Below are positions 1-64,000 of a DNA stretch of 64,000 bases, in pieces (the stretch's first letter is position 1; each line of letters begins with the position of its first letter). Origin of the DNA: Paragordius varius (lineage: Eukaryota > Animalia > Nematomorpha); assembly GCA_964247055.1 (NCBI GenBank), contig OZ176055.1, positions 868,001 through 932,000 on the forward strand. The letters are read 5' to 3'. Both the position numbers and the translations under genes were made by a program. The notes beneath the pieces were generated by a model, which worked only from the letters and a program-made list of their open reading frames with translations, was not told the DNA's origin and searched no databases.

Positions 1-114
1 AAAACGAAGGGAAAGGATTGGAAAAGCGTTTTTAGTTTTGGCCGTAATAAGAAGTCAAGTAACGCAGACGGTTCTAAACAGTTAACAATCAATAATAAAT
101 TACACGAGGAATGA
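1..114 (+). CDS. 3' terminal part of a protein-coding gene entering from the left edge (product uncertain)
   Basis: Frame 1 is open from base 1 to TGA at 112-114: KTKGKDWKSVFSFGRNKKSSNADGSKQLTINNKLHEE*. It is more GC-balanced than the flanks. WKSVFSFGR loosely recalls the WKSIFNLGR motif of CdGAP-family RhoGAPs (weak). Confidence 0.45.
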   Translation, partial: KTKGKDWKSVFSFGRNKKSSNADGSKQLTINNKLHEE

Positions 115-1628
115 TGAACATGCATTGCTCTTAATTGATACTATTGTAACAGTTTTTAATTCCCATTATTTTTATATAGAGATCATTTAAATTCGTTCTG
201 TCTATTTATTGTCAACTAAATTTTTACGTCCATATACAAATTTATCAATTTTTAATTATTAAACATTAGTTATAGTAGTTACGCTGTTAAATAAATATCG
301 TAATATATTTAATTTAATCTGTTTAAGTTACAAAACCTAAGGACGATTGGTAACGCTTTTTGAGTATATATATATATATATATATCTGTTTAAAATATTC
401 AAAGATCCGCTATTAAAAAGAACATAAAATTTTTTTGAAATGAACTTGTGGACCAGTTTCAAAGCCGTTTTTAGAATAAAATATCGGAAAAATTTTCATG
501 GCTTAATTAATTAAATTATTTTAAAAAGCTTAAAACCTCCTTATTTTTCAAACATTTTTTTATCCAATAAATTCTGCATAAAAAAATTCTAAATTATAAA
601 CAGCCTTACTATACAATTGAGTTGTTGCTGCTTATTTCACCGAGAGGAATGTGTACATAGACTATTGAAATTTAATTTTGAATGAGCAAATTAAATGATT
701 TAAAATTATTGCAATGCTATTTGATATGAATGAAGAGTGTCCAAAAATGTCTTAGAGCCGTTTTGGCCCAAACTAGCGGACGCACAACTAGCAATAAGTT
801 TGACATGTCATCAAATTATTAAAATTACGATTAATTAATTATATATGATAATTAGGTGTCTTTTTTCAAAAAATATTTTTTTTATTACTTTTTGTCAGTA
901 TATATAAATTTTTTATTGTAATATATTGAGATAAAACAAATCGGTTTGGTTTAATCTCATGTATATGAAAAGCCTTCCAATACAAGTCATTTGCTATTAT
1001 AGATTTGATTTACATAATAGATCGCCAAAAGCTTTAAAATTTAATAATATATCAATGTCCAAATCAGTTTTGTATAAATTGAAACCATATAAATATATTA
1101 AAAAAATGGGACATTTATTACAGAATTTTTTAGATAAAACATCGCGGAATAAAAAAATAGATGTTGCAATTTTTTCGCTAAAATTGCAAATAAAAAATAA
1201 ATCTTAATGGTTTTTCTCTTTAATTATAATAAAACCAATATTTTCATGTGCTAACATATTTCTTGTTAAAGCAATTTCCATACGACAAGCAATAATACTG
1301 TATATCACAATATAATACTGTAGTTATATACCTAATGAAAGTTATATATAGGTCATTTCGGTTTTTAAATGGTTAAAAACTCACATGTCTATTTCCATAT
1401 ATGCGATTTTTCGTTTTCCATTTTTTCATATTGTTGAGAAAAAATACCGTACAATTAAATATGCAATTAATAAAATAAAAAGACATGCAAATTAAATCCC
1501 TTTTTAGCCATTTGAAAACAGAAATGACTATAAAAAATCTCTCGTTGATGTACATATAGAGCGGGGGTTTTTACTGTATGTTTATAATTTATTTTTTGGA
1601 ATGTTTGTTCATTAATATTTATCTCTTA

Positions 1629-1810
1629 CAGTATGCATTTTAATGGCTGCTTATTTCAGAGTACACTATAGTAGTGCAATACAGTAGTGTATGGAAAATA
1701 GGAAAAGAAGTATTTAACATTTTGTAGTGTTTTTTCCATACATTACTATGTAACTTGCAAAATGCCCTACTATTATGGTGTAAAATTAGCAATCATTAGA
1801 CTGCATACTG
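1629..1810. mobile_element. Small MITE (CAGTATGCA...TGCATACTG termini); related copy at about 42149-42371
   Basis: Terminal inverted repeats with TA on the left flank, and internal inverted arms. The 42.2 kb copy shares gcttatttca, tttttccatac and tgcatact blocks. Confidence 0.55.
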
Positions 1811-3191
1811 AAAAACATGCAAAATCTTTACGAAACGCTCTAAATTTTTAAATTTTATTTTTTGTTTAATATATATTTAAAAAAATCCATTTCAAATGTA
1901 ATCAACATTTTCTTTACCTAAATTTAATGGAATTAATATTCAGTAATCTTTAAAGATTCTAATTTTTCTAAACATGTTGCCAAATATTTTATAATTTTGC
2001 AATATTTAGCGACGGAAATATAGGGGTGTTTTTGAGCTATAAATTTAAATTTTTGCGAAAATAATACTTATTATTTTGAAAACAAAAACTTTTACATTAA
2101 ACTTATTAAGTGCCAAAAACCAGAAAAGGCATATTTTTGAATTTGGTGATATATACTCTGTGGTTACACCAAAATGCGAATCATACTATTATTTGACATA
2201 AAGATATATGTTCAAAGGAAACCTACTCTAAGAGACTATATGTCATTTAAAATAGATCATCTGTTTTTTATTGACCAAATTACAGTGATGAATCATTTTT
2301 CGTTCGGAATATTATTTAAATTAGCTGAAAAAGTTTTATGTTAAGGGCAAAGTTATAATCTAACAAATTTTAAAATAAAAATTAACAAAACGTAAATATC
2401 CAAATATTCATTAATAAATTAATATTTATAAATCCAATTTATTGAATCATTTCCTCATCACAGTAAAAATCTCAAAGAGTTTTATTCCAAAATTATATTG
2501 TGTTTTCCAGTTATCTACTTATCTTCACATTAAATGAGCCCTTATTTAAGGAAGGTGTTGTAGTATTGTTTTGAATTTGCAAAATTACAGTTAAAAATGG
2601 AAATTATACAGACAAAATGTAAAAATATAATATTTTTTTCAAAAGACAATGTGATATTATGCTTTTTTAACTTGATTTTTTTAATATAACTCATTGTACC
2701 GCATTCATAGTACAAAATAGAGATGTAAATACGAAACTCAATCAATTATATATATTACAATTGTAATTAAATAGTTTATAATATAGGAAAAATTTTATAA
2801 AGTAGAGGATTTTCTTTTGGAAAAAATATGGTTGTCTTTTAATAATTTTTTCGTTTTGTCTTTTGTATAATACATTCAAAATAAAAATTATACGCAAACG
2901 TAAAAATATGTGCATAAATATCTTTAAAGACAAACAAACTCATACTATTTTAAACCTTATTTATTCCCATATACAAAATAATTTATTACAATTATATATA
3001 AATGATAATTGATTGTTTTACGATGATACATCTCTATTTCATACATTATTGCAATTTTAATCAGTTCTTAATATCGGCCGAAAAAGTCAATGTTTAACAA
3101 AGTGAAATTGTCTTTTTTGGGCAAAAAATATGGAGTTTTGTCTGTATAATTTCAATTTTTATCGTGTGAATATCCATTATTTGTCGCGAGT

Positions 3192-6100
3192 TTATATTAT
3201 GACATTTTCTGATTCAATCATTATCTCATCGGAATCATCTATATCAGGGATGGGATATCTTAATATTGCAGCAATTCCTGTCAATTGATCCAGCTGTTCA
3301 CCTGAAACGTGAAGGCTTGAAAAAAGGTGAACGCTGCCTCCATCCTTACGGACATTGTCAAACAGGTTGACACATTTTTTGCGCATGGTTAAATCCTTTG
3401 ACCTGTGGGTAACAAAAAAAGGAAAGATATTTTACATAAATTATGTAAAAATTGATACTTTTATCATATTTTGATAAGATAAAAAGAGTTAAAGAGTTTT
3501 ATAAAACAAAAATGTTTAATTGAATTCATGAGATTTTATGGTAATAGTATAATACGGACAAAACGTAAAAATATAAAGACAAATATTTTTATCTAAAAGA
3601 CAACCACCATAATTTTTAGAACCTTATTTTTGATTGTGTTAGTAATATATATATTATATATATATATATATATCTCTCTTTTTCATATGCCATATAAAAC
3701 AATAAGTTATATTGAAAATATGGTTGTCTTTTAAGAAAAAAAAATTTAATATTTTCACGTTTTCTCCGTATAACTTCAATTTTTACTATAATTCGTCAAT
3801 CTATACACTTTTATATCACATTTTTAGCCAAAATATTTCATTTTAATTCCTTTTTGCTAACTCAAGATTTCTCACCTTAAAAAACCACGAATTTCAAAAT
3901 CCATAGTAATGGATCAATCTATACACAATTATATCCCATTTTAATCCTAATATTTTATCTAAAATTAAATCAATTCTTTTTTTCGTCTTCTAACGTAAGA
4001 ATTCTCTAAAAAAACAAAAATTTCAAAATCCATAGTTATTCATCAATATCTCTACACTTTTATCACATTTTTAGCTAAATATTCCTTTTAAATTAATTTT
4101 TTTCCTCCTTTCGAAGATTATTCACCACAAATTTCAAAATCCATAGTAATTTATCAATCTCTACACACTTTTACATTATTAGTCTCCAACTATCCAATTT
4201 AAATCGATTCTTTCTTCCTTCTTTCTAACATAAGATTTCTCACCTTAAAAAACCACAAACTTCAAAATCCATAGTAACTTATCAATCTCCACACACTTTT
4301 ACATTTTTAGTCTCCAACTATCACATTTTAAATCAATTCTTTATTCCTTCTTTCATAAGCTTTCTTACCATAAAAAACCACAAATTTCAAAATCCATAAT
4401 AATTCATCAATATCTCTACACACACTTTATCACATTTTTAGTCTCCGACTATTTCATTTTAAATCAATCTTCTTTCTTTCTTCTTCTGAGGGATTTCTAA
4501 CTTTAACCTAAATTTAACCACACTTTTATCCTAAATAATTCAAATTTCTTTTTGGGTACCTAAAAAGCGTGTCACTCATCAAGAGAGTTTCTATGGCTTG
4601 AACGTCGTTTGCGCGTTCAACATGGGCCAGTCCATAGTAAGCTCGATCAGCATCACACTGTAACATAGTTAAAAACGATTGGAGGGCCTTTATTTCACTG
4701 GCAGCTTTGGTGTCGCTCGTTAGGGCTATAACCCTGGGATCTGATAATACTTCCTTTAAACTATGTTTGAACCCCGAAGAAGAATGTACAAGAAGGAATT
4801 TATGACGATTTTCACCCAAAAGCTTAGCGGGATCAATATTGTTGGCATTGGCATTTGTATTTGTGACTGATGGAGATTGTGATTGGGAGCTATAGAGTAA
4901 AAAGAAATCTATAAAAAAGTAGTAAAAAGTTAACGAATAAACTCTCAAGATATATAATAATTAAATTTTTAAGTTATATAAATGGCTAGACAATTAATTT
5001 ATTAGATTGCTAGTGAATGAGCTTTGTTTTATAAAGGTATTTTAATATTTTTTCCTATAGCTCTCAGAGTGTAAAAGGAATAAAATACAGTAATAATTAA
5101 GGGCATATAATTGGGTGATTAGGAAATATAATTATTTTTTTCCCGAATCATAATAGCACAACTTAATAAAAATATAATTAGTTTAAATAGTACATTTAAA
5201 CATATGCTTAAATTTAAATTTTAGCAAAAATGTAATTAAATTTTTTAGTTATTTTTATAAAAATAAATCACTTTCAATATCCTAAAAGTTTCTCATTTAT
5301 AATTGCGAAATGTGAAATAAAGTACGTTAAGTTGTATCTTTACAAATATAAATGCGCAAAAATTAGGATATACCCGCTAAGTAATGGTTAAACTTTACCA
5401 TATATTGCAATATGCGAAAATAAATTTATTTCTTAATAGTGGCATATGTTATCATAAATTTACATATACTGTAAAAAATAATATTATACGGACAAAAGGT
5501 AAAATTATAAAGACAAATATTTTTTCAAAATGACAACCATACTTTTTAAATTTTAATTTTTTCAAATATAACTCATTAATTTACACATTAAAGTATAGAA
5601 TAGAGAAATGTATTGGTAAACAATCAATTACATATTTTACGATTGTTAAGAATTAATTAAGAGTTGAAAAAGTATAGTTGTTTTATTAAATTTGTCTTTA
5701 TATTTTTACATGTCCTTATAATTTCAGTTTTTACTGTAATTGTTAAATAATATCTTTAGGATTTATTAAAATTTACCGTCTTAACATTATTTATTCAGAT
5801 AAAATGTTAGAGTTCCATTTAAATATCAAACTTATTTTCTCACATAATATTGCAAAAATAGTCGTAATTTATAAACTTTATTTACTTTTAAAAAAAATTT
5901 ACTACTTAATAATATACTGACATTTGTTCCATTTTTTTAATTTATAAAAACTAATAAATAAGATCGAAAGAATGAGTTAGATATAAAATTAATTTTACAA
6001 TTGTAAAAAAAATTATATATTTATTTTTCAAATCATAGTTATTACCTAATATTTGTGGCATTGGAAGCATTTTTAGCTGGGGAAGAAAAAGCTGTATGTG

Positions 6101-9100
6101 GGGATTGTAACATATCTACATACACATATAAATAAATATTTAAGAGTTTTTTACAAAATATTTTATTTACAAGTTTTTTTCAAAGCAAAGCAATTATATA
6201 AACCATTTACAGTTCAAATTCCCACTATTGAACAAATCAAATTCACCCCAAAAAACAATTCAAACTCACCCCATTGAATAATTCAAATTCACCCTTGAAC
6301 AATTCAAACTCACCCTATTGAACAATTCAAAGTCACCTTAAAAATAAATTATGTGTTTTCAAACTAATATAACTCATTATTAATATGAATTTTCTTAATG
6401 GCATAGTTTATTATTTTTTTAGTATACTATTCTAATTTAAAACAAAATTTTTTGTTTTTAAAAATATATAAATATAAGTAATTTTTAAATCTTAAAAAAC
6501 ATATATTTTATTTGAAGGTGAATTTGAATAAATGGCATATTCTATAAACCTTTCAAATTTTTTTTGCTCATTAATAAAGTTTTTAAAAACAGCATTGAAA
6601 TGGCCAAAATTTTTTAGAGAGAATGTACGATTCCCTACAAAATAAAATAATTCCTAATTATATATAAAATAGGTATAAGTTATTTGTGTACGAAAATAAT
6701 TAATATTAAAGCCAGGCATTTCTTTTTAATAACTCAAATAAATATTTAAGATTGCCAATAAAATTACAAAATAAATCAATCTAACAAAATATTTTAATTG
6801 AAACACGTCAAAATCCCAAAAATTTAACAATAGCAAATTAGTTCGTCATATAGGCACATATAAATATTTTATTAGTAAGTTAACAACTAAATACATAGAA
6901 AAGGACGAAAAAAATTATACAACCAAAAATTCTCAAAAAAAACCTTTAAAAATTTATAAGTTCGGAAAAAACTTATATAACCAAAAATTTCTCAAGAAAA
7001 ACCTTTTAAAATTAATAAATTCCCCCGCTCCCCCTTCCACCCGAAAAAAATCAATCAAAATCCAACTTTTTTTAGTGTGAATTCGAATTGTTTAAGGGTA
7101 AATTTGAATTGTTCGAGGGTGAATTTGAATTGTTTAAGGGTAAATTTGAATTGTAAATGGTATAAATAACCCCAATATCTACAAGGCCAATCACAAATGA
7201 TTGTGGTAAAAAACCCCAAAAAACCTACCAGAAGCTATTAATAAAGAAGTGTTGTTGTTACTATTTGAGCTTGCTTTAGACATCATATAGGTGAAGAATT
7301 GATCTTTAACGAAACCTGGGCTAGCTATAAGGACACATTTAACCAAATCGAAATCAATGTGTCTCACAAGGGCAGTTATAACTGAATCATAGAATTTGGC
7401 TATGGCTTTATCGTACTGTGCACTCATACCTATGGATACATGTTTAGAGATTTAAAGTCTCTAAAAAAAAGTTTAAAAAAAAGTTTTTTTAAATGAAACG
7501 AATTCCGGTTTATAAAAGATATTAAAAGGCCTTTCGCTGACAAATAATCTGAATTAAACTATAACCAAGATCAAAAGTTATTTAGTGCAATGAATAAAAT
7601 TATATTTAAAATAATAAATTTCGAATTTTATCAAACTCTTTGGAGTTACTCTATATATACAATATTAATAACGACCATATATCTTTCATGTTGAAATATA
7701 GAATATAACATATATACAAAAAGAGTTATTAAAAAATAACTTACAATAACATATTCTTTAAAAAATTAAAAAAAATATATATATACCTTTCCGTTTTTTA
7801 GGGATGTTTTGTTCAATTTTACTCCTGACAAGTGTCATGTTTGACGTGACTAGACATATATGAGCTAAGCCCTCTTGCATTATTATAGCGGCTAAATCTG
7901 CCTTTTTACTGACATCTGAGGCTTTATCTATGCGTTCAAGAGCCACAGAATCCCAATAATCTTTTCCTAAAGCAATAAATTTTTCAAAAAACATATTACA
8001 ATGATATCAAATGCCATCAACATTATTTAAAAATCTTCAAAGTGTGACCAATATTCTTGTGCTTAGCTTACTAGTTATATTATAAGGCTTGTTAAACCAT
8101 AATTGTTGATTACTGAAAACTTGTTCGACATCCTTTCTATAACACTAAAGGTACCCTTAGTTTTAACTCAATATGTGAACTTTAAAATTATTACTATTTT
8201 AATTCCTATTAATATTTTCTAAATGCGGCGCTTTCATCAAAAAATTGTGCTAAAAAACATAAATTTTTATTTATATAAAAAATTAATTATTCAATACTTT
8301 TGATAGTGTTAAAGCTAAGTTTTTATAGCTATATATATATATCAAACTTTTAAATTAAAATTTCATAAAATAATTAAAATAACTAACCTATGGTAAATTT
8401 TCTGTTTAGTTCCAAATCTAGCGTATGATAACCGCCCATTTTAACATACGGATTTTCTTCAACGTTTCGGCCTTTAACACGTAGGACACAGGCTTGAGTA
8501 TCGAAATCTGTTGATTCGACACATATGGTTAGGGTTGTTTTAACGCGACTCACATTTATTGATCCTACAAAAAATTTTAAACTATAATTTTGAATAATTT
8601 TGAAAGTTTTATCAAAAAAAGCGGTTTCATCATGTAAATTTGGGAAGAGTGAATTCTACATTAAATTGGTAATAAAATAATCTTACCGTTATTATTTTCA
8701 CATAGTGACAAATTTTACACTTTGGCCAATATGGATATGGCTCTAACGCAATTAAATTATTGTGATATATAAATGCTAATCCTTATTTACTTTTTCTTTT
8801 ATTTAGGATTATCTAAATCAGTGGTACTCACCAAAAAAATTTGACGGGCCAAATTTAATATATTTTTTTTCGAGGGCCATGAACTTTATAATGACAAATA
8901 TCTTATAGCTATTAAACACATATGCACATATTTAAATTCTACATCAGCACAATGAAATTTTTGAGGATCGCATGTAAATCCGGCTAAAAAATCGTTTTGC
9001 ACCATTTAGTTTAAATTAAAATATTTTGATAACATTATTTTGATATTAACCAATAAGTGACAAATTTGGTTTCGGTTCATGACAGGCCAATCTTAATATG

Positions 9101-11467
9101 TCGTCCATATGATCATCTATTAAGCAATTTTTGTATGTATTCTTGACATACTTCATTTTTGAATATGCCGTTTCACACGTGTAAGTTGAGGGGAAAACAG
9201 TTAGGATAACTTGAGCACATTTTTTAATATATTCATATTTATTTGGCACATCTTGCAAAAACTCTACATTACTTTGCGATTCACCTTGAATATAGTCTCC
9301 ATATTAGAATCATTTTTAATATCTACAAATTTTTCAATGATAGCACCTGATCAAAACCGAAATGCGTTGCTTAATATTGGTATCCATATGCCAGGGATTT
9401 TCAACGAATTGTAAGCAATTTTTAATATTTTTTAATTCCTGAAATCAGAATTTCATCTCATTAGACAAAATTAAATTGTCTAGGATTAAATTAATCTCCA
9501 TTAGCGAATTGGGTTATTATTCCCTAGACTTCTATTTAAAATACCAAGTTTATAAGTAATGTCACAAAGGTAGGTTAAAACCCACCATTTGTCACTATTA
9601 ATTTCCCGTCAAACTTTCTTTATTATTAATATTGACTGTCTTAAAACAAAAAATCTATTTATAGTTTGCTAAGGCTTAACCATCTCACAGTGGTATACAA
9701 AAGAATATCATCAAACTCATTGTGGATATCTTTCAGAGGGTTTTTTAATTTACGGAAGTAGAATTTACTGCCCCTGTGGTTTACTATCAACCGTTTTAAA
9801 TTACTGAATTGAGGATTCATCTTTTACACGCGAAACCAGGTTTTGCTGGTGAATAAAGCAGTGAATTGATCGAATATTTTGCGAATTATATTTGTTTTTC
9901 AAAAGAATAATAAATTCTTTTCCAATCATAGAGGGACAGCCATCTGTGCAGAGGGAAATATACCATTATTATCGAAAAAAATGCTAATTATTCAAGAAAA
10001 TCACTCTCTTTCGTGGTATTATATATTGGTAAAATTTTTAAACTCGTTCATTATGTTGTCGATGCAAAATCTCACAAGAGCACACACTGAGGAGCTGAAC
10101 TAATATCAGTGCTAAATCAATGGCAATAATAAAATATTTGTAATTTTTCAGACCCAATAAATATATTTAAATAATGCGTCAAGCACATGTTAAATCAGAA
10201 AGTTGAAGTTTTTTAATTTGCCTCATGATTTGATCTTTACTATGGAATTTATCAAATAAAAAAGTGCAACCATTTATTAGACATTCTTTTATTAGTTGGC
10301 AATCAGTAAACGGTTTTATATTTTTTCCTAAAATATAGAAAATTTCATACGAAGCTAATGTTACAGCTTTTTCCTAGGAGAAAGCTATGGACTTAATAGA
10401 TTTTTCTTCCTGGTATAATTCTTTAATCTTTTAATAATTTTCGTTTCTTTACACATGATTTTCTGGTTTGTGAGAATATGTATTGTAAAATGTCTTTCAA
10501 TAAGGTATTTTAATTATGTTGTCCTTACATATAAGATAGGGGACTTTATTAAAACGACAAAGAATTTTTCTCATTCTCTTTTTAAAAGGAATGATTTTCA
10601 AAGAATAATTTACGTTTTTCAGGATGTCATCCTTTGTATTTATGTTTAATCAAAAAGAGGTAAATAATTTGATTGCTAAAAAAATAGGTCGAAATTTAAT
10701 GATGTTGATTTGAAAAATATTAATGGAAATGAGTTATTAAAAATGATGCAGGATAGCAATGAAAAGAATATGTATATGCATGTTTGGGTGAAAGGATTGC
10801 TTAAACACAAAAAAGAATGCAATAATTTCAAAATAGAAAAGAAAAAAGAACGCAGAAACAAAAAGAACGTGTACCAAAATTTTTAAATCATTTTAATGTA
10901 GGAAAATTTTTCTACATTTTAATGTAGGAAAATTTTTCTACATTTTAATTTGAGTAAAACTAAAATTAAATCTAATTAAATAAATTAATATTGAAATAAG
11001 CGAAAATCCGATTAGTATTTTAAAATTTCTACAATAAAAAAAATAATTTTAATAATATGGTCATAGGGCAATTTTAAAGCACTCTTAGGGCCGCATGCGG
11101 CCCGCGGTTTGAGTATCACTAATCTAAATTTTGCTACATATAAATTGTTTATAATCATATACCTTACAGTCGTATTTCAAAATATATAGCATCCTATACC
11201 AAAACATTCCGTGCGAATTTAGGTAAAAAACAGTATTAGTTAATAAAAATCGCATAATAATTATGTCTTAACAATCTTGACCTATTTTAGCCAATTTAGA
11301 TAATTACCTGTAGCTGTTTCCTGATGAACTTTTCGTATGGTTGGGGCTTTTAAGGTGTCGCCCTCAGTTATCAAATTGTAAGCATGCCACATATCTTCAT
11401 TTTCTTCGGCGATCATAACTATGGTGCCTTTACGATCCCTATCTATTGCACGATGTACTATTCTCAT
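3192..11467 (-). CDS. pelo: Protein pelota homologue (Dom34; ribosome rescue, eRF1 family), 7 exons, about 442 aa
   Basis: Exons 11467-11308, 8564-8388, 7966-7787, 7429-7229, 6115-6046, 4889-4560, 3402-3192; all GT-AG, phases consistent, 1329 nt in total. Motifs: EDMWHAYNLI, KMGGYHTLDLE, MQEGLAHICLVT, ASPGFVKDQF, HSSSGFKHSL, FSSLHVSGEQLDQLTGIAAILRYP. Confidence 0.96.
3785..4500. repeat. Tandem repeat, about 120-130 bp unit, 5-6 degenerate copies, in the last pelota intron
   Basis: The anchor caaaatccatag/taat recurs at about 3895, 4025, 4135, 4263 and 4389, each followed by tcaat...acacacttt...tttaaatc..ttc..agat..tcacc blocks. Confidence 0.85.
5469..5736. mobile_element. TA-target MITE family A (about 230-290 bp, about 100-bp TIRs CAGTAAAAA-TGAAATTATACGGACAAAA...); at least 15 copies in the window
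   Basis: Well-bounded copies at 5469-5736, 14180-14410, 29328-29577, 35322-35568 and 58592-58872 with TA flanks. More degenerate copies near 2.4-2.9, 3.5-3.8, 15.4, 16.1, 33.4, 37.8, 38.7, 40.6, 41.0, 41.6 and 63.8 kb. The TA TSD suggests Tc1/mariner-type mobilisation. Confidence 0.85.
6203..7160. mobile_element. TA-target MITE family B (CCATTTAC...GTAAATGG termini, subterminal ~20-bp GAACAATTCAAATTCACCCT repeats); this copy carries extra internal sequence
   Basis: Inverted termini and tandem subterminal 20-mers at both ends. Other copies at 30691-~30957, 32846-33196, 34605-34895, 36427-36684, 36978-37248 and 39860-40173. Confidence 0.85.
8819..11121 (-). mobile_element. Decayed hAT (Buster/SPIN-like) DNA transposon in pelota intron 1
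   Basis: Perfect 8-bp TSD ATCTAAAT (8811-8818 and 11122-11129, nnnTAnnn pattern). TIRs CAGTGGTACTCA / TAGTGATACTCA (reverse complement). Subterminal GGGCCGCATGCGGCCC palindrome. ORF remnant 9046-9258 encodes a hAT dimerisation-domain-like sequence (FPSTYTCETAYSKMKYVKNTYKNCLIDDHMDDILRL). Confidence 0.9.
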
Positions 11468-11534
11468 CTCAAAAATCTAGGGTTAACACAATCGAAACCA
11501 ATCATATGCCTTAATATTATTTAAATCTAAAGAC

Positions 11535-12783
11535 ATGTTGCAAGATACAAAAAACGCAAAATGTGATATTGATTTCAATCAATTGATCAACAAAGCCATG
11601 CACATCAAAAATAAGCTTAAATCTTTGAAAGAATTCGTAAAATTCCGATTTTAAATTCACGTTTTAGAGTAAAGATTTGCAAGAAATATCGGTCAACGAT
11701 GTTAAGGACCTAACTTTTCATAAATCGTTAATTTTGGAAAGCATTTATTTAAATCAACTTAAAGCTGAAAATCACGCTCTTAAAGAGGTATTATTTTATG
11801 GTTTAAAATTTAATTATAGAGTATCGAAGAGCACAAAGCAATCCTTGAAATTATTATGAAGAAATATCGTTTACAAATAACCAAAATGTTGGAAGTTAAT
11901 AAAATGATTAAACCTGATTGTAATCCTGTGGATCACTGTAAAGTAATTGTTTTTTCCTAAATTTGATTCAAAAAATTATATTTACCACATATATATAATT
12001 ATTTTAATATTATTATAATTTTTTAAAACGTTCAACTCGGGTTTTCTCTATTTTTTGGATGGTCATAAAATATTTTTTATTGTTTTGAATATAATTTCAT
12101 AAAAAATTTGTATTCAAGCAAATTAGTTGCTTATTTTTTATATTTTAATTATATAGTTTTTACATCTATAATCATTTATTATTTAATAAAAAAAAATTCC
12201 TATCATCTTTTTAAAGGCAAAAAATAAAAGGTATAAGATTATAATTTTATTAAAAAAACCATAATTTTTATTCTAATTTATCGCGTAACACTTTTAACTT
12301 TATATTTTACAATCTTAATTAGGGTTTATAAAAAATATATTGATTTTTTACTTTTTAAGATTTTTTTATCTTCAGAAAGTTGACATTTTGGCTCACAAGA
12401 TTGAGGATATGGCACGAGTTATGTCTAAAGCTGTTTCGTTAGACACAAAAATCCATATGTCAGATAATTCTGTCCAAAATTCGAAATCACCTCAAAAATC
12501 TCCGAAGAAAACTCAGTTAGAAATTGGAGCCTGCGAACAAACAAAAGATTCTTCAATACTATCTCAGCAACAAAGTTTTAATTATAAAACATTGTTGTAT
12601 GAATTGGATACATTAACACAAGAAAACGTTGAATTACGTATGTTACTTAGATCGTTTCCCCTTATAGCTCAGAAAAGAGTTAAATTGACTGAAAACATTA
12701 CTGGCCTGGACAAAAAGAGCAATCAAAATACTAAAATTGCTACAAATGGATTATTGCTTGAAAACGGAGCCAAGCATGATTAA
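11535..12783 (+). CDS. FGFR1OP2: FGFR1 oncogene partner 2 / SIKE family coiled-coil protein (STRIPAK-associated), 4 exons, about 250 aa
   Basis: Exons 11535-11636, 11668-11787, 11820-11942, 12376-12783. The spliced product aligns in register with remembered human FGFR1OP2: LINKAMHIKNKLKSLKEFSKDLQEI vs LIEQTTALNKRVEAMKQYQEEIQEL; QLKAENHALKESIEEHKAILEIIMKKYR vs ELQQENKELRTSLEEHQSALELIMSKYR; HKIEDMARVMSKAVSLD; LTQENVELRMLL. Confidence 0.88.
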
Positions 12784-12989
12784 ATGATATTAATGAATAA
12801 TTTTATACACGATATTTATTTAATAAATAGCATATGTTTTAAAAAGATAAAGTATATGGATTTAATAGATTTGGAAGTTTGTGGTTAAAATTTACCATTT
12901 TTCTGTCATAAGCAACATTTTCAACCATACGCAACATTATCGATTTCAAATGTAAAAATGTTGCGTTTGGTTGAAAAAAGGTTGCATTT

Positions 12990-13175
12990 GTGCTAGAAAA
13001 AAAATGTTTTTTAAAACATCAAACGCTAGAATTGGAGAATGAATTTCATTTTAATCGATATTTGACACGCAGGAGGCGATATGAAATAGCAAACTTGCTG
13101 GGACTCACTGAACGCCAAGTTAAAATTTGGTTCCAAAATCGACGTATGAAATGGAAAAGGGATAATAAATCTTAG
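12990..13175 (+). pseudogene. Hox-class homeobox fragment (residues ~8-60 intact, N-terminal arm disrupted, no ATG); pseudogene or orphan exon
   Basis: [53 protein letters not shown]. There is an in-frame TGA at about 12972 and no Met upstream in frame. A possible acceptor TAG lies at 12994-12996. Confidence 0.7.
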
Positions 13176-13519
13176 TAAAGTGCAGCTCATATATGGCAAA
13201 AATATGATATAAGAATGGATTGCTGATACGCTGGACAAACGAAACATTGTATTAAAAAATCATCTCAAACGCTTAGCTATTTTTACTTTTAGATATTCGT
13301 GATATAAGATTGAATATATATAAACTTATTTAAAATAACTGAAAATAATCTCAATGTAGTTCATTTGTTAACCAAATATTTTAAATGATTAAATGTCACA
13401 AATAAAACACTCGACGACTTTGGAGCCATTGAAAATTTAGCTTCCTTTCACAGTAAAACTTATATTAAAAAGGAAAAACAATATTATTCGCCAACAATCT
13501 AATTAAATTCAATTATACC

Positions 13520-13790
13520 AAATACATAAGCCCATACCATATATACTTAATCTTAACCCGATTAACAACGTCATCAGAAATCTCCGGTTACAATGGGGGT
13601 TGGATACATGTTGAAAATACCCACCCATATTCTTAAAACTATAAAAAATAACTCGGTTGAATTGCCAGCAAAATCCGATCGAACCCCATACCACATGGCT
13701 CAACACAATAATTAGGGATTTCGAATCGCTTAATTTAAATCTAGAATTTGTCAGATCAAGAGAAGAGTAGAAAAAACTGGTGTACCGTCA
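13520..13790 (+). mobile_element. Decayed 3' end of a non-LTR retrotransposon ORF2 (RTE/L2-like)
   Basis: Translation with stops: IRNLRLQWGLDTC*...IEPHTTWLNTIIRDFESLNLNLEFVRSREE*KKLV. This resembles the RRLxWxGHV...RPRTTWxDTIxRDL...DRxxWxxLV C-terminus of LINE ORF2. Confidence 0.55.
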
Positions 13791-15225
13791 ATTAATGGCG
13801 AATCCCTGAAAACTTGAAAAAGCAAAAGATTGATATTTGTCAACACCTTGATTTTTTGATTTTTATATTGAAATTAAGTGTATAATCATTCATCCCTATA
13901 CCTTGTTTCATAGCCCAAACAATAGAGATCTTTAAAAAAAACTTAAGTTAAAAATAGGGTTCCTTTGAAAAATATTTGGTTATACTAGTATTTTTATAAT
14001 TTAAACAATTACATTATATTCAGGTTAATATACGGTTTGAAAAAAAAATTTTTTCGCTTATCAAAGATAGATGATTGTTTTAAGAATTAATGTGAAATTA
14101 TATATATTTTGTTGTATTTTTATATACAACTATCAATAATTGTAAGGTAAAATTTTATATATAAAAATTATATTTTTTACAGTAAAAATTGAGAATATAA
14201 GGACAAAACTTTGAAATATATAGACAAATATTTTTTTTTCAAAAGCCAACCATACTTTTTTAAACCTTATTTTTTCGTATACATACTCTATATCTTACTA
14301 TTTTAAACAATAAGTTTTATTTTAAATAAATCAAGATTTAAAAAGTATGGGGTCTTTTAGTAAAAAAAATATATTTATAATTTTTTTCCGTATAATTTCA
14401 CTATTTACTGTAAAAAATGTATGGATAAGATTTTTTTTTTAAATCTTAAAAAATTTCAAAAACTATCATATTATTTATCAGGGTAAACAAAATAAGGATT
14501 AGAATACACCCACATTCTACTCTCAAATATTTTTGTAAATTGCCATTTTAATAGGTTATTACCAGTTTTATTTTACTGATCGGCGGCCTATAATAAGAAA
14601 CGCTCATGTATTATACATTTCAAAGGCTTTTTTACAAGGTGACATTTTTTCACTAACTTTTTTTTGTAGAAAGAAAACCTATGATATGTTTAATATTATT
14701 CAGGCCTTAAAGTATTATAATAATTTAACTCACTCAACAATTATGTAATTTCTAAGCCTCTTACTTACTATAATTTACTTGTATAATAAGGATGAAATAT
14801 GATTAATTATATGAATCGTTTATAATTAATATATATATATATATATATATAGGATAATCAAGATTGTATAATTAGATTATATTGGGAAATTTGATTTGCT
14901 GATATATATATAAAATAATTTCTAGATTATGTATAAGTAGTTTAATAAAATAAATATCCACTGATTGTAAATTAGAGGGTAGGGGTGGGGTGTATGTGCA
15001 GGAAGATACAATAAAATATATATTTACTTTAAAAGGTAATTATAATAATAGAATATAAAATCCCTGAATGGTTTTGCATATGTAACATTGCTAAAAAATC
15101 AAAGGTATATTATATAAATTTTCTAAATAAAATATTTATATATATCCATTTAAATTAGGTAATTGTCTAATTTGGCTTATACTATAGTATTTAATGTTAA
15201 AAAACGATAAACCCCAAAAAATTAA

Positions 15226-18200
15226 TCAAAAATCAGGTGATCGCGAATAAATGCGTGCAATTTCCTTCACCCTTTCCAGCAAGGTAACAGATGATATTCT
15301 GGCTTCTGGATCCTTTTCCCAACAATCATTTAGGGTTGAAACTAAGTTGCTTGATAGCTAAAAAAACAGTAAAATAAAAATTTTAAATCTTAAGTATTTC
15401 AACAGAATCAAAAAAGATATATACAATAAAAATTAAAATTATACGGAGAAAACGCATAAATATAAAGTCAAATATTATTTATTAATTCTGTATTTTACGA
15501 TTGTATCTAAATAACATATAAAGGAAAAATTAAGGTTTAAAAAGGGTATGGTTGTCTTTTGAAAAAAAATATTTGTCTTTATAATTTTAAGCGTATTGTC
15601 CGTATTTATATTATAACTGTGTCTGTTTTTTAATCAAAAAAACTTGAAACATTCTCTAAAAAATTTATAACCTTACATAAGCATGTATAGTTCATCTTTT
15701 TCGTTTTTTTATAGTTATCCGCTTTATCGTATAAAATTAAATTATAAAGCAACGCTTTTTTGATTAATTACTTTAACATAAATCAAATTATCAAAAACTC
15801 GGTCGGATATTAAAAAATATTCTTTTGGTTAAAATAAGTAATTGTTTTGAAATGTTTTGAATTTTATCGAATAAATTTACCTTATTATCTTTCCAACTTT
15901 GAGGTATATAGGGTCTTAAACCATTACGGCAAATGGCTTGTTGCATTTGTTCCAATGAGGGATTTAAACCAAGTTCCTTTTCGTAGGGTAATGCATATTT
16001 AGTTGGGTTATCAGTATTATCTAACCAATAAAAAAATGATATAGAGACAAAATTAACTAATCTAACTTTAATTAATATTTAGGAAAAAGTTTACAGTAAG
16101 TAAAAATATTATTAAATTATTAATTTCTAAAAGACAACCATACTTTTTAAATCTATTTTTTTATCGTAACTCATTGTTTAAAATTGCAAATATGATATAG
16201 AGATGAATATTGAAAACACAATCAATTATAAATTTTACAATGGTAGTAAATATTTTATATAAGTTTTTTAAAATTTAAAAAGTATGGTATGTCTTTTAAA
16301 CAAAATATATGTCTTACTTAATATTTGCGATTTGTCCGTATAATATCAATTTTTAATGTATTAACATTTTAACAACAATAATATTTAACAAACTAATGGT
16401 ACAATTAACCTGAGATTTGTAAAAATATAATTAGGCAGTTAAAAATTTCTTTGCCATTCACGGATTTGGGTTAATTTGTATCCAAAAATAATTTTAAAAT
16501 AGGTTCAACAATAATCAATAATAAAATAGAAAATTTAAAAAATGTATTTCAAAGTATATACTTATATCAGTACAACGTGACAATAATTCCCAAATGACCA
16601 AGGCTATGGCATAAACATCAACTTTGAGAAAGCATTCCATATTGTAAGAGATGGCGCCTTCCAGAATTTCAGGGGCCATATACCTCAATGTTCCTTTCTA
16701 AAGCATAATTTTCGGAATATGATAAAATTAATTTTTTTTAACAAATTGAAAAAACTTTTATAAATATTTTCAAAATACAGTAATGTATCCTTTATTTTAT
16801 AAAAAATTTATTTTTTTGTTTGTTAGTGTATAAATATTTGGTAAAGAATGGAAAAAACAAGAGCTCTATGGTTTTAACAATATCATATTCATCAAAAAAG
16901 TATAAGAATTACCATAGAGCTATTGCTTTTTCCATTTTTTACCAAATAATTATATCATCCCTATATTTAAATATTTCTTCAAAAAAATTAACAAAACAGA
17001 AGAATTTTTTTTTGGTAAAAAAATTACCTGATTAAGTTCACACTTAAAAGCCGAACTCCCGTGCAAAGTTTCTTTGCCCTCCATAATGAGTGAAGATCCA
17101 AAATCACCAATTTTAGCGCGTAAACCATTATTATTATCATTACGAAATCCTTCAAAACTATTATTCTCATTGTTTCGGTGTAGGAATATGTTTTTACTCT
17201 TAATATCTTTGTGGACTATGCTAGGTTTATACGTAAAGTGTGATTTTAATTTTTGTACACAGCTATTATTGTAATTATTGCTTATGTTGTCGGAACCTAA
17301 TAAATTATTTTCAGAGCTGTTTTTCCTCCTGTAAAATAAAGCATTATTATTATTATTATTATTAACATTGCTAATGTGATTAGTGCGGCAGCTTGTTGTG
17401 TCCATATTTTCGGACGAGGAAGTAAAAATATTGGCCGTTACCATGGTAACATCTTGATTACTCGTTAGCAGGGTGGATTCATCGCTACATGAAATTAAAC
17501 GTTCATGATGCTTAATAACATCATTATTAGAATCTGTTGAGCTAATTTTATTCGCGTTGTCACAGTCATTGCTATATAATTGAGTGGGTGAAGGTGTATG
17601 ACTAACATAGCATGAATCTCTGTCTTTACAGCTGTTTCTTTGGGGGGAAAGATGGCGGTTAACTCCCAGATCAGCTGATTTATGATGACATGGTGCTTCT
17701 TCTTTATTATTGCAATCAAGGTGATCATACAAATTATTTGTGTTATGTAAGTATGCTAAGCCAAAACACATATCAAGCACAATGGTAACGAGTTCGGGCC
17801 ATGTAACAGTGTGCAAGGATAAATAATCATACAGAGATCCACAGTTCTATACAGGTAAATTAAAAAATGAAAAAAAATGATCTCCAAAAAAAACAGATTG
17901 AAAAAAGAGGCTAATTAGTGACTCTCCAAAAAAAACAAAATTTTGTGGCTTATATGCTTAAGATATTGCGGGTATTTATCTATAAAAAATTGTTAAACTG
18001 CATTTTAATGATGCAATAATAAACCTTTATATCTAAAACGAACAAAACAAAAAAACGATTTCAGACCCTAATCATGGTTTTTAGCAATTAATTTTTGTCT
18101 TAGGTCTCATATTTAAAATTTTATAAAAAACATGGTAAAATTGACAATAAAATACATTGTAAAACTTTAGTAAACCTGATACGGGGTAATAAGGAATGGC

Positions 18201-21200
18201 TTAGGAATAATGAGTTCTTGAGGATCTAATGGAGAAGTTTCAAATTGCAATGTGACAGTTGACAAAGTATCATTCTGTTCTTCAAATATACATGATGCAT
18301 ATATCAGGGGTAAAATGTTGGGATGTCCGTTATGATAAGCAAATTTAATTTCTTCACCAGTTACAACTTCAGCTGTTGTCATCTCGGTACAAATCTTATT
18401 GTTTTTGCTATAATTATTAGTTTGAGCAGTTAATGAGTATGGTATATCAAAAAGTAAAAGGGCATAAACCCTAAGTTCACGATACCAGCAATCAATATTC
18501 CGTTCATGATATTGTTTTATAACAATGGATGATGTGATTGTTTCTAATTGGTTAGTAGTTTCAAGTGAGGAAGGCATGAGGTGATATATAGTTGATATGG
18601 ATGATTTTGATATGATAATAGGTGGGGAATTTAACTTTGAGTTTGTTAAATTACAAGAATTGTCGTGAACAAACAAATTTAAACGAACTAGCCATGTTAA
18701 AAGATTCCTAATTTCATGTGGAATGATTTTATCATTTTTGTCAGCGTAGACACGTGATTTAGGATTTTTAGCCAATTTTTTAGTTTTCCTTTTTGCTGAA
18801 GTAAAGGGCAAAAACGCCTTTTTACATGTTTCAGGACTATAATATTCAACTTTAACATCTCCATTAATTTTAGTGCTATTTCTTTGTTTTACCAAAGCTA
18901 ATTGGGTATTAAACTGGTTCCTAACGTAGGATTCGTAAAAGGGTGAGATTAAGTCAAGGGACATTAAAAAACTGAGATAAAGTACAGAAGATAAACAACA
19001 ACTAATCTCGTCCATTCGGCCGGTGGAATGTTGAATATAATTGTTACGATAAGAAAGGTGGTTTAAATTTTCTTGACACAACATTTTTACCATCATAGAT
19101 TGTTGGCAAGAAGAGGTAATATCATACATACCTGGGTCATTATCATTGTTTAATTCATTTGAGATATTGTTTTTTGAAGGGTGATAAATACTTGATTGCG
19201 TTGAAACATTTTGATGTTTTGTAGATAGGACATTTTTTAAATGAAAAAACTTGACAATCCTTAACCAAACATTGTACCAGTCAGAATTTTTTGTTACAGA
19301 AGTACTTAAGCCTAAATACCCAGAAGGAGAATACAGCAATGGGTCATACAAGTATTGGAGGTAGTTTTCATTAGCCACCATATGGGATAAATTTTTGCCA
19401 CTACCCAATTCACGGTTTTTAAGGGCGTTTGCAGATTTGCGTTTAGTATTGTGATTGATATTATTGTTTTTACAGGCAGCATAATATATAATAAGCCCAG
19501 CTCCAATTGCTATAAAAAGTAAGCAAATAGGGATTAATGTTATAGCTGTAACCAGGAGTTTATGGGAAGTCGGATTAGACAGAGCTATTCGTATGAATGT
19601 CGTGAAATTCATGTTGGCCATCGAATTATTATGTAAGGGGGGAGTATTGTAAAAATGATGGTGAGGAATGGTATTTGTTTTTCTGGGCAAGGATGAAAAA
19701 GTCGTTTTATGTTGAGTATTCAATGATGAGGTAGTAGTTGGTTTTTGTGTTCTTGAGGTGAATGTGTTTGCTAAAATAAAATCAAAATAGTTTTAGTTTT
19801 TGGAGACGTGTTTTGAATATAAATATGCATCAATAACGCGAAAAATTAATAATATATAACTGATTGATAAGGATTGTTTTAGATCCGAAATATTTTTGAT
19901 ATTATTTTGTTACAATGTAAAATATTTGTCTTTTACTTAAAGAAAATTTTAAATTATGATATAATACTGCATCCCCTTTTAATTTTTTTGCAGACGATTA
20001 CGTTTTGGGGGTAGTTATGTGTGTATCACAGAGCTTAATCTGCTATATAACTACTGTTTTTTAAAGTTGTTTTGTAAATAAATTATAATTATCAAACATT
20101 GTTCGCCTGATTTAGAAAAACCCTAATTTTTTTTAATCTTATGTAGTCTAAAATTAAAATACCTCAAAACCCATTTCAAACAGTTAATTTAAAAAAAATC
20201 TAAAAAGATGAGAATATTTTAACAATATTAGCCTAAATGACTAAAGAATGTACAAATTTTTAAATTTAATCCAATATAAATAAATACCTTTACGTTCGAA
20301 TTTAAAATGACTCTGAGATAAAAAACCACCCCAAAAAGGCTAAAGTATTAATAAATTTTAGCATAAATGTCGCTTTAGAAACAGACTTTTATAACATATT
20401 AAAGTTGGACATACCCTTTCTTGAGATATTGATATTAATTTCATATTTATATTTTATAGATTTTGCATATTTTAGGCAACTTTTTTAAAAAAATCACTTT
20501 GCATTTTCTTAGTTCTTGGGATTTTATGCTAGCTGTTCATTAAATATTAATTACCAAAGAAAGTCAATCAATTATTTTTCTATGTAATTATATTAATGGC
20601 CAATTTATAATATTTTTCATTGGCAAAAAAAATATAATTAATAAACAAACACCATCAAAATAAAAAAAATGATTAAACTTCCGGTATTTTTGCAAATAAT
20701 TACGTGATTAAAATTATGCTTATGCGTTGTAAAAATGCAAGATAATTATTTTAAAAAATAATATTATTAAAAATTAAGCATTTTAAACGATTTATTAATC
20801 ACATATCTGATTTTTCTTAAAAATCCTAATTAAAAAATATATAAAATTATTTATATATTTCACTTGTCGTTAGTTTTGGTAAGCTCGGTTCCCGTAAAAA
20901 ATATTCTAGCATGGAGTTACCATGGTTACAGCGTTGCCCATGGCAACAACAAAACACATGATGGGCGATTACGGGACCACCATTGCGTCCGGTTCCACTG
21001 ATTGGGTAACATTCAGGAAGTTCTTTGCAATTGGCATCATTCAACCAACATCCTGTATGTATATTAATTAATGAATTTAATATAGATTAGATAAAAACGC
21101 ATTAAATTTTTTACAGTCAAAAATGCATAAAAGTAGAAAGAATTATAATTAATAATTTTAATGGGCAGGGAATATGATGTAGCACGCTATATTTGGACAG

Positions 21201-21659
21201 GAAAAAGCTATAAAATTTAAAATCATTTTTGCAAAAAATCAATATTTTTGCACAGCTTGTGAGTAATGTATTATTTTAACACAAAAAATAGTAACGCTCA
21301 AATAGTAACCAGCTTTGGCAAGCTTATAAACACATTTTAATAATAAATTAAAAAGTTTTTCAGTACAAAAATTAAAGATTCAATCTTTTACCTTTTTTCT
21401 GAATTTCATAGGTGGAATTTATTTCATTAAACTTCCAAAGTCCAAAACAATGAGCCTTCCTAGAAGCCAGTGTTTCATTACAATCCCTTACAGTAAATTG
21501 CGGTTGATTGACTTTCAAACGGGGTTGGTGTTGGAGTTCATTGCCCTTGTCAATGAAATCGCAAAACACGTTTGGGCTTTTTTCGTCTGCGCGACTGTTA
21601 TCGTTTGGATGAGGTGAGTCATCGAAAAGAAAATTTCGACCCGGGAGAATTTGAAACAT
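15226..21659 (-). CDS. TGF-beta superfamily type II Ser/Thr kinase receptor (activin receptor II / Punt-like), at least 7 exons, about 1090 aa; signal-peptide exon not found
   Basis: Exons 21659-21392, 21052-20864, 19770-18176, 17846-17028, 16697-16562, 16020-15881, 15357-15226 (GT-AG, in phase). Ectodomain HCFGLW...[11 protein letters not shown]...[10 protein letters not shown]; [28 protein letters not shown]; kinase motifs [65 protein letters not shown]. No long C-terminal tail, unlike BMPR2/Wit. Confidence 0.92.
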
Positions 21660-22796
21660 TTTTTCGCGAATTAAATCAATTTTGATTAGTCAATTAAAAG
21701 TAATATTTTATATTCATTAAAAATAATAATTAGGTTAATGCGGATATTTCACATTTAATCGCTAAATTTGTCTTTTATTTTCATTTGTGCGAAGTAAATT
21801 TTATTGGTAATCAATTTAAACTTGGATGGAATGAAATAGCTGGATGATGTGAAAACACGTTTGAAGAAGGTAAAATTAAATTTGCATACATCATCAAACT
21901 TTTTGCGTTTCGCGATTCACTTTAAAACATATATACAATTTTTATTTCATCGAACGAATAAGGTTTGTTTATATAATTACATATAAGTATAACACATAGG
22001 TGCAAGAAAATTATTATTACATGCGAGCAATAAAATAAAAAATAAATTACCTGTACAATTAACTTTATTTAATAATTATCGATTGATTCAATTTCAATAT
22101 AGGTGATTATTGACGGCTAACTTATTAATATTTCTCATTAAAAACATCAAAGCAAAAATACACATGTGGACGCGTGTTTAATGAAAATTATAATTAAAAA
22201 AAATTCAGCGAATTTTTCGACGTTTTAAACATGTAAGTATAAAGATATGGTACATATTATTTATATCTAAAAAATATTTTACTTTTTTTCTAAAACGTAT
22301 AGATAAATAATTTATAAGACAATTTTATTTAAGATGGAAAAAATAACGGAACAAAACGGGCATGTATAAGTAAACTTTTTTTTGATGTATATATTTTTTT
22401 GTTTAATCCAAATCTTTTTGTTTTTTTCTTTTTATCTTTTGTTTGTAGAAAGAATGCGTAATGCACATGTTGTACAGTTAGAGTCCTTTTTTCCTTTTTG
22501 TTCGAAAAATTATGAAAAATATGACGTAATATTTTTAGTTGTTGTTATTGTTTTATCTTGAACTTTTTTTGTACAATAGTAAAAATTTAAAAAATGTATA
22601 GATAATAAGGTAAGTAAAGTGGAATTTGCATTTAATATTTTACTTAAATGGGACACCACTTAAGATTTAAATATATTTTTAATAATAAAGTATACCCGCT
22701 TGGTAAAATTTGAATCGGTGAATGCGTGATTCTCCATAATGGGTTATTTTTAATTAGATAAAAATTAATTTTCGCGTACACATTGGAGGCATTTAA

Positions 22797-23383
22797 CACT
22801 TGGAGAATAACACATTCATTTCAGTTCTTGGATTCAAATTGGGGTAGTTGGATACCCCAGGCCTGTTTAAAATTATAAATTCTTTAAAAAATATGAAAGG
22901 AATCGAAACCATGGCGAAATTATGCACATATATAACATTAATAAACCGATATATATATATATATATAATAATTTTATTTCAAAAATACTTGATATTATTT
23001 ATTTTAAGCTAAAACCGAAAGGTAAAAATTTCGCCAACTTGACATGTCTGAGTTGGTAAAATTAAAAAATAATAGAAAATAAACTGCTTTTTCTATTTCT
23101 ATCAATGTCAGATGTAATTTAAATAAAAATTAGCTTCAATTTTACCCTTAAAATTAAAGATGATATTTTGCAAAATTTTTGTAAAAAAAATGGCGTGGAA
23201 GTAGTGTGACATGAACTATTTTTTTCAATACAAAATTTTTATTAGATTTTGGCACATTTATGTAATTTTTATTAGGATAGAAGCATAAATATAAATTGGC
23301 ACCGTTTTCTTCAATAGTTTCTTAAAAATCCTAACTTAAATTTTATCGGGGGGTATTTAGATACACCAATTTGAATCTAAATG
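22797..23383 (-). mobile_element. TTAA-flanked ~570-bp MITE (piggyBac-type), copy 1 (inverted orientation)
   Basis: TTAA at 22793-22796 and 23384-23387. Termini CACTT.. / ..AAGTG and subterminal ATTCAAATTGGGGTA..TACCCC inverted motifs. Confidence 0.8.
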
Positions 23384-24535
23384 TTAAGAGCTTAAAATTT
23401 GAAAAATTTTAATTATTATTTTACTTGTATATACAGAGAATAAAATTGAAAATGGTATCAAGATAATATATATATATAATATATATTTATCTGTTTTTAA
23501 TTTACTAGTCGTTAACACTTTGTCCTAATTTACATCTATGGGTAGTTTCATATCCCAGACCTCAGTTTTGCAAAAATAAGTTTTAATAGATTTATCAGAT
23601 TAAATTTACTTATCAAACATTGTTTCATGTCTTAGATAATTGCAGTTTTGTGATTTCTAAAGAATTGGAACCGCTCAACACGATAAATATAAACAGTTAA
23701 TATTGAAATAAAAATATATCAAGCTTTTGTTTATAGGAATGCTTAAAATTAATATTTAAGCATAATTTTATTTATTTTGCTATCGCGTTAGCGGTGTAAA
23801 ATTATATAAAACGACCAAAAAGTTTGAGATGATGGTTACAATTTTACAATTTTTAAAAAAATTGTAAATTGTGTCTAAAAGGCTAGAGAAAGCATACTTT
23901 TGAATTCAGTCAATTTGATAAAAATTTAAAGATATTCGAATATCACTCTGGGATAAAAAACGTACCAAAAGAAAATGGAGTGCTCATAAATATTTTTGTC
24001 AAAGCTCTGTGCATCATTCCAAAAAACAACACCAAAATACATAAACTTCATAAAAGTCAAAATAATAATTTTAAAAATTTTAAGATGTGGGCTCCAGTCC
24101 CGAAATAGTTCTCTCTTCAAAATGGGCTATAGATGAAATGTAAAAATTCCGAGATTGTTCGATAAAGATATTAACAAAAATATTTTTAAAAAATTGTATT
24201 CAAAAACGCTTTAAGATATTAAAAACACTTAATATATATATATATATATATATGATTTTAAACAATCATTTAAATATATATATAATGTTTTTACAAAAAT
24301 TTACCGAAATTTGAATTCAAAATAACCTTTAAATTAAAATTCTTTAATAACAGAAGTCAGCATCATCAAATTATATAGGAAAGTGTGAAACGTGTAGGCA
24401 TTTTTGCATTTATTTTTATAGAACCAACCCATTTAGAAGAGCGAAAAAATTTGGGATTTCAACGTCATCTAAAACCAAAACTTTTATAATTTAATTTTAT
24501 ATGTAGTTTATGATATTTTTAGATAAATTTTTTAA

Positions 24536-25115
24536 CACTTCGATTCAAATTGGGATATCTAAATACCCCAGACTAAATTTAAATTAATATTTTTGAAAAA
24601 CTACTGAAGGAAACGGTCCCAATTTAAATTTATGCTTCTATCATGATAAATATTATATAAATATGCCAAAATATCTTGATAAAATTTTGTTTTGAAAAAA
24701 AGCTCCATCTCAAACTACTTTGACGCCATTTTTATTTTGCAAAATTTTTGCAAAATATCGTCTTTATTTAATTTTAAGGGTAAAACTGAAGCTAATTTTT
24801 TATATAAATTACATCTAACATTGATAGAAATAGAAAAAGCGATTTAGTTTGTATAATTTTCAATTTTACAATTTGACACATGCCACGTTGACGAAATTTT
24901 TACCTTTCGGTTTTAGCTTAAAATATGTAATATCAAGTATTTTTGAATAAAATTTTTTATATATTTCGGTTTAGTAATGTTAGATAAGTGAAAAATTTTG
25001 CCATGGTTTCGATTCCTTTTATATTTTTTAAAGAATTTAATTTTAAACAGGCCTAGGGTATCCAACTACCCCAATTTGAATCGAAGGACTAAAATAAGTG
25101 TGTTGTATCCAAGTG
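24536..25115 (+). mobile_element. TTAA-flanked MITE copy 2, nested in a larger Tc1-like non-autonomous element ending at about 25309
   Basis: Left TTAA at 24532-24535; the right TTAA is mutated. The body matches the other copies throughout. The host element ends TTTTTGGACGCAGTG-TA. Confidence 0.8.
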
Positions 25116-26391
25116 ATGAAAGCATTCAGCTTTCATCAAAATATTTAAAAAAATGTGCGTAAATTTAGCCATTTTCTGATATCGAGCTATTACTAGAAAA
25201 AAGTAAATAATTTTATTATAGCATTCGTATGGGCCAAACCAAAAGCACCATGATAATACTGATACATTTTTCTATCTGATTATCCTCAGGATATTTTTTG
25301 GACGCAGTGTAAAACTGTTAATTTTTATTTACAGGATATGTTTTAGTGCATTATTTTATCATCAAAAATTTCATATATAATGTACTAGTAAACATTTTTA
25401 AGGTCAATTTTTTGTTTTAAATAAAGTAATTGTTAGCCATTTTTACTGAATTCAACAACTCGATGAGAAAAGATGCTGATTAAAAGTGATGAAATTTTTT
25501 TGCAATATCACACTTTTTAAAGATATATATCAAATGTTTTAAAAATGTATTATAAATTTCGCCCACAAACGTATCACTTTTATAGTCCATTGGAATTGCC
25601 TTTAGTCACTACCATGTAATTATGTATAGAAAGAAGATCAAAATATTATATACTTTATATATCTCCCAACATATTTTTAGAGTTAAATTAAGATAAGGCC
25701 CTAACAAAACCAAAAAAGCCGAGATTATGTGGCCAAATTTATACGATACGCTATAGTGTTAAATTAACACTTCATTAATGTTGGTTTATTTTTATATCAC
25801 AAATCGATTCAAACCTCAAAAGTATATAAGATGTAAGGTCAAATTTAAAATATGCTTTCGTAAGCTTTTTAGCGCATTTTTAAAAAAAATATTAAAATAA
25901 AAAATCCTCATTTCAAACATACCCGCCATTTTTTTAATTTTATAAATGGCTGATACAACAGGCAAATAAAAATGTAAATGATTAATTTTAAAAAGCTTTC
26001 AGACTAACCAGCAAATTCTTGATATTAATTAATTTTAATATCAGCTGTCCATTTCAATGTTGTTTTGAAGATCTCCCAATTTTGGACTTTAGAAGTTAAA
26101 ACTGTAAAAAATATAAGCTTTTTTATCCATCCATTAAGACAAGTTTGATAATAATATAATTAAAACAACTAAAAAAACAGAAGTTTATTTGCATGATTAA
26201 GCTCTAAAATATAGAAATATTGGAAAATGTCGTCGCGGACCAAAAATGAAAATATAATGTATTATGATATATATTTGGATAAACATATTGTGTTTTAAAA
26301 TAAAAACAAATTTTGTGGAACCTATAATATGGGAATTGCAGCAGAAAATAAAATCTTTATATGCTTAAAGAACACTCATACTACTTAAGAT

Positions 26392-28391
26392 TAAAGTGAC
26401 CAGATAGGCTGTTTTTCGCAGTACAGTACTGAGTTTTCGAAAAAAAACCGCGCCTGTACTGCGCTGACTTTTGTACTGCTTTTTGAAATATTTTTTTTAT
26501 AAATATGTTTTAATTACCATTTATTTATACAAGTTTTGTTTGTAGAATTCGATAGAGTACCCTTAGTTAAAATAAATGGTTTTTTCTGTAAAAAACTATG
26601 GCCTTTAATTTTAATATTTTATTTTCTGCTCTAATTATATATGGAGTTTTGGACCGGCCAAATCGCTTATGAATGCAGCCATTCGCGAAGTGGCGAAATT
26701 ATCAATATCAGACTCCAGATTTAGGCCAATCTTTCACTCAGGGCTTCCGCAAACATAAGTTTCAGCTAAATTAATTTATTTGAGTTTACTCTAATTATAA
26801 TTATCAAACAGAAAATTTTTATATTTCCGCAACATATTATTTTTAAAATTCATTAAATTTGGTTTCGATATAACCTTTTTATTTCTAGGAATAAAACAAC
26901 TTTTTTATGTTTTGGGTGGGAGGTATGTTCCTTAATTTTTTGATTCCCTAAACCTTAATTTTTAGCCAGTTTTCTTTTCATTCTTTTGTGCATAAACAAT
27001 AGACCTATTTTAATTTTGGCATATACACACACACATAATAATTTTTTTATTAATCCTTTTCATTTTAATTTTCTTTTCCGTGCCTTTTCCTATAAACAAA
27101 ATATGGACTATGGAAAAAACACAACTCATAATAGATGCCTTGAAAGCAATTGTAATATTCAAAAATACAGAGAAAATTGTGAAGCTTTTTAGATAAAATT
27201 TCGCAAAACCATAAATTATTGGGACAAATACATAAATCTGAAAAATATATATAATTTATTATTTTTAGATATTATTACTATTATAATATAAAAAAATAAT
27301 TATTTATTAATAATTATGTCAAGTCACATACCATTGATTATGTAGACTCAAAACTACTTGAATTATTTTTGAATTTTACACTGTGGCAAAGTCGGCATTT
27401 GAATAATTTTCTATCCATTCACCTATCTTTTTTTCATTAACGCATAGTTTTACCTGCTGTCAAATAGTAATTTTTAATAAAAAGCTATGGAAGAGAACTT
27501 TGATAAGATCGTGTGTGAATGATTTTATCTACAAGGCAACATCTTATAAAAACCAGATATATTGTTTCCCTCTATTTTCATTATCGTATATTGGTAATTA
27601 TATTGTTTTTGAAAATTAGTCTTTTTTAAAAAAAACATACCATTATAATATCTATATTTATAAAAATGGAAAGTAGTGGCTTGGTGATCTATTTCCGGGA
27701 AACCGGTCATTCAAATCCAAATGTCGAAAAAATATAATCATTAATGAATGTTCCAACAATCGCTTCGCCCTTTTTTTAAATTTAGGCCCCCAGTTCGGGC
27801 CTACCCCGTGTAAAAAACGGTGTTTTTGAAAACAGAAGTCCACAAAAATCATGTCTTAGAGAGAATTTTCTGGAAAACGCGTTGGACCATTCAATTTCAA
27901 ATATGATATTTGTTTACTTTTTTCGATTGCGCCGAACATAATCGGCTCGTTTTTTCATTTAAGGCTTTTACCCGCTCCTCCCGTAAAATGCCATTTTTTC
28001 AAAAAAATTCAAAAGTATTTTTGAATCTATTTTTAGCCCAAGCAAACAATATATTAGTATGAATGCACCGTTTAAATTACTATGAGATCATAGCTAATAA
28101 ATAATGTTTCGAAATAATCCACATATGTAGATCATTTTATTGTCCCTTTTTTCAAATAGCCCCCCCCCCCGTCGGAAGGACTTCCTCGGGCTGCGTGGCA
28201 GCACTTATATGTACATACATTTATATTAAATTTTTAATGAATTTATTGTTGGATATTTTAATTGTTTCTAATGAGCTTATAAATAGTGAACAATATCATT
28301 TAATATAAAACACTGAAAATCCGGTTAAAAAATAGGCAAAGTATGTTTTAATTTTGTACTGCGCCAGGGTTATTAATATCTGGTCACATTA
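26392..28391 (+). mobile_element. Decayed hAT (Blackjack-like) DNA transposon
   Basis: Perfect 8-bp TSD CTTAAGAT (26384-26391 and 28392-28399). TIRs TAAAGTGACCAGATA / TAATGTGACCAGATA (reverse complement) with subterminal CGCAGTACA / TGTACTGCG motifs. Remnant IWTMEKTQLIIDALKAIVIFKN at about 27100-27165 resembles a hAT C-terminal dimerisation domain. Confidence 0.8.
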
Positions 28392-29032
28392 CTTAAGATT
28401 TTCATCAAAATTTTGATAATACAATATATATGTATATATAACCTATCGCGAAAATTTTACGTCAAATATTTATAGATATTAGCGACATCAAAATATATTG
28501 AAAAAGTTTTTAATTTAAATTACAATTATGCGGTTAATTTCATGTCTCTACCATTAATGTTTTAAAATGTATCCGATTGGATAAAAGGTAAAATATTACA
28601 TTTGTAATTACAGAAATAGTTATACATTAGCAACAATGGCAAACTTTTTCCCTTAAATTAAATAAATTCAGGGGTGTCGTTAATACAATGTTTCATTATT
28701 ATACATTAGAATTTATTAGATTTCACAAGGTATAAATGTGTGTTTTGTTTAACATTAAATGTTTGTTTTTCAATAATCTATTTATATCTGATAAATGAGG
28801 AAGTTAGGGGATGTGGGGGGGACATAGAGATTTTTATCCAATTTTAACCTTATAAATTGTGGATGTAATTTAATTTATATATTTATATATAATAATTTAA
28901 CTAAAAAAGACTAATTATAAATGTGTTGTATGTGTAATTATTAATATTTTGAGTATTTTTATACCATTACTATATAATAAAATTGGACCTTACATGAATA
29001 TATATATATATATATTGCTAAAATATAATTAA

Positions 29033-29267
29033 TTACACGGTAAAATATATCATGATAAATATGGCTAATGAGATAATTATAACAACGTTTGCTTTAATAA
29101 AAAATTCGGTTAAAGGCCTCTGTTTAAGTGATTGAATTTTAAGAAGTCGTTGAATATCCCGTTCCCGTTTAATGCGCGCCAATTCAACTTTACTCGAGGG
29201 ATTCAAGGAATTTATTATTTCATCTAAATGTGAAAAAAAAACATTTAAAATTTGGTCTTTGTGAGTT

Positions 29268-29298
<31 letters not shown>

Positions 29299-31352
29299 TA
29301 AGTTAAAATGATAGATATGAATATTTACAGTTAAAATTGAAATTGTACGGACAAAAGGTAAAAATATAAAGACAAATATTTTTTACTAAAAGGCAACAAC
29401 CATACTTTTTGAATTTTGATAATTTTTATAATGTAACTCATTGTTTCAAACTATAAAGTAGGAAATAAAGGTGTAAATTTTTAACATAAGCAATTATGTA
29501 ATATACGCCTGAAAAAGTATTTAAAAAAATTTGTCTTAATATTTTAAGTTTTGTCCGTATAATTTCAATTTTTACTGTAATATACAGTAAAGATTAATAT
29601 TGGTGTAATATAAGTAAAAAAATTAAATAATATTTATAAGAGAAAACATATATTTTAAAATCCTTTATTTTTAGACGTAAAATGATTAATATAATTTGTG
29701 AGACCCCTTTAACCAATATTAAACAATCCATTGGCTCTGTGAAAAATAAAAAGTGTGGTTAGTTTTATAAAACTATATACATTATTCCTTTTCACAACAT
29801 TTTACATTATAAAACTTATTCAATTCAAAAATTAATTGCAAATATTTATAATATTTTAAATTTAAGTAACCATTTAATCCATTTGATAATTCATTGTCTG
29901 TGACCAATTCAATTTCCTCAGTCTCTAATCCCAGGAACCAATTCCAAGCTTTGAGCAAAATGTCTTTCAAAATAATTTTTTCATCTGGCTGGTTGTTTAC
30001 GTTGTTGTTTTCATTGTGATTTCGATCTAATATGCTATTCATATTCTTTTTTTCTTCGAGATTATATGGTTTTTGGGTCTTATTTCCCTAATTTAATATA
30101 GGATTTAAAAATTTTAATTTATAAATATTCAATTAAAACATTTTTTTCATATATCTATATACCTACCTTCCCATAAAAATTATTGGACGTTTGGGATAAT
30201 AAATCGACATTGGGTTGTTCTACAATGTAAATAATAAATGTTAAAATTATATTGCGTCTTCGAAAAAAGATATACTTAATCAATATATAAATTATTAAAA
30301 TCTTACTTTCTGATAGAATTTGAGCATATTCAGATGAAATTTTCCCTATTTCAACGTTATGGGCCATGGGGCTAGTTTTTGTCAATAATCCAATGCGGGA
30401 AGCATTTGAAAAGCTTGACATGGCTGAAATATTATTATTACTTTCATTTTTAGGGATGTTTTCATCCATTTTATTACTATTGCTGCTAATATTACGATCA
30501 TTTAATGATTGATAATTAGGGTGAATATGTTTTTTAGTTTCAATCCCTGTATCGTAATGGTTTAAGTCACTTTGTGGTTGTGGTTTTTGTTGCATAATGT
30601 ATGATTGCATGCCTTTAGTTGAAAAAACAGGAAATATAAAATTAATCATATTAAACCGTATATTTGCAAATCAGTTGTTAATTAGATACACCATTTATTC
30701 AATTCCATTTGACCCTAAAAATAAATTATGTATGTTTTCGGGCTAATATAATTCATCATCATTAATATAAAATAGATCTTTATAGCTAAGTTTATATTTT
30801 CAGTATTATTCTAATTTCAAACTAAAGTTTATATTTTAAAAATATATAAAAATTAGGTGATTTTTAATCTTAAAAAAAACAAAATTTATTTAGGGTGAAT
30901 TTGAATTTCCCGAGGGTGAATTTGAATTGTTCAAGGGTGAATTCGAACTGTAAATGCAATCCTATAAATTAGTCTAACTTTTAAAATAGAACCCGATTAA
31001 ATTAGTAAAATTAAAGTTTTTACTGAAATTTAAACATAACAAATGCTTTATTGATTTGAAAACTTTGTAGTAAAAATGGAAATAACTTTCTTAACTACAA
31101 CAATATGAAATCTAAAATTTATGATTAAAATTTATGATTTAAAGAAAAACCAATAGTGCCGCCATTGGGAAAATCGCCCGAGGATTTAAATTCCTCACCA
31201 AATTGGTAATCATCTCCTTTTATTATATCATCATATTTTTCAGGTTTTAATGATGCTTGAATCTCTTTGTAAGGCACCGTATCAAGATCATCCGTTAAAA
31301 ATCGTGTCCAATATGTCGTACGTATAAGCTTTACGATATAAAATAGAAAATA

Positions 31353-31388
<36 letters not shown>

Positions 31389-33972
31389 AACATTAAAAAA
31401 AATAGCTTTATTTAGATTTATTCCCCCCTAAATTACAGTAAGAGTTAATAAGAACTAGTTTTTTTTGCTAGATGCATAATGGAGTTTTTTTTGCTTTTTC
31501 TCACTATTCACCAATAATAATAATGATGCATTTATATCAGGAATGCCCAACACAAACATATCTTCGAAGCCGCTTTAGTTTTTTTTTAAATTTATTTTGA
31601 GCCCAATGTTGGATGATATATCTTCTAAATAATTGTACATATTTGACTGATATCCAATTTTTTATTTTTTTAAACATATTTAGAGAATTTTTGCTACCGA
31701 ATAAAGCATGTTGGACATCCCTATAAAAAACTAGCAATGTATTGTTAATCATACCGTATAAAAACCCTTCGACTTCATACAAACTCTTATGAATATTCAA
31801 TATACTCTTTATTAAAAATACTCTACTTTTAAAATAAATTGATTTTTAGCATTAGCATAAAATGTCCAATGTACTAAATAATAGTGACAGAAAGGAAATA
31901 TATGTGGCAAGTACATGTTTTTTGAGCGGTTTTGCCGTCCACAAACTGATGATGATGGCAGAGACCACAGTGATCCAAAACAGTATGGCAGCGAAATACA
32001 GGAAATGTACGTGAGATATGATGGCTGGTTGTTTTCTTTCTGTTGTGTTCCCACACGCGGCAGGTTGATAAATGAGATCTAGGATCATACGCAAAATACC
32101 CACAGTCAGTCCTATCATAAGACTCCAGAACGCACCCTAAAACATCATATGTTAAGCAAAATATGAAATTGTAAAATTTTGCAAATATTACGAAAAAATT
32201 TCACTTGATACCTACAATCATGTTGTTTGAATATCGATAAAAATTTAAATAGTTTCATATTTATTTTCATAGTAAAATATTGGAGAAGCTATATGTAAAC
32301 TAAGTTTGATAAATTAGAAATGTGCAAAATTGTATAAAGTTCTCTTTATGTTAAAAACCATTGATAAATGCCAAATTTCATGAATTACATATTCCAATTT
32401 CATATTTATTAACAAGTTAATAAAATTATTGTTATGGTTTAATAAAGGTTAATAATAGTGTATTATGGCATCATTGCAAGTTGATCAAGTAATTTTCAAA
32501 CGCAAATATTTATCATCAAACTTAGATAAAAACATATCAATTATATAGCTCAAATTTAGTTTTGAATTCACCCAAATTTCATATGTCTAAAGGTTCGACA
32601 AACTTTAATACATTTTAAAAATTGCATGAAAATCAAAATAAATCTTACCTTTTCATTACAACGAGGCCAAAGGACAGCTAATAAAAATACAGCAGCTATC
32701 GGAGGTGCTAAGTAAGAACCAACACTTTGTATGTAAATGTAGAGTTGACCGCCTTGGAAAGTTTTTATAACTGGGATCCAAACTATACTAGCGGCTACCA
32801 TTATAAGGACAAATACTCTGAAATCATATATACATATATAATTTACCATTTACAATTCGAATCCTCGAACAATTCAAGATAACCCTCAAAAAATTCAAAT
32901 TTACTTTTGTACAATTCAAGATAACCCTCGAACAATTTAAATTCACTCTCGAACAATTCAAATTCACCCTAAAAATACAGGCTTAAATATTTTATTTTTA
33001 ATATGAAATATAGCTTTATGGCTTAGTTTATTATTTTTTTTCACTATTATTTTAATTATAAACAAAACTTCATTTTTTAAAATATAAAAAAATATAAATA
33101 CTATTTAATCTAAAAAATACATATTTTATTTTAGGGTGAATATGAATTGTCCAGGGTAAATATTAATTGTTCAAGTGTGTACTAAAGCGTAAATGGTATA
33201 TCATAATTTTTATTCTGAAATCTTGTAAAATCAAGAACATTTTAATTATATCAAACAATTATCGATTCTTAGATTATAAAAGGATTTTTTTTATTTCAAA
33301 TATATTAGGCTTAAATATAAATTTTATAAACTATATGGTAACAAAAATAATGTTTGGAGAAAAATTTATAATATTATATAACCACCTATGTATTTTTTAA
33401 AATAGAAATTAAATTGAAATTATAAGGACAAAACAAATTAATAAAAACAAATCCTTTCACAAGACATCCATACTATTTCAAATTTTGATCCCTAAATAAA
33501 CACTTTAATTTACATTGGTAAAATTTAAAATTGAGTCATACATTTCAATTTCAGACTGTGCCATATCAAATGAGAGGAGATATTTAAAATTATGCTTGTT
33601 GTTTTATGAAAAAATATTTGTCTTTATATTTTTAGTTATTGTCCGTATAATTTCAATTTTTACTGTATTATTAGGATTGATAAATTTTTAAGATTGATAA
33701 ATTTAATAAACATTTAGGTAAAAAGGTCAGGTAAAAGAATCTATAAAATAAAAGATTTTTGATTTTATACAACCAACCACCTATTAAATTAATTTTTTCT
33801 ACAATATTAGTGTATGATACGGGTAGTGAAATATGGAGTTTGCCCTTATACTTATTTTAAAAAACAATCAAATTCATATAAACAATATCCAAGAAGTCTA
33901 GGGTATATGGCTACTTTTATAAAACTATTGGCACAGTTCATCTTTAGACTGCGGCTTTGCAAAAAAAATTTT

Positions 33973-34026
<54 letters not shown>

Positions 34027-37000
34027 TTAAATATTTTATTAATTAACCTTGTTACTGTAATACTGTGATTAATTATCCTTATATAAGCAAATTTTACCGA
34101 TACTAACCATTTTTATCAACTAAGCACTTTTAAACATACATGTTGATTCATTTTTTGATTTTATTATTATTAAACATACTTTTCATGAAATATTACAAAA
34201 ATTGCATATAAATGAGTTTTGTTATTGATTATTAAATTTTGACATAATACTTTTTTAACCATACTTTGCCGGTATCATCAATATTATTAAAATTAAATAT
34301 ACTATTAATTTTAAATTTTAAATGCTTAAATACATTTATTAATCATAATTTATTGCTGTATTAATTTTAATTTATTTCAATTAATTAATCATTTAGTTAC
34401 ATTTAAATAAATTTTATTTTAATCCGCATACCTTCCAACAATCATAAGTTCTCTGACTGAAGCATTTCGCCTCAATTTGTGCCAAATATCAATGGTAAAT
34501 AGTGTGGCAGAACTGTTAAAAACTGAAGCTAAATCGCTCATAAGTGCGGCGAGCATTACGCTAAACATTATACCTTTCATACCTAGAAGCGAAAAAAAAG
34601 TATACCATTTACCCTTAAAATTCACCCTTAAACAATTCGAATTTAACCCCTGAACAATTTAAATTCACCCTAAAATAAATTATGTGTTTTTGAAATTAAA
34701 AATCACCTATATTTTTAAAATAAAATTAGTTTGAAATTAAAACAATACTAAAAAAATAAAAAACTAAGATATTAAATACCTTTCATATTAATAATGATTT
34801 ATATTATCCCGAAAACACATAATATAAATTGTTCAAGGGTGAATTTGAATTATTCGAGGGTGAATTTCAAAAGAGTAAATATGATTTGTAAATGGTATAT
34901 TTAAAAATAATATTTTAAAAAAAGTTGGAAATTGGTTGTAAATCTTAATACGTCGCTAAAGTAATTTTTTGCTTTTTTAACATTGTACGCATAAATATAT
35001 AAATTTAATGCTAAATATTTAAATTATCTTACTTGAGTAAAAACCTATTTTTTATGATTTTTTATAAAAGTTTCAAAGTTATTAAAAAATCATAATCTAT
35101 TTACTGAAAAGAAAATGAAATATATTTGTACACTTAAATTTATAAACTTAAAAATAATTTTTTTGAATATATAAAAAATATTTTTTTCAAAAATTAGAAA
35201 AAACTTTTACCAGGAGGTAAGATATCAAAAGCCATAAGAGGATATGCTATATTGGCACAACTGACGCGATTCCCACAAATTCGCTCACATTTATCTGGGT
35301 TCGAACAGGCTACCAAATCTACAGTAAAAAGCGGAATTATACGGACAAAAATCATAAAAATATAAAGACAAATATTTTTTAAAAGAAACCCCACTTTTAT
35401 CTTGTTTTGAATATGACTCATTATTTGACAAGATACACAATCAATTTACATAAATAATTTTTAATGGAAGAATTAAGGTTTAAAAAAGTATAATTAGTTA
35501 CCTTTTAGAAAAAATATTTCTCTTTATTTGATTAATGTTTTGTGCGTATAATTTTAGTTTAATTTCTGTAGTATATGCAAAAAAAAGATAGTTTTGAGTT
35601 ACAATCAGTTGCAGAATTCAAATTTTCTCGAATGCTAAATAATCAATTTTATGTCAAAATTCAAAAAGAATAAAACTCTCTAAACCTACCATTTTTTACC
35701 AAAATATATCCTCATGACAGACAAACTAACTTTGCATATAAGGTAAAATCAATGCATTTTTATAATAATTAATGAATAAATAAAATTGAATATAGATAAA
35801 TCGTTTTTTTTCCAAAGGCAACTTATTAAACATTTTTTATATATAACTTATTGTCTCGGATTATAAAATAGAGATGTTAATGAATTTAATAAATTGTATA
35901 TTTAAAAGATTATATAGAAAAAAATTATTAAAAATGTATGACAATCTCAAAAAAAATATTTTCAAGTTTTCCTCGATGTTTATAATTTTAATTATTACGG
36001 GTAATATTTGTAATTAAACCCCACCATATATAATCCTTAAATTATATTTTCTATATAACCTAATCTAGTATATAATTATTGTAATATAATATAATAAAAT
36101 CTCCTTATTTCGCAAATCCAAAATAACCAGGGTAAGTAATTCGAAAAAATTCATTTTTAAAATAAATTTATTTTAATCAACAAAATAAATACCGGTATAT
36201 AAAACGCGTGCAGCCATGCCCGGAATTATCAAGAGAAAGAGTGGAAGCAATTTCAAATATCCGACAAAAACGGTCCCCCCTTGTGCGTGAGATAAACTTT
36301 TAGCAGCTAAGGCACGTTGAACCATCATCTATATAAATTATTTAATTTATTTCACAAAAAAAAATGTTAAATGTATATACTGTAAAAATTGTAAGCAAAA
36401 ATAAAATTGTTAAATTTTAATCTATACCATTTACAGTTCAAATTCACCCTTGAACAATTATTCAAGTTCACCCTAAAATAAATTCTGTATTTTTAAGATT
36501 AAAAATTACCTATACTTTTTATATTTTTAAAAAAAGAAATTACAATTAAAATTAATATTATACTGAAAAAATAATAAACTATGCCATAAGAATATATTTC
36601 TTATTCATGATGAGTTATTTAAGTTCGAAAAGACATAATTTATTTTTTATGAATTGTTGAAGGATGAATTTGAATTGTAAATGGTATATTTTTTTCATTG
36701 TTTATTTTGGATATCATTATTCTTCAAGTAAAATTTAATAAAATTTTATAAAAATTAAAAAATAAGTAAGTTTATATTTTTTTATAAAAAAGTTCATGAG
36801 GGATAATGACACATATATTTTTTAGTATAACTTAAAACAAAAAATAAATCTATTTTTATCTCTGAAACTTAGATTAAGAAATTAAAAAAGATATATTTGT
36901 AAAAACTAAAAGACACATATTTTTTAAAGGGACCATATCTTTTAACCCTTGATTTTCTCAATAATACAGTTAATCTACCATTTACACAAATTCACCCTCG

Positions 37001-38936
37001 AACAATTTAAACCTAAAAATAAATTATGTATTTTCGAACAATATAACAACTCATTATTATAATGAAATATATCTTTATGGCATAGTTTATTATTTTTTCA
37101 GTTTATTTTAATTTAGAACAAAATTTTATTTATTAAAAATATATAAAAATATAGGTAATTTTTAATCTTAAAAAAACATACAAATTATTTGAGAATGAAT
37201 TCGAGGGTGAATTTGAATTGTTCAAGGGTGAATTTGAATTGTAAATGGTGCATATGAAAGAGTGTCTATTCCACATTAAACCCAAAAGAATAAACTAAAT
37301 CAAGTTTTAAAAACATGACTAACTATTTGTTATAAAACTCTACTGTATTCTAAATAATCAACATTTTTAACAAAAAAAAACTCAAAATTTCAATAGCAAA
37401 CTTTTTTATATCTAAACTCAAAAACATGATTAACTATTTGTTATAAAACTCTATTGTCCTTTAAATACTCAACATTTCTTAACAAAAAAAACCTCAAAAA
37501 TTTAATTAAATTTTTTTATATCCAAAATCAAAGCAATAAACTTACTTGATCAGTACACCAATACCAAAGGGAAACGGTGGTTTGACCCAAAAAAATGCCT
37601 AACCAGGGAACATCACTCGTCCAAGGATTTCGTAAAATTTTCCAACTATCTGCGCGTGGAAGTCCACACCCTTTAGCTAGGTAGGGAGAAATTTCGATTG
37701 TTGTTTGATTGTCCTTAAAAAAAATTGGGTTAATCTAATAGGAAAGATTGAATTTTTTATACAACATTTAAAAAAATCATATTACACAACTAAAAACTAA
37801 AAGATATTCGATTTTTGTAAAAATATCTAACCATGTTTTTAAAACCTTGATTTTTTTAATTATAACTGATTGTTTTAACTATAAAATATGAAATAGAAAT
37901 GTATATTGGTAACACAATTCATTTATATTAAACGATTATTTTTATATAATTATTATAGGATAAATTAAGGTTTAAAAAAGTATGGGGTTGTTTTTTAAAA
38001 AAAATATTTATTTTTATACGTTTTGTCCGTATAATTTCAAATAAAAAATAGGGGAAATCGCAGCAAATAATACAAAATATAAAAAGTAAATGAAAATTTT
38101 CAAAAAAAAAAATATTAAACCGTGTCTTTTAAACTTTTTATTTTTTTAACATAACTTATAGTTTTGGGTTGCAAAATAGAGATATAAATTGGTAATACAC
38201 TCAATTATACATATCAATATTGTAATTTGCATGGTTTATATGACAAAAAATAATGATTAATTTTTATAAAAAATAATTTTGACTTTTAATTTTACATTTC
38301 ATCTTTATAATTTTGTTAATTTTTATTTCCTATAAAGCTATTTTTTCAATAATTTAGAAAATTACCTATTAACTTTGGGTGCGATAAGTAAGCATAATGT
38401 ATTAATAATTATTATTTATCTCTTACTTACATCTACCTACAAAAGGAAAAACTTGAATTTTAGTAACAAAAACTGCAGAGAAATCCACAAAAATAACTAA
38501 AAACTAAATATTAGCAATTAGTATAAGATAAAAAAATAATTTAAATATTTTTACCTGTTGACTAGATTGATTATTGAATGTTTGAACTAAAAAAGTATTT
38601 TCAAAACTGGTTGGAATGGCATTCATATACTTGTAACGGAGGGCTTGAAATCCGCCCACTTTCTTAACACCTTAAGCATGAAAGTTAAAATTATAAAGAC
38701 AAAACCTCAAATTTATAAAAGTAAAAATATTTGTTTTTAAAAAATGGCGACTATACTTTTTGTGAAACTTGATTTTATAAATCGTAGCTGTATAATTATT
38801 GTAAAAATATTTAGTAAAATTTATTACCAATTCTTATTTGGCAACACAAAAAAATAAGTTATATTAAACATAATCAGGCTTTTATAAAATATGATATATT
38901 TTAAAAAAAATTATTTTGGATATGTTTTAACTTTTG

Positions 38937-38987
<51 letters not shown>

Positions 38988-39395
38988 CAAGTAAGAAAAC
39001 CATTTTTTAATATTATTAACCTTAGTTTTTTATGGTTTTTTAACAAAAAAAATAATTGTAATTTTTTTCATGAAATTTATATCCAAATTTCCCACCAACA
39101 ACCCAAAATTTTTGATAATTTTTTCATGGAAGATAAAATTTAAAATACTAAAGGAATGCCATTAAAATAAATACATTTATATAAGTTATATTAATTTTCT
39201 TTTAACTTGACTTTCGTTAGTCATTTGGTAAAATTTGTGTAATTTATTTTATATTTACAAATGTTAATAATTGCCAAAGACAGACTACTTTGTATATACA
39301 CCAAAACGATTTCATCCTAATAAACATTTTCCATTTTAAATAAAATAAAACTTGATTATAAAAATATCAGATCCATTTAATAATAAATTTATCAC

Positions 39396-39431
<36 letters not shown>

Positions 39432-42400
39432 ATAATTTATAAAAACAATATATTAGTCAGAGATTTTTGAAAAATCTTAATATATCAAAAAATATAAAAA
39501 TTCTAGAAATTCTTACTTAAGAAAGCTGTAATTGCCGCACCAAAGAGTATAAGGAATGTTTGAACCGTATCGGTATACATAACGGCAGTGAGCCCACCTA
39601 TATATAATTTATGGACAAAAAAATTATTTTTTTATACGAAATATTCTTGGAGTCTAAATTTCTTTTTTTAAGGGAAAATAAAAGGACAATCACGGTAAAA
39701 ATTGATTTTATAAATAGAGACAAATTTTAAAACTAAAGAGATACATATTCTAAAAAGACAATATATTTTTTAATCCTGGAATACTCTAATATAAACTTAT
39801 TTATTTACAATTTAAATTATATAATTGAGTGTATTAAGAAATTCACATCATGATATATACCATTTACAATCCAAATTCACCCTTAAAAAATTCAAATACA
39901 CAATTGAAACAAATTTAAATTATATATTTATTTTTATGATTAAAAATTACTTAATTTTTTATATTTTTTTAAAAAAAGGGAATTTTGTTTAAAATTAAAA
40001 TAGTACTGGAAAAAAATAAACTATGGCATTCAGGAATATTTCATATTAATAATAAATTAAATTAGCCCGAAAACACACAATTTATTTTTAGGGTGAATTT
40101 GAATTGTTTAGGGGCGTATTTTAATGGTTTGAGGGTACATTCGAATTGTTAAGGGTGAATTCGATGTAAATGGTATATTTTGCAATCCAAAATGATAGGT
40201 TATATGTTAAATAAAGTAAGGGTGACTTTTTGAAAAATATTTGCTTTTGTGTCATGAAATTTTTACGTTTTGTCTCTAAAATTTTGTTTTTATCAGAAAG
40301 TACAATTTTTATAAAAAAAAATTTTTTTAAAATCTGTAAATTATTAAAATTAGTGTCAACAATTTATAATATGTATATATAATATTTGCTTATAAACTAG
40401 GGTTGTAAAATAATTGATGGATTTTAAAATTAACTCTTTATAAATTACTTAACCTTTATGGTTATATAATAAGTTGACATACACAAATATAGGCATGATT
40501 ACAAAAGTTAAAAAATTCTAGTTATACTTTTTAATTATCATGAAAATATTCTTATAAAATTTATAATAACTGATAAGAATAATACAGTAACTGAAATTAT
40601 ACGGACATAGACCAATATTTTTTCCTCTAAAGAGAACCAGCCATAATACTTCTTATATAAATTTATGAGTTGCGATTGTAAAATATATAATTCCAATTTA
40701 CATCTTTATTTCATACTTTGCAATTAACAAAAATGTGTTATATGTAAAAAATCAAGATCTATGGGGTTTAGAAACAAAACAATTTGTCTTTTTTGACGTT
40801 TTGTTAGTATAATAATATTAATTTATGCTATATTAAAGAAAAATTACTAATGATTATTTAATATTGAAAAATATTTTAATAAAGTTACACAAAACAAAAC
40901 AATTTAAAATTTTAACATTTTAATATATATATTTGAATTCCAATATTCAGATGTTAGACTTGAGAAATTCTATAATTTTTATATAAACAACTAGGAAAAA
41001 GGAAATATCCATAATGATTATAAATTAAATTAATAGGAAATTATTTAAAATTAAACGGACAAAACGTAAAAATATAAAGACCAATATTTTTTTCTAAAAA
41101 ATAACCAAAGTTTATATCTAATTTTTTTCATAAACAATTTTAAAATATAGAATTAATTGTGTTAGTTATATTTATCTCTATTTCACACTTTGACATACAT
41201 TTTAAACAATGAGTTATCTGGAAATAATTATAATATATAAAAAGTATGGTTGTCTTTTGAAAAAAAACCTTTGTTTTTATATTTTTACGTTATGTCCGTA
41301 TAATTTCAGTTTTACTGTATATAAAATTTGAAAATAATTTATATTCGCGCCAAATAAAAGTTGGATACTTAAAAATAACACCATTTAATTCATGTGAATA
41401 AGTCGTTTATTAACTTTCAACTAATAATGGTACAAGTTTAATGTAAAACACAGTAACCTTGTTTAATTCTATTGCCTATATTTTTGCCAAAAATAAATTT
41501 TGACAATTTTTCGTTTTAAATCTAAAATTTAAATGTTTTATATTTGTTTACTATGCACAATAAAAAAAATCAAATCAAAATAAATTAAATAGTAAATATA
41601 AATTTACTTTAAACCTTGGAAAATAACCTAACTAAAAAATTGAAATTATACGGACAAAATATAAAATAACAAAAATTTTTGTCTTCAATAGACAACCATA
41701 CTTTTTTACCCCTAATAATTTTATAATATCATTAAATTACAATTATAAAATACAAATTAATTATGTTACCAATTTACATCTCTCTTTTATACTTTGCAGT
41801 TTAAAAAAATTTTATTAAAATAATCTGGAATTTACAAGTATGATTATTTTTTATAAAAATATATTTGACTTTATATTTTTATTTCGCACGTAATTCAATA
41901 TTTAAGGTTAAAAAATTTTTTTTTAATCAAAAATTAAGAAAAATTTATTTTACCGGTAATGGTACATATAACTGTCATTAAAAGAATGAAAAATATGGCT
42001 GAATACATATTCCATCTCAAGCCTTGTTCAATGAAAAGTGCACCGGAATATAAATCAACCTATAAATAAAAATATTTAAATATCTAAAAAAATTAAAAAC
42101 GGTAAAAATTAACAAATACATCGTAAAAAAAATAAAAGACAATAATTAAAGTATGCAATTTATGTAGTTGCTTATTTCACATTATAGAGTTGGTTAATTT
42201 GCAACATACAGTAGATGAAAAAACAACAAAATGTTGAATAAACAATTTATTCCTTTCTTACATTATTCTGTTTATTCCATTTAATATTTTGCTGTTATTT
42301 TTTTCCATACAATACTGTATTGCAAATTGACCAACTCTATAATGTAAAATCAACCATTAATATGCATACTATATATTTTTTTAACCTTGTTGATTTTCAT

Positions 42401-44071
42401 AAATATATATCTTATCGTTTTGGAATTGAAAAATAAGGTAATAGATATTTTTAAAATCTTATAATTCATATTCTATTCAGTAAAAAAAATTTATATATCA
42501 AGATAAAACCAAAGAATATTGTTTTTTTTATTCACACTCAATTCCCTATATATCAAAATTATAATTATATAGTTTATAGGCGTACAAATCAAGGTAAAAA
42601 ATAGATCTAAATAAAAAATTGTCTATTAATACTAAATTTAGTCCGTAAAATTATTCATATTTATAGTATAATTCAATGTTGAAAGAGCTCTTTACTTCAA
42701 AATTAAAGTTAAATGAAGATTAAAAATATATAGCAATACAAAAAATTTAAAATTCTTACTGATATTTTAGCAAAAACGTAAAGGAGAATATAAAGACAGG
42801 ATAGGTAAGTTCTAATGCGTGTTCCACCAAAACGCTTTTTCATATATTCCGGCAATGTATTAGCCTATAAATGTATATATATAATTAAATATGACGGATT
42901 AATTTCAGGCAAATTATGTTGAAAAATCACCTTGGTATATTAAACACAATATTTATATATATAAATGGTTAAAAAATGCTATATATTATATTTATATATA
43001 TACATTGTATGCCATATAAAAAAATGTATACAATCTATTATCAAACAAAAAATAATTATCCATCAAAAATAACCATATATATATGTATATAATTCATTTT
43101 TTGCTATAAAAACTATTTTTAATGTAAATATTACAAAAATCTAAAAAAGACACCAAACTTAATTATAATATCCGATAAAAAAAGTTTTTTTCTAAAAATA
43201 TATATGTAGATCAGCTGATTTTGAAAAGTAAAAAAAATAGATTTACCCCAGAAGCTATATAAACGGGTAGGAAAAGGCAGCCCAAAAGCTGTATAACGAT
43301 AACGGCCTAAAACATACATTAATATAAAATTAATTTGATATACATGCCTTAAATTTGTTATTGTTTATTATAATTTATTATATGTGGAATATAAAATATG
43401 GGATTAAGTAAATATAATAAATACCCCAAGGGTAAAAAACCCTTTTTTATTATAAATTTTTTTGGCAAACATAGGATTATAAATATAAAATTCTAAATAC
43501 TAGAAAATAGTTAATCTGTTTTGAAAAAAGAATAAATAAAAACTGATTTTAGATTCTTTCCCAGTAAAATACGATAATTTAAGGTATACAGGAGGCCAAA
43601 AATTTGGATTCGTATATAAAACATTAAGCCAATTTTTAATAAAAAAATCTAAAATAAAGAAATAAAATTATAAATTTTTGTACATTAAATTCGAAAGCGG
43701 CAACGCCGATTCCTGACGAAGCACCTGATCCCGCTAGCCCCACAAAATGTTCGCTTCCAATATTGCTTGAAAATAAAGACGCTCCAACCTAAAATAAAAA
43801 ATATGAAAGGTTTAAAAACTTTTAGTTTAAAAAAATGATATCGGTTTTTAAAATGTATTGTATATTATTTCATTACAATAAAAATATACCATAAGCCATA
43901 TCATATATCGTCCAGCTAAAAAATATCCAGAAACTGTGGAACGATTGACTTTAAAAAATGACTAAACATTAAATTTTTTATTCATACATAAAATCCAATC
44001 CCAAGAATGAGAATAAAATAGAGGACAATAATTGCTACATCATAGTGGGTTAGGGGCGAATTTTCAAGCAT
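29033..44071 (-). CDS. SLC5 sodium/solute symporter (closest to Na+/myo-inositol cotransporter SMIT, SLC5A3-like), 19 exons, about 860-875 aa
   Basis: Exons 44071-43988, 43961-43890, 43788-43684, 43306-43247, 42864-42760, 42059-41954, 39597-39517, 38670-38555, 37713-37546, 36328-36193, 35318-35211, 34582-34432, 32817-32649, 32136-31915, 31328-31199 (or 31151), 30612-30307, 30219-30167, 30087-29871, 29223-29033; all in phase. Motifs [106 protein letters not shown]. Confidence 0.94.
33979..34018. repeat. (TA)n microsatellite (other long tracts at about 31356-31385, 38941-38984 and 60215-60256)
   Basis: Pure AT dinucleotide runs of 30-45 bp, directly visible. Confidence 0.95.
35322..35568. mobile_element. 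MITE family A copy inserted into the TA of a TAG splice acceptor of the SLC5 gene
   Basis: TA duplicated at 35320-35321 and 35569-35570. TIRs CAGTAAAAA.. / ..TTTCTG. The exon begins at 35318. Confidence 0.8.
37311..37530. repeat. Direct tandem duplication, about 110 bp x2, next to the donor of an SLC5 exon
   Basis: The block aaaacatga(c/t)taactatttgttataaaactcta(c/t)tgt...aacattt.ttaacaaaaaaaa.ctcaaaa occurs twice in a row. Confidence 0.85.
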
Positions 44072-45005
44072 CTCGCTTTCATGTGGTTTTTACGGCACCT
44101 AACATGAATATATATCTCTGATCTGTGTTATATATATATATTAATTTTTTTTTGAAGAACATTAAAAAATATTTAAAACATATTGTTTCTTCTTCTTAAT
44201 TATAATTATAAATTACAAATATATATTATATATATTGTTATGATAATTGTGCCTGAATACTCATGGTGATTTTGGTTTTTAGCCTTGACTAATTAAAAAG
44301 GCTCTCATGACCACAATTTTGGGGCTACTTATATCTAAAGATTCCAAAGTTTTTGTATAGGCCAAATAAGATTTATGCAAATACTTTCTTCCAAAAAAAT
44401 ATTATAAATATTTAATACTACATTTAAATGAAAAACAATATTTGTAAATATTTTATTTATTTGATGTGGAGCCAAAAGTCGCAAATTTTTGAGACCTTTT
44501 AGAATGGATTAGTTTTCTCAAATGCCGAAAAAGCGTAAAAAAATTCAAATATATGATATACCTTTATATCAATAAAGTTTATCCCAAAAAAAGCATATTT
44601 TCTAAAAATTTATTTTATAACAATATTTTGGTGAAGCTAATATTTTGAGGCAGGGTTAAAAAAGAATGATAAACATTTCTATTACTAAATTTTAATCTAA
44701 AAATTTATTGGATTTTATATAGATAGATATTTTTAAAAAAACATTTTATTTATATATATGAAGCGGGCAAATATATATATCAAAACTCTGAAGTTATAAA
44801 AAGGTGTAGCATCATCGAATTATATAAAAAAAATGTTTTTAAAAAATAGGTTTTGATACGGTTTCCATCATGCCTCAAATAGTATGAAGCACGATTCAAC
44901 AAAATTTTTTTATAAATTAGATTATCAAAGCATGTTGTTTGAAAATATCTGTTACACACATTAAAAAATTATTTAATCACGTCATTTTTCCGTTTATTTT
45001 TTTAA

Positions 45006-45571
45006 CACTTCGATTCAAATTGGGTATCTAAATACCCCAGACTAAATTTAAATTTATATTTCTAAAAAACTACTGAAAACGGTCCCATTTAAAATTTATG
45101 CTTCTATCCTAATAAAAATTATACATATATGCCAAAATATCTTAATAAAAAAATTAAAAAAATTTCTATGTCAAACTACTACGATGCCATTTTTATTGTA
45201 AAATTTTTTTAAAATATCCTCCTTCATTCAATTTTAAGAGTAAAATTAAAGTTAAATATTTATTTAAATTACATTTAACATTGATAGAAATAGAAAAACG
45301 GTTTATTTTGTATTATTTAATTTTACCATTTCATACATGTTACGTTAACAAAATTTTTACCTTTCGGTGTTAGCTTAAAATAAGTAATATCAAGTATTTT
45401 TGAATAAAAAAATTTATTTAGTTTGGTTTATTAATGTTATACAAGTGCAAAATTTTGCCATGGTTACATCGATTTCCTCCATACTTTTTAAAGTTGTTTT
45501 AAACAGGCTTAGGGTATATAACTACCCCAATTTGATTCGAAGGACTAAAATGTGTGTGTTGCATCCAAGTG
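45006..45571 (+). mobile_element. TTAA-flanked MITE copy 3
   Basis: TTAA at 45002-45005 and 45572-45575; same body as the other copies. Confidence 0.85.
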
Positions 45572-46415
45572 TTAAAAGAACCACCAGAAATTATATCCAA
45601 AATCTTATAATTAAAATTTTATAAGATTAATATCTCCATTTTAAGTATAGTACATATATTTCATTCACACCTTATCAACCATAATTTAATTATTAATATT
45701 CATACTTTAATATGTTAAGGCGAATTTTATGGCGTGCAATGAGGCTAGATGGAGGGGCTTATTATAAAAAAATCTGCTTAACCATAATCAACAAATTTAC
45801 ACCCATACATATTTGTTTAAAATAATAGAATTTCTTTTGGGGCTAGAATTAGAACGAACCTATAGTATTCTTACACAATCGGCCCATATAAATAAATCAT
45901 AACGATTTATTATTCAACTTAAATGAGCCATGTTTTCAACACACTTCGATAGCGCGAAAACTACTTTATAGCATTAACGATAATTGATATCGGCAACCTC
46001 CTCAAATAAGAAATTTGTGTTAATTTGTAGTTTCTTGATTTATAAATAACTTAAATAATTGGGCACATTGAACAATAAGACTTACCACTTGTCTTTTTAT
46101 TCCAAACAATTCTAACTAATGGTATTGTATAAAAACTCTTATATGGGGATACATAAACAGATATTTACCCTTGAATTTGTTTTATCAAAAATGCAAAATC
46201 ATTACAATAAATAATACAAGTGTAATTAACCTTAAAACGCGATGACCATATTAATAAACTCTAGGTATAATATTAATGACAAAATTATAATATAATTTAA
46301 AATATATAAAAAATTTATTAATCATCTAACAACTTTAAATTATGTATTGCTATAATCTAAGAAAAAAATCCAAATAAATCACATATAAAATATCATAATA
46401 ATGTAAAAGCGGCAA

Positions 46416-49197
46416 TTATTTAGGAGATCCCTTTACAACACTATGAATCCATTGAAGGTTATCTTGAACAGATGTAAAAATAGGAGGCATTCCTGGACTA
46501 AAACAATCTTCCCCATAAAACCAACTAGCAATTCCAAAAACTTTCCAAACGCCTTGAGTGTGACACACTAAAGCACCCCCAACATCACCCTATCATAAAA
46601 AAATTATATGCAAGAGTGCTCTTTACTAAAATATGAAAAGCTTTTCTTTGATAAAACTGTTAGCCTAACCGTTTTTTTTTTATATTTCCCCATTGAGATT
46701 GTAATCACATATTTATGTATAATTGTTTGTAGTAATACGGAAAAAACCATATTATTGACATAAGTCTATAAATTTATCGATAGAAAATTTGACTTTTTCA
46801 TATACACTTATTATTTGGTCTTAAATAACCAATTTAATCCCCCTTTAACCGACTAAATTATAGTATAAGGCATGTTAATAATTTCTCTTTAAAATGTTTC
46901 AAACATCGGGCTGATAAAAAGTCACCTTATTGTGTTAAAACGCTTATTAATTCAATTGATATATTAATTTATTGCCTACTTAATTATAAACTGGGCTTAC
47001 ATGACAAAATGTTTTCTTTCCGTTTTCGTAACCAGCACAAACTCGGGATTGATTAATGTTGATTGGAAATTCTTTCAAATCATACATTTTCTGGCAATCG
47101 GCTCGTGGAATGTAGGGTAGGCACAATTCCTGCAAATGTTTTGGTTCACTCAACAAACCCGCTAAAATCAGAAATAAAGTTAAACTCCTCTCTGTTTTAT
47201 AATATTTATCAATTTAAAAATACTTAAATGCCTTTAAATTTTGCTATATATACTTAATTTTATTTGGTTTTGATGGATATCTCAAGCCATAATGTTTGTA
47301 TAATATATAGTCCTTAAACAGTTTTTAAATTCCTTAAATTTAATATATAAACATGCTCATTTAGTATTAAAGCTATTTAGTTATCTTAAAAAGACCTTTA
47401 TGTATTTCATGAATATAAAAAATATCGAATAACTAAACCAACAAACCGCGGCCCTAAAAGTGCTTTTTTGTGGCTCTGAATGTAACAAACTTTTTAATGT
47501 ACTTATTTTGAGTAAAATTATTTGCAATTGTATCAAACAGCTATGCTATTTTTATCAATATTATATGGTCCACGACCTTTGAAACAAGATAAATATTTTT
47601 TGCATTCCTAAATTTTATGTGAATATCACTAAAATAACCAAACTATATACTTTTACTAAATTTAAAGTATCCATATCCCGTTAGATAACAATCCTGGTAT
47701 GCTAAAAGCTCATCACCGGGCTCAGGAAGACAAATTAGGTTAGGGATTTTAGCCTGTTTAGGAATGCGTTTTTTCAATTTTATAATAGCTAAATCGTATT
47801 GAGGAGGTTCGATTGTGGCATTAAACAAGGGATGCGTGAAATAGTTTTGAATTTGTCCGGTCCAAACATCGCTAAAATCTCCGTGCATATAGTAAAAACG
47901 GTTTGTAATGTTAGCCCTCACGCTTATTTCATCCGTTAATCTATGTTGGCGACAAATCAACCCATAAAAATTTAAAATGGTATTTAGCGTTAAAACCCCT
48001 AATAATTTAGCGTTACTGTTTTTTTTCACAAATATAGAATATTTTAAAATATTTCTTTGAATTGATAAATTTTAATTTATATTAAGGACAGGTTGAGTCA
48101 TTTTTTATGATGAAAATTGGCTTTATTTAAAATATTATATTCTTTAAGAAAAAAATAACAATTAGTTATATTAAGAAAACAAAATATAACATTTTATGGG
48201 TGAAACTAAACATATTTATATTTATTTGTAAAAAATCAAAAATATTTCGAAATTAAATACTTTCCCTGGACACAATGGGCCGCTGTCAAAACATATCTGG
48301 GGTGTATAAGGGCGCCACCACACTTCCCTGTTTTGCTCTCCAGGATTACCTTCGTAACATAGCGATATTAAAATTAATAAAACAATTAACATTCCATGAC
48401 TTTTTGGGGTAGTTTTATATTATCCCATAGCGATTTGTTTAAATATTTTAAAAAATAAGGAATTAGGGCGAATTTAATTATATACTTTTATTTAGTCGCA
48501 TTCTACAAATAAAATTTTTTTAAATATAAAATTGTAAAAAATCATTATCAAAAAATTTTCAACCATTTTTTCCCGAGTGTATAATTGATTTAAACTTTAT
48601 GGCTACATTTTATTAGCAAAAACTTTATATATATTTATATTAATTCTAGCTGTTCGTTAAAAATTTCAAGTTTTTAATCACAAAAATATAAGCTTTTTAT
48701 CTATTACAGCAGAAAATGTTTGTATATTAAATTTTAACTATATAATAACTTTCAATATAGTACTTTATTGGCAAAATTGAGCTTTGGGATATAAAACTAC
48801 CTGTCATCGCGGACAAAAAAGTAAAAAAATAACTTAAAAATTTTACTTAAAAAATGTTTAAATTACTACCTGCCAAGGCCATGTATTAATCTTTGCATTC
48901 CTCCCACCAATTATAGATTGATATTCATTCAAACCCGAACAATTGGGAATTCTAAGTCTATGGTACATTTGTCCACACTTGAAATTATCTATGCGCCAAA
49001 AATTATTTTAAATCGAAAAAACAATATAATCCCAAAAGTAATATCTAAAAAAATTACTGGTAAGGCTAAAAATTGTAAAATTGTATGTATAACTATTTTT
49101 TACCAAAATTTTTTCCATGACAATCACACAATATAATAAGGTACGATAAAAATGGTAATAATAATAATACTGTAGGCCAGGACAACATTTTATTCAT
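46416..49197 (-). CDS. Secreted trypsin-family (S1A) serine protease homologue, probably catalytically inactive, 6 exons, about 306 aa
   Basis: Exons 49197-49104, 48988-48870, 48349-48261, 47940-47657, 47161-47001, 46589-46416. Signal peptide MNKMLSWPTVLLLLPFLSYLIILCDCHG; motifs IIGGRNAKINTWPWQV, CGGALIHPRYVLTAAHC, YDLAIIKL, ICLP, CAG; GDVGGALVC replaces GDSGGPLVC. Confidence 0.92.
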
Positions 49198-52077
49198 CTT
49201 TTACTAAGAAGATTTATTTTAAATAAAATAATATAAAAAATAAATGTATATAAAACTTAAAGTAATATATTTTTAAGCCACAAGCTCCTTTGAAGGACGT
49301 ATACGTACCACTTATAATTGCCCAACCCACTTGATAAGGTGTTGAATTTCACCATTTTTCAAGGCTACACTGAAACCTTAATTCAATATTTGTTTAAGAA
49401 TTTGGTTTAAGAGTGGTATCATAAAACAAACGCCTTAAACGAACTATAATTAATACGTTGGACGTCCTTTCGATTCATAAATGACCCCAATTGTGGGAAA
49501 AAATATTTATGGCTCATGAGCCATATCATAACCCATTTTTTGAGATGAACAATAAATTATTTTTTAAACAAATTACTAATAAATGAATATATATATGTAT
49601 ACATACATATATAATATATATATATAATATATATATATATATATAATAAATAGTAGTGGTTGTTATTATTTTACTTACACGTTTAAAATTATACTATGAA
49701 AAATGATTAAATATATTTTTTTTGCCAAATTATGTTTGGTTCGCTATTGGTGCTTCAATATATATTCACAAACACGTGAGATTGTGTGAGAAGATGTATT
49801 AAGTTTTAATTATTATTAACATATATAAATAGTAAAACACTCATATCTTATTAAATTAAATTTAAAGGATATCTTAAATGGGAAAAATTACATGATTCAA
49901 ATTCTTGACAATGCTGTAACAAATTGGTGTAAAAATTTCGACCATAGTTTCACTATAATTTATGATTCACCATAAAATTATGTAAGTATGTAAATTACAG
50001 ATATTCCGCACACAGCAATATTTTATTTTACAAAAAAAAACACTGTTATATACAAGGCAGGTAAACTAATTTAATACTTTGCTAATATAACTAGCAAGGT
50101 GTCTCTAATTATGTAATAAAATTCTGCTGTTATAGTTGACATAGTTATTAAATAGAGATAACTTAACCTAGGGAATATATTGTTAAAATAAAATATAAGC
50201 AAGTATATATTGCTAGAAAGTTATTAATTATTGCCGAGTAGCATATGCAGCAAAGAGAATTATTATTGGCTAATAATAATAAAAAGTGAATAAATAACTA
50301 TCACTAACACCATTCTTTGATGTATATATATTTGGCAATAATTAATAACTCAAAATTTTGCTGAAGCTTAAACACTTTTTCTATATAATTCGATGGTGCT
50401 GAACATTTCCATCGCTTTGATTTTAAAAACATAATTATTATTTAACATATATTTAAAGACAATCGATTATCTAAATCAAAGTTTTGAGTTGATGGAAATG
50501 TTTACCTCAAATTATATAGAAAAGTGTTTTTAAATGTTTTAAAGCGCTTTTATACCGTTAGCATGCCAAATAGTTCAAAGTACCATGTAAAAAATTTTTT
50601 AATTTAATTTTTGAAAAATTAAATATATATTTAAAAATTTTATCGCGCAATCTCAGCATTTTCCTTGATTTAAAGAGGACCTGCCCATTTTAGAAGAGCA
50701 AGAATATTTTGGGACTTTCGTTAAACACAATTTAAATTTTTTAAAATGTTGTTTTGCTTTTTATATGTAGTTAATCATATATTTTAGTGATATTTTTTGG
50801 AATGAAGCCTCTAGCTTTTACCAAAATTGGTTATTTTTAAAATAAAGCTCAAATTTTGTCCTTTCCATATATGGAACTTTTTTTTCAAAAGTTAAAATAA
50901 CTCTCTTAAATCATTCATTAGGACCAAATCAAAAGCCACATGATAATCCTGTTACATTTTCCTATCAGAATATATATATTTTATCGGGTTATTTGTTTGT
51001 GGACGCTGTGTATAGAGTTCAAACGGTCCGCATGGTTTAAGAGCTAAAAATGGGCACACAAATGCATTATAACACCCCTCAATTAAATTTTAATACAATT
51101 GAGTCTTATAAAATTGATGTCTATTACCAGATAAAAAACGGAATAATTAATTATGGTGTTATCCAAAAACGGTCTCATACTAATTTTAACTAATCACAGC
51201 ATCATCCACATAAAAAATCTCTCATATACTTCAATCCACTTAGCTTAAATATGCGACTTATTTTTTCCCGCAGTGGTTCAACAGCTGCCTTGAAAATGAA
51301 CTGTCCAAAAACATATCTGAATATATCATAATAATTTGTAACGTGGAATACCATTGCACCTATACTCTCTTATATTAAAAACCGCAAAAAATGATTATTA
51401 AAACGATTCAAAGTTATAACAATTTTTAAACCATTTGGCACGCCTTTAATTTCTACAAAAAAGAGATGACACCAATGTATTTTAGTAAATTTTAAATCTA
51501 AGAGCGATCTATGATCAAAGACTTAAAAAAAGCAAAATACATAAGAACATATTTGCACAAAAAACATTTTAAATAACAAAGATAAAAATAATATACCGAT
51601 GATATAAAAATATATTTCTGATACTAAATTTATATGAAGTAAATTACCACAAAAGTTGTTATAGCACAATAATAATTTTGATTCATTGATTAAGCAAAAC
51701 AAAAGACCCAATTTTGTGTCCAGTGTATAACAAATGTAATATATGCCATTTTAATATCATATAGATTAGGCACGTTACAAAGTTTAGTTTGCATATTTGG
51801 ATATGAAAAGCATCATAATTAAACGAATCGTAAGTTATATATAATTGGATTTATTTTTTAACATATTTTTCTTTATAACTTTAACTGGCTTTTATAATGA
51901 TAAATATTTTTATAGATATTTTTTCTGCATATGGTTACCATGCATACTTTAACCAGCACACTTATTTTTTTCAAGTTTTGCTGAGCTTTGCATTTATAAG
52001 TCATAATTATTCCACGAGTGTCTGACCATACCATTGTAATCATCTCAATTGTTTTGCATAATTTAAAGCCGGAATAT

Positions 52078-55000
52078 ATGGCTCGTATGTGCAATCATTG
52101 TACTCCTTGTTTTAGCAAATTTTGCATTGGCATTTTATACATTTTGATTCTTTTCATAAGCTGTCTTGACTTTTCCCTTGCTATATTTGATCCCAGTCAT
52201 GTTAAGTATGCGATAAATTGTGGAGGAGACGCCCACACAGATATCTTTGGTGTGAGGTATGAAAGGGACCCACTTAAAACTGGACATGCTCATATAGATA
52301 GTCAAAATATTCGACGAACTCCGAAACACGATATGATTCTTTACCAAAGTGAACGATGGAATGAAAATTCTTTTACGTATAAACTTAATAACATTCAAGA
52401 AGATGGCCAGTATGTGCTGGTCTTAAAATTTAGTGAAGTTTATTTCAAGGCCCCAAATCAAAAGGTATTTTATTATGTGATTATTGCTAATTTAAGTTTT
52501 ATTATTGAAACTTTCACGGATGTGAATTATATATGCCAAATAAAGTTTTAAATATATTAAAATATATCCAAAAATTAAGCACCTAAATAAATAATCAGAT
52601 TATTAATCAATGTATTAGGCTTGACTGTTTATATATAAACTTATAACCATTTGTCTAATCCTTTACCAACTGTTTAAAATCAATTATGTTACTGAAATAA
52701 TTAATTAACGGTATTTAACTAAATTCTTTGTTGGTATTTGGAAAAAACACATAAGAGACTTGGTTTGATCAATTACTTACCAGATGGATTTGCATTCGCA
52801 TATTAATTGAATAATAATTTTGTCCATAAAAAAGCTATCTGCAACGGTTATATATTTTTGCAGTGAAAACCCACACTTTAATTTTTGACCATAATTTTAT
52901 TTACCCACAAATAGATTTTTAACATCAAACTCAATCAAGATGTGATAATCCCAAACCTTGATATTTTTACCCGCTCCGGTTTTTGTCAATCACATGATGA
53001 ATACATTCCCTTCAATATATCCGGTGATAAGGCATATGTTGAAACTGAATTTGGGAAAACCGAAATAGATATTATGGATGGTTTATTCCTTACCCTTGAG
53101 AAAATTGTAATTATTTTTTGGTTTTTTTCTCTTGAATTTAAAATCTATACATTATTTTTCTCTATTGTAGGAACCATATGATAATCCCAAAATCAATGCA
53201 TTTTACATTTACAAAGGATCTCTTGACGGTAATTTCTTTGTTTGAAACGAAATTAGGACTTTTTTAACATTTTCAATCGTTTATTGAATAAGATAAATCA
53301 TGCTAAAACTTGCCATTTTACCATTTTCTGTTTTAATTTGGTGAAATTCGGTAAGTTTTTTTCTAAATCGCTCTAGGTTAAAAGTGTTTTATATTCAAAC
53401 CACAAGCTATATTAATTAATAAAATTCAAATCCGTTTTCCTTATGGTTTACAAATAATTAAAGAATATTGTCTTCTCATTTAGATAGATATATAGATAAA
53501 AAGATCAAAAATAGGTTAAAATAGTTTATAACTATTAAAAACACATTAATCAAAATAATTAGATGTACCTAAGCTCCCACCTATTGAAGAGGATGATCAT
53601 ATGAGCGATCCTTTAGACAGCGATGAGGAATATCGGAAAAGATCCGAATACGAAGACGGAGATGAAGACGAATTTGAAAATTTGGATGTTCCACATAATT
53701 TACATAAAGCAGACGATGAAATAATAACACGTGACCAAAAACAACGAATTGATTTGCTTAAACGGGCAAACGTGTTACGTGACGAGGAAGATGGTGATAA
53801 CTTGAGTTATGAGGTAACAAACATTGTTTTTATAAAATTAATTTTAAATTACAGTTACGAGCTTTATTATAGGCTATATGTGTATTGTAAATGATTAAAT
53901 ATTTAATTACCTGTCAGTATGTAGAATTCTTGTTTTTGTTAATTACCTAGTTTGTTAAACTGTGCATTTTTTCCACAATCTTTACCAATATAACTAATAA
54001 AACGAAAAATCTCATACATGACTACTGACATGTAAATTATATACACATTTAGCCATTTATAATACAGATATGGCCTATAATAGTGCTTGTTACTGTAATG
54101 AAAAAATTATTAATACCATTTGCTACTCCAGATTCACTCTTAAATATTGGAATACGTTTTAGAAATTGTTCTTTAACAGACTCCTTGAAACTTCAACGCT
54201 TTTCACTCTTAATATATTTTTTACCCTTTTTTATTTTTATACTAAAATTTTTTGGTTAGTAAATATACGGGTTAAATGTTTTTTTGTCCGTTTACGGCTT
54301 TTTATCGTTGGCTAATTAAAATATTTTAATATTAGTAAGATAAGGTTTTAAATAAAATAACTGTGCACAACACAAATGTTACAAAAATTGATTTGACTTA
54401 ATTGAATTTGGGTTTAAACTCTAAATATTTCTTTTTCCTTGCTGTCGAAAAGCTGTTTTAATATTTAATATTCGAAGTCGCGGCATTTCACCTAAGCGAA
54501 AAGATTTGATCCTAATCTAACGGATCTAAAAATATTTATAATATTGAAATATTTGATATATTTGTACGAAATTTTTGATTTTCTGATTTTGATAATTAAA
54601 TCTAGTAATTCGAATAATACATGCATCATAAATACTTAAATTCGTTTTAAAAAATTATGCATTGAACAATATCCTAATTTTTACATCTAAGCCCATCATA
54701 ATCATTTTTATAATTAAAATAAATTTTAATTAATATATGGTTTTTATTGTTCTTGTCTCATTTTGAGGGACGTTGTACGCTCAATTAAAACGATTAAAAC
54801 TTTTAAACTAAAACTCAAGAGCTAATTAATATATGCGCTGTTTATTATTAGCAACTAATGAGCGGGCCAGGGTCATTATAAACGGTTTCACTACAATTAC
54901 TAAATCTGTTATAATAACCATTTATTTTTAATTGATTTTTCATTTATACTTTATAAGTAATAAGTAAAAATTGGATTGGTTTATCAAATAATGTATGTGC

Positions 55001-55527
55001 TTTCCACCCTACGGAATTTAAATTACGCTATAAATGTTTATCAATATTTTATTATAAAAAATTAAAAGCAATTTTTTTAACGACTCTACAAGTTAAATAT
55101 AGTATTGTATTATTTGAAATGAAAATATAATAGAACATGTTGGGAAAATCATTAAATTTATCTCCTGTATTTCTAGAAAACTCTTGAAAGTTTTTGCGGT
55201 TTCGGTACTACTATGCTATATGTTTCACTCAAAAATTAAAAGTTGTTTTAGGTTTTTTATTATAATTAAGCTATTAACAATGTAACCCATTAAAATTTAG
55301 TAATTTTAAAATTTATTTATATTTAAAGGCTCCTTATGTTATAAAAATTGCTTTGAAAAGATGGCAATCACTTAATTTTTGACATTTTCTGTAAAAAAAT
55401 ATTTTTTTACCCACAGGAAGAAGATATAAAAAATCCATATGATGAAGACAGTTCAAGCCTTTTGATTCCTGTCGTGATTTGTGTTGCCGCCTTTGTACCC
55501 ATTTTATATCTTTTGTGCAAAATTTAG
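52078..55527 (+). CDS. MLEC: Malectin (ER Glc2-N-glycan lectin), 5 exons, about 332 aa
   Basis: Exons 52078-52464, 52915-53106, 53171-53228, 53563-53813, 55417-55527. Motifs YAINCGGDAHTDIFGVRYERDPL, LYQSERWN, GQYVLVLKFSEVYF, YDNPKINAFYI, DVPKLPP, an acidic linker, and C-terminal NPYDEDSSSLLIPVVICVAAFVPILYLLCKI. Confidence 0.95.
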
Positions 55528-55847
55528 TTTTGCCCTAAGCACAGCTGATAAATTTTATATGGAATATCTAATCAATCCCAAAAACCCTCTAACAAGTCAC
55601 ATATAAATGGACATTGAATATAACATATATGTAATATATCTTTTTCATCAACATTGTAACATACATTCTCATGTTTAGTAATAAATTTTTATTTTTTACT
55701 CATTAAGTGTAATATAATCATAATTTATTTTTTTTGGTGGTGTATATATTGTAAATAAAAAAATAATATTTTCATCAAATATAGTTCCCAAAGTGGGACA
55801 TCAAAAAAATTTGTGATCAATAAATTTTTCGTGACTTCCCAAAATTC

Positions 55848-56635
55848 TTAGCCTTGCATGGAATTTATAATGGCTAGTTGCCTAGCGGCCCTTTTTCTTT
55901 TTGGACAATATGTTATTGTATGAGCCGAATCGCCACTAGCATTACAAATAGGACAAGTATATTTGCGTAAAATTGGACACAAAATGTTTCCTTGTTGACT
56001 TTTTAGCCGATGCGTATTATACCAAGCTTCAGGTTCCCCGTTGTTTTTACAAAAAATGCAGTATAAACTTTTAAGTCCATTATTTTGGGGTTGAAAGCCA
56101 TCATCAGTAGTTGTTATGTTGTTAACATGATTTTTTTTATCGATGCCTTGAAAATACTGATGATGACTTATTTGACTATTATTATTATTATAAGAACTCT
56201 TCGTCGTTACTTTATCAAGGTTCGGTTTTTCCAATTGTTTGACGTAGCAATGCGGCACGTTTGAATCAAAAGAAAATTGTTCATTCACATTATAGCCTCC
56301 GTTGCTACTTATACTACTCGTAGATTGAGACCGATTATCTGAAAACGAATCATGTTTTTCGAAATCCGCTTGGCACAATCGCGTTTGGTCAAAATTGTTC
56401 AATACTTTCAGAACTAAAAGTTAATCTATATAATATATACTGTTTAAGTAATTTTCCAGGTTTTGTATATTGGACTGACTAAATTGATACGAATCTTGTT
56501 GAATTTGTGTCCCCATGTCTGTGTAAAAAAGCATTAACCAAAATAAGTTTTACCTAGCCTAGACTTTTCGTTCCACAGGTGTCTCAAATCATGTCCCTCA
56601 TTATTGATTGGGGTTTTATTGAACAAATACGACAT
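55848..56635 (-). CDS. nanos: Nanos (tandem CCHC zinc-finger translational repressor), 3 exons, about 241 aa
   Basis: Zinc fingers YCIFCKNNGE...HRLK...CPILRKYTCPICNASGDSAHTITYCP. Exons 56635-56554, 56518-56441, 56413-55848. The last exon has no Met before the fingers, so upstream exons are required. Confidence 0.93.
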
Positions 56636-59457
56636 TGATTCGAAAGGTGAAAATATGGTAAAACTCCAAAAAATCCGTTAAAAATAATGTGCAAAACGTA
56701 TCAGACGATAATTTGATTTGATGTTGGAATTAATCGTTTGGCGTACTTTATTTTTCCAATTTCGCTGTTTTTTCTCATATATGAACTTTGACTTGCCCAT
56801 TTTTTTATTTTTTTCTCCTTAACGGAAAAAAATCGAATGAAAACTTTTGTAAAAAGTTGTTTTAGAATTACATAATAATTTTGGATTAACTAATTATAAA
56901 TGAGTGATTAATAGACTCGAATTCTCCTTGTTTATGTCTTTCTTTTTTTTCTTTTGTTAATATTAGCCCCTTCAAAATTATACAATAAAAAACAAATCTA
57001 ATTAACTTTTTTTTAATAAACTAAATAATCAAAAAAAATAAATTATATAATATAATGAATGCCCTACAATTATAGGTTTTTTTACAAAAAAATAAGTAAT
57101 TTTAAACAATGTAAAATTAAATTTTAAGAACTTTGCGTCAACAATGTTTTATTTCTAATTTTACAACGGCTAATTTTATGAAAATGTAATAAAAATGGAT
57201 GATATTTATAAAGAGACTTGTGGTTTTAAAATATGTTTTTGTAATTAAATAGATGATTTATAATTTGGGGTATTTACTCAAATATCTATTTTACTGCTAT
57301 TATAATAAACAGTGTGAATAAGTTATACATTGAGAGAAAGTTATTATTTATTGCCAAATAGTAAATACAACAAAGGGCAGTATTATTGGTTTATAGTTAT
57401 TTTGTCACTTTTTACAATTATTAGTCAATAATAATGTCCTTTGTTGCAATTACTATTTGGAAATAATTAATAACTTTCTAACATTGTATACTAACTCATA
57501 TTGTAATTAATGTAATAGTTTTTATTTTAAAATTTCGAATGAATTCAAAATTTATGTGCTTTATTTTGCATGTAAAAGCAGTGTTATTCTTGTCATTGTT
57601 CAAATTAACAGTTCATTTTAAAAAAAATTTTTTAGAGTTCAATTACATAGTCTATTTCGATATTCAGTATTATATGAGTGCTGGAAAGAACATTAAAATA
57701 TGAATTCGGCTTGGAGTTGGTTTCACCAAATCAAGAAAATGTTACTAACTTTTTAAACAGATAGTAAGTTTTTATTAATAAAGGTCTCTCAAATTCCTGG
57801 AACATTTTTTTTAATCTTTTTTTAATCGGGATATTTTATACTTCTATGCCTATAATAAAATGAGCCTTTTAGTTTAACTTTCAATTATACGTTAAAAATA
57901 TATATAAGAATAAATTAATAGCATTAACTACTGTTTAATTTAAATTTAGTAACTGCCAATGTAAATATCATAAGATGTGCTAAATATTTTGATTAGGCTG
58001 ATATATATTCTTAGATCCATCACATGGAAAAAATTGTATATGATTGATATTGTAGTTATATTATCATTCAAATATGTAACAAAATCTTCTATCATGTTAG
58101 AGTTATTTCAGTACTTTTATTAAATATATATGCCTAGTGGAATAAATGAATATTGCATTATACAAACATTTTTCTGCGAAACTAACCGAATCAATCAATG
58201 AAATGAAAAACGAATATCTACAAATTTTAAGGATGGCATTTATTTGTTTTTATATGACATAAAGTCAAAATAAATTTTTTTAAATAAAATATTCCTGGAT
58301 ATTATTTTAAATTAAATCTAGACTTATGCATGATTAACTTATATAACATTGAGCTGCACTTGTACCTTATTTTACCATTCAACTTTTTTAACATTAAATG
58401 GCTTTTTTGCTTAAACTGATGTTGTGTTCGCTTGAAGGTGCTTTTCACAGAAAAATGAAATATGATCAAGCAAAGAATGCCAATAATCCAGCTTTGGAAA
58501 TTCTTATCGCTCATATGTGGGTTATCAATACGAATATTTGCCCAAGGATTTTATAATTATTTAATCGTATGTCAAATAAAAAAAATACTTACAGTAAAAA
58601 TTAATATTATGCGGACAAATGTAAATATCAACACAAATATTTTTTCTAAAAGACAACCATACTTTTTGAATTTTTTATAAATAACTTATTGTTTTAAACT
58701 CCAAAGTATAGAATAGAAATATTAACTGGTATCACAATCAATTATGTATTTTTCGATTGTAAATAGGTAGCTTATATGAACATTAAGGTTTTTAAAAGTA
58801 TGGTTGTCTGTGCGAAAAAAATATTTCTCTTTATATTTTTACGTTTTGTCTGTATAATTTAAATTTTTACTCTATCATTAATTTATTATAACACAAATTT
58901 ATTTTAATATACTCTTTAAATTTTGCCTAAAGGCTCTAAAATGCACATGTATTTGGATGAATATTATCGGCATCCAATTGTTAAAATATTTTTTACACGA
59001 ATAGAAACCTCCTCAAATGATATGATGTTAAAATAATACCATATGCATTTGGTTTATTCATAAAGCAAAAATATAGGTACTAATTTTACCATATTTACAA
59101 AAATTAATGATAAGCAAGCACCAAACGTTTTTAACTAATAATACAAACTTCTTAAACCCTATCCCTATGTTATAATAATTGTTTATCAGAAATTTAATAT
59201 TTTATACTTTAAATTTAAATATCTAAAAAAATATGTCAATATGAATTCAGGGAAAACAAATCCTTTGGCCTCTTATAAGTCTATCCCCAATCGGAAATGA
59301 AATGTTATTAACTTGCAGCCATTTTTTATTTTTTTAATAAACTTGTAAACATTTCAAAATTATAAATTTAAATAATTTTTATAGGCAAGGGAATGTTGTT
59401 TGTCAATAGATATCGTATTTCTCAAAAAAATATTCTTATGAAATATATGGTTGGTTA

Positions 59458-60200
59458 ATACCAAGTCATAAAAGACTTTTTGGATATAAATTTCACTATT
59501 TCTTTCCACTTTCTTCTATCTTTTACCTCTACATTGATATCGTTCAGTGTCATTTTGGTCTGTTCTTTTATCGTATCCAACCACCTCATCGGTGGTAGGC
59601 CTCGTTTCCTTTGTTCTTCTACCTTCCCAAACATTTTATCTACCAGAGAATTATTTCGCATGACATGACCAAAATATGTTTTCTTTCTTTTAGAATTAGA
59701 TGTTTGTTGTAGGCTTTACTTCTGTAGTTACCATTCTTAATTTTATCCTCCCAGTGTATCCTAGCATCCTACGCCAGCAACTCCTTTCTAAAGCCATGAG
59801 CCTTTCTTTATCCATTTTTCTAAGAGTCTAGCTCTCACATCCATATGTGGTGACCGGAGAACGAAACGGTATTCTTTTTTTGGTTTCAACTCTATGCTTT
59901 TGTTTTTTCAAATCTTTATTAGTGTGGTCATCGCTTCTTTACCCAATCCTATTCTCTTTCTGATGTCAGGAGTTGAAGAGCCAACCTCGGAAATTATAGC
60001 GCCCAAAAACGTTAATTGTTTAACTATTTCTATTTCCACTCCCTCTATAATAATTGTAGGCTTTTCTCCAGTACATAATATTTTGGTTTTGTTAGGGTTA
60101 AGCATAAGCTCAAACTTTAATTAATTTCTTAAAATCATTTACACTTTCAGCTATAAGAGTGGTATCGTCTGCCCTTTAATTATTGATTGTTCTCACTCCT
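59458..60200 (-). mobile_element. 5'-truncated, decayed RTE-clade (BovB-like) LINE fragment
   Basis: ADDTTLIAES, LNPNKTKIL, FLGAIISEVGSSTPDIRKRIGLGKEAM, YFGHVMRNNSL, RKRGLPPMRWLDTIK, DRRKWKEIV appear in the order of the RTE ORF2 C-terminus, with stops and frameshifts. Confidence 0.85.
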
Positions 60201-60210
60201 ATTTTTAATA

Positions 60211-60257
<47 letters not shown>

Positions 60258-60468
60258 TGCAAGTATCAGGATTGTGCTTTTTCTTTGGTGCTTACGAGTG
60301 AGATAAGAAGTGTATTTTGTGGTAACTGGTCCATTTCGAAAAGTCGCAAGACTAGTTGAAATGAGCAAACTTAATCACTTAAAATTTTAATTTAAATGTA
60401 AATATCCAGTTTTTTAATTGATGTTGCGGATCTCCGTATTTTTAGTTTTAAAAACCTTATCCGTTTAA

Positions 60469-61036
60469 CACTTCGATTCAAATTGGTTATCTAAATACCC
60501 CAGACTTAATTAAAATTAATATTTTTAAAAAAATACTGAAGGAAACGTTGCCAAAATTTATGCTCCTATCCTAATGTATATTATATAAATATGCCAAAAT
60601 ATCTTGATAAAATTTTGTTTTGAAAAAAAAAGCTCCATCTTAAACTACTTCGACGCCATTTTTATTATACAAAATTTTTGCAAAATATCGTCTTCATTTA
60701 ATTTTAAGGGTAACTAAATCTTATTTTTATATAAATTACATCTAATGATAGAAATAAAAAAAGGCGTTTATTTTGTATTATTTTTTAATTTTATAATTTG
60801 ACATATGTCACGTTGACGAAATTTTTCACCTTTCGGTTTTAGCTTAAAATAAGTAATATCAAGTATTTTTGAATAAAATTTTATATATATTTAAGTTTAT
60901 TAATGTTATATAATTGCAAAATTTTGTTATGGTTTCGATTCCTTCCATACTTTTTAAAGTATTTGATTTTAAACAGGCCTGGGGTGAACTACCCCAATTT
61001 GAATCGAAACTAAAAAAGGTGTGTTGTATCCAAGTG
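60469..61036 (+). mobile_element. TTAA-flanked MITE copy 4
   Basis: TTAA at 60465-60468 and 61037-61040; same body as the other copies. Confidence 0.85.
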
Positions 61037-61113
61037 TTAAAAAGGGTCCGAAAATTTGAGACCATCAGGGGGCACATCTAATAAAGTATTATAAATTTAA
61101 TGTTTTGGTTATA

Positions 61114-62084
61114 CACTGCGTTAAAAATTGGAAGCTATAAAATATAAGATGTTGAAAGGACATAAAGATGTATCAGGATTATCATGATGCTTTTGATAAT
61201 GACAATTACGAATAACATAAAAAAGATTCACTTTTGTGTTATGTGCTCCATATCAGAAAATGGTAAAATATAAAAGCATTTTTTCAAATAAAATATTTTT
61301 ATTAAAAGCTCAATTATTTACTCTAAAAAATTTTATCATAAACCTAAATAATACTTTATAGATGTGGGCTTTGAAAGCAAATTTTAGGCTCTTTTAAAAT
61401 GTAGTCTTTTTAAAACGCTAATATGGCGTGGCTCGAGAAAAATATTATGCTAAATTTTGATATCAACGAAAATATTTTTTATTACTGCAGATTTTTTCAG
61501 CTAATTTTCAGCAAAATGTTGAAGCGTACTTCATACTATTTAGAGGCATGATGAAAACGGGAAAATGGTTTATAATACTATAAAATTAATAAAAAAAACC
61601 AATCATTTTTTAGATAAGGTTGAAGACGAGCAAATATTTTAATTAGTTAGGATATAGAAATGCTTCTCGAAATAAATAAATCTTTTAGAAAAAAAGCGTT
61701 TTTATATCTTTTCTATAATGCCTCAAACTATAAAAAACGCTTCAACAATATTTTGCTAAAAAATATCTTTTTAAAAAGTAGTCATTTTTAAATAAATATT
61801 TATATTTGATATCAAGATAGCATATGGGACTTTCGAAAATTTTTAAAACACCTTTATTTAGTTTATGATATTGCATTATTTGGCATAAAGCATTTAGCTT
61901 TCATCAAAAAAAATTATTAAAAAATGTGCGCAATATTTGCCATAGCCATTTTGTGATAGCACTTGTTACAAAAGTGTAAATAATTTTCTTATATCACTCT
62001 AAGGGCCAAAACCGCTATTATAATCTTAAAAAATTTCCATATTATAATATATATATTTCAACAGGTTATTCATGTGGACCGATG
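61114..62084. mobile_element. Tc1/mariner-like non-autonomous foldback element (about 1 kb); partial relatives near 23.8-25.3, 44.2-45.0 and 50.3-51.0 kb
   Basis: Left end TA-CACTGCG. Right ends of relatives read GGACGCAGTG-TA (25309) and GGACGCTGTG-TA (51010). Shared internal inverted blocks (aaaagc.ccatgataat, cccatttagaagag). Confidence 0.55.
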
Positions 62085-62225
62085 TATATAAGATGAAATC
62101 GATTTACATTATATATTTTTTTTAAAAAAAATTAGTTATATATACCTCGGGTGTTATTTTGAAAAATTTAAAATTTTTTACATGTGTTTCAATTAAGCAT
62201 TAAACTATAAATATATATTGCTAAT

Positions 62226-62758
62226 ATGTCTCTAGACAAAAATAACTTTGAACAATCCGATATTCCCAAAAACATCACAACTAACCATGATATTCCACAA
62301 CCAGAACCACCTGGAGCCGTTTCAACTTCGTCCGAATCTAATGGTTTTGAAATACCAAACAAGAATATTAACCCTCCAATTCCTATGAATTCATTTAAAT
62401 TTACACCAGTGCCAATTATACCCGTTGTCATTTTTGAAATTATCATATTTGTAAGAGAAATTTGTTTTTTATTTTACTCACAATTTTTTTAAATTTAATA
62501 TTTGTTTGTTTTTTTCTGCATAGTTAGTTTTGATTGCGGCTTCATTTACGATAGAATCTTGGTGCATACGAGAAAAAGAATGCATTATATCGCCTTATAA
62601 CATTGTTCAACTTATTCACTTGGCCGTTTGGCTTACGTGCTGTTTTATCGATAGATTCCTGCATGCTGCTCATTACAAAAATAAAATGCAAGGACACCTT
62701 AATTTTTATTACACAACTCGATGGATTCGAAGATCGACTTTCTACGTTTTATCATTTG
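62226..62758 (+). CDS. TMEM192: Transmembrane protein 192 homologue (lysosomal), first two exons; gene continues beyond the window
   Basis: Exons 62226-62450 and 62524-62758. KFTPVPIIPVV and HYKNKMQGHLNFYYTTRWIRRSTFYVLSFG match remembered TMEM192 RFRPLPTV and [31 protein letters not shown]. Confidence 0.8.
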
Positions 62759-62819
62759 GTACAATTTATCTTTATGTTTTTTTTTTTTTGGGGGGGGGGG
62801 GGCTGTGAACGCTTTTTAA

Positions 62820-63394
62820 CACTTCGATCTAAATAGGGGTATATAAATACCCCAGACTAAATTTGATTTAAAGTTTTTAAAAAACAACTAAATGAAACGG
62901 TGCCAATTTAAATTTATGCTTCTATCCAAATAAAAATTATAGAATATGACAAAATATCTAAAATTTTGGTTATGAAAAAAAGTTCCATGTCAAACTGCTA
63001 TGACGCCATTTTATTTTAAAAATTTTTGCAAAATATTGTCCTTATTTAATTTTAAAGGTCAAATTAAAGCTAATATTTTATTTAAATTACATCTAACATT
63101 GATAGAAATAGAAAAAGCCGTTTATTTTGTATTATTTTTCAATTTTACCAGTGCACACATGTCACAGTGACCAAATTTTTACCTTTCGATTTTTGCTTAA
63201 AATAAGTAATATCAAGAATTTTGAATAATTTTTTTATATATTTCGGTTTATTAATGTTATATAAGTGCAAAATTTTGCAATGGTATCGATTCCTTCCACA
63301 TTTTTTCAAGAATTTAATTATAAACAGGCCTGGGGTATTTAACTACCCCAATTTGAGAAAGACTAAAATGAATGTGTTGTATGCAATAAAATTA
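62820..63394 (+). mobile_element. TTAA-flanked MITE copy 5 (right end degenerate), in TMEM192 intron 2
   Basis: TTAA at 62816-62819; body matches the other copies. Confidence 0.8.
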
Positions 63395-64000
63395 ACCAGC
63401 CAAACATTTAGAGTTAGACATATGTTTTTCAAAACGCAAAATTTACTATTTCAGTTAATTTAAAAGTTATTTACACTGAAAAAAAAGCAAATTGGTGAAT
63501 CTAGTTGTATAATTACTAAATATTATGGTTATTTATGGTTACAATTAATTGCTTTATTTACAAATTATAAAATTAGTTATTATTTCATGAAAGGTAAAAC
63601 CCAACTCTGACAAGTTATAACCGTATTTAATGAAATTGGACATGAAAAAATTGGCATTCGTAATAGTTTGCATTATGGCAAAAATTAAATAGTAAAACAA
63701 AATTTGGTGACTTATCCATTTAATAATTTTTACAATTGATACCATTTTTATATAACTTATTGTTTAAAATGGCAAAGTGTGTTAGAGATACATATATATG
63801 TTTAAGCAACAAAATCAATTCTATATATTACAATTCTAATTAAATAGCTTATATTGGAAACATTAAAGTTTGAAAAAGTATGGTTGTCTTTTGAAAAAAA
63901 TAATTGTCTTTATATTTTTACGCATATTGTCCGCATGATTTCAGTTTTACCTGCAAGATTAATAATCATATGTTTGGGCAAATTGTGGATTTTTTTTGAT

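Follow-up and report, generated by a model that had tools for sequence, protein, structure and literature searches.

A partial homeobox beside a palindromic MITE, probably a dead fragment copied from a neighbouring Hox5-type gene

An open frame in the 64,000-nt stretch of AT-rich DNA analysed here (the window; C6:868001-932000 in a genome of 110.5 Mb and 44 contigs; G+C approximately 25%) encodes most of a homeodomain, yet no in-frame ATG is found 5' of residue M54 of that domain. The question raised by this locus is whether the frame belongs to a Hox gene of unusual class, to the decayed remains of one, or to neither. The first-pass annotation had described helices 1-3 as intact and free of stops, which is borne out by a frame on the plus strand (Table 1) matching the Pfam homeodomain profile PF00046 with 77.9 bits against a cut-off of 22.9 (E 5.1e-22; profile positions 5-57). 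The residues that it had singled out (K10, H11, Y32, L37-L38, V45 and W56, along with a set of central-class residues) were all read correctly. In addition, a six-frame search of the whole genome detected no further Hox homeobox within the window, as had been stated.

Table 1. Positions of the features discussed. Coordinates without a prefix are those of the window; L032 is C6:815000-823000, in which the parent gene lies on the minus strand.
Feature	Position	Strand	Details
Antp-type central-class homeobox	C6:802491	+	78 kb upstream of the copy; six-frame genome search
Parent exon 2	L032 4554-4750	-	starts DDAKKCRTAYTRHQ; reads DDAKKCRTAYTRHQTLELEKEF...WKKDNKS, stop
Parent intron	~610 nt	-	acceptor tcatag|AT
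Parent exon 1	L032 5362-5969	-	246-codon open frame; YPWM at residue 195; phase-1 donor CATG|GTAACA at residue 203
Last exon of SIKE/FGFR1OP2-like gene	12376-12783	+	acceptor ...cttcag|AAA; TAA stop 12781-12783; AATAAA at 12824
Stowaway-like palindromic MITE	12895-13007		left TA 12893-12894; right TA degenerate; repeat search and alignment
Open frame	12975-13175	+	14 residues, partial homeodomain (52 residues), stop; ORF list
Copied coding part of parent exon 2	13016-13175	+	homeodomain residues 11-60 (helices 1-3), K, S, stop TAG; local alignment
Copied start of parent 3'UTR	13176-13273	+	98 nt; 6 substitutions, 4 indels (2, 1, 17 and 1 nt); alignment
Dispersed 332-bp repeat	13475-13806		TIRs ATTCGCC...GGCGAAT, no poly(A); apart from copied block
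Ubx/abd-A-type gene	C6 1.70 Mb		PDB ranking
Abd-B-type gene	C6 3.15 Mb		PDB ranking, 110.6 bits against 88.7 for Hox-C9 (reverse order to the fragment)

The homeobox is not the orphan that it had been taken for. Besides an Antp-type homeobox 78 kb upstream, the six-frame search (61-residue query) identified a paralog on the opposite strand, 61 kb away at C6:819556-819723 (-), whose protein is 88% identical. This paralog lies in a complete Hox gene at C6:819.5-821.0 kb (-), the intact source copy that the annotation had envisaged and which we refer to as the parent. Local alignment of the window with the parent gene yields a single block of 258 bases, from 13016 to 13273. The coding part of the block differs from the parent at 5 of 160 nt and contains no indel (96.9% identity). 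Three of the differences change the protein (K18N, S36N and K58R) and the other two are synonymous. The 30 aligned reference central-class homeodomains show no exception to K18 or K58, so that K18N and K58R are derived in the copy. The 3'UTR part is 93.8% identical to the parent, so that it is about twice as diverged as the coding part, in counts too small for a test. Together with a pN/pS of 0.37 (which, with just five substitutions, has no statistical power), the lower coding divergence is what would be expected if constraint had acted on the parent lineage only. The 52 copied codons still contain neither a stop nor a frameshift. In a homeodomain tree, a check proposed at the outset, the copy pairs with the parent with 99/98 support, while the tree cannot fix the paralogy group of the pair.

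A complete homeodomain includes an N-terminal arm (residues 1-9, with basic residues 3 and 5), and homology to the parent begins only at residue 11. The window copy likewise has neither the upstream YPWM exon nor the start codon of a functional Hox gene, and the parent's YPWM exon 1 occurs once in the whole 110-Mb genome, in the parent itself. At the other end, homology stops approximately 115 nt past the position of the parent stop codon, and beyond 13273 the sole match is to AT-rich sequence of low complexity, located 730 nt downstream in the parent gene, which is not true homology. The claim that the sequence had been recently pseudogenised thus agrees with our data: the copy is young, 3-6% diverged from its source, and devoid of the parts needed for expression.

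The segment preceding the block had been interpreted as a Hox9 arm decayed by frameshifts. It is instead part of a transposable element: positions 12895-13007, including GGTTGCATTTGTGCTAGAAAAAAAATG, align with a palindromic MITE family with more than 100 matches in the genome. A search with 12885-13000 gave 144 scored genome matches, often on both strands at one place. Eleven copies were aligned and define a palindrome of about 113 bp with ends CCATTTTTCAG...CTGAAAAATGG (also given as CCATTTTTCAGTC...GAAAAATGG) and TA flanks in most copies; internal inverted repeats are present in the window copy as well. The element at 12895-13007 shows the features of a Stowaway-like MITE, being short and noncoding, with terminal inverted repeats, TA flanks and many dispersed relatives. 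The stretch GGTTGCATTTGTGCTAGAAAAAAAATG, which had been read as RLHLC-RKK-C, is the right arm of this MITE, and the right end of the element gives the A8-TG run. About eight junction bases (13008-13015) separate the MITE end from the first base homologous to the parent, and the first 14 codons of the open frame are MITE or junction sequence. The N-terminal arm was never present here, the "broken arm" being the terminal inverted repeat of the MITE plus the junction bases. The locus illustrates that the end of a transposon may be mistaken for a protein motif in decay. A longer Hox copy, into which the MITE would have inserted, was also tried and rejected: the sequence left of the MITE (12784-12889) aligns with the parent intron and the start of exon 2 no better than shuffled sequences do (score 25 against a shuffle mean of 23.2, p 0.28).

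A subunit of the MITE arm, approximately 21 nt long (TGTTGCGTTTGGTTGAAAAAA-like; 12951-13000 in the window), also forms long tandem arrays elsewhere in the genome. These arrays sit at both ends of elements of about 1.3 kb (for example C6:6769800-6771220, C4:514140-515530 and C3:3832490-3833850), which may be larger relatives of the MITE.

Altogether, segment 13016-13273 very likely represents part of the 3' exon of the nearby Hox5-type gene, duplicated at the DNA level and without function, situated beside the end of a MITE. The copy is most likely a young, dead and ordinary gene-fragment pseudogene, which we infer to be silent and decaying. Against a dead fragment one may set the frame that is still open, with its pN/pS of 0.37 (5 substitutions), and an in-frame splice from the upstream gene that is formally possible at AG 12979-12980. 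We envisage that part of the parent exon 2 (residues 11-60, the two-residue tail, the stop codon and approximately 100 nt of 3'UTR) was copied at the DNA level and came to lie only a few bases from the end of a MITE that was already present, downstream of an unrelated gene. The order of events, MITE first and fragment second, is suggested by the divergence values: compared with a consensus built from the other ten aligned copies, the window MITE has 83% identity, and its 17% divergence, against 3-6% for the Hox piece, indicates that it probably predates the fragment. The arrangement could be accounted for by repair of a break at the end of the MITE, during which a template elsewhere was copied ectopically; no diagnostic microhomology or target duplication was found at the copy. 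The locus resembles known duplicated, non-processed gene-fragment pseudogenes in that a short internal gene segment was copied as DNA over a short distance within one chromosome, lacks a promoter, first exon and start codon, borders on the end of a transposon and has diverged little from a parent that is functional. It differs from them in being unusually clean, with no stop or frameshift in 52 codons, and in that its mechanism is one that we infer. The relic is minor in itself, one more young gene-fragment pseudogene; it is useful, among other things, as a case in which the copying of a gene fragment over a short range, beside a MITE, is dated.

A different reading is that the arm-less homeodomain is exonised, serving as an alternative last exon of the gene upstream or of some other transcript. 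The upstream gene has its earlier exons beginning at an ATG at 11535, and its last exon matches the SIKE/FGFR1OP2 family weakly (Pfam E 0.0023, below the curated cut-off). The placement of the homeobox about 200 bp after FGFR1OP2 was right as to position, the frame lying on the same strand 207 bp past the stop codon and the copied block starting 233 bp downstream of the gene, while the identity of that gene is weakly supported. Exonisation would draw on this proximity and shared strand, and on the fact that the frame is open from 12975, the last intron of the upstream gene being of phase 0 and the AG at 12979-12980 staying in the homeodomain frame. However, the sequence at this in-frame acceptor (ttgaaaaaag) is rich in purines and lacks a pyrimidine tract, whereas the better acceptor (ctag|A at 12995-12996) leads to a stop after five codons. 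Moreover, the upstream gene has a stop codon and an AATAAA (at 12824) of its own, and no contig from the RNA data, which are too poor to exclude such a transcript, joins it to the homeobox. In addition, K18N and K58R affect invariant positions, and the fragment lacks residues 1-10, among them the minor-groove arginines. On balance we regard exonisation as unlikely; if it took place, it would yield a chimera of a coiled coil and helices 1-3, or a small protein interfering with Hox function. It is highly improbable that the SIKE/FGFR1OP2-like gene in particular has recruited the piece, or is in the course of recruiting it, as an alternative terminal exon by means of an acceptor created inside the MITE; such a capture would represent an early stage in the emergence, assisted by a transposon, of a coiled-coil-homeodomain chimera or of a mini-protein that interferes with Hox function.

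Two observations concern the surroundings of the upstream gene. A likely GT-AG intron of only 31 nt (gtaaaattcc...cgttttag) occupies positions 11637-11667, after the first coding exon. Head to head with this gene, an N-terminal exon of a protein with a Pelota/eRF1 domain 1 lies on the minus strand at 11285-11467 (Pfam eRF1_1, E 5e-15).

Retroposition had also been proposed, with the aid of a LINE whose 3' end was thought to lie downstream of the homeobox. A 5'-truncated processed pseudogene, made from the parent mRNA by a LINE, would indeed hold just the 3' end of the transcript, from the middle of exon 2 into the 3'UTR, and repeats do occur nearby. The fragment does not cross the junction between exons 1 and 2 and is uninformative as to intron loss. 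The parent's first AATAAA, taken here to stand in for its cleavage site, lies 188 nt past the stop codon, so that the copy ends approximately 75 nt short of it, and no A-run follows 13273. As the copy carries no poly(A) and ends before this signal, it does not look like a retrocopy; nor was a target-site duplication seen by eye. The presumed LINE is probably not one: in place of a LINE tail, the repeat at 13475-13806 bears short terminal inverted repeats. It is more likely, from its structure, a non-autonomous TIR element, with an inverted repeat at 13486-13498 and 13791-13803. A first look gave 1719 candidate copies of this repeat, and the 40 that were scored show 74-87% identity and the same ends. 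A retrocopy is thus a very unlikely origin for the block.

Judged by its sequence, the parent is a complete and conventional Hox gene. Its arm is intact (KKCRTAYTRHQ), with AKKCRTAYTR at the place where the copy has MITE sequence, and its protein ends in KKDNKS before the stop codon. The best named database matches of its homeodomain exon are Hox-B5, Hox-A5, Hox-C5 and Scr, with Hox4 next. Among solved structures in the PDB, Scr ranks as the top single-domain match (103 bits), ahead of Antp (100), Ftz (94) and Hox-A9 (92). A word search with exon 1 returned nothing at E <= 0.001 and no annotated ortholog. In AU tests on the placement of copy and parent together, Hox4 (p 0.44), Hox5/Scr (p 0.07) and Hox6-8 (p 0.17) are all compatible with the data, none being rejected. 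Our designation of the parent as Hox5-type accordingly comes from named matches, motifs and synteny, not from the tree.

The synteny in question involves mir-10. In bilaterians the order Hox5 - mir-10 - Hox4 is conserved, and the slot just upstream of mir-10 is that of Hox5. A match of 21 out of 21 nt to miR-10-5p is found at C6:816691-816711 (-), or L032 1692-1712, on the strand of the parent and 2.8 kb downstream of its stop codon. No second site of this kind exists in the genome, and the linkage applies to the parent, not to the window copy. The site falls on the 5' arm of a predicted hairpin (z -4.2). In an Rfam search over 35 kb around the parent, mir-10 was reported neither at the gathering threshold nor at E <= 0.1, the locus having been found by pattern and folding alone. 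The terminal loop of the hairpin (L032 1600-1725, minus strand) is unusually long and internally paired. With genes of the Hox5/Scr group the parent shares a YPWM hexapeptide with a short linker, T6 and T13, the LTRRRR motif and a WKKDNK tail like that of the aligned vertebrate Hox5 proteins. It departs from them by lineage-specific residues (C4, Y32, S36, L37-L38, G39 and V45), and the window copy departs from them in being a piece of such a gene only. The relic thereby points to a Hox5-type parent that is still linked to the only mir-10 of the genome.

The mixture of central and posterior residues had led to the suggestion of an unusual class akin to the median/posterior mosaic (MedPost) genes. 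H11, Y32, L37-L38 and V45 do match Hox9; all of them are inherited from the ordinary Hox5-type parent. K10, the one Hox9-like residue that is new in the copy, sits at the breakpoint. Scored against PDB homeodomains, the fragment gives 88.9 bits with Antp, 84.8 with Scr, 80.4 with Hox-A9, 74.8 with Hox-C9 and 60.8 with Abd-B. Ubx and abd-A (72-76 bits) rank below Hox-A9, a point in favour of a MedPost-like class; yet Antp and Scr exceed Hox-A9 by 4-8 bits and Abd-B by 24-28 bits, which places the fragment outside the posterior group (Hox9-13/Abd-B). MedPost genes are defined by posterior K3, A14, R18, Y20 and V21 combined with central Q6, LTR(R/K)RR and E59 (PMC5431905). At these positions the fragment has L14, N18, F20, H21 and D59, and the parent K3, T6, L14, K18, F20, H21 and D59, so that only K3 and LTRRRR fit in the parent, K3 being its sole posterior residue of the set. 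The likeness to the MedPost genes of chaetognaths and rotifers is hence confined to the central LTRRRR core and a few residues also present in posterior genes, with Q6, E59, A14, R18, Y20 and V21 all wanting (PMC5431905). Unlike the rotifer set described in the same work (PMC5431905), the Abd-B-type and Ubx/abd-A-type genes found here fit a Hox complement of ecdysozoan type. In a first homeodomain tree the Abd-B gene of this genome was drawn to the branch of copy and parent, but this joined two long branches with 69/0 support; a separate, true Abd-B gene is present in the genome, and the top named matches of the parent are Hox5, then Hox4. Membership of a MedPost-like class is therefore extremely improbable.

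All of the Hox genes found lie on a single contig (C6, 10.1 Mb), scattered over approximately 8.4-9 Mb and out of colinear order. Three of them, at 7.20, 8.07 and 9.17 Mb, we presume from their motifs to be pb-like, lab-like and Dfd-like, respectively. The order along the contig is then Antp-type, Hox5-type, Ubx/abd-A-type, Abd-B-type, pb-like, lab-like and Dfd-like. The Dfd-like homeobox appears to carry an intron inside the homeodomain, before residue ~23. In Nematomorpha, the reported Hox set consists of lab, pb, Dfd, Antp, Abd-A and Abd-B with a second "Dfd" in two species, the genes lying on one scaffold megabases apart, and Hox5/Scr is stated to be absent from both Nematomorpha and Nematoda (PMC11603191). 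The C6 set fits this complement, including a second Dfd/Hox5-like gene and the spread over megabases of one contig; a partial Hox copy like that in the window is not mentioned in that paper (PMC11603191). If the present genome is that of a horsehair worm, a Hox5-type parent conflicts with the stated absence, and the "Dfd duplicate" of that study (PMC11603191) may be the Hox5-type parent described here. Automated Hox counts on this genome would add an extra "Hox" homeobox at the position of the relic.

Finally, a live and complete Hox gene, its arm hidden by a homopolymer error in the assembly or its first exon lying far away, would agree with the open frame and the intact helices 1-3, but we give this almost no credence, because an independent short-read contig from run X1 spans 12822-13070 without a single difference or gap, the sequence at the arm position is MITE and not a frameshifted arm, and no second parent YPWM exon exists anywhere in the genome. 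A further X1 contig matches 13199-13593, again with 0 differences, so that the A8/T6 runs, suspected of being misassembled, and both junctions of the block are reproduced exactly; the parent arm sequence is absent there in any frame. Run X1 may derive from the very sample that was assembled. At 13093, 13109, 13159 and 13172 the variant letters coincide exactly with those of the parent, which indicates that contigs of the paralog had aligned on the copy.

No transcript of the copy was detected in the RNA-labelled runs, which are small. Run X7, which consists of contigs and which we guess to be RNA, touches the homeobox only with pieces of 35-43 bases carrying 4-6 mismatches, at least one of which continues into the sequence of another Hox gene. 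This run also fails to cover the last exon of the upstream gene, and is hence uninformative on the silence of the copy. The sole exact piece from the RNA run (X7, 11375-11410) falls in the Pelota/eRF1-like exon.

Elsewhere in the window, two open frames were seen on the minus strand: one of 518 codons with no Pfam match (18167-19723) and one of 288 codons with a weak protein-kinase match (16950-17816; E 1.6e-6, below cut-off). Runs X3 and X5, labelled as other organisms, contain low-depth contigs identical or nearly identical to parts of the window between 10000 and 15500 (for example X3 at 11584-11854 and 14034-14261, both with 0 differences; X5 at 11434-11584, with 1 difference), as expected if other sequenced organisms carry this animal in or on them, or from carry-over between samples.
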